The translations under genes and the position numbers were made by a program. The notes beneath the pieces were generated by a model. It saw only the letters and a list, made by a program, of their open reading frames with translations, did no database searches and was not told the origin of the DNA. A DNA stretch of 61,394 bases, the filler included. It is 6 parts of 6 records of this genome, joined end to end, with 100 filler letters (N's around TTAATTAATTAA, not from the genome) between each part and the next. Parts side by side here need not be neighbours in the genome. Positions count along the whole stretch, not along the records: positions 28,950 to 37,079 come from SRR20825006_1204; 5 more parts are not named here. One strand, given 5' to 3'. Of this stretch, positions 1 to 61,394 are shown in pieces; positions within the stretch are counted from its first letter, which is position 1, and every line of letters starts with the position of its first letter.

Positions 1-252
1 GATGGTCAGAACGATCACCACCATGGTGGTGGCAAACAGGAACGTCGTGGCCGTCGGGCCCCAGACGTCGCCCGTCACCGAAGCGTCCCAAAGGAAACGC
101 CAATGGTGGAAGGTGAACTCATTGGGAATGAGCGAACCCGGCGGGGCATTGGTGAAGGTATCGATGACGAGGAAGAGATACATCACCGCCAGCGGGGCAC
201 TGAGAATGCCGAGCAGGGCGTAAATGGGCCAGGCGGAAAAATTGCGGGTCAT
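1..252 (-). CDS. carbohydrate ABC transporter permease (MalG-like), N-terminal part, runs off the window edge
   Basis: Read by hand: ATG at 252 after GGAG gives MTRNFSAWPIYALLGILSAPLAVMYLFLVIDTF...FTFHHWRFLW. It is hydrophobic and directly follows a MalF-type permease. Confidence 0.8.
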   Translation of the reverse strand, partial: MTRNFSAWPIYALLGILSAPLAVMYLFLVIDTFTNAPPGSLIPNEFTFHHWRFLWDASVTGDVWGPTATTFLFATTMVVIVLTI

Positions 253-261
253 CTGCGGCTC

Positions 262-1575
262 CTAGAATTCGATCCGCGGCTTGTTGACCAGTTCGTCGAA
301 CCGGAACATGCGCAGATAGAGAATGGAGAGCACCAGGCCGACCGCGACCAGGATCAGCGCCATCGCGGCGCCCATGCCGTATTCGAGATTGCCGGTGTAG
401 TTGTTGAGCGCGGTGTTGAAGGCCTCCAGCGCCCAGACCGTGGTCGTGCTGCCCGGGCCGCCATTGGTGGTGAGCCAGATTCCCTCATATGAGGAGAGCA
501 GGGACAGCGTCTGGTAGGAGGTGACAAACAGGATCGGCCAGCGCAATTGCGGCAGGATGATCCGGCGGATCTGCTGCCAGCGGCTGGCACCATCGACTTC
601 GCTGGCCCAGAGCTGCTGGACGGGAATGGCGCGCAGGGCCCCTGAAAACAGGATCATGCCGAAGGACGCGCCGACGAAGCCGTTGACCAGGATGATCGTC
701 GCCCAGGCCGTGGGGACGGAGCCCTTCATATAGTTGAAGGCGGGGAGGCCGAGCTGGTCGGCAATGACATAGAGGAAGCCGTTGTCCCAGGTGAACCACT
801 TCCACATGACCGCATAGAGCACGACAGGCGTGATGCGGGGCAGGAGCCAGAGTACGCTGAAAAAGCCTGCGCCGGTCTTGGGCAGATAGAATGTGGTGAT
901 GGCCAGGAACAGGCCGACAAACACGTTGAAGGCGAGTGTCGCGGCGACATAGAAAACGGTGTTGAGGACGATGCGGATGGTTTCGGGCCGGTCCAGCAGG
1001 GTCTGGAAATTGCCGCCATCGATCCAGCGCCAGCCGGTATAGCTGGCTTCGGCAATGGTGCTGATAGTCTCGGCCGGCGCGTCGGGCGCCATGCTGGTGA
1101 TCGCGGCCCCCATGTCGGCGCGGCTCGTATAGCGGGTATTGAGGATCGAGCGCTCGAACGGTTCGGTGGCAAGCTTGAGATCGCGAATGCGGGTCGGGCG
1201 TGAAGGCAGGGATTTGAGTGCAGTTTCGAAGCTGCGTGCATCCTCGTAACTCTGGCCCATGAGGCGGGCCTCGATTTCGCCGAGGAACCGGGGTTCAACG
1301 CCGGCATCGGCAGCGGCCGCGAGCGTTTCGGGGGTCACCGAAAAGCTGACCTCGCCCAATGCCGTGACGACATCATTGTCGATACCGGCATTACCCAGGT
1401 CTCGCAGCAGATTGCCGGTGATGACGTGAGAGCCGCCGGAGATACCGGTCGACGTGCTCATATTGGTGAAGGCGAAGACAGTCGTCAGCACCACGGGCAT
1501 GAGAAAGAAGGCAAAGAGCAGCGCAAGCGCCGGGCTGACAAAGCCCAGGCCAAGCAGGCTGGTTCTGGTGCGCAT
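262..1575 (-). CDS. carbohydrate ABC transporter permease (MalF-like) with a large soluble loop
   Basis: EAA-like motif ASEVDGASRWQQIRRIILP and multiple TM segments. Start taken at MRTRTSLL. Confidence 0.88.
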   Translation of the reverse strand: MRTRTSLLGLGFVSPALALLFAFFLMPVVLTTVFAFTNMSTSTGISGGSHVITGNLLRDLGNAGIDNDVVTALGEVSFSVTPETLAAAADAGVEPRFLGEIEARLMGQSYEDARSFETALKSLPSRPTRIRDLKLATEPFERSILNTRYTSRADMGAAITSMAPDAPAETISTIAEASYTGWRWIDGGNFQTLLDRPETIRIVLNTVFYVAATLAFNVFVGLFLAITTFYLPKTGAGFFSVLWLLPRITPVVLYAVMWKWFTWDNGFLYVIADQLGLPAFNYMKGSVPTAWATIILVNGFVGASFGMILFSGALRAIPVQQLWASEVDGASRWQQIRRIILPQLRWPILFVTSYQTLSLLSSYEGIWLTTNGGPGSTTTVWALEAFNTALNNYTGNLEYGMGAAMALILVAVGLVLSILYLRMFRFDELVNKPRIEF

Positions 1576-1596
1576 GAGAGCAGTCTCCAACGGGAG

Positions 1597-1621
1597 CCCG
1601 GGGCGCAATTGGCGCCCCGGG
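1597..1621. terminator. intercistronic GC-rich hairpin after the SBP gene
   Basis: CCCGGGGCGC-AATTG-GCGCCCCGGG, a perfect 10-bp stem between the SBP stop and the permease. Confidence 0.5.
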
Positions 1622-1632
1622 ACAATTGGCGG

Positions 1633-2988
1633 TTAGCGGACGATGATCTTGTCGCCCAGGGCCGAGGTGACTTCGGCTTCCAGCGCATTGACGGCGTCTT
1701 CAACCGAGACGGTGCCGGTCCAGGAGGCTTCGAGGTTCTTGAACATCGCGGTCCAGTAGGGGCCGAACTCGACATCGTTGGGAATGGCCGTGGCGTGCGG
1801 CAGCAGTTCTGTCGTGGCAATGCCGGCCCAACGGTCATTGGCGAAAAGCGGGATCTGGGCTTCGGCGTCGCTCAGTGCGACCTTGCCCGACTTGACCGCG
1901 TGCAGCGCGTTGAAGCGCGGCTCGGAGGCGATGGTGATCAGTTCGGCGGAGATTGCCGCATCATCATCGGTGCCGGCATTGGAGAGCAGGTAAACCAGCG
2001 GATGGCTGATGGTATTGGCCTTGCCGTTTTCATTGCCGGCGGGGATCAGGCTGTACTGCATCTGGCCGAAGAAGTCCTCGACGCCCCACTTGGTTTCCCA
2101 TTCCGACTTGGTCCAGGTGCCGGCATGCCAGAAACCGGCCTGATCGTTGGCGACGGCTTCGTGGAACGCATCCCAGGTCGAGCCAAGATGGGTGGCCGGC
2201 ACAACGCCAGCGTCGGCCGCATCGACGAAGAACTGGAACATGTCAGTCATGGCCTGCTTGTCGAGGACCAGCTTGCCGGTTTCCGCGTCGACCATTTCAC
2301 CGCCGAAGCTGATATAGAACTGCCAGTAGTCCGGGCCGTTGCTGGGGCGCGGCACGAAGCCCTTGCCCGCTTCGACGACACCGGCGTCCTGCATCTTCTT
2401 GGCGTCGTCGATCATGTTGTAGAGCGTGTATTCACCGCTCTGGACCTTGGCAGGCAGGGCCTCGATATCGGCATCGGTCCAGCCGATGGCCTTGAGATTG
2501 GCGCGCGAATAGTAGAACGGGCGCGACTCGGCATCCTGCGGAATGCCCCAGACAACGCCGTCATAGCTGGTGATGTCATAGAGGTTGGAATAGATGGCGT
2601 TGAGCGGCCAGGCGTCGAAATCGACATAGTCCTCGACCGGACGCAGCAGGCCGGACTGCGACCACGGGCCGATATCTTCGTGGCCCGAGATGATGATGTT
2701 GGGCGCGTTGCCTGCCTCGGCGGCCAAGGTTACGGCCTGCTTGAAGTCGTCCCAGCCGGACCAGGCCTGGGTCTCCACAGTGATGTTGAGCTCTTCGCCG
2801 CGAATGGCGGCTTCCCGCTCGAGAATGTCGGCTGCCAGGACAATGTTGTCATAGCGATAGTTGCTGGTGTCGCCGGTCCCGCCAGCCCAAACGGTGATGG
2901 AGTAGTCTTCAGCCTGCGCAGCAAGCATGGTGCCCGAGAGCAGCATTGCCGTGGTGGCGAGCAGTTTCGTCGTCTTGAGAATGGTCAT
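1633..2988 (-). CDS. sugar ABC transporter substrate-binding protein (CUT1 family)
   Basis: Signal peptide MTILKTTKLLATTAMLLSGTMLAAQA, plus AGNAPNII and YDGVVWGIPQD motifs. It lies upstream of two permeases. Confidence 0.88.
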   Translation of the reverse strand: MTILKTTKLLATTAMLLSGTMLAAQAEDYSITVWAGGTGDTSNYRYDNIVLAADILEREAAIRGEELNITVETQAWSGWDDFKQAVTLAAEAGNAPNIIISGHEDIGPWSQSGLLRPVEDYVDFDAWPLNAIYSNLYDITSYDGVVWGIPQDAESRPFYYSRANLKAIGWTDADIEALPAKVQSGEYTLYNMIDDAKKMQDAGVVEAGKGFVPRPSNGPDYWQFYISFGGEMVDAETGKLVLDKQAMTDMFQFFVDAADAGVVPATHLGSTWDAFHEAVANDQAGFWHAGTWTKSEWETKWGVEDFFGQMQYSLIPAGNENGKANTISHPLVYLLSNAGTDDDAAISAELITIASEPRFNALHAVKSGKVALSDAEAQIPLFANDRWAGIATTELLPHATAIPNDVEFGPYWTAMFKNLEASWTGTVSVEDAVNALEAEVTSALGDKIIVR

Positions 2989-3023
2989 GTTTGAAGCCCC
3001 GATAATGCGTCGGATGAATGTCG

Positions 3024-3039
3024 TTGCACGCGCGTGCAA
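3024..3039. promoter_or_regulatory. perfect 16-bp palindrome, LacI-type operator candidate
   Basis: TTGCACGCGCGTGCAA with central CG, about 35 bp upstream of the SBP start. Confidence 0.5.
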
Positions 3040-3228
3040 TGCTTCTTTAGAGGAGGCTTGTGACAGGCGAATAACAGCCGCATGGATGCTCGTGCCGTTT
3101 TCGAAAAATGTGGGAGGAGACAGGCGGCGTCAGGTGGCCGTCTTGTGCAGTCCTGAACAAATTCTATTATTTGCAATGGGTTAAGTGCCTTGACCGGGCG
3201 AAGGCGTCCGTCAAGGCAATGGTTGCCC

Positions 3229-3276
3229 TTGACTCTCATTGCGCTTGAATCAATAGTTCGGTCAGTCACCGAACTA
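3229..3276 (+). promoter_or_regulatory. sigma70-like promoter overlapped by a ROK operator candidate
   Basis: TTGACT-N17-AATAGT, with the inverted repeat TAGTTCGGT-CAGTC-ACCGAACTA (3254-3276) overlapping the -10, just before the ROK gene. Confidence 0.6.
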
Positions 3277-3290
3277 ATTAAGGCGTCGAC

Positions 3291-4505
3291 GTGAGCCAGG
3301 CCATTCGAATTTCGCGGCAGTTTTCCCTTCGCTCTGTCATGGAGGCGATCGTGCAGGGCGGCTCCGTGTCTCGCGCTTCGCTGTCCAAGCAGACGGGCCT
3401 GTCCAAGCAGACCATTTCGGAAATCATGCGCCAGCTCGAAGACGAAGGCTGGGTGCAGGAGACCGGCCGCACCAGCGGGCATGTCGGGCGTACGGCGGTC
3501 ACCTATGAACTGGTACCCTCGGCGGCCTATATCGCGGCGGTCGATCTGGGTGGCACCAAGGTGCGCGTCGCCATTTGCGATTTGTCCAGCCATGTCCTCG
3601 CCGAAGTGACCGAGCCGACTCATTCGGCCGGCGGGCAATCCGTGGTCGCGCAGATTGTCCAGCTCTGCTGGCAGGCGGCGGAGCTGGGTGGCGTGCCGCG
3701 CGACAAGCTGCGCATTGCGGTGGTGGGCGCCCCAGGGGCACCCCAGCCGGAAACCGGGCGCGTCATGCTGGCTCCCAATATTGCCGGTTTTGACCAGATG
3801 GACGTCGCTGGGGCGCTGGAGTCTGCGCTCGGTTTCGAGGCTATGCTGGAAAACGACGTCAACCTGGCAGTGCTTGGTGAGAGTTGGCTTGGCGTGGGTC
3901 AGGGCGTCGACAATCTGGCCTTCATCGCCCTGGGTACGGGTGTGGGCAGCGGTCTGATGCTGAACGGACAATTGGTGCGGGGCGCTACCAATGCGGCTGG
4001 CGAGCTGGGCTTCCTGCCTTTTGGCGCCGACCCGTTCGAGGCGGAATCGCTGCGGGCCGGCGCGTTTGAGCGCGTCGTTGCCTCCCACGGCATCATGGCG
4101 CGCTATCGCGATGCCGTGGGGCACGACGCCACGGTCCCAGCTATTTTCGAGAAGGCCAATGCGGGTGACGCCGACGCGATCAAGGTGCTCGACGATACGG
4201 CGCGCTACCTGGCGCGCGGTATCGGCGCCATCGCTGCCATGGCCAATCCACAAAAGGTCATTCTGGGTGGCTCCATCGGAGCGCGGCCTGAACTGGTCGA
4301 GCGGGTCCGGCAGGTGCTGCCGCTCTGCTTTCCCTACCCGGTCGAGGTCGAGGCCAGCGTCCTGGGCAATCACGCTGCCCTGGTGGGTGCTGCGGCAATC
4401 GGGCTGAGCCATCTGCACAATACGCTGTTCGGCACGGAAACGCCGGAAGCGCGCATCTCGCTGCCGCCCGCCAATGCCGCATCGATGCGCGAGGTGCTCA
4501 AATGA
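3291..4505 (+). CDS. ROK family transcriptional repressor
   Basis: N-terminal HTH (VSRASLSKQTGLSKQTISEIM) and ROK motifs DLGGT, ENDVN, GTGVGSG, AGELG. Confidence 0.9.
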   Translation: MSQAIRISRQFSLRSVMEAIVQGGSVSRASLSKQTGLSKQTISEIMRQLEDEGWVQETGRTSGHVGRTAVTYELVPSAAYIAAVDLGGTKVRVAICDLSSHVLAEVTEPTHSAGGQSVVAQIVQLCWQAAELGGVPRDKLRIAVVGAPGAPQPETGRVMLAPNIAGFDQMDVAGALESALGFEAMLENDVNLAVLGESWLGVGQGVDNLAFIALGTGVGSGLMLNGQLVRGATNAAGELGFLPFGADPFEAESLRAGAFERVVASHGIMARYRDAVGHDATVPAIFEKANAGDADAIKVLDDTARYLARGIGAIAAMANPQKVILGGSIGARPELVERVRQVLPLCFPYPVEVEASVLGNHAALVGAAAIGLSHLHNTLFGTETPEARISLPPANAASMREVLK

Positions 4506-5761
4506 GTGAGACCTTGCACAACCGGCTGCTGGCCGGGCTGGATCGGGACGACGCCATTGATCTGTTGCGCGGTGCGATCGGGTGCAACAGCGTCACCGGC
4601 AACGAGGCCAGCATGGTGGCCTATCTCGATGGGCAGATGCGGGGGCGTGGCCTTGCCGATATCGAGATCGCAGAGTTCCTGCCGGGGCGGCCCAATATCT
4701 GGGGTCGCCGCAAGGGCTCGGGCGGCGGCAAGCGTCTGCAGTTCATCGGTCATACCGATACGGTGCATGTCGAGGGCTGGCGCGAACATTGGGCGGGCGA
4801 CGAACGTGAAGACCCACTTGGCGCGCCGATCATCGATGGTGAAATCTGGGGGCGCGGCGCGGGTGATCTCAAGGCCGGCATCTGCTCGAGCCTGGCGGCG
4901 ATAAGCCTGCTCGACCGGGCCGGCATCCGGCTCAAGGGCGATGTGGATTTCGCCTTTGTAGGCGACGAGGAAAGTGGCGAGCTGGGCAGTGGGGTGTCTG
5001 CCGGGGTCAAGGCGCATGTGGCGCGCATCGCGGCGGGCGAACTGCCGCGCCCCGACTTCGTGGTCTATACCGAGCCCACGCGGCTGGCGGTCTATCCGGC
5101 ACAGATCGGCTTTTTCATCGCCGACATCACCCTTACCGGAAAATCGGCCTATTTCGGTGTGCCCGAGCTTGGGCGCGACGCGCTCAAGGCCGGCCACAAG
5201 GTGATGAGTGCGCTCTGGGCGCATTCGGACGCGATTTCTGCGCGTGCCGAACATGCGCTGGTGGGCAAGGGGTTCCTGCTCATCACCACCCTCAATGGTG
5301 GCGGTTTCATAGCTGTGCCGGAGCGCTGCACGCTGTCCCTGATCCGCAAACTGCTGCCGGGCGAGAGCCTGGATGCGGCGGCCCAGGAGCTGGAAGAGGT
5401 CATTCGTTGTGCGGTGACCGACCCCGAGATTGCCGTTGAAATCGCCTATCCGGCCGGGCGCGATCACGCCCTGGGCGGCACGGCAGCAGAGATCGATCTG
5501 GATCATCCGGCCCTTGCCTTGCTGCAAGAGAGCGTCGGGCAGGCAATGTCCGGTCGCGGTGGCGTCGAGGGGGCGCCGTTCTGGTCGGAAACCCCGTTCT
5601 TCGTGAACGGGCTGGGTATCCCCGCCGTCTATTGCGCGCCTGGGGACATTCGCAACTGCCACACATTCGAAGAGCGCGTCAGCGTCGAGGAATATCTCGC
5701 CGGGGTCGTGGGCTTCGCTGGTTTCATCGCCCGCTATTGCGGGGTGGAAGACGAAAACTAG
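4502..5761 (+). CDS. M20 family metallo-amidohydrolase (ArgE/DapE-like deacylase)
   Basis: GHTDTV, GRGAGDLKAG, DEE, TEPT and C-terminal CHTFEE metal-binding motifs. ATGA overlap with the ROK gene. Confidence 0.88.
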   Translation: MSETLHNRLLAGLDRDDAIDLLRGAIGCNSVTGNEASMVAYLDGQMRGRGLADIEIAEFLPGRPNIWGRRKGSGGGKRLQFIGHTDTVHVEGWREHWAGDEREDPLGAPIIDGEIWGRGAGDLKAGICSSLAAISLLDRAGIRLKGDVDFAFVGDEESGELGSGVSAGVKAHVARIAAGELPRPDFVVYTEPTRLAVYPAQIGFFIADITLTGKSAYFGVPELGRDALKAGHKVMSALWAHSDAISARAEHALVGKGFLLITTLNGGGFIAVPERCTLSLIRKLLPGESLDAAAQELEEVIRCAVTDPEIAVEIAYPAGRDHALGGTAAEIDLDHPALALLQESVGQAMSGRGGVEGAPFWSETPFFVNGLGIPAVYCAPGDIRNCHTFEERVSVEEYLAGVVGFAGFIARYCGVEDEN

Positions 5762-5783
5762 GGAATTTTCAATCAAGGGAGAT

Positions 5784-6848
5784 ATGAACATGAAGACCAC
5801 GACAAAACTGGCGACGGCCCTGCTGGCCGCAACGCTGCTCCATCCGGTTGCGGGCTTTGCCCAGACCGTGGGGCCGAATGGCGAAAGCGCCACGCCGTCC
5901 TCCGACGTTGTTCTTAGCGATGAGGATATCGCGGCCCTTTCGGGCCAGGGCTACAAGGCGGCGCTGCTCTGGCACACCTCGTCAGATTTCATCAACGCGG
6001 TTTCGGCCGGTGCCAATGATGAGTTTGCGCGCGCCGGCGTCGAGGTCGTCGTGACCACCGATGCCGGGTTCGACGCCGCCAAGCAGCGCTCCGACATCGA
6101 GACGGCCCTGTCGGCCGGCCCCAATGTCATCCTGTCGCTACCGCTTGATCCCGTGACTTCGGCTGCTGCCTTCAGGGAAGCCGTGGAGTCGGATGTGGAA
6201 CTGGTGTTCCTCTCCAACCTGCCGGCCGACTATGTGCATGGCACGGACTATGCCGCCATCGTCACCGACGATCTGTTCCAGATGGGCAAACAGGCGGCCG
6301 ACGTGCTGGCCGAGGCCATTGGGGGCGAAGGCGAGGTGGGCTATATCTTCCACGACGCCAGCTACTACGTGACCAATCAGCGCGATCAGGCGTTCAAGAC
6401 GACGATCGAGACCGACTATCCCGATATTTCGATTGTCGCCGAGCAGGGCATTTCCGATCCGGCGCGTGCCGAGGAACTGGCCAGCGCGATGCTGCTGCAG
6501 AACCCCGAGCTCGACGGCATCTATGTGACTTGGGCCGAACCGGCCGATGGGGTACTGGCCGCGCTGCGCGGTGCCGGCAACACCGAAACCAAGGTCGTCA
6601 CGCTCGACCTCTCAGAGCCTATTGCGCTCGACATGGTGCGCGGTGGCAATGTCGCTGGTATCGTAGCCGATGAGGCTTATGAACTGGGCCGCGCCATGGC
6701 TGCGGTTGGACTCAAGGCTCTGCTGGACCAGGAAACGCCGGCTTTTGTGGTGGCGCCCGCGCTGACCGTCACGGCCGACAACGTGGCCGAAGGCTGGCAG
6801 CAGTCGCTGCGTCGCGACGCACCCGCTTCGGTTTTGGCCGCACAGTAA
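5784..6848 (+). CDS. monosaccharide ABC transporter substrate-binding protein (RbsB-like)
   Basis: Signal peptide ending AFA and periplasmic sugar-binding features (DAAKQRSDIE, QRDQAF). Confidence 0.85.
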   Translation: MNMKTTTKLATALLAATLLHPVAGFAQTVGPNGESATPSSDVVLSDEDIAALSGQGYKAALLWHTSSDFINAVSAGANDEFARAGVEVVVTTDAGFDAAKQRSDIETALSAGPNVILSLPLDPVTSAAAFREAVESDVELVFLSNLPADYVHGTDYAAIVTDDLFQMGKQAADVLAEAIGGEGEVGYIFHDASYYVTNQRDQAFKTTIETDYPDISIVAEQGISDPARAEELASAMLLQNPELDGIYVTWAEPADGVLAALRGAGNTETKVVTLDLSEPIALDMVRGGNVAGIVADEAYELGRAMAAVGLKALLDQETPAFVVAPALTVTADNVAEGWQQSLRRDAPASVLAAQ

Positions 6849-6908
6849 TCTCTCCCGGGGCGGGGGCAATCGTGCTCCCGCCTCAACCCCGATTTTCACG
6901 AGGCCGCC

Positions 6909-7901
6909 ATGACCGCGCCCCAGTCCGCCGCTCCTTCGACGCCTACGCTGCTGGCCCGCCTGTCCGGCGCCAATCTACAGCAATATGTCGTCTATGTCGG
7001 TTTCCTCGCCATCTTCCTGTTCTTTGCGGTGGTGCTGCGCGACAGCGGCTTCCTGACCCAGAGGAACCTGGTCAACATCATCCTGCAGACCGCGCCGGTG
7101 ACGATCATGGCGATCGGCCTGGTCTTTGCCCTTTCGGCTGGCGAGATCGACCTTTCGATCGGCTCCACTGTTGCTGTTTCCGCGCTTGGCGGGGCCATGG
7201 CCATGGCGGCATTTCCGCAGGCGGCGCTGCTGGCTGGGATTGCTGCCGGACTTGGCATGGGGCTGCTGGTCGGGCTGGTCAATGGGGCGCTGGTCGCCTA
7301 TCTGCGGCTGCCCTCATTCCTCGTGACGCTGGCGACGATGGGCCTGTTTGCCGGTGTCGCGCGTTCGCTCACCCAATTGCGCTCCATTCCGGTGACCGAC
7401 CCGGTGTTCACGGGCCTGTTCGGCTCAGGCAGTCTGTTCGGTATTCCTTCGCTGGTCATTTGGACAATTGCGGCGGTGGCCATCGGTCACTTCATCTTCC
7501 GGCAGACCAAATATGGTGCCCATGTGCTGGCGACGGGTGACAATGCGCGGGCAGCCATGGTCACCGGCATCAAGGTGCCGCGGGTCCGGCTCTCGGTCTT
7601 CCTGATCAGTGGCGCCATGGCGGGGCTCGCCGGGCTGCTCTATTCGGGACGGTTGCAGGCGGCGAAATATACGCTGGGCGAAACCGACCTGATGACGGTG
7701 ATTGCCGCGGTGATTGTCGGCGGCACGCTGCTCAATGGTGGCAAGGGCTCGGTCATCGGAGCGCTGGTGGGCTCGCTGATGATGGGCATGCTCAACAATG
7801 GGCTGATCCTGATGGGGCTGTCCGTTTCCGACCAGATGATCGTGCGCGGTCTCATCATCCTTGTCGCGGTCGCGGTCTCGCTGCGCGAAACCTCCCGCTA
7901 G
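6909..7901 (+). CDS. monosaccharide ABC transporter permease (RbsC-like)
   Basis: GEIDLSIGS, LPSFLVTL, ATGDN and IAAVIVGGT motifs. Confidence 0.9.
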   Translation: MTAPQSAAPSTPTLLARLSGANLQQYVVYVGFLAIFLFFAVVLRDSGFLTQRNLVNIILQTAPVTIMAIGLVFALSAGEIDLSIGSTVAVSALGGAMAMAAFPQAALLAGIAAGLGMGLLVGLVNGALVAYLRLPSFLVTLATMGLFAGVARSLTQLRSIPVTDPVFTGLFGSGSLFGIPSLVIWTIAAVAIGHFIFRQTKYGAHVLATGDNARAAMVTGIKVPRVRLSVFLISGAMAGLAGLLYSGRLQAAKYTLGETDLMTVIAAVIVGGTLLNGGKGSVIGALVGSLMMGMLNNGLILMGLSVSDQMIVRGLIILVAVAVSLRETSR

Positions 7902-7911
7902 GAGTTCAGCC

Positions 7912-9111
7912 ATGTTTCTCGATGTTCTTCGCCGCCGCAACCCGACCTTTGTTGAAGCGGCCATGGCGCTGCATCAAGCGGGCAAGATACCGGCCAATGC
8001 CTATGTGCTCGATCTCGACGCGGTTGAGGCCAATGCGCGGGTGCTCAAGACCGAAGCGGATAAATATGGCCTTAAGATCTTTGCCATGACCAAGCAGGTG
8101 GGGCGTTCGTCCAGCTTCTGCCAGGCGGTGCAGCGTGGCGGCATCGAAAAGTCGGTGGCAGTCGACATGGCCTGCGCCCGCGCCACTCACAACGCCGGGA
8201 TGCCGGTGGGCCATCTGGGGCATCTGCAGCAGGTGGCGCGAGCCGAGGCCGACGCAGCAGCCGCAACCTTCCGGCCGGATTACTGGACGGTGTTCAACGC
8301 CGAAAAGGCGCATGAGGCGGGCCAGGCGGCGCACAGGGCCGGGTATCGGCAGAATTTGCTCGCCCGCATCAAGGCGGAGGGCGATACTTTCTATCGCGGC
8401 CATGAGGGCGGGTTCGAGGCAGCCGACATCGTGGGCATCGCTGAGGGGCTGGACCGGGTCGAGGGTGGGCGCTTTGCCGGGATCACCACTTTCCCCGCGC
8501 TGCTGTTCGACCACGAGACGCGCAAGGTCAAACCGACGCCGAACCTGACGACCCTGTCGCGTGCGGCTGAAGCGCTGCACAAGGCTGGGCGGCGCGATGT
8601 CGAGATCAATGCGCCGGGCACCACATCATCAGTGTTGCTGCAGGGATTGGCGGAAGCCGGGGCAACGCAGTGCGAGCCGGGCAATGGGCTGCATGGCACG
8701 ACGGCGCTGCATGTGATGGAAGATCTGCCGGAACTGCCGGCGGTGCTCTACCTCACCGAGGTGTCGCATTTGTCGGACGGCAAGGCCTATTGCCTGGGTG
8801 GCGGGTTCTATATCGATCCGATCTTCCCCAATTATCCGGTCAAGGCCATCGTTTCGCGCGAGCCGACGACGGCCGCGGGCGCGTTGCGCGAGGTGGAAAT
8901 TCCGCCCCCGTCGGCCATCGACTATTACGCGATGATCGATGCTGAAGGTCCTGCCGCACCGCGACCCGGCGACACGGCGGTGTTCGGGTTCCGCGGGCAG
9001 GCCTTTGTCACGCGCGCCTATGTCGTGGGGGTTTCCGGTATCTCTACCGGCACTCCCAAGGTCGAAACCATTGAAGACAGCTTTGGCCGCACAGCCGCCT
9101 GGCCGGTATAG
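7912..9111 (+). CDS. YhfX-like PLP-dependent enzyme (alanine racemase fold)
   Basis: ATG after GGAG, MFLDVLRRRNP, AMTKQ (PLP lysine), GHLGHLQQ, GHEGGF, INAPGTTS, EPGNGLHGTT and YLTEVSH. Confidence 0.8.
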   Translation: MFLDVLRRRNPTFVEAAMALHQAGKIPANAYVLDLDAVEANARVLKTEADKYGLKIFAMTKQVGRSSSFCQAVQRGGIEKSVAVDMACARATHNAGMPVGHLGHLQQVARAEADAAAATFRPDYWTVFNAEKAHEAGQAAHRAGYRQNLLARIKAEGDTFYRGHEGGFEAADIVGIAEGLDRVEGGRFAGITTFPALLFDHETRKVKPTPNLTTLSRAAEALHKAGRRDVEINAPGTTSSVLLQGLAEAGATQCEPGNGLHGTTALHVMEDLPELPAVLYLTEVSHLSDGKAYCLGGGFYIDPIFPNYPVKAIVSREPTTAAGALREVEIPPPSAIDYYAMIDAEGPAAPRPGDTAVFGFRGQAFVTRAYVVGVSGISTGTPKVETIEDSFGRTAAWPV

Positions 9112-9122
9112 GAGACAATGAC

Positions 9123-9863
9123 ATGACCCAACCGGTTCTGGCCCTCAACAATATCCGCAAGAGCTTTGGTGGCGTCGTTGCCATCGAGGATTTCAGCCTC
9201 ACCATCGAGCCGGGCGAGATCGTCGCATTGGTTGGTGACAATGGCGCGGGCAAATCCACGCTGATCAAGATAATCTCCGGCGTACATGCCCCGAGTTCGG
9301 GCACCATCGTCATCGAAGGGGAAAGCGTTGCCATGTCGAGCGCGACCAAGGCGCGCGAGCATGGCATCGAGGTCGTCTATCAGGACCTGGCGCTGGCCGA
9401 TCAGCAATCGGTCTATATGAACCTGTTCCTCGGGCGCGAGGTCACCAAAGGGCTGCTCGGGCAGCTCGATCGCAAGACTATGATCTCGGAAACCCAGCGC
9501 CTGGTGGACGAGCTGGATGTGCGTATTCCATCGCCACACGCCACAATCCGCGATCTATCGGGTGGGCAGCGGCAGGGCATCGCTATTGCCCGGGCGACGC
9601 GCTGGGCCAAGAAGCTGATCCTGCTCGATGAACCGACGGCGGCGCTGGGCGTCGCGGAAACGGCCAAGGTCGAAAAGATCGTGGCCGGGCTCAAGGCGCG
9701 CAATATCGGTGTCCTGATCATCAGCCATAGTCTGGATCAGGTATTTCGCCTGTCGGACCGCATCTGCGTGCTGCGGCGCGGCAAGCAGATCGGCATCCGC
9801 AAGACAGCGGACACCGACAAGAACGAGATCGTCTCCATGATCACCGGGCTGAGCGTGGCATAG
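9123..9863 (+). CDS. sugar ABC transporter ATP-binding protein (single NBD)
   Basis: Walker A GDNGAGKS, signature LSGGQRQ, Walker B LLDEPT. Confidence 0.92.
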   Translation: MTQPVLALNNIRKSFGGVVAIEDFSLTIEPGEIVALVGDNGAGKSTLIKIISGVHAPSSGTIVIEGESVAMSSATKAREHGIEVVYQDLALADQQSVYMNLFLGREVTKGLLGQLDRKTMISETQRLVDELDVRIPSPHATIRDLSGGQRQGIAIARATRWAKKLILLDEPTAALGVAETAKVEKIVAGLKARNIGVLIISHSLDQVFRLSDRICVLRRGKQIGIRKTADTDKNEIVSMITGLSVA

Positions 9864-9865
9864 CG

Positions 9866-11167
9866 TTATAGCCCCAGCCGGTCCTTGAGCGCGTACCACC
9901 ACGACCCGAGCGTTGAATATTGCGCGCGGAACATGCGACCGCCAGGGAAGGGAATCCAGGGCAGGCTGGCAAAGGTGTCGAAGCGGGTCATGTCGCCACG
10001 CACGGCCTCGGACAGGATACGCCCGAACAGGTGAGAGCCTGTGACGCCGTGGCCGGAATAGCCATGGGCGAAGTAGATATTCTTGCCCAGGCGGCCGAGT
10101 TGGGGGACACGCGAGAAGGAAAGGGCGAAATTGCCACTCCAGGCGAAGTCCACCTTTACGTCACGCAAGTGCGGAAAGACTTTGTCCATATTGGGTCGCA
10201 GCTTGGCCTCGACATCGGCAGGATCGGTGCCGCCATAGACGACGCCGCCGCCGAAGATCAGCCGGTGATCGGCCGAAACGCGGAAATAGTCGAGGATATA
10301 ACGCACGTCTTCAACGCACATGCCGGTGGGCAGCAGGGCATTGGCGCGGTCTTCGCCGAGCGGCTCGGTGGCCATCATCTGGGTGGAGACGGGCATGACC
10401 CGGGCGGTGAGTTCGGGCACGACATTGCCGAGATAGGCATTGCCGCAGATCAGGGCGGTCCTGGCCCGCACCTGTCCCGTTGCCGTTGAGACAGTGGCGC
10501 CCGAGGCGTCCTGCTCAACCCTGGTGACGGGCGAGTGCTCGAATATCTTGCCGCCCAGCCCTTCGAAGGCAGCGGCTTCACCAAGGGCAAGATTGAGCGG
10601 GTGCATATGGCCGCCCGAATGGTCGATCATGCCGCCTTCATAGACGTCCGAGCCGATATGCTGGCGGATCTGGCTTTTGTCGAGCAGCTCATGGTCATCC
10701 ATGCCGTGGCTGCGCCAGAGCGCCTGCTTGGCCTTGAGTTCTTCCATGTGCTTTGGGGTATAGGCAGCATAGATGTTGCCGCGCTTGAGATCGCAATTGA
10801 TGCCATAGCGCTCCACACGGTCATAAATGATGCCGGCGCCTTCCTGGAGCAGGCCGCCGACGAAATTGGCCGTCTGCTGGCCATAGCGGCGCTTTATGGT
10901 GTCGAGGCTGGCATTGAGGCCATTGACCACCTGGCCACCATTGCGGCCCGATGCGCCCCAGCCGACTTCCGCCGCTTCGATGACCACGACCTTGAAGCCG
11001 TGTTCGGCCAGGCTGATGGCCGCCGACAAGCCGGAATAGCCGGCGCCGACGACGCAGATGTCGGCCTCGACCGAGCCTTCCAGCACCTGTGGCTGGCGGA
11101 CGATGTTGCGCGAAGCGACGTAATAGCTGGGCGGATAGGCCGAGCCGGCGTTTGGCGTTTCAGACAT
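9866..11167 (-). CDS. puuB: FAD-dependent gamma-glutamyl-amine oxidase (PuuB-like)
   Basis: YPPSYY, GAGYSG, GASGRNGG, HPLNLALGEA and GYSGHGV. It is coupled to the GS-like gene. Confidence 0.8.
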   Translation of the reverse strand: MSETPNAGSAYPPSYYVASRNIVRQPQVLEGSVEADICVVGAGYSGLSAAISLAEHGFKVVVIEAAEVGWGASGRNGGQVVNGLNASLDTIKRRYGQQTANFVGGLLQEGAGIIYDRVERYGINCDLKRGNIYAAYTPKHMEELKAKQALWRSHGMDDHELLDKSQIRQHIGSDVYEGGMIDHSGGHMHPLNLALGEAAAFEGLGGKIFEHSPVTRVEQDASGATVSTATGQVRARTALICGNAYLGNVVPELTARVMPVSTQMMATEPLGEDRANALLPTGMCVEDVRYILDYFRVSADHRLIFGGGVVYGGTDPADVEAKLRPNMDKVFPHLRDVKVDFAWSGNFALSFSRVPQLGRLGKNIYFAHGYSGHGVTGSHLFGRILSEAVRGDMTRFDTFASLPWIPFPGGRMFRAQYSTLGSWWYALKDRLGL

Positions 11168-12528
11168 CAGACCACCTCGAGATAGGCGGAAAATTCAAGG
11201 TCGGTGACCTGCGAGGCAAAGCCGGCGTTCTCCTGACGTTTGCAGGCGACGAACATGGATTGCAGCGTGCTGTCGAAGATGCGCGGCACCATGTCGCCAT
11301 CCTCGAAGGCGTTGATGGCCGAGGCCCAGTCCGCCGGCAGCTTGGGCAGACGCTCGGAATAGGCGCGGCCCTTGAACGGTTTTGGCGGCTTGATCTGGTC
11401 TTCGATGCCGACAAGGGCGGCACCGAGAATGCCGGCCAAGACGAGATAGGGATTGGCGTCGGCGCCCGACACGCGATGTTCGATGCGGCGGGCCTTGGGG
11501 TTGCCGCCGGGGATGCGCACGGCGGTGGTGCGGTTTTCATAGCCCCAGGAAATGGCGCTGGGGGCGTGGGTGTCCGGGCGCAGCCGGCGGAAGGAATTGA
11601 AGTGGGGCGCAAAGAGCAGGGTGGTTTCAGCCATGCCGGCCATCAGGCCGCCCACTGCATGATGCATTACCTCCGAACCGCTTTCGGTGCCATCGTCAAA
11701 GACATTGTTGCCGGCCTGGTCGTTGAGGCTGAAATGGACATGGAAGCCATTGCCGGAGCGGGCGCCATAGGGCTTGGCCATAAAGGTGGCGACCAGATTG
11801 TGCTTGCGGGCGACACCCTTGACGATGCGCTTGAACAGAACGGCGTCGTCGGCGGCTTTCAGTCCATTTGTGTGCAGCAGGTTGATTTCGAACTGGCCGA
11901 TGCCGTTTTCGGCCACGGCGGTATCGGCCGGCACGTTCTGCTGCTGGCACTGGAGATAGACGTCGCGGAAGAACTCGCCGAAATCCTCAAGCTCATCCAG
12001 AGAGAGGATGGCGTCGGAATCGAGCCGCTTGCCCGTGTAAGGGGAGATCGGGGGCTGAGCAGAATCGGGGTCAGGATCGACCAGATAGAATTCGAGCTCG
12101 GTGGCGACGACTGGCTCCAGGCCAAGCTCGGCATAGCGCCTTAGCACATGGGCCAGGGCCTGGCGCGGATCGCCGAGGAAGGGGGTTCGCGCGTCCTGGA
12201 ACAGCCAGAGCGGGATCATGGCGCTGGGGCGCGTGGTCCAGTTGATGGGCAGGGCGCCGCGCCCGGTGGGGCTGCAGATGCCGTCGGTATCGCCGCTCGA
12301 AAAGACCAGCGGATTGCCCACGATATCCTCGCCCCAGACGTCCACGCCGACGATGGAGAGCGGCATGCGGATGCCGCTTTCGGCAACGCGCCGGGCCTGG
12401 TCAATGGGGATGCGTTTGCCGCGCAAAATGCCGTTCAGGTCGCAGACGGCGGTATGCAGCACTTCGATCTGTGGATTGGCCGCCAGCCAGGAGACGATGT
12501 CTTCGTTTGCGATCTGATCGGAACTCAT
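11167..12528 (-). CDS. puuA: glutamine synthetase-like gamma-glutamyl-amine ligase (PuuA-like)
   Basis: DLNGILRGK, ATELEFYL, GQFEINL, GNGFHVH, WGYENRT, RIEHR and GADANPY, in a puu context. Confidence 0.8.
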   Translation of the reverse strand: MSSDQIANEDIVSWLAANPQIEVLHTAVCDLNGILRGKRIPIDQARRVAESGIRMPLSIVGVDVWGEDIVGNPLVFSSGDTDGICSPTGRGALPINWTTRPSAMIPLWLFQDARTPFLGDPRQALAHVLRRYAELGLEPVVATELEFYLVDPDPDSAQPPISPYTGKRLDSDAILSLDELEDFGEFFRDVYLQCQQQNVPADTAVAENGIGQFEINLLHTNGLKAADDAVLFKRIVKGVARKHNLVATFMAKPYGARSGNGFHVHFSLNDQAGNNVFDDGTESGSEVMHHAVGGLMAGMAETTLLFAPHFNSFRRLRPDTHAPSAISWGYENRTTAVRIPGGNPKARRIEHRVSGADANPYLVLAGILGAALVGIEDQIKPPKPFKGRAYSERLPKLPADWASAINAFEDGDMVPRIFDSTLQSMFVACKRQENAGFASQVTDLEFSAYLEVV

Positions 12529-12607
12529 GCCTGTGCGTTGCCCTTTTTGTATGACATAGCATCAGACTAGCAGGTGCCGAGGCGTTGCGGGAGGCTGTGC
12601 AGCGAGA

Positions 12608-13399
12608 ATGCGAACAATGGATGCGCAAAGACTTCGACATCGCCCGCTGATCGGGGTGATTGCCTGCGGACGCATAGTGGAAGGTGAACCGGCCCAGGCG
12701 GTCAAGCACCGCTACCTCGAGGCGGTAGAGCGGCACGCGGACGCCATTCCCCTGATCGTGCCGTCCAACCAGGACCTCGGGCACGCGGCCGACCTGGTTG
12801 CCCGGCTCGACGCGGTCATGCTGACGGGCAGCAATTCCAACATTGCGCCCCATCACTACCAATCCACACTCGCCGCGCAGGCACCGATCGACGATGGACG
12901 TGACGCGTTCAGCCAGGCGCTGATTCATGCGGCGATCACGGCGGCCAAGCCGGTTTTCGGCATCTGCCGGGGATTGCAGGAAATTAATGTCGCGCTGGGC
13001 GGAACCTTGCGAGACCTGCGCGAAAGCGGCGAAGGTGCCGTTCACCACGCGCCGCAAGACGTTTCGCTGGAAGAGATGTTCGGGTTTGGCCACCGAATCG
13101 CGGTGAATGCCGGTGGAATGCTGCGTCGCATTGTGGATGCGGATCACCTCGACGTTAACAGCGTTCATTTTCAGGCCATCGACCGCCTTGCCGAGGGGTT
13201 GGTGGTCAATGCCACCGGGCCCAATGGCGTCATCGAGGCCATATCGGCCAGCCACACACCGGCGCCGGTATTTGCCGTTCAGTGGCATCCGGAATGGCGG
13301 CCCGAGGGGCGGTCGCATGACCTGGCCTTCTGGCATTATCTGAGCGAAGCGGCGCGGGCGCGCTATATGCCTGCCCCGGGATCGGAGTTGAGTGCATGA
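12608..13399 (+). CDS. puuD: gamma-glutamyl-GABA hydrolase (peptidase C26, PuuD-like)
   Basis: LTGSNSN, GICRGLQE nucleophile, NSVHFQ and VQWHPEW. Confidence 0.85.
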   Translation: MRTMDAQRLRHRPLIGVIACGRIVEGEPAQAVKHRYLEAVERHADAIPLIVPSNQDLGHAADLVARLDAVMLTGSNSNIAPHHYQSTLAAQAPIDDGRDAFSQALIHAAITAAKPVFGICRGLQEINVALGGTLRDLRESGEGAVHHAPQDVSLEEMFGFGHRIAVNAGGMLRRIVDADHLDVNSVHFQAIDRLAEGLVVNATGPNGVIEAISASHTPAPVFAVQWHPEWRPEGRSHDLAFWHYLSEAARARYMPAPGSELSA

Positions 13400-14823
13400 G
13401 AAAAATGGAAACCCGACTGTTCATCGATGGCGCCTATGTCGAGGGTCAGGGCAAGGTTGAAACCGCGTTTGAGCCGGCCTTGGGCAAGCCACTTGCCGAG
13501 ATTGCCTCGGCCAGCGATGCGCAGATCGACCAGGCAGTGATGGCAGCCGACACGGCTTATCGGTCCTGGTCCAAAACGTCGCCGCGCGAGCGCAGTGCGG
13601 CGCTGCTGGCCATTGCAGCCGCCATCGAGGCGAAAGTGGACCAACTGGCCGTGATCGAGTCACGTAATGCCGGCAAACCGCTGCGTTTCGTCAAGGCGGG
13701 CGAGTTGGCCAATGTCGCCGATGTGTTCCGTTTCTACGGCACGGCGGTGCGCAACATGCCCGCGCCGGCAGCGGGCAATTATCGCTCCTCGACCCGCACG
13801 AGCCTGGTGCGGCGCGACCCGATTGGCGTCATCGCCCAGATCGCGCCCTGGAATTATCCGCTCCTGATGGCGGCCTGGAAGATCGCGCCGGCGATTGCGG
13901 CGGGCAATGCGGTGGTCATCAAGCCCTCGGAAATGACCCCAGTCAGCCTTTTGGCGCTCAGCGAAATTTTCGCGGACATCCTGCCACCCGGTGTCGTCAA
14001 TGTGATCTGCGGCAATGGTCCGGAGGTGGGCCATCGGCTGATTTCGCACGATCTGGTGCGGATGATTTCACTCACGGGTGATGTGCGCACGGGCCGCGCC
14101 GTGTTGCAGGCGGCGGCCGGCAATACCATCAAGCGGACCCATCTCGAGCTTGGCGGCAAGGCGCCGGTGATCGTCTGCGAGGACGCCGATCTCGACAAGC
14201 TGGTGGAAACCTTGCGCGAGGCGAGTTTCTATAATGCCGGACAGGACTGCACGGCGGCCTGCCGCATCCTGGCGCATAAAGACATTGTGCAGAATCTGAC
14301 CGACCGGCTGGAAACCATGATCGGGTCGCTGGTCTATGGCAGGCCCGAGCGGGACGATGTGGAGTTCGGTCCGGTGATCAGCCAGCGGCAGCTGGAACGT
14401 GTCGACGGGTTCGTGTCGCGGGCGCGCAGTGAGGGCTTTGAGGTGATGCAGGGCGCAGCGCCTGATCCCGATGGCTATTTCTTTCCGCCCACGCTGGTGG
14501 CCGCGCCGATCGAAGCGGAGATCGTGCAAAAGGAAGTGTTCGGGCCGGTTCTCAGCATCACGCCATTCGATGACGCGCAGCAGTCGGTCGATTGGGCCAA
14601 TGCGTCCGAATATGGCCTCGGATCATCGGTCTGGTCGCGGGATGGCAGCCAGGCCATGGCAATTGCCAATGCGCTTGAATATGGGGTGACCTGGGTCAAC
14701 ACCCATGGCGTCATGGCAACCGAAATGCCGCATGGCGGCATGAAGAATTCGGGCTATGGCTCGGACCTCTCCATGCAGTCGCTGATCGACTACACCCAGA
14801 TCCGCCATATCATGGTGGAGTAG
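13396..14823 (+). CDS. patD: gamma-aminobutyraldehyde dehydrogenase (PatD-like ALDH)
   Basis: PWNYP, ELGGKAP, NAGQDCTAA and EMPHGGMKNSGYGSDLS. Confidence 0.78.
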   Translation: MRKMETRLFIDGAYVEGQGKVETAFEPALGKPLAEIASASDAQIDQAVMAADTAYRSWSKTSPRERSAALLAIAAAIEAKVDQLAVIESRNAGKPLRFVKAGELANVADVFRFYGTAVRNMPAPAAGNYRSSTRTSLVRRDPIGVIAQIAPWNYPLLMAAWKIAPAIAAGNAVVIKPSEMTPVSLLALSEIFADILPPGVVNVICGNGPEVGHRLISHDLVRMISLTGDVRTGRAVLQAAAGNTIKRTHLELGGKAPVIVCEDADLDKLVETLREASFYNAGQDCTAACRILAHKDIVQNLTDRLETMIGSLVYGRPERDDVEFGPVISQRQLERVDGFVSRARSEGFEVMQGAAPDPDGYFFPPTLVAAPIEAEIVQKEVFGPVLSITPFDDAQQSVDWANASEYGLGSSVWSRDGSQAMAIANALEYGVTWVNTHGVMATEMPHGGMKNSGYGSDLSMQSLIDYTQIRHIMVE

Positions 14824-14851
14824 GACCCGGTTGCCCGGGCCCCTTGTTGGA

Positions 14852-15811
14852 TCAGTCGGCAAGTGCATCGAGATCGCGGCCGGAAATGGCGGCGAGCACG
14901 GCCGAAGCCATCATGCCTGCGGCGGTATAGGAGCGCGCGACAGCGTCCTCGCGCGGCAGCAGCACGAAACGTTCCCCCTGGCAGGCGGTGAGGAAGTCGC
15001 AGAAGCCCGGCGCGACCGTGTCGATTTCGGCAATGGCCTGGGCAGGCGTTTGGCCGCGCGGAGCATCATAGGTTAGGAACATGAAATCGGCGTCGAACGC
15101 CTGCAATTCCTCTCCTGAAAACAGGACCCGGTCGCTTCCCTCGATAGCGTTGAGCACATCCGGGAAGGTAAAACCGGCGTCGCGCAGGACCTTCCCGATA
15201 ACGCCGTAGGTGTGCCACGCCTGGATTTGTCCGGCGTTGGTCAGGATGATCGATGCCGAGATGTTGCGCTCCCCAACAACGGCCCGGATCTGATCGACCT
15301 GCGCCTGGTAGCGCGCCTTCAGCAGGTCCAGCCGGTCGTGCGTGCCGGTCAGTTCGGCGATATCCTCAAAGGTCGCCAGCTCCCCGCGCATATTGTCTTC
15401 GACCACAACTGTCGGCGCGATCCGCTCCAGTCCCTCCAGCGGTGTCTGCTGAAAGGCCGCGGTGATGATGAGATCGGGTTCCAGTGCGGCGATCGCTTCA
15501 AGGTCTGCCGGAGAGCCGCCAACATTTGCGATGTCGGAATTCTCGAAGGTGACGCCAGTCAGGGTAGCGGCCCCGCGCATATAGGGTCCGCCGTCGCCTT
15601 CGCGTCCGAAGGCGCCCACGGGCAGAATGCCGAGTTCCACCAGGGGAACGGTCAGCGAGCTGTCATGCAGGGTTACGATCCGCTGGGGCGCGACGGGTAC
15701 GTCGATCGTTCGGCCGGCATCGTCGGTGTAGGAGCGGGTTTCCTGGGAGAGGAGAGGCTGAATGCCGGCGAGAAGTGCCAGGCCAGTCAGGATGAGGGGG
15801 AGCTTGCGCAT
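14852..15811 (-). CDS. iron-siderophore ABC transporter substrate-binding protein
   Basis: Signal peptide, TDDAGRT..VPVAPQRIV, DLEAIAALEPDLI and LERIAPT. Confidence 0.85.
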   Translation of the reverse strand: MRKLPLILTGLALLAGIQPLLSQETRSYTDDAGRTIDVPVAPQRIVTLHDSSLTVPLVELGILPVGAFGREGDGGPYMRGAATLTGVTFENSDIANVGGSPADLEAIAALEPDLIITAAFQQTPLEGLERIAPTVVVEDNMRGELATFEDIAELTGTHDRLDLLKARYQAQVDQIRAVVGERNISASIILTNAGQIQAWHTYGVIGKVLRDAGFTFPDVLNAIEGSDRVLFSGEELQAFDADFMFLTYDAPRGQTPAQAIAEIDTVAPGFCDFLTACQGERFVLLPREDAVARSYTAAGMMASAVLAAISGRDLDALAD

Positions 15812-15869
15812 GGGATATGTTCTCCAGTCAAAAGGGGCATGGCCCGCATCTGTGCGGGCCACCGGCGTT

Positions 15870-16844
15870 TCAATCGGTCCTGGCGACGAAGTCGCGGCCG
15901 GAAATGTGCGAGATGACCATGTAGCTGAGCACGCCCAGACCGTAATAGGACGAGGCGGAGGCCTCCTCGCGTGGCACGACGATCATCTGGTTCTCGCGGC
16001 AGGCGTGCAGGAAGTCACAGAAACCGGGCATGACCTCTTCGAGATATTTGATAGCGTCGGCCGGGGTTTCCAGCGTGTCCGTGCGATAGGTCACGAAGAC
16101 GAAATCGGCGTCCAGCTCGGGTAGCGCCTCGGCGCTCATGCGCTCGAACTGTCCTTCGGCAATGGCCTCGACCCGATCAGGGAAGGCAAAGCCTGAATCG
16201 CGCAGGACTTTTCCCAGCGCGCCATAGGTGTGCCAGCTCAGGACCTCTCCATTGACGCCCTGGATGACGTTGACCGAGACGTTTTCCGTGTCGATCAGGC
16301 GCTGGATCTGGGCGATCTGGCCTTCATAGCGCGCCTTGAGGACGGCGAGGCGATCCTGGGTGCCGGTGATTTCGGCCAAGGCATCGTGCATGGCCAGATC
16401 GCCACGCTTGGAGTCATCGAGCACAATAGTGGGTGCAATGGAATCGAGCTGCTCGAGCGGCGCGGTCTGCCAGGGTGTGGTCAGGATCAGATCGGGTTCC
16501 AGGGCGGCAATGGCCTCGACATCGGCGGGCAGATTGCCAACGAAGCTGATTTCGGAATTGTCGAAATCGACGCCGGTGAGCACATCGGAGGAACGAATGA
16601 AGGGTTCGCCTTCGGCCGTGGTGCGGCCATGGCTGCCGACGGGTGTGACGCCCAGTTCGAGCAGCGGCACAGTGATGGCGAGGTCCTGCAGCGAGACGAT
16701 ACGCAGAGGCGCGGCAGGGATTTGTACGGTGCGGCCGGCATCGTCGATGAAGGGGCGGGTGTCCTGTGCGGCGGCCGGAAAGGCCAGGGCCAGGAGCAGG
16801 GGGACGGACGCCAGGGCCCGGAGATGGGTGACGGGCATGATCAT
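15870..16844 (-). CDS. iron-siderophore ABC transporter substrate-binding protein
   Basis: DDAGRTVQIPAAPLRIV and DVEAIAALEPDLI. Paralogue of its neighbour. Confidence 0.85.
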   Translation of the reverse strand: MIMPVTHLRALASVPLLLALAFPAAAQDTRPFIDDAGRTVQIPAAPLRIVSLQDLAITVPLLELGVTPVGSHGRTTAEGEPFIRSSDVLTGVDFDNSEISFVGNLPADVEAIAALEPDLILTTPWQTAPLEQLDSIAPTIVLDDSKRGDLAMHDALAEITGTQDRLAVLKARYEGQIAQIQRLIDTENVSVNVIQGVNGEVLSWHTYGALGKVLRDSGFAFPDRVEAIAEGQFERMSAEALPELDADFVFVTYRTDTLETPADAIKYLEEVMPGFCDFLHACRENQMIVVPREEASASSYYGLGVLSYMVISHISGRDFVARTD

Positions 16845-17482
16845 TCCTTTGCGGAAAGCGGGGTGAAATTGCGGCCGGCAATGCCGGCGTGAACCGTCGT
16901 GATGGCGAGGTCCATGGCGTTGTAAGAGACGGTGAATGCCTCGTCGCGCGGCAGGAACAGGACCTGGTCATTGCGGCAGGCGTGGAGGAAATCGCACCAA
17001 CCGGGCACGGATTCTTCCATGGCAGCGCGGGCATCTGCGGGCGTGTCGCCGCGGTCGTTGCGGTAAGTGATGATGACGAAATCCGCGTCAAGTTCGGCCA
17101 GGCGCTCGGCGGAGATCGTCGACTCCACCCTGAGCTCTTCCATGATCTCGATCGAGCTGAAGCCGGTTTCGGTGAGGACGTGACCCAGCGAGCCATAGGT
17201 GGGCATGTAGGACGCCACAACGACGCCGGCTTCGCCGCCGCTCAGGATCGAGACGGTTGTGTTTTCGGCATTGGGGACGGCCTGGCGCAGGCCTTCAATC
17301 TGCCATTCGAGCCGGCCCTGCAGCTTTTTGAACTGTGCGGTAGCGCCCACGGCGTCCGCGAGAATGCGGAAATGGTCGGTGCCGGAGCGGTTGTAGCGGT
17401 TCAGGCTGATGCTTGGAGCAATGAGATTGTACTGGCGAAGCAGAGCTTCATCGGCCTCGGGGGTGATGATGAGATCGGGCGA
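16841..17482 (-). CDS. iron-siderophore substrate-binding protein, 5' end lost at the contig edge
   Basis: Frame is open from the gap: SPDLIITP...LIAPSI...LAELDADFV...PGWCDFLHACRND. Confidence 0.8.
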   Translation of the reverse strand, partial: SPDLIITPEADEALLRQYNLIAPSISLNRYNRSGTDHFRILADAVGATAQFKKLQGRLEWQIEGLRQAVPNAENTTVSILSGGEAGVVVASYMPTYGSLGHVLTETGFSSIEIMEELRVESTISAERLAELDADFVIITYRNDRGDTPADARAAMEESVPGWCDFLHACRNDQVLFLPRDEAFTVSYNAMDLAITTVHAGIAGRNFTPLSAKE

Positions 17483-17582
17483 NNNNNNNNNNNNNNNNNN
17501 NNNNNNNNNNNNNNNNNNNNNNNNNNTTAATTAATTAANNNNNNNNNNNNNNNNNNNNNNNNNNNNNNNNNNNNNNNNNNNN
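17483..17582. other. artificial contig spacer
   Basis: N44-TTAATTAATTAA-N44, which places stops in all six frames. Confidence 0.97.
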
Positions 17583-17806
17583 CGGCTGGTGATGCCGATA
17601 TGGTTCATGATTTCGCCCGCCAGAATAAAGAACGGCATGGCAAGAAACGGGAATACGTTCAGACCGTTAAAGACCTTGCTGGGCCCCTGAACAAGGAACA
17701 TGCCCCCGCCCATGTCATAAAGGCCAATCACCCCGGCAACGCCAAGGGCAAAACCAATCGGCATGCCCAGAACCATCAGAACGACAAAAGCAATACCGAC
17801 GATCAT
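17583..17806 (-). CDS. dctM: TRAP transporter large permease, N-terminal fragment
   Basis: LGMPIGFALG and FPFLAMPFFILAGEIM. Cut by the gap. Confidence 0.85.
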
Positions 17807-18333
17807 TCTGCGCCCTCCGCCAGATCAATGGGAACAAAACGTCCCTGATCGCGAAGTGCGACCAGCAACAGCTGAATGGCAGCAAGAAGTGACGCAACCG
17901 GCACCGCCGCATAAGGCAGTGCCAGCGTCATGCCAAAAATCATCGCCTGACGGCGCATACCGCCCACGGCAAAATCAAAGCCATAAATCGCCAGATACAG
18001 AAACGCACACAGCGCAATCAGATCGACACAGAACAGAACCGTGCGCTGAACCGGCTTTGGCGTATTAAGGATAAACATCCCGATGCCGATATGTTCACGC
18101 CGCGCAATCCCGGCCGATACCGCCAAAAGCGCAGCCCAGATCATCAGATAGCGCGCAAGCTCCTCGGGCCAGGGCAGTTGCCAGTGAAAAATGTATCGAT
18201 CAATCACGCCCAGCCAGACATCCAGCACAAGGGCCAGCATCAGGACGGCAATCACTCGTTCGACCAGCCAGTTTAACGACCGGCTGATCATTGCGGCTGT
18301 GGTTTCAACACGGCGCAGCGCCATCTTACTCAA
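17803..18333 (-). CDS. dctQ: TRAP transporter small permease
   Basis: RYIF..LPWPEELARYLMIW, RREHI and four TM segments. Confidence 0.87.
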   Translation of the reverse strand: MSKMALRRVETTAAMISRSLNWLVERVIAVLMLALVLDVWLGVIDRYIFHWQLPWPEELARYLMIWAALLAVSAGIARREHIGIGMFILNTPKPVQRTVLFCVDLIALCAFLYLAIYGFDFAVGGMRRQAMIFGMTLALPYAAVPVASLLAAIQLLLVALRDQGRFVPIDLAEGAE

Positions 18334-18356
18334 TCTCTCCGCTGATGAATGTTTTG

Positions 18357-18475
18357 TGTAATTTTTCTACACATTGAGGATATTTTTGTAGCTTGTCTAC
18401 ATATTTTTGCACCATAATCTTAGATATCACCCCAAATGTTCCGAGACGAATGATATTATAGGTAGTTAAACTACA
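18357..18475. promoter_or_regulatory. three HexR/RpiR-type operator candidates (TGTA-N7-TACA)
   Basis: TGTAATTTTTCTACA (18357-18371), TGTAGCTTGTCTACA (18387-18401) and GGTAGTTAAACTACA (18461-18475), between dctQ and the divergent RpiR gene. Confidence 0.65.
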
Positions 18476-18699
18476 TTTTTACCTATATTATTGGGTCACC
18501 TGCCCAAAACCACCGTAAGACAACAACGGCGATCAAGCATTTCGGCAATCAACGCCCTACCCGCTTTGCGGTTAAATCCGGCAGGATGGGCAATCTCGGG
18601 ATCAAGATCGCAGCTATCGCCTGCAAACTGAAAAAGTGATATTTATCAGCGGGGTGTTGGCAACAACACCTCATATTCGAAAATGATCGGAACGCTTGC

Positions 18700-19584
18700 A
18701 TGCAACCTACTGTCGATATCATCAGCCTCCTGCGTCGAAAGGCCGGAACCTTTCCCGCACGCGAACAACGGGTTGCCGACTACGTTCAGGATCATTTGCA
18801 GGACGTCACCACCATCGCGCTTTCTGATCTTGCGCAAAAGGTCGGCGTCAGCGAACCGACCGTGATCCGGTTTTGCCGGACCCTTGGGTGCGACGGGTTT
18901 CGTGATTTCAAAATACGGCTGGCGCAGAACCTTGCCGTCAGCATGCAATACCTGGCCCCCGAAGACCTTGCCGACGACACAACAGCCGCCGACGTGCTTT
19001 CCAATCACGTGCTGGGCGTGATTGTCGATAACCTGCGCCTTTTGCGTGAACAGCTTTCAAGTACTGAAATCGACAAGGCCGCCGATATTCTGGCCAATGC
19101 CCGCCAGATCGCCTTTATGGGCGTTGGCGGCGGCTCAACCACGGTTGCCTTTGATGCCGCCAACCGGTTTTTCCGGCTTGGCATTCCCGCACAGGCACAA
19201 AGTGATGGTTACCTTCAGCGCATGCTGGCCTCAACCTTTGGCGAGGAAGATGTGCTTTTTGCCATTTCCACCAGCGGCCGACCGACCGAACTGATCCACA
19301 GTGCCGCCATTGCCCGCCAATATGGCGCAAAGGTCATCTCCATGACCCACCCGCAAAGTCCGCTTGCCGCCGAAAGCGACCTTGTGATTGGCATTGATAT
19401 GCCTGAAAACCCTGATATTTATAAGCCAACGGCCACCCGGCACGTTTTTCTGGCAACCATCGATATCATTGCCACTGCGGTTGCCCGGCGCACGCCGGAC
19501 CGAACGCTTGAAAAACTTCGCCGGATCAGGTCATCTTTGCTGACTCTCAATCCGCCGACAGGTCGCCAGCCCATCGGCGACTAA
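18700..19584 (+). CDS. RpiR/HexR family transcriptional regulator
   Basis: HTH VSEPTVIRFCRTLGCDGFRDFK and SIS domain (GVGGGS, ISTSG). Confidence 0.9.
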   Translation: MQPTVDIISLLRRKAGTFPAREQRVADYVQDHLQDVTTIALSDLAQKVGVSEPTVIRFCRTLGCDGFRDFKIRLAQNLAVSMQYLAPEDLADDTTAADVLSNHVLGVIVDNLRLLREQLSSTEIDKAADILANARQIAFMGVGGGSTTVAFDAANRFFRLGIPAQAQSDGYLQRMLASTFGEEDVLFAISTSGRPTELIHSAAIARQYGAKVISMTHPQSPLAAESDLVIGIDMPENPDIYKPTATRHVFLATIDIIATAVARRTPDRTLEKLRRIRSSLLTLNPPTGRQPIGD

Positions 19585-19611
19585 TCACGCCACCATCCCA
19601 TCGAGGCCCCA

Positions 19612-20562
19612 ATGACCCGTACTGCCTTTATCGGCGAATGCATGATCGAGCTTGCCGGAACATCCCCCGGCAGCATTTTTGGCGCGGCGAACCTTGGCTT
19701 TGCCGGGGATACGCTAAATGGTGCGACCTATATGGCACGCACCAGCCGCCTGCTTGCAGCGCCTGATACAGATGTTGCCTTCATCACGGCATTGGGGACC
19801 GACCCCTATAGCGATGCGATGATTGCCGCGTGGCAGCACGACAATATCGACACATCACTGGTCCGCCGGATCGATGGCGCCCTGCCCGGTCTTTATGCCA
19901 TTCAGACCGATGAAACCGGCGAACGCAGCTTTTCCTACTGGCGCAATGATGCCGCGGCCAAACAGATGCTTCAGGGCGGCCACGATGCCGTGTTGCGCGA
20001 TGCGCTTCGCGGGTTTGACTGCCTTTATCTTTCGGGGATCACGCTTGCGATTCTGTCGGAAAAGGATCGCAAAACCCTGATCGATATCGCTGCAAACTTC
20101 GCCAAACAGGGCGGCAAGGTCTGCTTTGACACCAATCATCGCCCGCGCCTTTGGTCCGATCAGGACATTGCAATGGCAACCTATCTGGCGATGGCCCCCC
20201 ATTGCCACACCGTCCTGCCGACATTTGATGACGACAGCGCGCTATTTGGTGACGCCACCCCCGATGCCACGGCCAACCGCTGGCATGCGCTTGGCGCAAC
20301 AGAAGTCGTTGTAAAATGCGGCGGCGAACCAACCTTTTATTCGATCAAGGATGGTGAAACCGGCACCGTCACACCGCCCAAGGTCACTGATATCATCGAT
20401 ACGACATCGGCCGGGGATTCGTTTAACGGATCATACCTTGCTGCCCGCAATGCCGGGCGTGACGTGCCCGCCGCGATTGCGGTTGCGCAAAAGGTTGCCG
20501 GCCGCGTGATTTCACGGCGCGGTGCGCTTGTTGATATCAGCGATATCAAACTCGATCAGTAA
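19612..20562 (+). CDS. kdgK: 2-dehydro-3-deoxygluconokinase (PfkB family)
   Basis: IGECMIEL, GDTLN, GERSFSYWR, SGITLAI, DTNHRPRLW and DTTSAGDSFNG. Confidence 0.85.
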   Translation: MTRTAFIGECMIELAGTSPGSIFGAANLGFAGDTLNGATYMARTSRLLAAPDTDVAFITALGTDPYSDAMIAAWQHDNIDTSLVRRIDGALPGLYAIQTDETGERSFSYWRNDAAAKQMLQGGHDAVLRDALRGFDCLYLSGITLAILSEKDRKTLIDIAANFAKQGGKVCFDTNHRPRLWSDQDIAMATYLAMAPHCHTVLPTFDDDSALFGDATPDATANRWHALGATEVVVKCGGEPTFYSIKDGETGTVTPPKVTDIIDTTSAGDSFNGSYLAARNAGRDVPAAIAVAQKVAGRVISRRGALVDISDIKLDQ

Positions 20563-23500
20563 TCCAGCCGGAACTGAACGCCAGCCTTGCTGTCGATTTC
20601 GGTGGTTTCACTGGTGACACTGATATTTGGTGTCAATTCAATCTCAACCTCGACCCCGCTTGACCCCGGGGTCGTTCCGGTCTTGGTCCCGACATAGACC
20701 CCGTCCGTCAGGTATTTTCCCACCTTGACGTTCGGGCCGTCTTCGCCGCCGCCCACCTGCAAAACATCAGCCCCGATAAAGCGGCGGATCGACCCAACAA
20801 TATCAAGGCCACCGCCACCACCCGAAAGCTCGTTCACCGCACTGGCAAGCTGCACGGCCTCAATCGCACTCAGGCTGCCTTGGGACTTGCCAAACAGGAC
20901 CTGCGACAGGATTTCATCCTCCGGTAGGGACGGATTGGATGTCAGAACCAGTTCCGGGTCGCTTGCCGGGCCTTGGAACCCGGCGGTTACGGTCAGATCA
21001 TCAGTGGTATAAACCCCTGCGATATCGAGTAACGGATCGGGCGGTGTCGCACCGGAAAACGTGATCTTGGAATCCTTGATCACGAATGTCTTGCCAATGA
21101 TATCAAGCTGCCCGCGAAGCGCCTGCAATTGCCCGACAATGATCGGCTCTGCAGTTGTCCCGCTGATATCAAGCTTGCCACCCCATTCGGAATCAAGCCC
21201 CCGCCCGCGCACAAACAAACGCCCCGGAATATCAACCGTCACGTCAAGATTGCCGACAAAACCCGATGCGGCGTTTTTCTTTTCCTCTTCTTCCTCACGC
21301 TGCCTGGAATCTTCGATATTCTCGACATCAAGCGTCGAGACCGACACTGGCAGCGCAAGGGTCAGGTCGACTTCGCCACGGCGCAGCGTCACGTTGCTTT
21401 GGATATCAGCAGTCTGTTCGGTTCCGGTAACAGATGCCGTCACATCAGCCCAGAATTGCAGTTCATCCTTACGCGACAGGGCTGCGTTATCAACCTTAAG
21501 CTCCGCCTTGTAGCTGACAAGCGGATCGCCACCCAACGTCACCTCGGCCGCCCCGCTAATCCGGCCATTGCCGCCATCGGTTGCCGAGATTTCCGAAACC
21601 CGCAAACCGTTCTGATCAAAATCGCCATTGATCGTGATCTGCTTTAACAGCGTGCCATATTCCAGATGCTCATACGCCCCACCCGAAAGGGCGATGTTGC
21701 CATTCCAGTCAAGCGCATCGAGTGTACCCTTGGCAACCACATCAAGTTTGAGATTGCCAGACATGACATGATCAGGGGCTGGGACATAAGGCCAGAATTG
21801 CGCGATTTCGCCATCAACCTTGACCAGCGCATCAATCGGAGCCACCAGATCAAGGGTGTAATCCTGTTTGAGTATGGAAATACCAAGCGGCACGGTGCCG
21901 CGCGCCTCTACAATCTGGGCCTCATCATTGCCAAGGGTCGCATTGCCATCGAACTGACCGTCACGCAACGCCAGATCAAGCACCATTTCAAATGGCTTCA
22001 GGTCCTTGACCGCGACGGTCGTGATCTTGCCAATCCCGCCCGAAACGGTCGCCACCGGCAGTTCCCCGGTACGTTCCGACATCTCAGCGGTGATATTCAT
22101 TGTGCCGTCCAGCCCGCTCAGGCCAAACATCTCTCCCCACGGGCCTAGTACCAGCTCGGAAATCTGCGCTTCGGCCGCAAAGCTTTTCTTTGGCGTCAGA
22201 TCAAGCTTGGCAATCACCTGCCCCGCGCCGACATTCAATGCCGCATCAAGCTTCTGCTGCCCTTTGCCAGTTTGACTAAACAGCAATGGTTCACGAAGGG
22301 CGATGTTCTGGCTGCCGATATTGATATCAAGCTGATCGGCACGAACATTGATGCCATCCGAAAGCCCAAGTTCGACGGTGCTATCGAGTTTAATCGGAAT
22401 AGTGTCGCGAAGCTGACCATTGGCATTCGTCGCAATTCCAATGGCCGAAAGATCGCCGGAAATCTCGGTCTGCAACTCATTAATCGCAAGCGGCGCAAAA
22501 CGAATATCACGCCCGTTCAGGGTCAAATCAAAACCGGGCTTTTCAAACGCGTTCAGGATCGAACCGGCAAGAACGATTTCTTCGATTGCGGGCGGCTCTG
22601 TCCCTTCTTCGGCGGCAAGCCGAATGCCTTTGATGTTCGCATTCACATCAATCTGCTGCTGGCCCGATTTCGGCACAAACGCCACATCGGCGGTTAGCGC
22701 ACCATTCGTCACCGACGCCCCGAAATCCGACAGCATCACCGCATCGAGTTTACGCACCGAAAGCTTGCCACGCATCGGCACCGCGTAATCTGGCAACATC
22801 AGGCTACCGACAAGCTCAAGCCGCTCACCGCTCAGGGCAATGTTATCCACCCGCAACCCATCGGCGGGCAAAACCACATCTGCCGCCAGATCGTAATTGC
22901 GCCCCATCAAGGCAAACCCGGCCTTGTTGATCAACGATAATACCGCCTGATCGGACCAGCGCATTTCGCTCACAAGATCAAGTTTTTCAAACTTCTGCCC
23001 ACCGGCCAAAACCGATGGCGTTGAAAGTTTGATGGTCCCGACCGGTGCCGCGATATCCCCATCAAGATTGATCGCAACCGTCGCCGGGGCGATGGAAACA
23101 CCGATATCAGGTGGCACCACGCCGGGCTGAACCGAGAGTTCAGATTTAACCGACAAATTACTGAATTCATTTGAAATATCGATCTGCACCGGGCCGGAAA
23201 CCATCGCCGCGGCAATCTGATCAAGCGTGATCGACAGATCAAATGCATCATTAACCGCAAGCTTGCCGTCAATGGTCGGCGCAGCCCCGACAATACGATC
23301 AAGATCGGCAATGCCAAACCCGGCCTGATCGGCCTTGATTGCAATATTCGCCGTCCCGCCCTGCTCAACCGACCATGCCAGATCGCGTATCGCAACCTGC
23401 CCCGTCCCGGTCAGATCAAGCCCCGAGATCGGTGCAAAAATCGCAAGATCACGGATATCGGCAATCAATTCGCCATCCGTCACCGCCATCACGTCATTGA

Positions 23501-24974
23501 TATCGGTCTTGCCGTCAACCGAAATGCCCGGCGTTGTGATATTGATGTTGCCAAGTGCAAAATTGCTGAAATCCGGTGCGATTGCCGCATCAAGGGCAAC
23601 CTGCTGCGCATTGCCCAGCATCGCACCAAGATCGGCATCCTGCCAGTCATTGCCCGAAACATCGACCCGGCTTTGAACAGAAAACCCGTCCTCATCACCA
23701 CGAAGATCGGCATCAAGTGCCAGCGTCGCGATGGTTGATACCGGCGTTACGACCTTATCCCCACGCAGCATCACCGTCACATCAGGCAATTCAAGCGGCC
23801 CTTCGGCATGGGCGGTCACATCAAGCCCGCCCCATGTCACGGCATCCTCGATCAGGGCCGATGTCGCCGGATCAATATCCCCGTGCAGATCGGCCAGAAG
23901 AGTACTCTCATCAAAATCGATTTCCGCCGTCGCGCCAATCGTCGCAAGCCCGGATTTCGCGATATCGCCGCGCGTGACCGAAAGGATATTGGCATCCGCA
24001 TCAAACTGCCCGCCAATGCCCAAATCAAGATCACCCTGCAACGGGTCGGGAAGCTGATCGGCCAGTTCTCCCTGCGTTGCCAGAACACCATCAAGGTCAA
24101 ACCCGATCCGGCTTTCATCAAGCCGCAAGCCCAAATCACCGCCAAGCGTCACAAGGTCACTTGCCGCAAGTTCAATCCGCCCTTTCCAGCCTGTCGCCGG
24201 GCCATCACCCTTCAGGCTGATCGTGATATTTGGCGCATCTTCGGGTGCCAACCCGGCAAGGGTCATGACCAAGCCTGCACGATCAAGCTCGCCTTCGATA
24301 TCGGCCTTTAATCGCTGCGCATCGGCGTCAAGATCAAGCTCGACACGCAGCCGGTCAATGCTGTCATCAAGCGGTTGCAGATCAAGTGACAAGACCGCTT
24401 CAAGGTTTTCGCGAATTGCCGCACTGGCGCTTAGACCATATTCAAAGCTTTTGCCGCTGGCAGGGTCGGAAATACGCACATTGCCAAGCGCCAGTTTGCC
24501 AAGCTCGATGGCCAATGGCGGCGCAAAACCGCCTGATGCGGCCTCTTCGTCCTCTGCCGTTTCATCTACGCCCGACATATCGGGCAAGACCACATCAATC
24601 GCGACACTTTCAATCCGATCAATCCGAAGCGTCCCACCCAAAAGGGCCAGCGGGGACCAGTCAAACCCGAACTGACTGACATCCACGGCCAAGCCGGATG
24701 ACGGCATCGACATCGACAAACGATCAAGCGAAAGCCCCGTCCAAAGGCTGCCCTCGATCCGGCCCAGTTCGAAATCGCCCTCTATCGTCTTTGCAACCGT
24801 AGTGTTTAACCACGGCGTTAGCGCACGCAATACCGGCCCGGTCCCCGCAATACCGACAATCAGGATCACGGTCAGCAAAAGGCATATGAACGCAATCGTG
24901 CCACGCCGCACCCATTTGGCGACCTTTCCGCGTTTGGTGGCTCTCGATGGTTTCGGATTTTCAGGCGACGTCAA
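20556..24974 (-). CDS. tamB: translocation/assembly module TamB
   Basis: 1472 aa with an N-terminal TM anchor, glycine/beta-rich repeats and a C-terminal DUF490-like end (VRGRGLDSEWGG, EILSQVLFGK, VGKYL). Follows tamA. Confidence 0.9.
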   Translation of the reverse strand: MTSPENPKPSRATKRGKVAKWVRRGTIAFICLLLTVILIVGIAGTGPVLRALTPWLNTTVAKTIEGDFELGRIEGSLWTGLSLDRLSMSMPSSGLAVDVSQFGFDWSPLALLGGTLRIDRIESVAIDVVLPDMSGVDETAEDEEAASGGFAPPLAIELGKLALGNVRISDPASGKSFEYGLSASAAIRENLEAVLSLDLQPLDDSIDRLRVELDLDADAQRLKADIEGELDRAGLVMTLAGLAPEDAPNITISLKGDGPATGWKGRIELAASDLVTLGGDLGLRLDESRIGFDLDGVLATQGELADQLPDPLQGDLDLGIGGQFDADANILSVTRGDIAKSGLATIGATAEIDFDESTLLADLHGDIDPATSALIEDAVTWGGLDVTAHAEGPLELPDVTVMLRGDKVVTPVSTIATLALDADLRGDEDGFSVQSRVDVSGNDWQDADLGAMLGNAQQVALDAAIAPDFSNFALGNINITTPGISVDGKTDINDVMAVTDGELIADIRDLAIFAPISGLDLTGTGQVAIRDLAWSVEQGGTANIAIKADQAGFGIADLDRIVGAAPTIDGKLAVNDAFDLSITLDQIAAAMVSGPVQIDISNEFSNLSVKSELSVQPGVVPPDIGVSIAPATVAINLDGDIAAPVGTIKLSTPSVLAGGQKFEKLDLVSEMRWSDQAVLSLINKAGFALMGRNYDLAADVVLPADGLRVDNIALSGERLELVGSLMLPDYAVPMRGKLSVRKLDAVMLSDFGASVTNGALTADVAFVPKSGQQQIDVNANIKGIRLAAEEGTEPPAIEEIVLAGSILNAFEKPGFDLTLNGRDIRFAPLAINELQTEISGDLSAIGIATNANGQLRDTIPIKLDSTVELGLSDGINVRADQLDINIGSQNIALREPLLFSQTGKGQQKLDAALNVGAGQVIAKLDLTPKKSFAAEAQISELVLGPWGEMFGLSGLDGTMNITAEMSERTGELPVATVSGGIGKITTVAVKDLKPFEMVLDLALRDGQFDGNATLGNDEAQIVEARGTVPLGISILKQDYTLDLVAPIDALVKVDGEIAQFWPYVPAPDHVMSGNLKLDVVAKGTLDALDWNGNIALSGGAYEHLEYGTLLKQITINGDFDQNGLRVSEISATDGGNGRISGAAEVTLGGDPLVSYKAELKVDNAALSRKDELQFWADVTASVTGTEQTADIQSNVTLRRGEVDLTLALPVSVSTLDVENIEDSRQREEEEEKKNAASGFVGNLDVTVDIPGRLFVRGRGLDSEWGGKLDISGTTAEPIIVGQLQALRGQLDIIGKTFVIKDSKITFSGATPPDPLLDIAGVYTTDDLTVTAGFQGPASDPELVLTSNPSLPEDEILSQVLFGKSQGSLSAIEAVQLASAVNELSGGGGGLDIVGSIRRFIGADVLQVGGGEDGPNVKVGKYLTDGVYVGTKTGTTPGSSGVEVEIELTPNISVTSETTEIDSKAGVQFRLDY

Positions 24975-26989
24975 AATGCTTGTCCAAGGCTAAGATAAAT
25001 CTGGAAATCGTCATCAACATTGTCACGCTTATCAAGCGGCACGGCGACATCAAAACGAAGCGGCCCGACCGCCGTGTAATAACGAAAACCAAGCCCTGCC
25101 GCCCAAAGCAGATCAAGGTCTTCGGGGTCACTTGCCTCAAACACGTTGCCGCCTTCGATGAATGGCACGATGCCAAAGCTTTCCGTCAGACGTGCGCGGA
25201 ATTCGATCCCGGCTTCAAGCACCGAACGCCCGCCAAGCGGATCACCATCCTCATCAATCGGCCCGACTTTCTGATATTCGTAACCGCGCACCGATCCGCC
25301 GCCACCGGAATAAAACCGTTTGTTGGCCGGAAGGTCCGATCTGTCTTCGCCGATGATCATCCCGGCACGCCCCCGCCCCGCGATGACATAATCGCCTTCT
25401 TCGTCAAAGGCATAATATTGCGACCCGTTCAATGAAACGGATGTGAATTGCGCGCTCGGGCCGCTCAGACTGCTATAGGGCGATAGGTTGAATTCAAGCC
25501 GGTTGCCCTCGGTCGGATCAAGCGGATTATCGGTGCTGTCGCGCCGCAAAACACCCCGTAACCCGCCAAGATAGAATTGCTCATTGGGCGAATCTGCCCC
25601 CGTCAGGTCGGAATATTCCGCCGTTGGGCCAAGCGTAACCGACCAGTAATCGCCAAACTTGCGTTCAATACCGACAAAGCTTTCGACCAGTTCGCCGTCA
25701 TAGGCATCCGTGCTGTAACTCTTGGCCGAAGCATCCGCGACCAGCGCCTGACGCCGCTTAAGAAACTGCGGCTTGCGGAATGCAGCTTCAAGGCCCTGGC
25801 TTTGCCCCGACCCTTCGATACCAAGTCTGAGCCGTTCGCCCGCCCCGAACAGATTGCGGTTTTCCCAGAATGCATTCGCCCCCGGCCCGTCGGCAGTTGA
25901 AAAATCAACCCCGCCACCAATCGTGCGATGTTTGCGTTCGTGCACTTCGATCTCGATGGGGATTTCACCATTTTCGGCAACCGGCCCGACCGGTTTGACG
26001 ATCACACTGTCAAACAGGTTGGATTGCGCCAGATCGCGGCGCGTCGTTTTGACTTCTTCGGGGGAATATTTCTGCCCTGGTTTCCAACTGCGATAACCGG
26101 CGATGAAATCCTCATCAACACTTTCAGCCCCTTTGACATTGACCTTGCCAAAATTGGCTTGCGCACCGGTGATCAGTTCATAGGTCACCGAAATGGTCTT
26201 TTCGGTGGTATTGGCGATCACGGTTCGCTTGCCCGCTTCCACCAATGGATAACCTCGATCACGCATGATATCGACGGCATATTGTTCGGCCAGAATAATC
26301 GGATCTGCGGCTGCACGCTGTCCAAGGTGCAAATTCGACCGCTCAAGCTCCTCATCCGTGGCCTCGCGTTTGGTCGTATGGTCCGGACGGACAATTGAAA
26401 ATTTCACTTCAGACAGAAGATAGGGCTGCTTGACGTCGACCTGATAAATCAGATCGACCGGATCAGGTTGTTCCCCACCCGCCGGAGCGCCAGCAGCCGG
26501 CTCGCTTGTCGCGCTGACAACGTCATCGCCATCGCCGCCATTTTCGTCGTCCGATATGGTCGGATCATCGGGTTCGGCCTTGCGGATATTGAACGCGACC
26601 TGCCCGTCATAAAACCCGAAGGCCCGCAAAACGGTCTCGAACCGCTCCACATCATCCTCCGCCCGGCGCTCAAGCCCGGCAAGTGATGGCGTGGGACGCG
26701 ATTGCAACCGGATCGATGTGCTGACTTCGCGCAACGCATTGATCAGCTTTTCCTCCTGCGGATCAATACCTTCTATCTTGACCTGATAGGGGATCTGGAC
26801 ACCCAACACATCCTGTGCTGCACTATCGCTGTCCTTACCGAACCCAAATTCGGATAAGACACCATCCCCTGAACATCCCGAAACGGCTGACCCCATCAGC
26901 AGAACAGACACAACACCAATGCCACGCAGTCTGGATTTGCGGCTGTAGCGTTTACCCCTGTTCACCAAAGACGTCCCCAATATTTTCAC
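24971..26989 (-). CDS. tamA: Omp85-family TamA outer membrane protein
   Basis: POTRA-like region, RFYSGGGGSVRGY, GPLRFDVAVP and terminal YLSLGQAF. Confidence 0.9.
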   Translation of the reverse strand: MKILGTSLVNRGKRYSRKSRLRGIGVVSVLLMGSAVSGCSGDGVLSEFGFGKDSDSAAQDVLGVQIPYQVKIEGIDPQEEKLINALREVSTSIRLQSRPTPSLAGLERRAEDDVERFETVLRAFGFYDGQVAFNIRKAEPDDPTISDDENGGDGDDVVSATSEPAAGAPAGGEQPDPVDLIYQVDVKQPYLLSEVKFSIVRPDHTTKREATDEELERSNLHLGQRAAADPIILAEQYAVDIMRDRGYPLVEAGKRTVIANTTEKTISVTYELITGAQANFGKVNVKGAESVDEDFIAGYRSWKPGQKYSPEEVKTTRRDLAQSNLFDSVIVKPVGPVAENGEIPIEIEVHERKHRTIGGGVDFSTADGPGANAFWENRNLFGAGERLRLGIEGSGQSQGLEAAFRKPQFLKRRQALVADASAKSYSTDAYDGELVESFVGIERKFGDYWSVTLGPTAEYSDLTGADSPNEQFYLGGLRGVLRRDSTDNPLDPTEGNRLEFNLSPYSSLSGPSAQFTSVSLNGSQYYAFDEEGDYVIAGRGRAGMIIGEDRSDLPANKRFYSGGGGSVRGYEYQKVGPIDEDGDPLGGRSVLEAGIEFRARLTESFGIVPFIEGGNVFEASDPEDLDLLWAAGLGFRYYTAVGPLRFDVAVPLDKRDNVDDDFQIYLSLGQAF

Positions 26990-27244
26990 TCGGTCCCGAT
27001 AGACTTATGCAACGGTCGGCTGCATTCGTCGCGCAGTCCGATCCATTTATTGTTTTAAGGCACTTGCCAAGCGCCTGCCATCTTTTCATTCTATACACTG
27101 GTCGAAGACGCCAAGGCTCAGAAAGCATGAAATAATGGCATGGCTGTGATCGTTAAACGCACTTGTCATAAAAATGTGCCCGGCTTACTCGAAGTTGAAG
27201 GCTATTTTTTTGCCATTGCCACCCAAAAAGCCGGAGGCCCCTAA

Positions 27245-28849
27245 GTGAACTCCAACGCGACATCAAATTCCTCCCTGCCCGTTATCATCCGTACGGCGAC
27301 CCGGTCCGATCTGGATGGCCTTTGCGCTCTTGAAAGTGGCAGCTTCACAAGCGACGCGATTTCACGATCGGGCTTTTCGCGCTTCCTGCGCCAATCTTCC
27401 GCCCGTCTTCTGGTCGCCGATGCCGGCGAAAGCGGAACACCCGATATCGTCGGTTATGGCCTGCTTTTGCTGCGCGCCAATACGACAACGGCACGGATTT
27501 ATTCGCTGGCAATTTCCGATAAGTGGCGCGGCAAGGGCCTTGGCACCCAACTTCTGGCCGGGCTTGAAAACCTGGCGATTGATGCCGGATGTGTGCGTAT
27601 CCGCCTTGAAGTCCGTGTTGAAAACAGCAATGCCCGCAATCTTTATGATCGCCATGGCTATCAACAGATTGCCGATCTGCCCGGTTATTACGAAGACGGG
27701 GCCGATGGCATTCGCCTGCAACATGATCTTTATGATATTCCGACCGAACGGTCCCCTGCGGTTGCAACCGGTGCCCCCCTGATCCTTGTGGACCGCCTCA
27801 AGGATCTGCCGTTTCAGGTGCCCGGTGCGCGCATCATGCGGGTGCGCGAATATCTTGCGCTTGACCACGGGGTCCGCAACCGGCGTGTGATCAACCTGTG
27901 TCAGTCCTATGAATATCTGTCACGCGGCTATTATTGCAGCTTGCTTGCCGCCGCACGCAGCGAACGCGTGATCCCCGAAGCCGACGTGCTTCTGGATCTG
28001 AACTGGAAACGGCTGCAAAAAACCGCCCGCGCGGAAATGAGCTCGCAAATCGTCGAAGCATTGACCAAACCCGGCGATCACCCGACCAGAATTGACGTCT
28101 TTTTCGGCCGCACCGTCGATAAGCGTTTTCGCGATATCGCGCAACGCGCCTTCGATCAGTTCCGCTGCCCGATCCTGCGCCTGCATCTGAACCCGTCGGA
28201 TAAGAAAATCCTGCGCGAAATCGAAGCCCCAGCCCTAAGCCAACTGGATGCCGAAGACCTGCCCGCCTTTGAAAGTGCCATTCGTGCCTATCTGCGCGGT
28301 CGCGTGCGCAAACCGGCATCTGGCGGCAATCCGCCAAGTGCGCTGGTGGCAATCCTCCATGATCCCGATGCGGTTCTGCCGCCATCCGATAATGACGCAT
28401 TGGCCCTGTTCGTTCAGGCCGCAGCCGACCTTGGTGCCAAGGCCGAACTGATCACCGCCAAGGATTTCCACCATCTGTCGGAATTTGATGCGCTGCTGAT
28501 CCGCGAAACCACCGCCCTTGATCATCATACCTATCGTTTTGCCAAGCGCGCGCGCAAGGAAGGCATTCCGGTGATTGACGATCCGGACTCAATCCTGCGC
28601 TGCACGAACAAGGTCTATCTTGCCGAATTGCTGCGCACGCACCGCATCCCGGCCCCGCGCAGCATGATTTTCGATAAACGCCGCATTGCCGAAATCGGCA
28701 AGCTGTTCAGCTTCCCCTCGGTCCTGAAGGTGCCCGATGGCTGCTTCTCGCGCGGGGTGCGCAAGGTGAAATCGCCCGAACATCTGGCCGAAGTCGCGAC
28801 CGAAATGTTCAAAAACTCGGAACTTCTGGTCATTCAGGAATATGTCGAA
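27245..28849 (+). CDS. GNAT acetyltransferase fused to RLAN + RimK-type ATP-grasp ligase, 3' end cut by the gap
   Basis: N-terminal GNAT (RIYSLA, RGKGLG, LEVRVEN, GYYEDG), then RLAN (INLC..Y.YLSRGYYCSLLAAAR) and ATP-grasp (IRET, CTNKVYL, LKVPDG.FSRGV, QEYV). Confidence 0.85.
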
Positions 28850-28949
28850 NNNNNNNNNNNNNNNNNNNNNNNNNNNNNNNNNNNNNNNNNNNNTTAATTA
28901 ATTAANNNNNNNNNNNNNNNNNNNNNNNNNNNNNNNNNNNNNNNNNNNN
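28850..28949. other. artificial contig spacer
   Basis: N44-TTAATTAATTAA-N44. Confidence 0.97.
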
Positions 28950-29052
28950 GGTTTTGGTTCCGATGTGAAGCATCGGATTCACCGAATGGGTGCATACATT
29001 GAGGGCCATCATCGCGGCCCCGAACAGCTCACAGAAGCACGTCTGGCGGGCG
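28950..29052 (+). mobile_element. IS630-family transposase 5' remnant
   Basis: The + frame encodes LRAIIAAPNSSQKHVWRA, which I recall as the N-terminus of alphaproteobacterial IS630 transposases (..PQKHVWRARIVLL). Similarity stops abruptly. Confidence 0.5.
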
Positions 29053-29382
29053 CTGCGCAGCTCTGTTTTCGGTGGCCTGCGTCCAGCCGCTGAAGCTAAC
29101 AATCACGCCGCGAGAAGCTTGGACGTCGTGCATCATGCCTTCGAACGCTTCGACTTCTTTCACGTCAATTTTTCGCTTTCGTCTTTTCGCATCATAGATA
29201 ATGCGCCGAGCGACACCTTCTTCCCACCGCGCATCGACCATAATGTCGATCTGGCGCTTAACGCCGCTGATCGAACCCGTTAAAGATGCATTTGGAGTAA
29301 CAGAGACATCCATAGCAGCAGCGTTGATCTCGAAACACGCTGCGACGCGTTCATATACCCGCCAATCTGGTGTGTCTGTCAT
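29029..29382 (-). CDS. restriction endonuclease-fold (Mrr-like PD-(D/E)XK) protein, probably 3'-truncated
   Basis: WRVYE, G.SGVKRQIDI, YDAKRRKRKIDVKEVEAF, GVIVSFSGWT. It ends inside the IS630 remnant. Confidence 0.7.
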   Translation of the reverse strand: MTDTPDWRVYERVAACFEINAAAMDVSVTPNASLTGSISGVKRQIDIMVDARWEEGVARRIIYDAKRRKRKIDVKEVEAFEGMMHDVQASRGVIVSFSGWTQATENRAAQRPPDVLL

Positions 29383-29416
29383 CGCCAATTCATCCAACTT
29401 CAAAGTGGTGGCGCAT

Positions 29417-30376
29417 CTATTCCCTCCCGAATGACAATACCTTGTCCATTTCACGTGGAGAGACGGGGATACGGTCGGTCAGATCGACGTCGAAACGTAC
29501 ATTCTCGATGAGCGAGTCCGGAGCAACTTCAGGAACGGGGACGGTTGCGGCATCAAGAACGACTAATGACGTTCCATCGGGAAATACGCCCAGCTTAAAC
29601 GCGTTACGGTAGATATCACGCCCGCCCTTGACCAGACATTGCGCCAAAAACCGTGGGCGCAGATCATCATCGCGGATCTTACAGTACACCTCGTCCATAA
29701 GGTCTGCCGCCGTGCGGCCGGCATTGAGTTCCACAACAACAAGCGAGGCAACATAAACCTGGAACTCACCGCCGGGACGAAGTTGATCGAGCGTAAACCG
29801 GTGCTTCCGCCGGGACCGAAGCGTTGTTTTGGCTTCAAGTGCAAAGCCTTCGGTCACGTAGTCATACTTGGCGTTCTTGCTGAGGCACCAGCATCGGACA
29901 GCCGTATCGAGGTTGTGCGCGCGCGACAGGATATGGAGTTCACCCCACAGGCCGACTATATCCCCTTCTGACTCGACAATCTGCCTGAACAGGTCGGCCA
30001 ACTCCAGGATGCAGGCGGCAATCTCCTTATTGGTGTAGGGCGTCGTGCGGACCTGAAACGTCTCTTCGAGAAGCCGCAGCATCATCCGCGCAATATCGGG
30101 ATCGTTCTCATTCACGCGCACGATCGTGAAGATGCCTGACGTCGCCTGGCCATCGGCGGCTTCGATCCCGCAGTCCCGTGAAAAACGAACTGAGACGGAT
30201 CGTAACTCAATATCGCTCCGGGCCTCCTCCCGGCGCGACGCAAATAGCAAAAAAGGATAGGCATCACAGTCTACCGACAACCACACCGTATTATCAGCCG
30301 TTAAAGCCTGCCCGAACAACTGGTCGCAGTCGTCCGGGATGTCGCTTACCAGCTTTGCATAGGTTTCGAAGAGCAC
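29417..30376 (-). CDS. PD-(D/E)XK motif protein (DUF4420-like)
   Basis: GLWGEL..L, W, KYDY, LEAKTT..RKHRF...QL. GTG start 7 nt after the Z1 stop (ORF track extends it to 30403). Confidence 0.8.
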   Translation of the reverse strand: MLFETYAKLVSDIPDDCDQLFGQALTADNTVWLSVDCDAYPFLLFASRREEARSDIELRSVSVRFSRDCGIEAADGQATSGIFTIVRVNENDPDIARMMLRLLEETFQVRTTPYTNKEIAACILELADLFRQIVESEGDIVGLWGELHILSRAHNLDTAVRCWCLSKNAKYDYVTEGFALEAKTTLRSRRKHRFTLDQLRPGGEFQVYVASLVVVELNAGRTAADLMDEVYCKIRDDDLRPRFLAQCLVKGGRDIYRNAFKLGVFPDGTSLVVLDAATVPVPEVAPDSLIENVRFDVDLTDRIPVSPREMDKVLSFGRE

Positions 30377-30383
30377 GGTAGGT

Positions 30384-32585
30384 CTACCTTTCGACCCAGA
30401 CACGCTCCATCAGATGATCGGGAATATGAACGGCCAGTGTCGGAACGTCTCTGATCGTCCGTTTCTTGTCCGCAGTCTGGATGTCATAGCGATGGAGTTG
30501 GAACGTGATCGTTTCGTCGGATATCAGCGCCCTGGTACCAGGATAGTTGGTCTTGGCGTTTTTACCCTGAAACAGGTTCTTGATCTTCGGCGGAACTTTG
30601 TCGCTGAGCGTACGCACTGCATTGACACCTGACCACGGCCCCGACAGGGCATAGAAGCTGCACCGCATATCCGGCTCTTCGGTGGCCAGCCGTTCAAGCC
30701 CTAGCATAAGGGCGGAATGCTGCAAGTTGTCGTCGGGCCATTTGTAGCGAAACTGACCGATCTTCGTGAGCACATCCGCTAGCCTAATATCGTCACTGAA
30801 CGCCGGAACGATCTGCTTGTCGTTCCAACCCTCTTCGCTGTATCGCATGAAATCAAACTCGGCGATGATCTCGTCCACCACCTCACGATTGTCGGACACG
30901 ATCTCGGAATCCTCGAAGGGATGGTCGGGTGTGATCCAGCCGCCACGCGCTTTGGACTGGTACATTTCTAGCAGGATGACCGAGTTGCGCGTAGGCTTCA
31001 GACTTTGATCGAGGAAATATGTGCGCCGCCACGCTTTCAACGTTTTATCGTTCTCAAGGTGATGACGGATCGATCCGCGAATGGATTCCTCGTGTTTCAC
31101 ATAGTCGGTAAATGCATCGATATTCTCGGTTGTCAAATATATCCTACACAGACCGAGATAGCCCTTCTTGTATCCGAAGAACCGCGCACGTTGCTGGATA
31201 TTGTCGGCATTGCCGACGCCTGTAGAGCGTGGCATGTAGCTCACTGTCAGCCCTTCGACCGTGAAGCCCCGGTCAAGGCCGATCCCGCCAACTAGAATCC
31301 AGCTATACTCGCCCTTCCAGTCTATGCTCGGGATTCGGTTCTTTTCACGGGTGTTGAGTTCGACCACCGCCGTTTCCTCGATGGCGTCGAATAGCACGGA
31401 CAGTATGTCATCGAAGGTTAAGGAGGTTTCGTAGGTCTTGAAGAGTTCCTGCGCAGATGCCTCGAAAGCGACAACCAGGTCGCCGTAGTCCTCATGATCC
31501 TCATCCTGCAAGATGACCGACCAGTTCTCCTTGGTCTGCTTCACCCACCGTGCGAACATCAAATGTTCGTCCTTCGGAACAGCGGGATGAATTATCATGG
31601 AACGGTTGCGGCCCTGCTGGTCATCCTCTTCAAGCAAACCGATGGACACGCCGACAAAATAATCACGCAATGCGGCCAAGAGGCTCTTCGGCGGCTCGTG
31701 TGGCGGGTTGTTCTTGTCTGGAACGTCACCGAGCGGTATCGGCTCGATATACCGGCTTGCGCCCTCGACAAAGAACTCCTGCCCGCCGACATATTTACTG
31801 CCGGGCGTCAGTACGCGCCCGAAGTCGGGGGACAGCGTATCGATACGGCTGATCAGCAACGGAGCCTGCGGCGTAGCTGTGTAGAGCAAGTAGCTGTGAT
31901 GCGGAAACAACCGGCGGAGTTCGACAATCCTTGAGTATGTTGTGCTTTCTTCGTTTTGCTTGGCGCGGGTGTTTATCCCGGCCTGATCGCCTTCATCGTC
32001 GATGATCAGGGTCGGCACATCGGACAGATCGGAATCCGACAGCAGCGTTGCCAGATTGTCGAGATGCTGGTGCTGCTTCATGGAGACGATCAAGATCGTC
32101 CGTGCGCGGGGATTGCCCCGTCGCCAGCGGGCGAGTTCCATGTTTACACGGTCCAGTTCGCTCTGCTGGAAGCCCTTTTGCTGCGTCGAGAACAGCTTCC
32201 ACTCGCGCGTGCCTTCAATGTCCAGATCGTCTTTGAGACGGGAATGGGATTGCTCGACCAGATTGTTTGTTGTGCCCGCCAGAAAAATGACAAGGCGGTA
32301 CTGATTATCTCGCGCGAGTGCGGCCAGGCTGGTAAAAGATAGGGTTTTGCCGCTCTGGACATAGCCGATAACCAGGCCGGTATTGACCTCGCTCGCCTGC
32401 GATGGATCAACACACTCACTCAAGATCGAGGTTGTCTCTTCGACCAACCGTCTCTTTTCTCCATCGGATAAGGCATCGTTCGCGTTCAGCATATCGGTGA
32501 AGGCGCCGCCCTGTACCGGCCTCCATGTTTCTTCGCTTGCTGATGTGGTCGGCGCGACCCTGATAATGCTTTTCGTATCAGCCAT
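30384..32585 (-). CDS. Z1-domain SF2 helicase-like protein
   Basis: Walker A GYVQSGKT, IIDDEGD, YTATPQ, and Z1-type SMIIHP, ILVGG..LDRGFTVEGLTVSY, D.IQQRARFFGY. Confidence 0.88.
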   Translation of the reverse strand: MADTKSIIRVAPTTSASEETWRPVQGGAFTDMLNANDALSDGEKRRLVEETTSILSECVDPSQASEVNTGLVIGYVQSGKTLSFTSLAALARDNQYRLVIFLAGTTNNLVEQSHSRLKDDLDIEGTREWKLFSTQQKGFQQSELDRVNMELARWRRGNPRARTILIVSMKQHQHLDNLATLLSDSDLSDVPTLIIDDEGDQAGINTRAKQNEESTTYSRIVELRRLFPHHSYLLYTATPQAPLLISRIDTLSPDFGRVLTPGSKYVGGQEFFVEGASRYIEPIPLGDVPDKNNPPHEPPKSLLAALRDYFVGVSIGLLEEDDQQGRNRSMIIHPAVPKDEHLMFARWVKQTKENWSVILQDEDHEDYGDLVVAFEASAQELFKTYETSLTFDDILSVLFDAIEETAVVELNTREKNRIPSIDWKGEYSWILVGGIGLDRGFTVEGLTVSYMPRSTGVGNADNIQQRARFFGYKKGYLGLCRIYLTTENIDAFTDYVKHEESIRGSIRHHLENDKTLKAWRRTYFLDQSLKPTRNSVILLEMYQSKARGGWITPDHPFEDSEIVSDNREVVDEIIAEFDFMRYSEEGWNDKQIVPAFSDDIRLADVLTKIGQFRYKWPDDNLQHSALMLGLERLATEEPDMRCSFYALSGPWSGVNAVRTLSDKVPPKIKNLFQGKNAKTNYPGTRALISDETITFQLHRYDIQTADKKRTIRDVPTLAVHIPDHLMERVWVER

Positions 32586-34155
32586 TCATTAATCTCTTCG
32601 ACATCTGGTTTTTCAAAATTTCATTAGTGTAACGGCGGACGGCAGCCGGATTCTTGTCGGCCAATTCACCGGCCACGACCTCGGCGAGCGCCATTGCGGC
32701 GGCGATGTTAAGAATGGCTGTAAAGCTTTCCGAATCCATCGTCGGAAACTGCGCCATGAAAGGGTGCAACATTGCCACGCGCACTGTCACCTGGCGCGGT
32801 TCGGGATCAGTGATCGAGGGGCGATCACGGATGGTAAGCCACTCGGCGGTATCTTCGGCATAGGACAACTCGATGGCAACCCCCCATATCTCGCTGCGAA
32901 AACGCAGCCTGAACTCGGCCTGTTCCATATCAGCACTATCTAGGTCGGGAAGCGTTTCGTTATGCGGCTCTGATCTGTCGTCCACCCCAGATAGCGCCGC
33001 AGGATTCGCGCCGCCTGTATTCTCGTTCGCGGCTAAGGTCGCGTCCTGAAGGCTGGATACGGTCGTGTTCAGCGCGGCGGCGGCATCTTTGCGCGTGGCC
33101 TTTGCGCTGGTCTTAGTGCGGTGTTCCCGTGCCTGCTGCAATAGCGGGTATCTTTCTTCAGAAACACTTTTGCGCAACTTGCGCAGAAACTCATCCTCAC
33201 TCTCTTCCCACTTGATCCCGTCCTTGGTGTGGGAAACGAAGAACCCTTTCAGATGAATTTCTCCGAATATCCGCTGGTAGGGATAGGTGTTCGAGCGTCC
33301 AAAAATATCCTCCGGCCGATACGCTTCATCGGCGCTGCCCATGATCAGTCGTTTGCGCCGAAAAAGAGCAAGACCAGCAAGCCTTGTACTGGCCGTCTCG
33401 CGGATCGCCACAAAACCCGACGCTGACTTGCCGTCACCAAGATCAAAGTTTATCGGCAACTTCCATTCTACCGGTTCTCCATCGGGCTCGCGGTAACTGG
33501 GCGCGGTCAGGATAGTCGGACTCTCATAGCTCAACTCCTGGCCATCGACGTAAAGAGCAAGCGACCCTTCGCGGATAAAGACCCGGTAGATGCTGGACAG
33601 GTGCTCTTTGATCTTCTGGATGGTCTTGCCGCGCGGAAAACGGCGAATGTTTTCAAGACGGATCTCAGTGTAATGCTTGTCTTCGGACACCTTCCATGAC
33701 AACACGTTCAACTCTTCTGTGCTGTCATGGACGATCTCGTCGATATCGAAGATGACGGTGCGCTCGTCGTTGTCACCAAGCGCGCTGGACCGTACGCTCC
33801 AATTCGGAGCGAACCAACAGGCCGCGCTCTTCATCCCCATACCGAACTCCGACAGGCCAGATGCATCGAGCGGAACTTCTGCCGGACGAAACGCTCGTTG
33901 GTAATCACCTGAAGCGATCCCGGCGGCGTTATCCTTGATCGTGATTAGGTTTCCGGGCTCATCGAAATCAATCTCGACACGCAGCATATAGTTACCACCA
34001 TCAGCAGCCTGGAGCGCCTTTTTGTTGTCTATGCTGCTCTGGAGCGAGTTATCGACAAACTCGGCCAAGGCAAACCATGCCTTATAATTCAGGTGAGGAA
34101 GGACGGATAGAACATTGACACCGGGACGGATATTTACTGAGTTAATCTGCGCCAT
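32578..34155 (-). CDS. GHKL (MORC/MutL-like) ATPase
   Basis: N-box LAEFVDNS, G1 IKDNAAGI, G2 GLSEFGMGMKSA, followed by an S5-like region. Confidence 0.85.
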   Translation of the reverse strand: MAQINSVNIRPGVNVLSVLPHLNYKAWFALAEFVDNSLQSSIDNKKALQAADGGNYMLRVEIDFDEPGNLITIKDNAAGIASGDYQRAFRPAEVPLDASGLSEFGMGMKSAACWFAPNWSVRSSALGDNDERTVIFDIDEIVHDSTEELNVLSWKVSEDKHYTEIRLENIRRFPRGKTIQKIKEHLSSIYRVFIREGSLALYVDGQELSYESPTILTAPSYREPDGEPVEWKLPINFDLGDGKSASGFVAIRETASTRLAGLALFRRKRLIMGSADEAYRPEDIFGRSNTYPYQRIFGEIHLKGFFVSHTKDGIKWEESEDEFLRKLRKSVSEERYPLLQQAREHRTKTSAKATRKDAAAALNTTVSSLQDATLAANENTGGANPAALSGVDDRSEPHNETLPDLDSADMEQAEFRLRFRSEIWGVAIELSYAEDTAEWLTIRDRPSITDPEPRQVTVRVAMLHPFMAQFPTMDSESFTAILNIAAAMALAEVVAGELADKNPAAVRRYTNEILKNQMSKRLMNG

Positions 34156-35456
34156 TATTCCGCTGCGACCGCTATGGTTTTGGTCTCTTCAAGAGATGGT
34201 CGAGTAATCAGGGCATCGTAGATGTGTAGGACCACATCAACATTCACCGCATTGCCAAACGCCTTGTAGGCGCCGTTCTTCGAGTCAGGAAGATGCTCAA
34301 GACCTCCCATGCTCTGCAAACGACTGCATTCGCGGGGTGTCATGTAGCGCTGTTTCCAAGCGATAATCGGTACTTGGCTTGTCGTCATGGCAATCAGCGA
34401 CGGCGCTGTGTCGCTCTTTTTGACGCGGATACCGCTGGCCCGAAATTGCAGTAGATGCTCCCAGATATTCCGCTCGCTACCCTTGCAGTTCCATTCCAAT
34501 TTCTGGAAGCTTGGCGGAAAGTCCCTGATCTTGTGAATCCAGCCATTGATCAACGCCTTGTGCCGGGCATAGAAGTCACGGTTCTTCTGAATGAAATCGA
34601 TCTTCCAGTCCGGGAAAGTATCGAGTTCCGTAAGCGCATAACCCGGAAGTGCGTCTTTGACCGCTTCGGTAGATAGATCCTTGAGGGGCTGACCGAATGC
34701 GCCCTGATATTTTCCCAGAGCCTTGTACTCGCGCTTGTAGGGTGTGGCTCCGTCAAGCGGGTAGTCCGCGCCGAACTCCATTGCCCAAATCGGAAAAGAC
34801 GGAAGTTCCTCTTCCTTCGGGAAGGCGGCGATAAATTCCTGCCAAGTCTCAAGGTATTTGATGTGATTCTCGTTAAGAGCGTGCGCATCGACGGGATCGT
34901 CATCAAGAATTGACCGGATGGAGATTTCCGGCAGGGCCTCCGGCATCTGCCAGTCAAACCCGTCCAAGCCTTTCCGATCCCCGACAATGAAGGCGCGTTC
35001 ACGCTTTTGCGGAATTCCGAACATATGCGGAGACAGCTTGGCGAAGTCGATATCGTAGTCTTCGCGGAGTTGGGAGCATATCTTCTCCCACGTTTCGCCG
35101 CCATTGTGCTTGATCAGGTTAGGCACGTTCTCGATGATAAAATAGCGCGGTTGCTTAAGCTTGAGGATTTCGACTACATAATCAAACAGGTTGCCCCATT
35201 GCGGGCACTCCAATCCTTTTTGCTCGCCGGCCTTTGAGAACGGTTGGCAGGGAAACCCAGCACACAGGATATCATGATCCGGGATGGACGCAAGATCGAC
35301 GGCACGAATATCGCCGTGCGGCTCAATCCCGAAATTCTTTTCGTACAGTTTCGACAGGTGTGTATTGAGTTCGGATGCGAAGACACATTCTGCCCCACGC
35401 TGTGATAGCGCCTGGTGAAAACCGCCCAATCCTGCAAAAAGATCGATAAATTTCAT
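34155..35456 (-). CDS. dcm: DNA (cytosine-5)-methyltransferase with a long variable region
   Basis: Motif I DLFAGLGG, IV GFPCQPFS, VI ENV, VIII PQKRER, IX RYMTPRECSRLQ, X FGNAV. Confidence 0.93.
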   Translation of the reverse strand: MKFIDLFAGLGGFHQALSQRGAECVFASELNTHLSKLYEKNFGIEPHGDIRAVDLASIPDHDILCAGFPCQPFSKAGEQKGLECPQWGNLFDYVVEILKLKQPRYFIIENVPNLIKHNGGETWEKICSQLREDYDIDFAKLSPHMFGIPQKRERAFIVGDRKGLDGFDWQMPEALPEISIRSILDDDPVDAHALNENHIKYLETWQEFIAAFPKEEELPSFPIWAMEFGADYPLDGATPYKREYKALGKYQGAFGQPLKDLSTEAVKDALPGYALTELDTFPDWKIDFIQKNRDFYARHKALINGWIHKIRDFPPSFQKLEWNCKGSERNIWEHLLQFRASGIRVKKSDTAPSLIAMTTSQVPIIAWKQRYMTPRECSRLQSMGGLEHLPDSKNGAYKAFGNAVNVDVVLHIYDALITRPSLEETKTIAVAAE

Positions 35457-35675
35457 ATACTTGTACTGTCCAGCGCTTTTTCCTTCCAGACTACACGCAT
35501 ATGATCGCCTTCGCAACACAGGATGCAGTCGCACTGCATCATATTGGTGGATTGCAAGCCATCAACACCAGATTATTTAGCCGTTCGCTATGATTCTGAG
35601 CTTGTTGCAATCATGCAGGACGCGGTGCGTCAACCATGTGCGCAATCCGAAGCCAAAGGTTCTCGTGATGGACCT

Positions 35676-36105
35676 TCAGGAACGTGGCAGGTGCAGGAGC
35701 ATTGTGAACCGCGTCGTGCGTTCCACCAGCGTGCCGATTGCCGAGCTGCCAAGACCGAGAATGAGGCCGCCCTCCCAATGGCCAGGCACTGCTCTTTCGC
35801 CGATCTCGGACGGACGTTCGCTGATCACCAACGCATCCGTCAGAAAAAAAATACCGCGGTTACGAACACGTTCTCGGGGCAAACGCAGCGCCCGGCCGGA
35901 GCGGATACAAGCCGCGAACTCTCGTCTCAAGGCACCTCGGCCCTGAATGTAGAGCGCCTGATAGATAGCTTCGTGGCTGATCCGCATGGTCATGTCCTCT
36001 GGGAAGCCCAACTTCAGACGCCTCGCAATCTGTTCCAGGCTCCAAGCCTTAGACCAGCGTCGACTTTGCCGATGAACGGCCCGCCGTCCTTTCCACCCAT
36101 TATTT
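35676..36105 (-). pseudogene. IS30-family transposase internal fragment
   Basis: WKGRR...WSLEQIARRL..FPEDMTMRISHEAIYQALY...ISERP...RAVPGHWEGG...IGTLVERTTR. The catalytic WEGD is WEGG, there is an early stop, and both ends are missing. Confidence 0.85.
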
Positions 36106-36125
36106 TTCCGGGGGAACTACCAACT

Positions 36126-36620
36126 CTACCTATACCTTTTTGCCCTGGACAGGATCTCGCCTACCACGGCCTTAAGCGCCATGTTTGCATTGATCTTGAT
36201 CCCATCCGGGATATCTTCCTGTGTCTCGTGAAGGCGTAAGATGAGTTTTCTCTCTTCCGGGCATGAACCGAACTCATTCTCGGGCCTCTGGTCAAGTCGT
36301 TGACTCAACGTGTCGCGGTCAATATCCAAAATGAAAACCCCGTCGAACAGGTGCAGGAATTGCCGAAAATTCCGGGATCCGCCACAAAAGAAAGTTAAAG
36401 CTTGGCGGTGATCTTCTACATAGGCTCTGACCTTGCTGATATCCCATATGTGGTGTTCGTGACATGAACCATCCAGCGGCTGCCCGGTTTCAGGGTCCCC
36501 TTGATAGGCCAGCTCTCGGTCACCGTGAATCGCCTGATAGCCACGACGTTCAAGTTCCGTCGCTACTGAGGTTTTGCCACTGCACGATACACCTTCGATT
36601 AGATAGTTTCTTTGTCCCAT
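36126..36620 (-). CDS. small P-loop kinase (nucleoside/nucleotide kinase-like)
   Basis: LIEGVSCSGKTSV Walker A, FFCGG and lid-like LSQRLDQR. RBS AAGGGG. Confidence 0.75.
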   Translation of the reverse strand: MGQRNYLIEGVSCSGKTSVATELERRGYQAIHGDRELAYQGDPETGQPLDGSCHEHHIWDISKVRAYVEDHRQALTFFCGGSRNFRQFLHLFDGVFILDIDRDTLSQRLDQRPENEFGSCPEERKLILRLHETQEDIPDGIKINANMALKAVVGEILSRAKRYR

Positions 36621-37048
36621 TTGTTGCCCCTTCTTGAGATGGATAGTCGATGACAGGTTACTTCGCACATGGAGTTAAACCGCATTGGGTGAAGGCGACA
36701 ATATTGAACTTCGATGTCGACAAAGCGCAGGCAATTGACGCAAGCGTCTGCGTTCATCGGCAAGACACCTTCTTAGGTAGAGCCAGTCGGCTTCCCTAAC
36801 CAGGTATCCGGAACCTCAGGTTGCTGCCAATCTGGTGAATGTGGTTTGACGAGTGTCCGCCGCTCTTCTTTTATGTTCGCGACAAGTTCCATTTCATGAG
36901 TCGCTCAGGCAGATTGAACTAGCTGCGAAATTTTCTTGAAGGTGCTGAACCTTCGAAGATCCGGTTACGGTTACCACATGATCCTGTGACAAATGCCACG
37001 CGAGGGTCGCAACATGCGGTGAGCAGCCCCGCTGTTCGGCAATCTCAA

Positions 37049-37079
37049 CTAGGGTCTGTGGGGATTCACAAATCAGCGC
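37049..37079. mobile_element. probable IS5-family terminal inverted repeat at the contig end
   Basis: CTAGGGTCTGTGGGGATTCAC resembles, from memory, alphaproteobacterial IS5-family ends with a CTAG/TA target. It coincides with the assembly break. Confidence 0.4.
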
Positions 37080-37179
37080 NNNNNNNNNNNNNNNNNNNNN
37101 NNNNNNNNNNNNNNNNNNNNNNNTTAATTAATTAANNNNNNNNNNNNNNNNNNNNNNNNNNNNNNNNNNNNNNNNNNNN
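37080..37179. other. artificial contig spacer
   Basis: N44-TTAATTAATTAA-N44. Confidence 0.97.
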
Positions 37180-37326
37180 AAACAGCGCCACGCCATAAAA
37201 CCGTTCAAGGTTCTTGATGGCAGAACTGACCGCCGACGGGGTCAGGCCAATCGCCTCGGCCGCGCGGGTCAGATGTTCGCGTTCGGCAACCGCGACAAAG
37301 ATTTGCAATTGTTCAAGCGTCATCAT
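37180..37326 (-). CDS. LysR family regulator, N-terminal HTH fragment
   Basis: MTLEQLQIFVAVAEREHLTRAAEAIGLTPSAVSSAIKNLE, divergent from YeiH. Confidence 0.88.
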
Positions 37327-37339
37327 GGCAAAGGCTCAA

Positions 37340-37360
37340 TCATTCAATTGAATCGAATGA
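37340..37360. promoter_or_regulatory. LysR-box candidate
   Basis: TCATTC-AATTGAATC-GAATGA inverted repeat containing T-N11-A, between the divergent genes. Confidence 0.5.
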
Positions 37361-37436
37361 AATATGAGTTTTTATTCGATGGAAGTAAATAGTCACGCAT
37401 GAGATTTTCGGGTTGTTGTCAAAACACAGGAAAATC

Positions 37437-38444
37437 ATGTTTTTTAACGCACGCATCAAACCGATCTTGCCGGGGCTTGCGGTTACGCTTCTGGTGGCCC
37501 TTGCCGCCAAGCTGGCCGAGCAGGCCGAACAGATGCTGTTTGGCCGGGGCTGGGTTGAAAGTCTGGTCTTTGCCATCCTGATCGGGGTGGTGGTGCGATC
37601 CGTGTTTGGTCTGGCCCCACGTTACTGTGCTGGTGTGCGGTTTTGTGGCAAGACGGTACTGGAAATCGCGATTGTGTTGCTGGGCGGGACGATCAGTGCG
37701 CAGGCGATTGGCAGTGCGGGTGGTGGTCTGATTGTCGCGATCATTGCCGTGGTCTGTGCCAGCCTGTTTGTCAGCTATCACATTGGCCGCGCCCTTGGCC
37801 TTTCCGAACATCTTTCGATGCTGGTGGCGTGTGGCAATTCGATCTGCGGCAATTCGGCAATTGCGGCAACCGCCCCGGTGATTGATGCGCAGTCTGATGA
37901 TGTTGCGGCATCGATCTCCTTTACCGCTGTTTTGGGCGTGTTGTTTGTCTTTGTCCTGCCGATGCTTCATGCCGGTCTTGGCTTGTCCGCCACCCAATAT
38001 GGTATTTTTTCCGGGCTAACGGTCTATGCCGTGCCGCAAGTCCTGGCCGCAACAGCGCCAGCAGGCGCACTTGCCGTGCAAGTCGGAACCTTGGTCAAGT
38101 TGATCCGGGTTTTGATGTTGGGACCGGTGATCTTTACCCTTGCCCTGATGGGCGGACGGGCGCGTGAAACCAGACTTCCCGTCGCACAGGTCGTGCCCTG
38201 GTTCATCATCGGATTTATCGCCATGATGGCAGCCCGATCATTTGGACTGTTGCCGGAATTCGCACTTGGTGGGATGAAAACAGTTTCGGCGTTCCTGACC
38301 ATTCTGGCGATGGCCGCCCTTGGCCTAAGCGTTGATATCCGCAATGTCATGCATGTTGGCGGGCGGGTTGTGGTGGCGGCCCTGTTATCATTGATATTCC
38401 TATGCGTGCTGAGCGGTGTGGTTCTGGTGGTTCTTGGGGCCTGA
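37437..38444 (+). CDS. YeiH/UPF0324 putative sulfate exporter family membrane protein
   Basis: ACGNSICGNSAIAATAP, GLTVYAVPQV, KLIRV and PWFIIGF. Confidence 0.88.
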   Translation: MFFNARIKPILPGLAVTLLVALAAKLAEQAEQMLFGRGWVESLVFAILIGVVVRSVFGLAPRYCAGVRFCGKTVLEIAIVLLGGTISAQAIGSAGGGLIVAIIAVVCASLFVSYHIGRALGLSEHLSMLVACGNSICGNSAIAATAPVIDAQSDDVAASISFTAVLGVLFVFVLPMLHAGLGLSATQYGIFSGLTVYAVPQVLAATAPAGALAVQVGTLVKLIRVLMLGPVIFTLALMGGRARETRLPVAQVVPWFIIGFIAMMAARSFGLLPEFALGGMKTVSAFLTILAMAALGLSVDIRNVMHVGGRVVVAALLSLIFLCVLSGVVLVVLGA

Positions 38445-38461
38445 TCGCGCGGCACACGCTT

Positions 38462-38600
38462 AAAAAAGCCCGCTGCCACATCGGGGGGGAGGACAGCGGG
38501 CAAGGAAGAAGAGGCTGCGCAAAATGGACATGCCAGCAGCGTCTTCTGGGGTTTCGGTTCGTGTGAGATCATGGGAGGAGGTCACACGCCGCGAAACGCC
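38462..38600 (-). ncRNA. cuckoo-type (CCUCCUCCC-loop; alpha-r14/CcsR-like) small RNA candidate
   Basis: Three consecutive hairpins: CGTGTGA-CCTCCTCCC..-TCACACG, then AGAAGACGCTGC..GCAGCCTCTTCT, then GCCCGCTG-TCCTCCCCCCC..-CAGCGGGC followed by TTTTTT. Confidence 0.7.
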
Positions 38601-38629
38601 ACGGGTAGGCAATATCTTCGTTCAGTGTC

Positions 38630-39037
38630 TTAGGGTTCGCTGGTGATCGGGGCTTTCTCCTCAGCCGTCTTAAGGGCATTCCATTCATCGTCGCTAAAGA
38701 CACGCGATCGGGTCAGGAAGCGTTTGCCTTCCGGTCCTTCAAGCGAAAACATCCCGCCGCGTCCATCAACGACGTCAATGATCAGTTGGGTGTGACGCCA
38801 ATATTCAAATTGTGCGCGGCCGATGAAAAACGGGCTGCCTTCGATTTCCCCCAACAGCACATCCTGATCCCCGGTTTTAAATTCCCCGTCGGGAAAGCAC
38901 ATCGGCGCGCTGCCATCACAACAGCCCCCCGACTGATGAAACATCACCGGCCCGTGGATGGTTTTAAGCTTCCTGATCAGATCAATCGCCGCACTGGTTG
39001 CGGTGACCCTGTCAGGGATGGTGTCTGATCCGGTCAT
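38630..39037 (-). CDS. DUF779 family protein
   Basis: HGPVMFHQSGGCCDGSAPMC, QFEYWRHTQL and GRGGMFSLEGPEGKRFLTRSR, downstream of an ALDH. Confidence 0.88.
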   Translation of the reverse strand: MTGSDTIPDRVTATSAAIDLIRKLKTIHGPVMFHQSGGCCDGSAPMCFPDGEFKTGDQDVLLGEIEGSPFFIGRAQFEYWRHTQLIIDVVDGRGGMFSLEGPEGKRFLTRSRVFSDDEWNALKTAEEKAPITSEP

Positions 39038-39117
39038 GAGTGTCTCCGTAAGATGAAGGATGAAACAAAGCCGGACGCATGGAAAAGGATATGCGCCCGG
39101 CCGCGATCATCGTTCGA

Positions 39118-40638
39118 TCAGAAGAAGCCCATCGGTTTCGGATCGTAGGAAACCAGAAGGTTCTTGGTCTGCTGATAATGGTTCAGCATCATCTTGTGGT
39201 TTTCACGCCCGATGCCGGACTGTTTATAGCCACCAAAGGCCGCATGGGCCGGATAGAGGTGGTAACAGTTGGTCCAGACACGACCGGCCTTGATTTCCCG
39301 GCCAAAGCGATAGGCACGTGTGCCATCACGGGTCCAGACACCGGCACCCAGCCCATAAAGGGTATCATTGGCAAGATGAAGGGCTTCGGCGTCGTCCTTA
39401 AACGTTGTAACTGAAACCACCGGGCCAAAGATTTCTTCCTGGAAAATCCGCATGCGGTTATGGCCCTTGAAGATGGTCGGTTGGATATAGAAACCATCTG
39501 AAAGATCACCGCCAAGTTCGGCACGGCCACCACCACACAGGGTTTCTGCCCCCTCCTGTTTGCCGATATCAAGATAGGACAGGATTTTTTCCATCTGCTC
39601 AGAAGATGCCTGTGCGCCCATCATGGTGTCTGTATCAAGCGGGTTGCCCTGTTTGATGTTGGCGACACGGGTCAGGACATTATCCATGAACTTGTCATAG
39701 ATGGTTTCCTGAATAAGCGCGCGCGACGGACAGGTGCAAACTTCACCCTGATTAAGGGCAAACATGGTCAAGCCTTCTGCGGCTTTCTGGCGGAAATCAT
39801 CATCGGCTGCCATGATGTCGTCAAAGAAGACGTTTGGCGATTTACCACCCAGTTCAAGTGTCACCGGAATGATGTTTTCCGATGCATATTGCATGATCAG
39901 ACGCCCGGTGGTGGTTTCACCGGTAAAGGCCACCTTGGCAACACGGTTGCTTTGCGCAAGCGGTTTGCCGGCTTCCACGCCAAAGCCCTGAACGACGTTC
40001 AAAACGCCCGCCGGGATCAGATCGCCAACCAGTTCAAGCAACACACAGATCGATGCCGGGGTTTGTTCGGCCGGTTTCAAAACAATGCAGTTGCCCGCGG
40101 CCAAGGCCGGGGCCAGTTTCCAGACCGCCATCAGGATCGGGAAGTTCCACGGGATGATCTGACCAACCACGCCAAGGGGTTCGTGGAAGTGATAGGCAAC
40201 CGTGTTGTCGTCAATTTCACCAAGGGAGCCTTCCTGCGCACGGATGGCACCGGCGAAATAACGGAAATGATCAATCGCCAACGGAATGTCAGCCGCCATG
40301 GTTTCGCGCACGGCCTTGCCATTGTCCCATGTTTCGGCAACCGCAAGCATTTCAAGATTGGCTTCCATGCGATCGGCAATTTTATTGAGCATATTGGCCC
40401 GTTCGGTCACGGACGTTTTGCCCCAGGCCGGAAAAGCAGCATGGGCGGCATCAAGTGCCTTTTCGATATCCTCAGAGCTGGACCGGGCGATTTCGCAGAA
40501 CGGTTTGCCGTTTACCGGCGAAACATTTTCAAAATACTGGCCCTTGGTCGGGGCGACCCATTCGCCGCCGATATAGTTCTCATAGCGGCCTTTAAAGCTG
40601 ACGACGCTGCCGGCGTCATTCGGGTTTTTATAGATCAT
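39118..40638 (-). CDS. NAD-dependent acetaldehyde dehydrogenase (ExaC/AldB/AcoD-like)
   Basis: 506 aa with [32 protein letters not shown] and [18 protein letters not shown]. Confidence 0.9.
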
Positions 40639-40702
40639 TTTGCTTCCTCCGAGATCCACAGGCGATTTGTTCGCCCGTTTTTGATTGTGACGCTGCCGTA
40701 TC

Positions 40703-40718
40703 CGCAAAGGTCGTGCCA
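40703..40718 (-). promoter_or_regulatory. sigma-54 -24/-12 promoter of the ALDH gene
   Basis: TGGCACGACCTTTGC (GG-N10-GC), about 65 bp upstream of the ATG. Confidence 0.85.
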
Positions 40719-40796
40719 CTTTTGATCGGGCAGGGGGCGTTGCACACTAAGGCCGCATTTTCAGGTGGTTGGGGCGATGGAGATGGTGTTTGACGC

Positions 40797-40855
40797 TGTG
40801 CCAACGGATCGGTTGGAACAGGGCAATTGGCACAAATTGTTCCAAAAATGGAACA
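40797..40855. promoter_or_regulatory. bEBP upstream activator sequence candidates
   Basis: TGTTCCA-AAAA-TGGAACA (40838-40855, perfect) and TGTGCCAAC-N6-GTTGGAACA (40797-40820), 80-140 bp upstream of the sigma-54 promoter. Confidence 0.6.
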
Positions 40856-41001
40856 TCTCAGACTGTGCTGTGATTTTGCGGTGAAACTGTTTGGCGTGCA
40901 GGGGGGGCGTTATGGTAGGATTATGGCTGTGATCGGATGCGCCATAAGCTGCGCACCGGAAATTTCCGGGTCAAAACGCCGACGCAAGGGAGATAGCGTC
41001 T

Positions 41002-42912
41002 ATGTCAGGAAATATTCCCGGCGGACGGATAGAAGCAGCACTGCAATTAAGCGGTGGTGCGCAAAATCGTGCGGTGCTTGAAAGCTGGCAGCGGTGTGAA
41101 AACCGGTTTGGTCTGGCCCATGACACCTTGCGCCGTCCCGAAGTTATGCCCGAAAGCCAGACTCGGCAATTGCGTGATCGCAACGGGCGGCTTTATCACC
41201 ATGCCCACGATCTTGTGCGGACCCTGTATCGCAAGATCGATGCATCAGGCTATGCGGTGTTTCTCACCGACAATAGTGGCGTGATCCTTGATAGTGTCGC
41301 GGCCCATTCCTTGCTGCCATCGTTTCGCACCAACGGTCTTTTACCCGGCGCAATCTGGAGCGAGGAGCGCGAAGGCACCAACGGCATTGGCACCTGCATT
41401 GTTGAAGGCCGCCCGATCACGATCCACAAGGACGAACATTTTCTCGCCCAGCATTCGGTTCTGACCTGCACAGCCGCCCCGGTTTTTGATCCGGATGGCA
41501 AAGTCTGTTCGGTTCTTGATGTGTCTGCGGTGCGCGATGATATCAAACGCACAGATTGTATGCGTGTGCGCGGCATGGTGGCCGATTATGCCGATGCGCT
41601 TGAACGGATCCTGTTTTTTGACGAGCGATCCGGTGATGTGATTTTGCATCTTCATCCGGAATCTCAACATGTTGGAACCACCCGCGATGCGATGATTTCG
41701 ATTGCCCCGGACGGCACGATCAGCGGGGCGACATCGACCGCACGGCGCATTTTAACGGCGGCCAATGCATCCACTGATCTCGCCGATATGTTCGAAATGG
41801 ATGTTGACGATTTGCTGTCAAAATTCAGTCAGACAGAAGGCCAGAATCAAGGCCGTTCCTCATCCGCCATGGCGCTTAATATTGCCGGTGGCGGGGTGCT
41901 GTTTGGCAGTTTGACGGTTCCCGAACGGCTGCGCCGGAAATATATCGGGCGCTCCACCCCGGTTGCTCACAAGGTCAAAACACCGGCCAGGCCGGTTGTC
42001 GATATCGCCGATCGCGATCCGGCCTTCCGGCGTATTTTTGATATCGGGTCACGCCTGCATGCGCGCGATATCAATGTGTTGATGTCGGGTGAAACCGGCA
42101 GTGGCAAAGAATATCTTGCACGTCATATTCATGAGGCAAGCTTTGGCAAATCGCGAAACTTTGTCGCCATCAATTGTGCGGCCTTGCCCGAAGGATTGAT
42201 TGAAAACGAGCTGTTTGGTCATGCCGGGGGTGCGTTTACCGGGGCGGCGCGCGATGGATTTGGCGGGCGCATCCGCGAAGCCAATGGTGGAACACTTTTC
42301 CTGGATGAAATCGGCGATATGCCACTTGCCGCGCAAGGACGCCTGTTGCGTGTTCTTGAAAGTCGGATGATCGAACCACTTGGCAGCACAAAGTCCATCT
42401 CGGTCGATTTTCGCCTGATCTGTGCCAGCAATGTCGATTTGACCGCGGCCGTGGCAGACGGGCGGTTCCGCGAAGATTTGCTGTATCGGATCAAGGGCGC
42501 AAGGCTTGCCGTGCCGCCCTTACGTGAACGCAGTGACCTTGTTGATTTGATCGGACGGCTTCTGGCCGGGCTTTCTGACGATCATGTGCAGTGTCAGGAT
42601 GACGTATTGGCCCTTTTGACCCGGCATCGCTGGCCGGGCAATGTGCGTGAACTGATCAATATTTTACAATATGCCAGCGTCTTTGCCGATGACGGGGTGA
42701 TTGAACGCCATCACCTGCCAGATGATTTCCATGTGGAAACCATCAACGATCCCCCATCCGCCCACCAAAGCATCGCGCAAGCCGAAGGCGTTGCATTGCG
42801 TGCGGTGCTTGATGATCATAAATGGCATATCAGCAACACCGCCAAGGCATTGGGAATCGGGCGTAATACGCTCTATCGCCGGATGGCACGGTTGGGGATT
42901 GAAAAGTCCTGA
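41002..42912 (+). CDS. sigma-54-dependent activator, GAF-AAA+-Fis HTH (AcoR-like)
   Basis: SWQRC, WSE...GTNGIGT, GETGSGKE, GAFTGA, FLDEIGD, WPGNVRE and LGIGRNTLYRR. Confidence 0.92.
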   Translation: MSGNIPGGRIEAALQLSGGAQNRAVLESWQRCENRFGLAHDTLRRPEVMPESQTRQLRDRNGRLYHHAHDLVRTLYRKIDASGYAVFLTDNSGVILDSVAAHSLLPSFRTNGLLPGAIWSEEREGTNGIGTCIVEGRPITIHKDEHFLAQHSVLTCTAAPVFDPDGKVCSVLDVSAVRDDIKRTDCMRVRGMVADYADALERILFFDERSGDVILHLHPESQHVGTTRDAMISIAPDGTISGATSTARRILTAANASTDLADMFEMDVDDLLSKFSQTEGQNQGRSSSAMALNIAGGGVLFGSLTVPERLRRKYIGRSTPVAHKVKTPARPVVDIADRDPAFRRIFDIGSRLHARDINVLMSGETGSGKEYLARHIHEASFGKSRNFVAINCAALPEGLIENELFGHAGGAFTGAARDGFGGRIREANGGTLFLDEIGDMPLAAQGRLLRVLESRMIEPLGSTKSISVDFRLICASNVDLTAAVADGRFREDLLYRIKGARLAVPPLRERSDLVDLIGRLLAGLSDDHVQCQDDVLALLTRHRWPGNVRELINILQYASVFADDGVIERHHLPDDFHVETINDPPSAHQSIAQAEGVALRAVLDDHKWHISNTAKALGIGRNTLYRRMARLGIEKS

Positions 42913-43318
42913 TACCCTTTTAGATCATCGATTTGGCACATCCTTGGCTATCCGTTGGTGGGGTTGCCAAGCAGGCCGTTCCTTATACCGTTTTCCAAGA
43001 TATTCCTGATGCGGGTTGCCCTGATTGGCGAACGCGTCCACTTTTCATCTCGACATAAAGCGTTTTCAGAATGTTTTCATTGTAGGGCACACTGTTATTG
43101 TTTTAAGTAACTTAGGGCGCAAACTCATTCACATAATCGCCCCGGTCACCCGTATTTGTGCGGATACGCGGAACAAAACCGCAGGAAGATCTACATCTTT
43201 CAAGGTTTTGCGACAAAGTAGGCCGTGCAAATACGGGTGATCCGAAGGACAACGGATATAAGAGAAATCACTAGGAAAAGTCCGCCGAGCGGGGTGATCC
43301 CCGGTCAAGGAATTTGAC

Positions 43319-43418
43319 NNNNNNNNNNNNNNNNNNNNNNNNNNNNNNNNNNNNNNNNNNNNTTAATTAATTAANNNNNNNNNNNNNNNNNNNNNNNNNN
43401 NNNNNNNNNNNNNNNNNN
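43319..43418. other. artificial contig spacer
   Basis: N44-TTAATTAATTAA-N44. Confidence 0.97.
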
Positions 43419-44822
43419 CAGGGCCTCCATACCTTTCTCCCGGCCATGCCCCGATTTCTTGAAGCCGCCGAAGGGCAGCTCGATGCCGCCACCGGCACCG
43501 TAGCCGTTCACGAACACCTGTCCGGCGCGGATGCGGCGGGCGGCGCGCATGGCCCGGCCGATGTCGCGGGTCCATAGACCCGCGGCGAGCCCGAAGGGCG
43601 TGTCGTTGGCAAGTTGGATGGCGTCTTCCTCGCTCTCGAACGAAAGCATGGACATGACAGGGCCGAAGACTTCCTCGCGTGCGATAAAGCTTTGACGCGG
43701 CACTTCGCCAAGCAGGACGGGCTTGACGAAGAAGCCGTCGGGAGACGAGCCCTCGGCCAGCGTTCCTTCGGCGATCACAGGCACACCCTCGCTCACGGCC
43801 TGCGCCACCATGCGGTCCACCCGCGCCTTCTGGCGGGCATTGATCAGTGGTCCAAGATCGCAATCCACATCGTGCGCACCAACGCGCAACCCTGCGAAAT
43901 GTCGCGCAAACAAATCGCGCACTTCCTGCGCGACGGACGCCTGGACGAGGAGGCGGCTTCCTGCAACGCAGGTCTGTCCGGAATTGACGATGATGGAATT
44001 GGCTATCACCGGCAGGGCGGCCGCAAGGTCGGCGTCCGCAAACACAATCTGCGGCGACTTCCCACCGAGCTCGAGAGTGACGGCCACATGGTTGCGGCCT
44101 GCCGCCTGCTGCACCGCTGCTCCCACTTCGGGAGAGCCTGTAAAGCTGACGAAATCGATCATCGGATGGGCGACAAGTGCAGCCCCCGCCTCGGCACCAT
44201 ATCCCGTGACCACGTTCAGTGCGCCGGGCGGCAGTCCGGCCTCCAGGAGGAGATCGGCAAGCAGGAGCGTGGTGAGGCAGGCGTCCTCGGCCGGCTTCAG
44301 CACCACGGTATTGCCCATGCACAGCGCTGCGGCGCAGACGCGGCCGAACATCTGCGTCGGCGAGTTCCACGGGATGATGCCGGCAACGACGCCGAGCGGC
44401 TCGCGATAGGTGAGTGCGGTGAGGTGTTGCGGGACCGGGAGCACTTCGCCGGAAACCTTGTCGGCCGCCCCGGCATAGAACTCGAAGTAGCGCGCGAGGA
44501 TGTCCACGTCCGCACGGGTCGATGCTAGTATTTTACCGACGTCGCGCGACTCCAGCGTCGCCAGGATTTCGCTGTCGCGCCGGATCAGTTCGCTCATGCG
44601 GGCCATGATGCGTCCACGTTCCATGGCGGCCATCCGGGGCCACGGTCCGTCGTCGAAAGCGGACCGCGCGACCTGCACGGCGTCATTCACGTCTGCCTCT
44701 CCGCTCCGCGCGATGCGGGCAAAAACCTTGCCGTCCGAAGGCGACACGACGTCGATCATGCGGCCTTCCCGCGCCTCGACTTGCTTTCCGTTGACATGGT
44801 TGCGATAGTCGACGAGCGCCAT
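43419..44822 (-). CDS. aldehyde dehydrogenase, last codons cut by the gap
   Basis: [31 protein letters not shown] and PFGGFKKSGHGRE. Starts at MALVDY after GGAGG. Confidence 0.9.
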
Positions 44823-45151
44823 CGTGTCCTCCCGATTATTCTGACATTTGCTGGTTGGGACTGTCCGATAAGGCAGTCCCATGCGCGCCTCGATACTCGC
44901 GCGCACAAAAATATACGCTATAGTATGTATCTTTGCCAGACCACATGCTAGCCTTCCTTTTGGCTACCTGAGCATACCGCAGGTGAGTTGGGAGGTTTGG
45001 CTTGTTTCAAGCATCGTTTCGGGAGGTCTTGCCGCAACGACGGCGCATCTGCTTGGGCCGCTGCAGGCGGGCAGATTGCAACGGACCATGCTGTCTCGTG
45101 CCCAACCGGGATCCCGCGATTCAATCAAGAGACTACTAAGGGGGAGATTTC

Positions 45152-45694
45152 ATGCGCGCCTTGGAACGCATAGTCGACCGCCTCGGCGATGCGATGATGG
45201 TCATCGCAGGCGCGGCGGTCGTTGTTGCCATTATGCACATCACCGTCGATGTTGCGCTGCGATACCTGTTCCGTCAGTCGTTGCCTGGCACTATCGCGAT
45301 TGTCATCAACTACTACATGCCGATGATGGCGTTCCTGCCGCTTGCTTTCACGCAGCGGACAGACGGTCATATCGTGGTCGATCTCTTCGTCAGTATCCTG
45401 CCCCAAGCCGTGCAGCGCCACATCGTCGGATGGGTGTTCCTGCTGAGCGCCATGCTTTGCACTCTTCTCACGTGGACGACCTGGGGCGAGGCGGTCAACA
45501 AGTTTCAGCGCGGCACGTTTTCGTTTGAAGACGGCACCGTGATCGCGACCTGGCCGGGCCAATTCCTACCGACCATCGGTTATGGCCTCCTCACACTGAT
45601 GCTTGTCCTGCAGTTTCTTCGCTATCTCACAGGGCGCGACAGGGATCTGCCGCCCAAGAATACCGCAGATCATGTCGAAGGAGGTGCAGCATGA
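45152..45694 (+). CDS. dctQ: TRAP transporter small permease
   Basis: DVALRYLF, GHIVVD and four TM segments. ATGA-coupled to dctM. Confidence 0.85.
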   Translation: MRALERIVDRLGDAMMVIAGAAVVVAIMHITVDVALRYLFRQSLPGTIAIVINYYMPMMAFLPLAFTQRTDGHIVVDLFVSILPQAVQRHIVGWVFLLSAMLCTLLTWTTWGEAVNKFQRGTFSFEDGTVIATWPGQFLPTIGYGLLTLMLVLQFLRYLTGRDRDLPPKNTADHVEGGAA

Positions 45695-46998
45695 GCCCAG
45701 AGGTCATCGGATTTAGCGGTCTCATTGCGCTTTTTATCCTTCTTGCGCTGCGGGTGCCGATCGGGCTTGCCCTGCTTGGCGTTTCCTTTGCAGGCATCTG
45801 GTCGATTATCGGCCTGAACGGCGCTATGGGTGCGTTGAAGATCATCCCCTACAGCTTTGCCGCCAATTGGCAGCTCAGTTCGGTGCCGATGTTCCTGTTC
45901 ATGGGCTTCCTCTGTTATCATTCCGGCATCACGAAAGGCCTGTTCCAAGCGGCGCGAGTATGGTTGTCCCGGTTGCCGGGTGGTCTCGCCATCGCCAGCG
46001 TGTTCGGAGCATCCGGCTTCGCGGCCATTACCGGCTCGTCGCTGGCGTGTTCGGCGGCCATGGGCCGTATCGCGGTGCCGGAGATGACGAAATCGAGGTA
46101 CAGTCCTGCGCTCGCCACCGGCTCGGTCGCGGCGGCTGGTACGATTGGCGCGCTGATCCCGCCGAGCATCCTCTTCATCATGTATGGCATCCTGGCCCAG
46201 CAGCCCATCGGGAACCTATTCCTGGGCGGTGCCGTGGTCGGCATCCTGACTGCCGTCGCATATGTGCTGACAATCCTGATCTGGGTCACATTACGGCCGC
46301 AGGCAGCACCAAGGGTGGAGGAAAACTTCACCGCCAAAGAACGCCTCGATACGGTGAAACAGGTGCTTCCGGCACTCGTGATGATCCTGGGCGTGTTCGG
46401 GGGCCTGTTCAGCGGCCTCTTCACCGCCACAGAAGCCGGCGCCACTGGTTCGGCGATTGCCATCATCGTGTCCATCGGCATGAAGACCCTCAATTGGGAG
46501 AACCTGAAGCGCTCGGTAGTCGAGACGCTGACCACGACGTCGGCAATCCTGCTGATCGCGGTGGGGGCGAACCTTCTTGCGCGCTTCATCGCCCTGAGCG
46601 GAGCTGGCGACGCGATCGCCGACGCGGTGTCGTTCGCAAGCGAACAGCCCGCGCTGCTGCTACTCGGCATTGGCGTGATCTATCTGATCCTCGGCTGTTT
46701 CATCGACCCAATGGGGGCCATGATGCTGACGCTGCCGATCCTGCTGCCCATCGTGGGCGACGCTGGCATCAACCTGATCTGGTTTGGCATCTTCGCGGCC
46801 AAACTGCTCGAGATTGGCATGATCACGCCACCGGTGGGTCTAAATATCTTCGTCATAAAATCGGTCGTGGGAAACCTTGTGCCACTTTCCACTATCTTCC
46901 GGGGCGTCGCGGCATTCATTGCGGCCGACCTTGTGGTGGTCCTCCTGATGGTATTGTTTCCCGGCATGGCCCTCATTCTCGTTAACATGGCCGGATAG
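45691..46998 (+). CDS. dctM: TRAP transporter large permease
   Basis: VPMFLFMG, GTIGALIPPS, FTATEAG and ITPPVGLN. Confidence 0.92.
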   Translation: MSPEVIGFSGLIALFILLALRVPIGLALLGVSFAGIWSIIGLNGAMGALKIIPYSFAANWQLSSVPMFLFMGFLCYHSGITKGLFQAARVWLSRLPGGLAIASVFGASGFAAITGSSLACSAAMGRIAVPEMTKSRYSPALATGSVAAAGTIGALIPPSILFIMYGILAQQPIGNLFLGGAVVGILTAVAYVLTILIWVTLRPQAAPRVEENFTAKERLDTVKQVLPALVMILGVFGGLFSGLFTATEAGATGSAIAIIVSIGMKTLNWENLKRSVVETLTTTSAILLIAVGANLLARFIALSGAGDAIADAVSFASEQPALLLLGIGVIYLILGCFIDPMGAMMLTLPILLPIVGDAGINLIWFGIFAAKLLEIGMITPPVGLNIFVIKSVVGNLVPLSTIFRGVAAFIAADLVVVLLMVLFPGMALILVNMAG

Positions 46999-47010
46999 AT
47001 CGACAAGCAA

Positions 47011-47031
47011 GCGCCGCGGCTTCCGCGGCGC
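47011..47031. terminator. hairpin between convergent genes
   Basis: GCGCCGCGG-CTT-CCGCGGCGC, with no clear U-tract. Confidence 0.35.
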
Positions 47032-47173
47032 CTCCGATGCAAGGGCCACTCCCTTGGCTCAGGGTGGTTTTCGCGGAGCGAGCATGCCGAGCTGACGCGT
47101 CTGCCAGGCATGAGCGCGTGGAAGTGCCCCGAGGCTTCGCCTCGAAATCCTCAACTCGGATTCTGCGGTAGCT

Positions 47174-48127
47174 TCAGATCTGCCGGATCGGCCGCCCGGC
47201 GAGGAACGCCGCTATATCTTCAAAGGCCTGCCGGTAGTTTTCCCGGTAGAAGCCCTCCGTAGCGTAGCCGATATGCGGCGTCAGCCGCGCATTGGGAAGG
47301 ATACGAAAGGGATGATCGGCCGGAAGCGGCTCGATATCGAACACGTCGAGCGCGGCCGCCGCGATCCTGTTGCCGCGTAAGGCCGCAATCAACGACACCT
47401 CATCGACTATGGGTCCGCGAGAGGTGTTGACGAGCACCGCAGTCGACTTCATTCGGTTCAGTTCATCGCTCCTCACGAGTCCGCGGGTCCGCTCGCTCAG
47501 CCGAAGATGCACGCTGACGAAATCCGACTGTGCGAACAGTTCGTCACGGCTCACCCGGCGAACGGACGCTGCCAGAGCGCGCTCGTCCGTGAGGTTCTCG
47601 CTCCAGGCCACAACGTTCATACCGAACGCATTACCGATCGAGGCGACCCGGGTGCCGACCCGGCCCACGCCAAGCAAACCGAGCGTTGCGCCCTTTAGAT
47701 CATGGCTGGGCGCTGGGGTGTACCAGGCGCCTGGCTCCGTGTGCAGCCGCGCGTTTTCGCGTCCTACGCTGCGGGTGAAATCGAGAATGTGCGCGAACAC
47801 CAGTTCCGCGGTAGAAATATCGTCTGACGACGTTCCGCAGACCTCAATGCCGCGCGCCCGCGCTGCGACAATGTCGACCACAGCATTGCCCATGCCGGTG
47901 GTGACGATAAGCTTGAGCTTCGGCAGCCGGACGAGTGTCGTCGCCGGCAGTGCGGTCCGCTCGCGCATGAGCACCACGATTTCAGCGTCTGCAAGCGCAG
48001 CGACAACGGCATCCTCAGACACCAACCGTTCGGACAGACCAACGACCTGCACGCCGTTGCCGAGGGATTCCCAGTCGGCTAGCCCAAGCACGGTGCCTCG
48101 GAAGTCGTCGAGAATGACGCACCTCAC
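47174..48127 (-). CDS. D-2-hydroxyacid dehydrogenase family protein
   Basis: MRERT, GVGRVG, VNTSRG, LDVFDIEP and TPHIGY. Confidence 0.9.
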   Translation of the reverse strand: MRCVILDDFRGTVLGLADWESLGNGVQVVGLSERLVSEDAVVAALADAEIVVLMRERTALPATTLVRLPKLKLIVTTGMGNAVVDIVAARARGIEVCGTSSDDISTAELVFAHILDFTRSVGRENARLHTEPGAWYTPAPSHDLKGATLGLLGVGRVGTRVASIGNAFGMNVVAWSENLTDERALAASVRRVSRDELFAQSDFVSVHLRLSERTRGLVRSDELNRMKSTAVLVNTSRGPIVDEVSLIAALRGNRIAAAALDVFDIEPLPADHPFRILPNARLTPHIGYATEGFYRENYRQAFEDIAAFLAGRPIRQI

Positions 48128-48468
48128 GCCGTTGACCTCCCTTCGCGGATGCGGCGCAGATCGCGCTGTGCGTCACGCGACATCATGTGAGGCAACCATT
48201 CGTCTGCTGTGTCTACGTCGATCTCCGCCACGTAGCCGATCGCAACGAGCTGGGTCTCGATTTCACGCCGGATCAGCGGCACCTGGAAACAGAACGGGCT
48301 CGTAAGGCGAAGGCCAACACGGATCGCGGCCCCGGCTACCTCGATCGATCGCACAAGGCCCATATCGATGATGGAGATTGGCCGACCGGTGGCAATGCTG
48401 CAGGGATCGACAACGCCGTTGAGGGCCGAGACGATTGCCGGATCGACGTCGAAGCGCGGCCCAGCCAT
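48124..48468 (-). CDS. DUF59 (SufT/PaaD-like) metal-sulfur cluster assembly protein
   Basis: LNGVVDPC...IIDMGLV...LRLTSPFC...W.P..MS. Confidence 0.8.
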   Translation of the reverse strand: MAGPRFDVDPAIVSALNGVVDPCSIATGRPISIIDMGLVRSIEVAGAAIRVGLRLTSPFCFQVPLIRREIETQLVAIGYVAEIDVDTADEWLPHMMSRDAQRDLRRIREGRSTA

Positions 48469-48469
48469 G

Positions 48470-49564
48470 TCAACCGGCCCTGCTTAGGATCTTCGGCACC
48501 TGCGTCGTGCCGTAGGGGGCCGACGCCGTGCCCAGTTCTTGACGCCGCTCGGCGAAGACGTCGCCCTCGATGGCGCGAAGCCGAGCCGCCAGGTCGATGC
48601 CGGCCATGCGCGCGTAATTCTCCCCAAGGATGGCGCGCTTGTCGGCCTCAGCCATGGGCCTGATATTGCCCTGGTCCACCAGGGTGTCACTGAACTGGAA
48701 TTGCTGGAACGCATTGAGCAACATGCGGGGGTGCCCGACCATGCAGCCGCCAGTACCCCAGAGGATGCGTTTTGCCATCTCGTCGTTGCGCATGAAGTTC
48801 ATCATGACCGTCTCGAACGCCAGCGGCCGGTTTATGAGCAGCATGGTGGTCGTCTCGAGGTTCACATAGACGTTCTCGAAGCGCCGCAACTGCCAGGCTG
48901 TCTCCTCCACGAACGCCACCCCTCCATGTACCACCTCGAAATTGAGGTTGGGGAATGTCATGGCCGCAAGGTCGATGTCGTCCATCCGGTAATGCAGCAT
49001 TTCCACCGGGCCGAGCGGGAAAGCCTTGTGGATCGCGACTGTGCGAAGCTTCAGCTCTAGTGCCTTCTCGAACACTGGGAACGCAATCTGCGGATCGTTC
49101 ATCAGCCAGCCGCGGACCTTCTCGCCAAGCCAGCTGTTTGGATAGAGCTTCAGTCCAACGACATCGCCCTCGAGCGCATCATACTGTCGCTGCATCTCAT
49201 CGAGCGCAGCCTTGCCGCTTGTTGGATCGACACCGATGTAGAAAAGAAAGCGGTTAGGCCAGCGCCGCCGTGCTTCCAGCGCCTTGTCGATACTGCAGGC
49301 GCCATCCGCGAAGGCGTTGAGCGGCAGCACGTGATAGACGGCCAGGTCTGTCTCGGATTCGATGAAGGCCGCGTTGGCGATCTCTTCGATCTCCCAGTCA
49401 CGCAGGAAAACGCCCTCTGGAATCCGATAGGCGTCGGGGCTGTTGTTCCGGTGTCCAGTTTCGATCATGCGGGAAAGGAACTGGCCGTCGCGGCTGCGGC
49501 TGTTCCCTTCGCTGAAGTTGAAAGGATGCACGACGGCATCGATGACTGGCAACGTCCCGAGCAT
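48470..49564 (-). CDS. amidohydrolase_2 (TIM-barrel) family protein with atypical metal motifs
   Basis: VIDAVVH, GLKLYP, AIHKA, FPNLNFEVVHGG, ILWGTG and KRAILGENYAR. Confidence 0.8.
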   Translation of the reverse strand: MLGTLPVIDAVVHPFNFSEGNSRSRDGQFLSRMIETGHRNNSPDAYRIPEGVFLRDWEIEEIANAAFIESETDLAVYHVLPLNAFADGACSIDKALEARRRWPNRFLFYIGVDPTSGKAALDEMQRQYDALEGDVVGLKLYPNSWLGEKVRGWLMNDPQIAFPVFEKALELKLRTVAIHKAFPLGPVEMLHYRMDDIDLAAMTFPNLNFEVVHGGVAFVEETAWQLRRFENVYVNLETTTMLLINRPLAFETVMMNFMRNDEMAKRILWGTGGCMVGHPRMLLNAFQQFQFSDTLVDQGNIRPMAEADKRAILGENYARMAGIDLAARLRAIEGDVFAERRQELGTASAPYGTTQVPKILSRAG

Positions 49565-49602
49565 GGCTTCTCCTCACGGCAGCATCTGGGGTGGCGCGTG
49601 TA

Positions 49603-49648
49603 ATCATGGCACAGCCTACCTATCGGTACAATATGAAACCAATGGGTA
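49603..49648 (-). promoter_or_regulatory. internal sigma70-like promoter with paired operator candidates
   Basis: TTGTAC-N17-CATGAT, with palindromes TACC-TATC-GGTA (49617-49628) and AACC-AATG-GGTA (49637-49648) flanking the -35. Confidence 0.5.
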
Positions 49649-50575
49649 CTATCGGCTGGCGGCGTTGCTCCAGAGTGTCCGCAGCCAGTCGAGCGCATGC
49701 AATAGGGCGGTTTCCGTGCGTGCGCCCGAGACCGAGAGGAAGCCGTGGATGCTGCCGTCGAGCCGCACGAGATCGACCGCGACACCGTGATCGGTCAGTC
49801 TTTGCGCGAAGGCCTCGCCTTCGTCGCGCAGTGGATCGAACTCCGCCGTCACGAGGAGCGTGGGCGGCAACTGGCCCAGCGTCTCCGCCTGCAGCGGTAC
49901 GGCATCGGTCGGCACGCCCATTCCCTCGGGCAGGTACTGATCCCAGAACCAGACCATGTCGTCACGCGTGAGGTGATAGCCGTCAGAAAAGGCTTGGTAG
50001 GAGTGCGTCACCCGGGAGTAGTGATCGACCACCGGATAGAACAGGACTTGCCCCGCCAACGTCGGACCGCTCCGGTCGCGAGCCCGGATGGCCGTCACAG
50101 CCGCGAGATTGCCGCCTGCACTTGGCCCGGCGACGACGGTCCGGCCCGCGTCGATGCCCAGAGCGGCGTGATTTGCTGCCGTCCATTCCAGCACGGCGTA
50201 GCAGTCATCCGGTCCCGCCGGATACTTGTGCTCGGGCGCCAGCCGATAGTCGACGGCGATGACGGCGCAGCCGGCCTCGCGGGCAATCCGGCGGCACAAA
50301 GGATCATAATACCCCTCGAGCCCACCCATCACGAAGCCACCGCCATGAAAGAAGATGAGGGCCGGCAGCACGTCGTCGCTGTCGCGGTAGAGCCGGACCG
50401 GAACCTGCAGCTCGCCGTGCGATGCGAGGATGTCCGTGACGGTGCGCAGTTCGTGGCCCTGGGCCGCAGTGAAAGGCCGTCCGGCGCGAAGCTGCGACAA
50501 AGGCGTTGCGTGCATGGGCGGAAGCGATCGGGCTCGTTCGAGGAACGCTTCATATTGCGCGTCTATCAAACTCAT
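49649..50575 (-). CDS. HSL-family alpha/beta hydrolase (esterase/lactonase)
   Basis: HGGG, DYRLAPEH, GPSAGG, DPLRDEG and HGF. Confidence 0.9.
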   Translation of the reverse strand: MSLIDAQYEAFLERARSLPPMHATPLSQLRAGRPFTAAQGHELRTVTDILASHGELQVPVRLYRDSDDVLPALIFFHGGGFVMGGLEGYYDPLCRRIAREAGCAVIAVDYRLAPEHKYPAGPDDCYAVLEWTAANHAALGIDAGRTVVAGPSAGGNLAAVTAIRARDRSGPTLAGQVLFYPVVDHYSRVTHSYQAFSDGYHLTRDDMVWFWDQYLPEGMGVPTDAVPLQAETLGQLPPTLLVTAEFDPLRDEGEAFAQRLTDHGVAVDLVRLDGSIHGFLSVSGARTETALLHALDWLRTLWSNAASR

Positions 50576-50612
50576 GCCCTGGCTGCTCCGCGTCCCCGTT
50601 CCGCAACGATCT

Positions 50613-51032
50613 CTACCGTCGCGCCAATTGCTTCCATAAGCCGCTCGTCACCGCCACAAGCCGCTTACCCACCGACAGCTCGGCGTGGACGAACACGATG
50701 GATCGGGTGCGCCGGCCGATCACCGCCCGCCCCTCGAGAAAATCTCCGGGTGCAACGGCGGCGACGAACTGCAGATCGAGCTGGATTGTCGCATGGGGAG
50801 GGCCACCAAAGTCGGCCACGGCAAAACCCATGACGTGGTCGGCCAGGGTGAGCATCACGCCGCCGTGGACTGCGCCGGCCCGGTTGACGTGGCGCGCGTC
50901 CGTAAGGAGACCGAGCAGGATGTCGTCGCCCGACTGCTTCCGCCAGAATGGACCGATGGTCAGGGCGAGGCCGACTTCCGTCATCTCGCGCCAGCCCAGT
51001 TCGCGCAGTTTTTCCGCAGAGTGCTTTGTCAT
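50613..51032 (-). CDS. PaaI family hotdog thioesterase
   Basis: HVNRAGAVHGGVMLTLAD. Confidence 0.87.
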   Translation of the reverse strand: MTKHSAEKLRELGWREMTEVGLALTIGPFWRKQSGDDILLGLLTDARHVNRAGAVHGGVMLTLADHVMGFAVADFGGPPHATIQLDLQFVAAVAPGDFLEGRAVIGRRTRSIVFVHAELSVGKRLVAVTSGLWKQLARR

Positions 51033-51155
51033 AGTGCTTCCGCATCGCCTTTAAGCGGGCATGAATGTCAGCAGAAGACTCTGCCGCGGCCTCTACCTTT
51101 GAACGGAGAAGCGGCGCATCGAGAGGACGCGGGGCCGTGGCCCCGCGCCGCAAGA

Positions 51156-52337
51156 TCAGTCGAGACCGTAGGTTGCGGCATCGATCTTGGAGAAGATCTC
51201 CTGTTCGTAAAGGGCGACGAGTGCATCTGCGTCGTTGCTGTCGATGTCGGCGGTCAGCGCCTTCCACTTGTCGATCAGGCCGCGGGCGATTTCGACCTTT
51301 TCGTCGACGTTCTGCAGGCCATACTGGTTGCGGAACTCGTCGGCGATCACCGGCAGGTCGTTTGCCACGAAGGTCGAGTAGCTATCCATGATCTCTTGGT
51401 CGGCTTCGATGATCTCGATGCCTTGCTCCTCGGCAGCAGCCAGGGATTCGTCGAGGAGACGGTTCTGGGCGATGATGATGTCTGCCACCATGCGCGGCGT
51501 GCCGGCCATGTAGGCGAGACGCTGCTCTTCCGACATGGACTGCCAGAAATCCTTGTTCACGTTGTTGTTGGCCAGCGCAGCGAAAACGCCGCCGGGCACG
51601 CCAAGCATGACATGCGACACCACGTCTATCAGGCTGACGCCGACCAGTTCGTTGACCGCCAGCATCGTGCAGTCGATGAGGCCCTGAGCCATCGCGTCGT
51701 ACATCTCGTTGCCGGGGATCGACACGGTGGTTGCGCCGACGTGACCAGCCCACCGGGAAAAGTTAGTCGCACCACTCCGGAAGGACTGGCCCCTCATTTC
51801 GGCAAGCGTCGTGACCGGCGCGGCGCAGAGCAGCGCGTACGGATTGGTGGAGGCTGATCCGAAGAAGACCTGGTTCATCGAGTCATATTGGGCGAGGCAA
51901 TCCTCGCAGTTGAGCAACACATACTCCATCACGGCACCCGACATGGCAGCCGACGGATTGTTGGTGTTTTCGCCCTCGGTCGCCAGCATCGAGAGATTGG
52001 CGATCAGGTTCGTTTCCGAATATTCAACCGGCTTGTAGGCAGTCACGACGTTGCCGATGCCGACAATTCCGTCCCGCAGGCCATCGGGGATTTCCGCAAG
52101 CGACAGCAGCGAGAGCAGGTAAACGTCAGTGTTGATTCCGGCATTGTTGGTCAGATAGTCCGCGAACAGCGCGAGGCCGACGGATTCGCCGTTCTGTTCG
52201 GGCTGACCAGTGGCCATGCGGGTGCTGTCCACCTGGGCACTGGCCGCGACGGCGCCTGCCGCTGCGAAAATGCCTGCCATGGAGCCGACGCGTACCGCCG
52301 ACCGCATATGGGTTCCAAGATTTTTCCAAAGTGTCAT
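51156..52337 (-). CDS. dctP: TRAP transporter substrate-binding protein
   Basis: Signal peptide, DGLRDGI, EMRGQSFRSG, NEMYDAMAQGLID and NKDFWQSMSEEQR. RBS GAGGAGG. Confidence 0.8.
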   Translation of the reverse strand: MTLWKNLGTHMRSAVRVGSMAGIFAAAGAVAASAQVDSTRMATGQPEQNGESVGLALFADYLTNNAGINTDVYLLSLLSLAEIPDGLRDGIVGIGNVVTAYKPVEYSETNLIANLSMLATEGENTNNPSAAMSGAVMEYVLLNCEDCLAQYDSMNQVFFGSASTNPYALLCAAPVTTLAEMRGQSFRSGATNFSRWAGHVGATTVSIPGNEMYDAMAQGLIDCTMLAVNELVGVSLIDVVSHVMLGVPGGVFAALANNNVNKDFWQSMSEEQRLAYMAGTPRMVADIIIAQNRLLDESLAAAEEQGIEIIEADQEIMDSYSTFVANDLPVIADEFRNQYGLQNVDEKVEIARGLIDKWKALTADIDSNDADALVALYEQEIFSKIDAATYGLD

Positions 52338-52734
52338 GGTGTTCCTCCTCCAAAGATCACGAGCACCATCTGGCCGGGACATAAGGTTACTGGTGCGTAA
52401 TAAAATCTTCTAGCGAGTTTTTAGGAGCCTGACAACCGTCCACACGCAAGGCGCAGCGGTCCTGGAACAACTGCGGGTCCTGGCGGCTCGACGAAATGCC
52501 AACATCAGGCTGCGGCGCCTGCTGTCGCGCACGCCTCGCCATCGCCGCGTGCGCGATCCCGGAGCCTATTCGGGCGGAATTGCATTTCGTGACCGAGTCG
52601 CACTGCTGCAGCAAGGGCGGCGTCGTTTGGACGCCCTGCATCGGCCATTCCATCAAACAACTTCGCCCCGGCAGCGTCTGCCGAGGCGAATGAGCATGTC
52701 TGGATGATGGAGGATCCTGGCTCCGTCGGCGGGA

Positions 52735-53427
52735 TCAGCTTGCCTGCTTGGTCGACTCTGACGAGTCACGCGAGCCGAACGTGAAGCCTTCGTATCCCTT
52801 GCGCGCCACCTCGTCGCAGAGTTTGCGGTAGTGACCAATTCCACCGATATAGGGAAGGAACACACGGCGCTTGCCGGGAATGTTCGCGCCCATATACCAG
52901 GAGGAGGCCTTGGGGTAGACCGTCGTCTCGGCGACATCGGTGACGTGTTCCGCCCACTCCGCCTCAAACTTGGCGTCCGCATCCACCTTGGTCAATTGTC
53001 TGTCGCGCATGTAGACGAGCAGGTCCGCGACCCATTCGATGTGCTGCTCGATGGACACCACCATGTTACCCAGGGTCGATGGGCTGCCCGGACCGGTGAT
53101 CGTGAACATGTTGGGGAAGCCCGAGGACATTATGCCAAGGTAGGCGTAAGGACCGGTTGCCCACTTTTCCTTGATTGTCTTTGGCGTTGTCCCGCGGATA
53201 TCGATGTTCATCAATGGCCCGGTAATCGCGTCGTACCCGGTCGCGAACACGATGATGTCGACCTCGTGCTCAGTCTGCTCTGTCCGTATGCCCACAGGAG
53301 TGATTTCAACGATCGGGTCGCTCTTGACGTCGATCAGTGCAACGTTGTCGCGGTTGAACGTTTCGAAGTACTCGGTGTCCAGGCAGATCCGCTTGGCGAA
53401 AATGGGATACCCTTGGGGCGTGAGTTG
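52735..53427 (-). CDS. Baeyer-Villiger monooxygenase (PAMO/CHMO-like), C-terminal part
   Basis: Frame is open from the gap: YPIFAKRICLDTEYFETFNRDNV, FATGYDA, GFPNMF, GPGSP and SWYMGANIPGK. Confidence 0.9.
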   Translation of the reverse strand, partial: QLTPQGYPIFAKRICLDTEYFETFNRDNVALIDVKSDPIVEITPVGIRTEQTEHEVDIIVFATGYDAITGPLMNIDIRGTTPKTIKEKWATGPYAYLGIMSSGFPNMFTITGPGSPSTLGNMVVSIEQHIEWVADLLVYMRDRQLTKVDADAKFEAEWAEHVTDVAETTVYPKASSWYMGANIPGKRRVFLPYIGGIGHYRKLCDEVARKGYEGFTFGSRDSSESTKQAS

Positions 53428-53527
53428 NNNNNNNNNNNNNNNNNNNNNNNNNNNNNNNNNNNNNNNNNNNNTTAATTAATTAANNNNNNNNNNNNNNNNN
53501 NNNNNNNNNNNNNNNNNNNNNNNNNNN
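53428..53527. other. artificial contig spacer
   Basis: N44-TTAATTAATTAA-N44. Confidence 0.97.
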
Positions 53528-53528
53528 C

Positions 53529-54173
53529 GTCGACGAGATGGCCGACCTGATGATGGTTGCGGGCAAAGAGATCGAAGCCTGTATTCAACGCCTTGCCCAG
53601 ATGGCGCGGGCCTCTGGCATCCACTTGATCATGGCAACGCAGCGCCCGTCAGTCGACGTCATCACCGGCACGATCAAAGCCAACTTTCCGACCCGAATTT
53701 CGTTCCAGGTGACATCGAAAATCGACAGTCGCACGATTTTGGGCGAACAGGGGGCCGAGCAACTCCTTGGCATGGGCGACATGCTTTATATGGCGGGCGG
53801 CGGTAAAATCCAACGCTGCCACGCGCCGTTTGTCTCCGACGAAGAGGTCGAAAAAATCGTCTCTTATCTCAAAGCCTACGGTCCGCCTGATTATGTCGGT
53901 GGCGTGGTTGAGGGGCCGGATGCGGATAAGGAAAGCGACATTGACGCGGTGTTGGGCCTGTCCGGCGGTAATACCGACTCGGAAGATGCGCTGTATGACA
54001 CGGCCGTGGCCATCGTCATCAAGGACCGCAAATGTTCGACCTCCTACATCCAGCGCAAACTGGCCATTGGCTATAACAAAGCGGCGCGTTTGGTGGAGCA
54101 AATGGAAGACGAAGGCGTGGTTTCCTCGGCCAACCATGTCGGGAAACGCGAAATTCTTGTTCCTGAACAATGA
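53529..54173 (+). CDS. ftsK: DNA translocase FtsK, C-terminal part
   Basis: [21 protein letters not shown] and gamma domain [17 protein letters not shown]. Confidence 0.95.
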
Positions 54174-54254
54174 CATATCACATCACGTCAAAATCCGCGT
54201 GATGTGATCTAAAGAGAGGTGAAAGGGCGTGCGCAAAGGCGTATATGTGAGGGC

Positions 54255-54869
54255 ATGAAACGCTTTATCATCGCTCTTGCGCCCGCCGCCCTGATTGCTT
54301 TTTCCGTTGCTGCCCCGGCAATGGCGGAGAAACTGTCGCTTGGAACCCTGTCGAATTACCTCAATGGCCTGTCCACGGTTCAGGCGGATTTTACCCAGAC
54401 CAACGATGACGGATCACGCTCTTCCGGCAGTTTGACGCTCAAACGTCCGGGGCGGATGCGCCTGTCCTATGGCGGGGAAAATGATCCGCTTGTTTTGGGG
54501 GCGGGCGGCCAGGTTGCCATTTTTGATCCGGGTTCAAACGAACCGCCACAGCGCTTTCCCATGGCGCAGACGCCACTTTCGTTGATCCTGGCGCGCAATG
54601 TTGACCTGTCAAAGGCGCGGATGGTGGTGTCGCACACCGAGGTCAATGGTGACACCGTGGTGCGCGCCCAGGACCCGGATCACCCGGAATATGGCTCGAT
54701 TGATTTGATTTTCAGTGCCACGCCCATCCTAAAAGCCTGGGTCATTCATGATCAGAATGGTGGCGAGACAACCGTTCAACTCACCAAGATGACGCTTGGT
54801 GGATCGGTGTCAGACAGCGCGTTCAACATCCGGTCCGAAGCCAAACGGCGCGGTACGCCGATCGACTGA
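54255..54869 (+). CDS. lolA: outer membrane lipoprotein chaperone LolA
   Basis: Signal peptide, ADFTQ, KRPGRMR and QTPL. Follows ftsK. Confidence 0.85.
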   Translation: MKRFIIALAPAALIAFSVAAPAMAEKLSLGTLSNYLNGLSTVQADFTQTNDDGSRSSGSLTLKRPGRMRLSYGGENDPLVLGAGGQVAIFDPGSNEPPQRFPMAQTPLSLILARNVDLSKARMVVSHTEVNGDTVVRAQDPDHPEYGSIDLIFSATPILKAWVIHDQNGGETTVQLTKMTLGGSVSDSAFNIRSEAKRRGTPID

Positions 54870-54873
54870 AAGT

Positions 54874-55458
54874 TTAGAGCTTACGACAGGACATCAACTG
54901 TTGGCGATAGGTGGTGGATCGTGCGCCGACTTCGGTGGACACACGCATCAACCATGGTTTCGCGCGGTAACTGCCACGGGCATAGCCGGTTCGGCCCTCG
55001 TGATACGCGAGGTATTGCGATGTGGCATCCTGCTTTGAAATGCCCAAAACCGACGTGGATTTATCCATGTACCAGCCCATGAAATCGGTCGCGTCCTGGA
55101 TGCGATCCCGTTTGGCCCCCCAGCGATTTTGTTCACGGCGATACTCATCCCAAGTGGCATCCAGTGCCTGTGCATATCCGTAGGCTGAACTTTGACGCCC
55201 CATCGGGATCACGCCAAGCACGAACCGATAGGGGGTGCGGGCGTTGCCGATAAATTTGCTTTCTTGGTAGAACGTCGCCATTTGCACGTTCACCGGAATG
55301 CCCCATTTGCGTTCGGTGGCCTTCATCGCCCGAAGATAGGTGGGGCGTTGGGATACGATGGCGCAGGCGTTTTCGAGTTCCCGAGGGGCGGAGAAATTGC
55401 CGCTGCCGCAAGCCGAGACCAACAAAAGTAATGCCACTGCGCGAAGACGTCTGCTCAT
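54874..55458 (-). CDS. lytic transglycosylase (SLT-like) lipoprotein
   Basis: Lipobox VSAC, YQESKF, SSAYGYAQA and YLAYHEG. Confidence 0.8.
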   Translation of the reverse strand: MSRRLRAVALLLLVSACGSGNFSAPRELENACAIVSQRPTYLRAMKATERKWGIPVNVQMATFYQESKFIGNARTPYRFVLGVIPMGRQSSAYGYAQALDATWDEYRREQNRWGAKRDRIQDATDFMGWYMDKSTSVLGISKQDATSQYLAYHEGRTGYARGSYRAKPWLMRVSTEVGARSTTYRQQLMSCRKL

Positions 55459-55564
55459 GTCTGCCTCTCGCTTTTTTGTTTTGTAAGAGAATAGCGGATT
55501 TGGGCGCGGTGTGAAATGTCTTTCCCGTGATGTTTGCGACGAAAGGCGGGCATGGAGTCGCGAG

Positions 55565-56446
55565 TTAAATGACGATGGCCAACAGGATTGGCAAATACAG
55601 GACCGAGAGAAGCGTTGAGGCGACAACAAGCGCGGCCACCGCGTCAGAATCGGCACCGTATTTTTCCGCCAACATATAGGAGGTCACAGCGACGGGCGTG
55701 GCGATTTGGACCACGAGCACGGCAAATGCAATGGGGTCGAGGTGGAAATAGCGACCCGCCAGCGCCGCGATTCCGGCGCAGAGGATGACCTTGGCCACGG
55801 CGATGATGCCCGCTCGACCAAGCCCGTGTGGGTGCAACCGCGCCACGGCAACCCCAAGCGTGATCAACATGATCGGAATGGCGACTTGGCCCAAGAGTTC
55901 GAGTGTGTTCATCGCGAATTTGGGCAGGGTCCAGCCTTGCCACAAAAACAGCGCGCCAAGGGCGGTGGCCCAGACCAAAGGTTCCTTGAACGCTTTCGCA
56001 GGAGAGCCGCCACCCGCCGTCACATAGACGCCAAAGGTAAAGGACCACAACGCCATCACAGCGAACACCACCACAGCATAACTCAACCCCGTTTCACCAA
56101 AGGCGAAGAGGGCAAGCGGCAGGCCAAGGTTGCCGGTGTTGCCGAAAATCAGCGGGGCCAAGAATGTACGACTGTCGAGTTTGAACAGTTTTACCGCCAG
56201 ATAGGCGGCCAACGTCACCCCCGCATAAGCGGCGACCGCAGCGAAAGACAGAGCGGTCAAAGCGGCGGGTTCAATATCGGCTTTGACCAAAGCGGTAAAG
56301 ATCAGTGCCGGGACCGAGAGTGTCATTGTCAGCTTGGTCACGAATTCCAAACGGTATTCATGACCGGTCTTCACCCAGGTGAACCCGACCAGTGCCAAAA
56401 GGAAAACCGGCGACACGATTTCAAGCACTGTTAGAACGAGGTTCAC
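55565..56446 (-). CDS. AEC (auxin efflux carrier) family transporter
   Basis: FGNTGNLGLPL and TPVAVTSY, with about 10 TM segments. Confidence 0.88.
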   Translation of the reverse strand: MNLVLTVLEIVSPVFLLALVGFTWVKTGHEYRLEFVTKLTMTLSVPALIFTALVKADIEPAALTALSFAAVAAYAGVTLAAYLAVKLFKLDSRTFLAPLIFGNTGNLGLPLALFAFGETGLSYAVVVFAVMALWSFTFGVYVTAGGGSPAKAFKEPLVWATALGALFLWQGWTLPKFAMNTLELLGQVAIPIMLITLGVAVARLHPHGLGRAGIIAVAKVILCAGIAALAGRYFHLDPIAFAVLVVQIATPVAVTSYMLAEKYGADSDAVAALVVASTLLSVLYLPILLAIVI

Positions 56447-56531
56447 AGACTGTTTCCCATTTCTTTGCCCGTCCCCCGTGGACAGTCGCCATTTTTACGG
56501 TCTACTAACCGTTTATGGGGGTTGCAACGTC

Positions 56532-56858
56532 ATGATGACATCACGTGCCAAATATCATCTTGGGCAAGTTGTCTGCCACAAGCAACATCGCTTTCGGGGC
56601 GTGATCTTTGACGTGGATGCGATGTTCTCGAACACCCAAGAATGGTATGATGCCATTCCCGAAGACAGCAGGCCCCATAAAGACCAACCCTTTTATCATC
56701 TGCTCGCTGAAAATGACCAAAGCTATTATGTAGCCTATGTGTCTGAGCAGAATCTTGTTGCAGATTATTCCGGTGTTCCGGTTGAGCATCCCGATCTGTC
56801 AGATCTGTTCGGTCCGTTTGAGGACGGGTCCTACCCGCTGCATTTTCAGCTTAACTGA
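56532..56858 (+). CDS. hspQ: heat shock protein HspQ
   Basis: AKYHLGQVV.H, FRGVIFDVD, QPFYHLLAEN and AYVSEQNL. Confidence 0.9.
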   Translation: MMTSRAKYHLGQVVCHKQHRFRGVIFDVDAMFSNTQEWYDAIPEDSRPHKDQPFYHLLAENDQSYYVAYVSEQNLVADYSGVPVEHPDLSDLFGPFEDGSYPLHFQLN

Positions 56859-56882
56859 AGCATGTGGGTCAGGTGACAAGGC

Positions 56883-57374
56883 TTAGTTGAGGCGACCGAT
56901 GGACATGCGAAAAGAGAGGCGATTTTGGCCTTCTTCATGTGTGTACTCCAAATCATGCGCCAATTCCCGGATCAGAAACCAACCAAACCCACCCTCAGGA
57001 AGATCGGCAACGTCGCAATTGAGGTCGCATTGCATCCCCAGTGGCGGTTCGCCATTTGGCATCATTGCCCCGGTGTCGATGACGGTACACCATAGCCCGG
57101 CTGTGGTTTGCGACAGTTGAATTTCAATGATGCCCGCCTCATTCCCACGATAGGCATGTTCGACGATATTATTGAGGATTTCTGCCAAAACGAGTTCAAG
57201 ACTGGCAAGTTCGTCGGAGGAAAATCCGATCGGTCCAAGGCCATTTTTGATGCTTTTCAATCCGCGCCGAACGGCGTTTTCTCGTGCGGGAAGAATGATC
57301 CTCAACTCATTTTCTTTCGATTGCGGGGCGACACGCCGGACCACTTTGCTTTGTAGATTGCCCTCAGGACGCAT
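56883..57374 (-). CDS. anti-sigma factor / Ser kinase (RsbW-like)
   Basis: LAEILNNIVEHAY, DTG and EGGFGWFLI. Start position uncertain. Confidence 0.85.
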   Translation of the reverse strand: MRPEGNLQSKVVRRVAPQSKENELRIILPARENAVRRGLKSIKNGLGPIGFSSDELASLELVLAEILNNIVEHAYRGNEAGIIEIQLSQTTAGLWCTVIDTGAMMPNGEPPLGMQCDLNCDVADLPEGGFGWFLIRELAHDLEYTHEEGQNRLSFRMSIGRLN

Positions 57375-57708
57375 TCGCGACGCCCTCCACCGCCGTGGAG
57401 ACGCTGTCGTGAATGGTGAATACGGTGTCCATGCGAGTCAGGTGGAATACCCGTTGCACGGTTGGATGAAGAGCCGCGAGTTCCAGACGTTGCCCGTGGC
57501 GCACGGCTTTCAATGCAGCAACCACAGCACCAAGACCGGAACTGTCGAGGAATTCAACATTGCCGAGGTCCAAAATGATGCGAGAGGGACCAGCCTCACT
57601 CAATCCACGCATCTCATCCTTAAACTGGATCGCGCAGGCGGCATCAATCCGGTTTTCATCAACGCATACGACACGCACATCCTCAAAATCCTGATGGTTC
57701 AGTTTCAT
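57364..57708 (-). CDS. STAS anti-anti-sigma factor (RsbV-like)
   Basis: LDLGNVEFLDSSGLG phospho-Ser motif. Confidence 0.9.
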   Translation of the reverse strand: MKLNHQDFEDVRVVCVDENRIDAACAIQFKDEMRGLSEAGPSRIILDLGNVEFLDSSGLGAVVAALKAVRHGQRLELAALHPTVQRVFHLTRMDTVFTIHDSVSTAVEGVANAS

Positions 57709-57798
57709 CTGCGATACCTTTGCTCTTCCGATGAGATGAAACTACGATCCAAATATTACCAATGAGTTTGCACAGACGCGAAAAATGGAGAAAATCAC

Positions 57799-58251
57799 AT
57801 GGATTATGCCGCTTTGTCGGATCGGATCAAAAGTCTCTGCGAAGGCGAAGAGGATATGGTCGCTTTGATGGCAACGTTTGCGTGCGAAGTGCACCTATCA
57901 GATGATCGATTCGATTGGACTGGATTTTACCGCGTTGTTTCCAAAGACCTTTTAAAGATCGGGCCTTATCAAGGCGGACATGGATGTCTTGTGATTCCGT
58001 TTTCTCGAGGCGTCTGTGGCGCCTGTGCGCGCACTGGCGAGGCCCAGTTGGTTGAAGACGTCGAGGCCTTTGAGGGCCATATCGCCTGTTCGTCCACAAC
58101 GCGTTCTGAAATTGTCCTGCCTGTGCGAAATGCAAAAGGCACGCTTCTTGGCGTCTTTGATATCGACAGCAATCTGCCTGCCGCGTTCACGCAAGAGGAT
58201 GTGATGGCACTGAGCGAAATCCTCGACGACACCTTTGCCTCTTGCGCATAG
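57799..58251 (+). CDS. GAF-domain protein, free methionine-R-sulfoxide reductase-like
   Basis: WTGFY, GPYQG..GC, GVCG, GHIAC, SEIVLP and DIDS. Confidence 0.8.
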   Translation: MDYAALSDRIKSLCEGEEDMVALMATFACEVHLSDDRFDWTGFYRVVSKDLLKIGPYQGGHGCLVIPFSRGVCGACARTGEAQLVEDVEAFEGHIACSSTTRSEIVLPVRNAKGTLLGVFDIDSNLPAAFTQEDVMALSEILDDTFASCA

Positions 58252-58269
58252 CCATGCTATCGCCGCGCC

Positions 58270-58917
58270 ATGGATACCATCTACGCCCCGCCGCAAGATC
58301 CGCTTAAAATCATCCACATGGATCATGAAATCCTTGTGGTCGATAAGCCTGCGGGGCTCTTGTCGGTGCCAGGCAAGGGAGAACACCTTGCCGATTGCCT
58401 GATCGCGCGGATCAAGGCGGTGTTTCCGGAGGTTTTGCTGATCCATCGTTTGGACCGCGACACCTCTGGCGTGATGATCTTTGCGCTCACGCCTCATGCG
58501 CAACGTCACATTGGTTTGCAATTTGAGAAACGTCAGACCAAAAAGACCTATGTCGCCTGGGTTCAGGGCCATATTGCGGAGAAAACCGGCACGGTTGATC
58601 TGCCGCTGATCGTCGATTGGCCCAATCGTCCGCGTCAGATGGTGGATCATGAAAACGGTAAGCAGGCCATCACCGATTGGCGTGTGGTCCGCTATACTGA
58701 AGATCAAACACGCGTTCGCCTTATGCCCAAAACCGGACGTTCGCATCAGTTGCGTGTGCATATGTTGGCGTTGGGGCACCCAATCATGGGTGATCCGTTT
58801 TACGCCACCGGAGTCGCACGCGTGGCTCCGCGTTTGATGCTGCATGCCGAGCAATTACGCTTGCGTCACCCTGACGGCGGGGCGGGGCTGTCCTTTACCG
58901 CTAAATGCCCGTTTTGA
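58270..58917 (+). CDS. RluA family pseudouridine synthase
   Basis: KPAGLLSVPG, HRLDRDTSG, TGRSHQLRVH and HPIMGD. Confidence 0.9.
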   Translation: MDTIYAPPQDPLKIIHMDHEILVVDKPAGLLSVPGKGEHLADCLIARIKAVFPEVLLIHRLDRDTSGVMIFALTPHAQRHIGLQFEKRQTKKTYVAWVQGHIAEKTGTVDLPLIVDWPNRPRQMVDHENGKQAITDWRVVRYTEDQTRVRLMPKTGRSHQLRVHMLALGHPIMGDPFYATGVARVAPRLMLHAEQLRLRHPDGGAGLSFTAKCPF

Positions 58918-59022
58918 CAAAGCCCGAGTAATTTTGTCGCGGGGCGGATCAGAAGGGTGTAAAACCCATTTTTAGAACCTATCTAAACTTACGAACCACG
59001 CATTTACTCAAAGGAGAAAACC

Positions 59023-59676
59023 ATGGGCCTTCGCATCAATGACATTGTTCCCAATCTGACCGTGACCACCGACCAAGGTGAGATCACTTTGCACGACTGG
59101 ATCGGCGACAGCTGGGCGGTGATTTTCTCCCACCCGAAAGATTTTACCCCCGTCTGCACCACCGAATTTGGCGCTGTGGCACAGCTTGCCGACGAATGGG
59201 CGGCGCGCAACACCAAGGTGCTTGGCGTGTCTGTGGATGGCGTTGAAGAGCACAAGGGCTGGAAAGCCGACATCGAATCCTTTGCGAGCGCCAAAGCGGG
59301 TTTCCCGATTGTGGCGGACACCGACCTGGCCCTGTCCAAAGCCTTCAACATGCTCCCGGCTGAGGCCTATCTTCCGGATGGCCGTACCCCCGCAGACACC
59401 GCCACTGTGCGTTCCGTCTTTATCATTTCGCCGGATAAGAAAGTTCAGTTGATGATGACCTATCCGATGTCCGTGGGCCGGAACTTTGCCGAAATCCTGC
59501 GCGCTTTGGACGGTCTTCAAAAGACGTTTGGCGTGCCTTTGGCGACCCCTGCGAACTGGACCATCGGCCAAGACGTGATTGTCGCGACCTCTTTGGATGA
59601 CGCGGCTGCGACCGAAAAATACGGCACGCTGGACAAAAAACTGCCCTACTTGCGGTTTGCCAAAGACCCAAAGTAA
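59023..59676 (+). CDS. 1-Cys peroxiredoxin (Prx6)
   Basis: FSHPKDFTPVCTTE, GRNF and TPANW. Confidence 0.92.
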   Translation: MGLRINDIVPNLTVTTDQGEITLHDWIGDSWAVIFSHPKDFTPVCTTEFGAVAQLADEWAARNTKVLGVSVDGVEEHKGWKADIESFASAKAGFPIVADTDLALSKAFNMLPAEAYLPDGRTPADTATVRSVFIISPDKKVQLMMTYPMSVGRNFAEILRALDGLQKTFGVPLATPANWTIGQDVIVATSLDDAAATEKYGTLDKKLPYLRFAKDPK

Positions 59677-59753
59677 GGGTCTAACACAGCTTAAATTCGC
59701 CCCTGTTCGCCTGTGCCATTCTTTCTTATGGTGCTCGCGAATAGGGGTTTTTT

Positions 59754-60650
59754 ATGCTGTCATTTCTGCGCCGGACCAAATCCATCTCCCGCATCGCGCT
59801 TGATCCGCCGGTGCCTTTGCCGGATCGCTCAGGTCTCGCCCTTGTCGTGATCGTCAAAAACGAAGCGGCCCATATCGGCGAATGGGCGCGGTTTCACCTG
59901 CGCGCCGGGGTGTCGCATGTCTATGTCTATGACAATGGCTCGACGGACACGACATTGGTCGAAATGGTCGCTGCCATCGGGGTGCAGCATGTCACCGTGA
60001 TCCCATGGGATCAAAAGCTGCGTGATGGCATCACAGGTGCGGAAATCCACAACCAAGTGCTGGCCTACGCCCATGCGGTGCGCAATTTTGGTGCGGCCTA
60101 TCGGTGGATGTCCTTCATCGACGTGGATGAATTCCTCGTTCCAAAATCCGGCGATACTTTGCCCGATTGCCTTGCGCATCTGGAGGGAGAAACCAACATC
60201 TCGCTGCCATGGCATATGTTCGGTCGCAACGGCTTTGAGGCCGCGCCTAAGGGCGGGATAATCGCCAATTACACCCGCCGTCACCCGGACCCGATGAGCC
60301 CGTTGAAAGGCATGTGCAATTTCAAAATGATCGTCGATCCTTGCCATGTGACTGCGATCAAAGTGCATTCGGTCGAGACGGACGGATCAACCGCAAGCGT
60401 CAACGACACAGGCATGCGCGCCGCCGCCGGGGATCGTAAAAAACCGAGTTTCTATTCCGCCGATCACATCCAACTGAACCACTATTACACCCGCTCCAAT
60501 GCCGAACTTCAGGCTAAAATCAATCGCGGCTCCAACATGACCCAAGACGAGGCCGACCATAAACGCCGCGTCATGCGCAAGGTCGATCAGATCGAGGCGG
60601 AGAGTGTCGAGGATCTGGCGGCGAAGCGGTGGTTTGGCGCGCGCCCCTAG
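59754..60650 (+). CDS. GT-A fold glycosyltransferase (GT92/GT2-like)
   Basis: IVKNEA..I.EW..FH, YDNGSTD, FIDVDEF and QLNHYYTRS. Confidence 0.8.
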   Translation: MLSFLRRTKSISRIALDPPVPLPDRSGLALVVIVKNEAAHIGEWARFHLRAGVSHVYVYDNGSTDTTLVEMVAAIGVQHVTVIPWDQKLRDGITGAEIHNQVLAYAHAVRNFGAAYRWMSFIDVDEFLVPKSGDTLPDCLAHLEGETNISLPWHMFGRNGFEAAPKGGIIANYTRRHPDPMSPLKGMCNFKMIVDPCHVTAIKVHSVETDGSTASVNDTGMRAAAGDRKKPSFYSADHIQLNHYYTRSNAELQAKINRGSNMTQDEADHKRRVMRKVDQIEAESVEDLAAKRWFGARP

Positions 60651-60676
60651 CTTTATTGCAGCGTAAATACTCAAAC

Positions 60677-60704
60677 AAAAAGCCCCGCCAAAAGCGGGGC
60701 TTCT
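60677..60704. terminator. bidirectional intrinsic terminator
   Basis: AAAAAGCCCCGC-CAAAA-GCGGGGCTTCT between the convergent GT and pnp genes. Confidence 0.75.
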
Positions 60705-60727
60705 CTTATGTCTAACCAAAGAGCTGA

Positions 60728-61394
60728 TTACTCAGCGACTTCCTCGGTCACGCCTTCTTCGCCAGTCGTTTGATCGACCATTTTCATGCCGAGGCGCACT
60801 TTGCCGCGGTCATCAAAGCCCAGAAGTTTCACGTAAACGTCCTGACCTTCTTTGAGAACGTCGGACGGGTGATTCAGGCGGCGGTTTTCGATCTGGGAGA
60901 CGTGCACAAGGCCGTCACGCTTGCCAAAGAAGTTCACGAACGCGCCGAAATCGACGAGTTTCACAACCTTGCCTTTGTAGACCTTGCCTTCTTCCGGCTC
61001 TGCGACGATCGAATAGATCATGTCGTAGGCTTTCTGGATGGCTTCACCGTTGGCGGAGGCGATTTTGATGATGCCGTCGTCGTTGATGTCGACTTTTGCG
61101 CCGGACATTTCAACGATTTCGCGGATCACTTTACCGCCGGAGCCGATCACTTCGCGGATTTTATCAACCGGGATCTGCATGGTTTCGATGCGCGGAGCGT
61201 GGGCGGAGAATGCGCCAGCGCCGGACAGCGATTTGTTCATCTCGCCGAGGATGTGCAAACGACCTGCTTTCGCCTGAGCGAGCGCTTGTTTCATGATCTC
61301 AGGCGTGATGCCCGCGACCTTGATGTCCATTTGCAAGGAGGTGATGCCGGCTTCGGTGCCAGCGACTTTAAAGTCCATGTCACCCAAGTGATCT
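60728..61394 (-). CDS. pnp: polyribonucleotide nucleotidyltransferase, C-terminal part
   Basis: [14 protein letters not shown] domain IGSGGKVI and S1 domain FGAFVNF..DGLVHVS. Confidence 0.96.

Follow-up and report, generated by a model that had tools for sequence, protein, structure and literature searches.

A mobile four-gene cassette of a cytosine methylase, a MORC ATPase, a DEAD-Z1 motor and a DUF4420 nuclease, with a probable role in ATP-driven restriction-modification

Organization of the locus

The analysed window, a stretch of 61,394 nt, is made up of separate contigs with N linkers of 100 nt between them. The cassette occupies one of these alone, of 8,130 nt (28950-37079), so genes past the linkers are not cassette neighbours. 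This contig, which is bounded by two-copy repeats, carries five open reading frames, all on the minus strand (29029-35456), and the following features were assigned:

35683..36095, minus strand: IS30 transposase remnant, lying upstream of the methylase (413 nt at 81% to IS30 transposases)
35538..35565, minus strand: weak sigma-70-like site, candidate operon promoter (9/12 matches)
34155..35456, minus strand: C5 cytosine DNA methyltransferase, 433 aa (Pfam DNA_methylase, 7.8e-65; NCBIfam dcm above cut-off)
32578..34155, minus strand: prokaryotic MORC ATPase, 525 aa (Pfam HATPase_c_3, 3.8e-13)
30384..32585, minus strand: DEAD-Z1 SF2 helicase-like motor, 733 aa, C-terminal domain at about 545-733 (Pfam Z1, 5.5e-36; PADLOC Helicase_II, 1.2e-44)
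29417..30376, minus strand: DUF4420 PD-(D/E)XK nuclease, 319 aa (Pfam DUF4420, 7.5e-15)
29029..29382, minus strand: truncated Mrr_cat-type nuclease gene, 117 aa (Pfam Mrr_cat, 9e-9)
28998..29051, plus strand: IS630 transposase remnant fused to the disrupted Mrr-like gene (54 nt at 94% to an IS630 transposase)

The initial annotation had described a five-gene operon with IS debris on both sides. Its domain calls were upheld by Pfam matches above cut-off for all five genes, and the IS30 and IS630 fragments do flank the genes. The tight coupling it reported was also found: the methylase and ATPase genes are joined by TAATG at 34157-34153, the ATPase and Z1 genes overlap by 8 nt (32578-32585), and the coordinates leave a gap of 7 nt between Z1 and DUF4420. 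The operon stood for its first four genes, which are intact, tightly coupled and kept together among relatives, forming a compact, AIPR-free cassette of about 6 kb, but not for the fifth, a truncated pseudogene that is rarely present. A promoter scan gave fewer sigma-70-like sites than were found in shuffled sequences, and the candidate site is hence no evidence of function; its -10-like word recurs in 4/6 aligned relatives.

The Mrr-like gene is cut at codon 111 by the IS630 fragment and its Cys-rich C-terminal half is missing. Up to residue 111 the protein shares 85% identity with a 222-aa relative; it then ends in an unrelated 6-residue tail, full-length relatives being 222-229 aa. An assembly artefact at this junction was not supported, as the junction occurs within single contigs of three runs from one study. 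Because the gene is rare at homologous loci (5 of the 76 seeded with the ATPase and 1 of the 81 seeded with the methylase) and is broken here, a five-gene system was rejected, and with it the earlier proposal that a second nuclease closes the operon as a component. The Mrr-like gene is a passenger pseudogene outside the conserved system.

The four conserved proteins

Catalytic motifs had been described as intact in the first four genes, and the residues are indeed present and conserved among relatives. In the methylase, whose variable region (about residues 185-365) is long and conserved, P69, C70, E109-N110-V111, Q150, R152 and R154 were invariant in 59 aligned relatives, and the target region was constant. 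Its best PADLOC match was DruM (256 bits, near full length), and no other Dru model in PADLOC matched any cassette gene, which places the locus outside Druantia type II. The PADLOC run that had been proposed as a check thus returned DruM for the methylase and Helicase_II for Z1, with no model for the ATPase or the nuclease.

The ATPase has a GHKL and S5 module (about 10-349), a disordered linker (373-401) and an alpha/beta domain at the C-terminus (about 405-520). E32, D35, N36, D75, G105/G107 and K311 were invariant in 53 sequences. The arrangement that defines MORC proteins in Iyer 2008, a GHKL domain that bears four ATP-binding motifs and precedes S5, was found in the fold at 10-349, with E32/N36, D75, G105/G107 and T163 invariant. 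The S5 motif that separates MORC from paraMORC (GhXhhpXXRhl; Iyer 2008) reads GLALFRRKRLI at residue 261, and was present in 56/56 locus ATPases and in 137/150 representatives. The best structural matches of the model were SMCHD1 (Z 21.5), MORC2 (Z 19.9) and MORC3 (Z 19.6); these eukaryotic modules are the nearest solved folds (rmsd 3.1-4.0 over 277-301 residues), with Hsp90, topo VI and MutL ranking behind them. Identity to them is 12-18%, and the bacterial protein is without their CW, coiled-coil and hinge domains, having instead the small alpha/beta C-terminal domain, which gave middling zincin-like structural matches (Z about 6). A sequence search of the PDB returned only a weak HtpG match. 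An N-terminal add-on was seen in 18 of 150 ATPase relatives (mostly MTaX1, and once a whole methylase), and was absent from the window ATPase and from the other 132. One relative, P0356, has an McrB-N-like N-terminal domain (Pfam E 0.0011, below cut-off), and PDB sequence searches with the add-ons of P0356 and P0312 confirmed nothing beyond an HTH.

The Z1 protein has a dual RecA fold, and PDB sequence searching gave no solved relative. Invariant in 47 sequences were the Walker A motif with Q77, D196-D197-E198, T236-A237-T238, H333/H341, R439 and Q465-x-x-R468. In the DUF4420 protein E146, D172, K183 and H192 were invariant (52 sequences) and position 181 was E or D; the N-terminal half was poorly conserved, and overall identity fell to 18-28% in distant members. 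Profile searches identified no reader domain like the B3 of R.CglI in the ATPase, Z1 and DUF4420 proteins, and no PLD or B3 match in any gene.

Distribution and relationship to known systems

The survey of synteny called for earlier showed that the first four genes are conserved together: all four were intact in 60 of 76 ATPase-seeded loci from several phyla, and 7 of the other 16 were cut by contig ends. By tblastn, the methylase was present in 57/57 ATPase-seeded genome loci across phyla, usually translationally coupled. Vsr adjoins the methylase in 6/57 loci, the window not being among them, and HhH-GPD glycosylases do so in others; Mrr_cat, HNH and AspBHI-like nucleases are occasional neighbours. 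The setting is mobile, with integrases, IS elements and plasmids near relatives, and the same gene order was found on plasmids of Actinomycetota and Bacteroidota, the latter without an annotated DUF4420. The ATPase profile retrieved 966 clusters at E <= 1e-30. Unbiased genome draws yielded two trios of ATPase, Z1 and DUF4420; one of these adjoins an unrelated R-M pair of SacI type and not this methylase, and the same methylase clade also adjoins other, unrelated effector or motor modules. Decay falls mostly on the effector genes: in eight loci the ATPase, Z1 or nuclease gene is lost or broken and the methylase intact, and in one the methylase is damaged, close to where a contig starts, a bias (8 vs 1) in the direction of the restriction-modification reading but not beyond that expected from gene lengths. 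No AIPR was found among 64 + 49 neighbouring proteins scanned, and one lies three genes upstream of one relative; a search of five whole genomes gave 0/5, with the control likewise silent.

The four-gene layout is already known, as the third-type prokaryotic MORC operon, and it overlaps a putative system of Miller, Stern and Burstein 2022. As described in the accessible text of Iyer 2008 (PMC2292703), third-type operons encode a MORC protein, an SF2 helicase with Z1 and an RE-fold protein with E-D-ExK, frequently accompanied by a cytosine methylase and Vsr, and are mobile and patchy; the text offers this as prediction, with no bench data. The cassette has the MORC, Z1 and RE-fold parts, the last with E146, D172 and E181-x-K183 in DUF4420, together with the methylase, and Vsr neighbours occur among its relatives. 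Nothing of substance differs from that description, although the Z1 motif (DThhQXuRhFG), which reads DNIQQRARFFG at 461 and keeps the D, Q, R and FG, differs from the published consensus in two places. The strict pattern occurred in 0/55 Z1 proteins and a relaxed one in 42/55, so that the likeness is one of family and not letter for letter. The accessible part of Miller 2022 (PMC9523054) gives a putative, MORC-associated defence core of Z1, a DUF4420-type PD-(D/E)XK protein and a cytosine methyltransferase. There Z1 is about 925 aa, versus 733 here, the MORC-linked type II includes AIPR and type I has six genes, whereas the present cassette has four genes and no AIPR. With the gene set in one of these papers and the core in the other, the novelty claimed in the initial annotation was overstated.

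That annotation had also drawn a distant kinship to Mza, which the sub-threshold scores bear out. Mza, as presented in PMC9523054, in the available passages of bioRxiv 2022.06.16.496414 and in HMM libraries, shares a GHKL ATPase, Z1 and a DUF4420 nuclease in that order. The cassette differs in being methylase-led and in having neither MzaA nor MzaE (AIPR); as had been stated, AIPR and ankyrin-sigma proteins are absent from the 8,130-nt contig. NCBIfam scores were far below the model cut-offs (MzaC 114.9 vs 1500, MzaD 13.5 vs 420), the window ATPase had no MzaB match, and 46 of the 53 ATPases showed distant MzaB homology (best E 1.4e-7). Judged from sequence, the cassette and Mza are related only distantly. 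The bioRxiv text reports that Mza is anti-phage without growth arrest, that MzaD cuts T4 DNA in vitro, and that Mza protects without an adjacent methylase, restricting T4 with C, hmC or glucosyl-hmC.

A further comparison is with CglI, NgoAVII and BceSIV, C5-MTase and DEAD-Z1 systems described in the accessible text of PMC4267653 and PMC5861437 as proven ATP-dependent R-M enzymes. They share with the cassette the C5 methylase and a DEAD-Z1 translocase, whose unusual Walker A (Q), H/H motif and QxxR motif VI are found in both; in the terms of PMC5861437, as far as that text was available, Q77, H333/H341, motif V R439 and Q465/R468 were invariant in the 47 Z1 sequences. Their nuclease is a PLD protein with a B3 site-reading domain, and MORC is absent, whereas here the nuclease is PD-(D/E)XK, a MORC ATPase is present as well and a reader domain is not evident.

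Proposed function and alternatives

We consider the cassette to be a mobile four-gene ATP-driven R-M system that marks self with 5mC, at a probability of roughly 65%. The methylase, an enzyme class assigned from its motifs, would set 5-methylcytosine on one fixed short host site, and an assembly of MORC, Z1 and nuclease would engage unmethylated incoming DNA. The MORC GHKL-S5 dimer may clamp or loop DNA as an ATP switch, by analogy with Iyer 2008, MutL and MORC. The DEAD-Z1 protein, whose motifs are seen here, would translocate on double-stranded DNA as H.CglI does, and DUF4420, whose active site is likewise seen, would cut as its distant homologue MzaD does in vitro. The Mrr-like gene takes no part. 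This reading is supported by the 60 intact loci, the shared gene order on plasmids and the invariant catalytic residues, by Vsr or HhH-GPD genes beside the methylase, as expected with an active 5mC enzyme, by the proven activity of CglI, NgoAVII and BceSIV, and by DNA cutting by MzaD and the absence of growth arrest with Mza, each as far as those sources were available. An ATP-dependent, 5mC-marked, multi-subunit system outside types I-IV had been suggested initially, and the synteny and the Vsr/HhH-GPD neighbours favour it. Against it, no B3-like recognition domain was identified in the trio, the N-terminal half of DUF4420 is poorly conserved while the methylase target region is constant, one of the two unbiased-draw trios is next to the SacI-type pair, and the methylase clade also stands beside other effectors. 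Mza is reported to protect with no methylase adjoining it and to restrict T4 whatever its cytosine state, so a methyl mark may be dispensable to the trio.

Several of these points would suit an Mza-like defence in which the trio recognises a DNA state specific to phage (ends, replication structures or naked DNA) and degrades the DNA, with the methylase a linked accessory and not a self mark. The reported action of Mza on T4, the distant Mza homology, the SacI-type neighbour and the failure to find a reader domain in the trio point this way. A methylase in 57/57 loci across phyla, usually translationally coupled, is unexpected for an accessory gene, and we regard this explanation as rather unlikely. 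If the trio instead attacked DNA with foreign marks, as type IV enzymes do, while the methylase guarded against something else, the McrB-N-like domain of P0356 and the occasional Mrr_cat, HNH and AspBHI-like neighbours would fit; the window ATPase and most of its relatives have no such add-on, however, and a nuclease that sought 5mC next to a methylase that makes it would have to spare the host mark, making this quite improbable. Very improbable, too, is a mainly selfish role, either in addiction (post-segregational killing that stabilises the island) or in DNA maintenance (T:G repair at methylated sites, MutL/Vsr-like). The mobile setting and the repeats bounding the contig are consistent with such a role, and GHKL, helicase and nuclease do parallel MutL, UvrD and Vsr, but Vsr and glycosylase genes come separately in relatives, the homologous Mza and CglI modules are defensive, and addiction is compatible with restriction.

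A methylated site was sought by codon-shuffle avoidance in cassette versus flanking genes, pooled over 57 loci, which gave weak signals for CCGG (0.85), CCNGG (0.85) and AGCT (0.91), and likewise for GAGCT/AGCTC, the lowest 5-mer (0.73). A paired test on 39 dereplicated loci of 83 ranked CCGG best (p 0.003 among 64 motifs), which was not significant once corrected. An AGCT-containing site is the leading candidate, at about even odds, on a resemblance to AluI. The case for the methylase insert as a MORC-docking domain was weakened, since the insert is equally conserved beside other effectors (0.43 vs 0.47) and one trio occurs without this methylase. A predicted MORC and methylase complex scored 0.00 in a run without alignments or controls, and is no evidence either way. 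In the ESM Atlas, the insert and the ATPase C-terminus each fall in unnamed clusters.

In 2008, eukaryotic MORC chromatin ATPases were proposed to stem from prokaryotic MORC operons. The cassette has been predicted since then to restrict foreign DNA and was apparently never tested: no bench study of the third-type operon was found in the literature searched, which covered few subscription papers, and in a preprint from October 2026 the R-M-like role is still termed 'proposed'. The initial statement that no mechanism had been characterised agrees with both. The locus itself is ordinary. With 966 ATPase clusters and no PADLOC model for the ATPase or nuclease, such cassettes are probably under-annotated, and the intact AIPR-free version comes close to a minimal test case for a MORC ATPase linking a methyl mark to a motor-nuclease.

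The N-terminal add-ons in 18/150 relatives, together with a methylase clade that serves unrelated motors, hint at a swappable DNA-reader input. On this speculative idea, to which we give a low probability, bacterial MORC would be a mark-sensing switch with an exchangeable N-terminal reader, and in the four-gene form the coupled methylase would read the site and license MORC, Z1 and nuclease. If so, one methylase protein would both mark self and target non-self, plugging into several unrelated motor modules, and a reader-slot MORC would be a forerunner of the eukaryotic MORC reader fusions.

Locus and contig

Re-examination of the window confirmed the five minus-strand genes and junctions described in the initial annotation, as well as its domain calls, each above the Pfam cut-off (DNA_methylase, HATPase_c_3, Z1, DUF4420 and Mrr_cat). 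The reported insertion sequence debris was also recovered, as an IS30 fragment upstream of the cassette and an IS630 transposase fragment at the fifth gene. The cassette occupies a separate contig (28950-37079), and 100-nt N linkers join the contigs:

17483-17582, 28850-28949, 37080-37179, 43319-43418, 53428-53527: N linkers (five of 100 nt), containing a stop-in-all-frames word
27245-28849, plus strand: fusion of a GNAT acetyltransferase with RLAN and a RimK-like ATP-grasp domain, truncated at a linker, on a contig other than that of the cassette
36126-36620, minus strand: P-loop kinase-like gene (AAA_18) encoding 164 aa and lying upstream of the IS30 fragment, with no counterpart seen in 57 related loci

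Gene adjacency across the linkers is artificial. The six contigs have GC contents of 0.54-0.63 and weak tetranucleotide correlation, and may originate in more than one organism. In two public runs the cassette contig is a single unitig at 171-184x with no differences, flanked at both ends by two-copy repeats, and in a third run it is covered in pieces; all three belong to one study.

The fifth gene matches its relatives, which are 222-229 aa long with a Cys-rich C-terminal half, as far as residue 111, beyond which it continues into the IS630 fragment. Mrr_cat genes are also rare beside the cassette, occurring in 5/76 ATPase-seeded loci (one of the five also broken) and 1/81 methylase-seeded loci, so the proposed five-gene system did not hold: the system has four genes, accompanied here by a broken Mrr_cat passenger. 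Intact nucleases of 222-229 aa are an occasional add-on at related loci L013, L014, L015, L020 and L090, and their Cys-rich half is probably zinc-binding.

Conservation of the four-gene cassette

Of the 76 ATPase-seeded loci (57 from genomes and 19 from a viral collection), 60 carry the complete four-gene set intact, and the expected conservation of the cassette genes together in other genomes was thus found in this synteny survey, the fifth gene excepted. Contig ends cut seven of the remaining 16, an effector gene is lost or broken beside an intact methylase in eight, and the methylase is damaged in one, near the contig start. This effector-biased decay runs in the direction expected of restriction-modification, yet is no stronger than gene lengths would predict. 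The records name Alpha-, Beta- and Gammaproteobacteria, Acidobacteriota and Actinomycetota among the hosts, and relatives also lie on plasmids of Rathayibacter and Hymenobacter. Draws of 400 genomes from each of two phyla gave ATPase matches (threshold 1e-40) in 1 and 3 genomes, centre excluded, with the full trio in two of these four. Vsr adjoins the methylase in 6/57 loci and HhH-GPD glycosylases do so in others. AIPR was not found among 113 scanned neighbouring proteins.

The MORC family motif is present in 56/56 locus ATPases, and the ATPase model (pLDDT 79) best matches SMCHD1 (Z 21.5), MORC2 (Z 19.9) and MORC3 (Z 19.6), with Hsp90, topo VI and MutL ranking lower. The Z1 protein has a dual-RecA SF2 motor fold and has in common with H.CglI the Walker A Q, H/H motif, motif V arginine and QxxR; DUF4420 keeps E146, D172 and K183.

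Site recognition and methylase partners

The trio contained no identifiable recognition domain. Across 49 sequences (70% dereplication), the methylase is most conserved in its putative target-recognition segment, with mean identity of 0.65-0.67 vs 0.58-0.61 for the catalytic motifs. This region was the basis for selecting methylase-seeded loci; ATPase-seeded loci were chosen independently of it and have the same segment, and a single site specificity is therefore likely throughout the clade. Among 64 motifs examined for avoidance in cassette genes, none was significant after correction. The target region may resemble that of M.AluI; AluI methylation falls on the C of AGCT. In a viral-collection subgroup (L072-L081) the segment is shifted, and a 245-260 aa gene follows DUF4420.

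One possible arrangement is that the methylase itself reads the site and serves several motor modules, which we consider unlikely. Its clade adjoins PD-Lambda-5A-like ATPase pairs, DISARM-like helicases, a Zac cluster and a DUF262-Z1-DUF4420 set, and an unrooted FastTree tree places non-MORC contexts at several separate points among MORC-linked methylases. A fixed methylase-MORC partnership is disfavoured, since conservation of the methylase insert is just as high outside MORC contexts, one trio (ATPase 45% identical) adjoins Vsr and a SacI-type R-M pair instead of a clade methylase, and another has a distant, convergent methylase. Other leads to a reader come from the MORC protein, where 18 of the best 150 ATPase representatives carry an N-terminal extension of at least 60 residues. 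This is MTaX1 in ten (plus one partial), several also with SAP, HARE-HTH or HTH, a McrB-N-like domain below cut-off in one, and a complete methylase of the cassette's clade in another, a fusion on one 5.5-kb contig that could be simple stop loss. MTaX1 is a separate downstream gene in 5/5 scanned members of the L072-L081 group.

Several neighbourhoods were recorded among related loci. A clade methylase lies beside a 360-390 aa PD-Lambda-5A/PDC-M38A-like protein in L132, L137, L154, L156, L157, L159 and L161, a recurring unnamed cassette, most of these also encoding a protein of 305-330 aa that matched nothing in Pfam or PADLOC. L121 encodes a 1015-aa Z1, DUF4420, the methylase and ZacA, ZacB and ZacC, with no MORC detected. 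On a Neorhizobium plasmid (L062:6001-13075), a DUF262 protein occupies the MORC position, flanked by the methylase on one side and by distant Z1 and DUF4420 genes on the other; the record has frameshifts in the methylase and Z1. The SacI-type locus (L180:1171-13870) encodes AIPR, AlbA_2, a NOV_C protein, MORC, Z1, DUF4420, Vsr, an unrelated C5 methylase and a convergent SacI-type endonuclease. AGCT falls within the SacI site, GAGCTC. L143 and L153 combine the clade methylase with an HhH-GPD glycosylase, a GajB-like UvrD helicase, DrmA and DrmB; the set is DISARM-like and resembles one neighbourhood noted in the Tiamat preprint. At L183:399-4967 (minus strand), a more distantly related MORC is accompanied by an N4/N6 methylase and a Rad25/ResIII-like helicase, an arrangement that matches the first operon type of Iyer 2008 (PMC2292703).

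Proposed mechanism and known systems

We favour ATP-driven restriction of unmethylated DNA, at a probability of about 0.65. The methylase would mark self, MORC would clamp and switch, Z1 would translocate and DUF4420 would cut; folds, active sites and gene linkage are established, and we infer every activity and contact. The way in which a DEAD-Z1 motor powers restriction is known from CglI and NgoAVII (PMC4267653, PMC5861437). Kinship to Mza is distant, and under the membership tests for that system the cassette falls outside it; MzaD cut phage DNA in vitro (bioRxiv 2022.06.16.496414).

The novelty initially claimed for the architecture was not sustained. Iyer 2008 (PMC2292703) describes a third MORC operon type made up of exactly the same parts, and proposes that DNA is looped between the site of recognition and that of cleavage; Miller 2022 (PMC9523054) describes a putative system with a core of Z1, a DUF4420-type protein and a cytosine methylase. 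The stated lack of mechanistic characterisation agrees with a literature search of incomplete coverage, which found no bench study of the operon, and with a 2026 preprint that still terms the restriction-modification role of MORC "proposed". The cassette is a real, intact and mobile member of a predicted class, of low novelty, and its worth is as a minimal test case.
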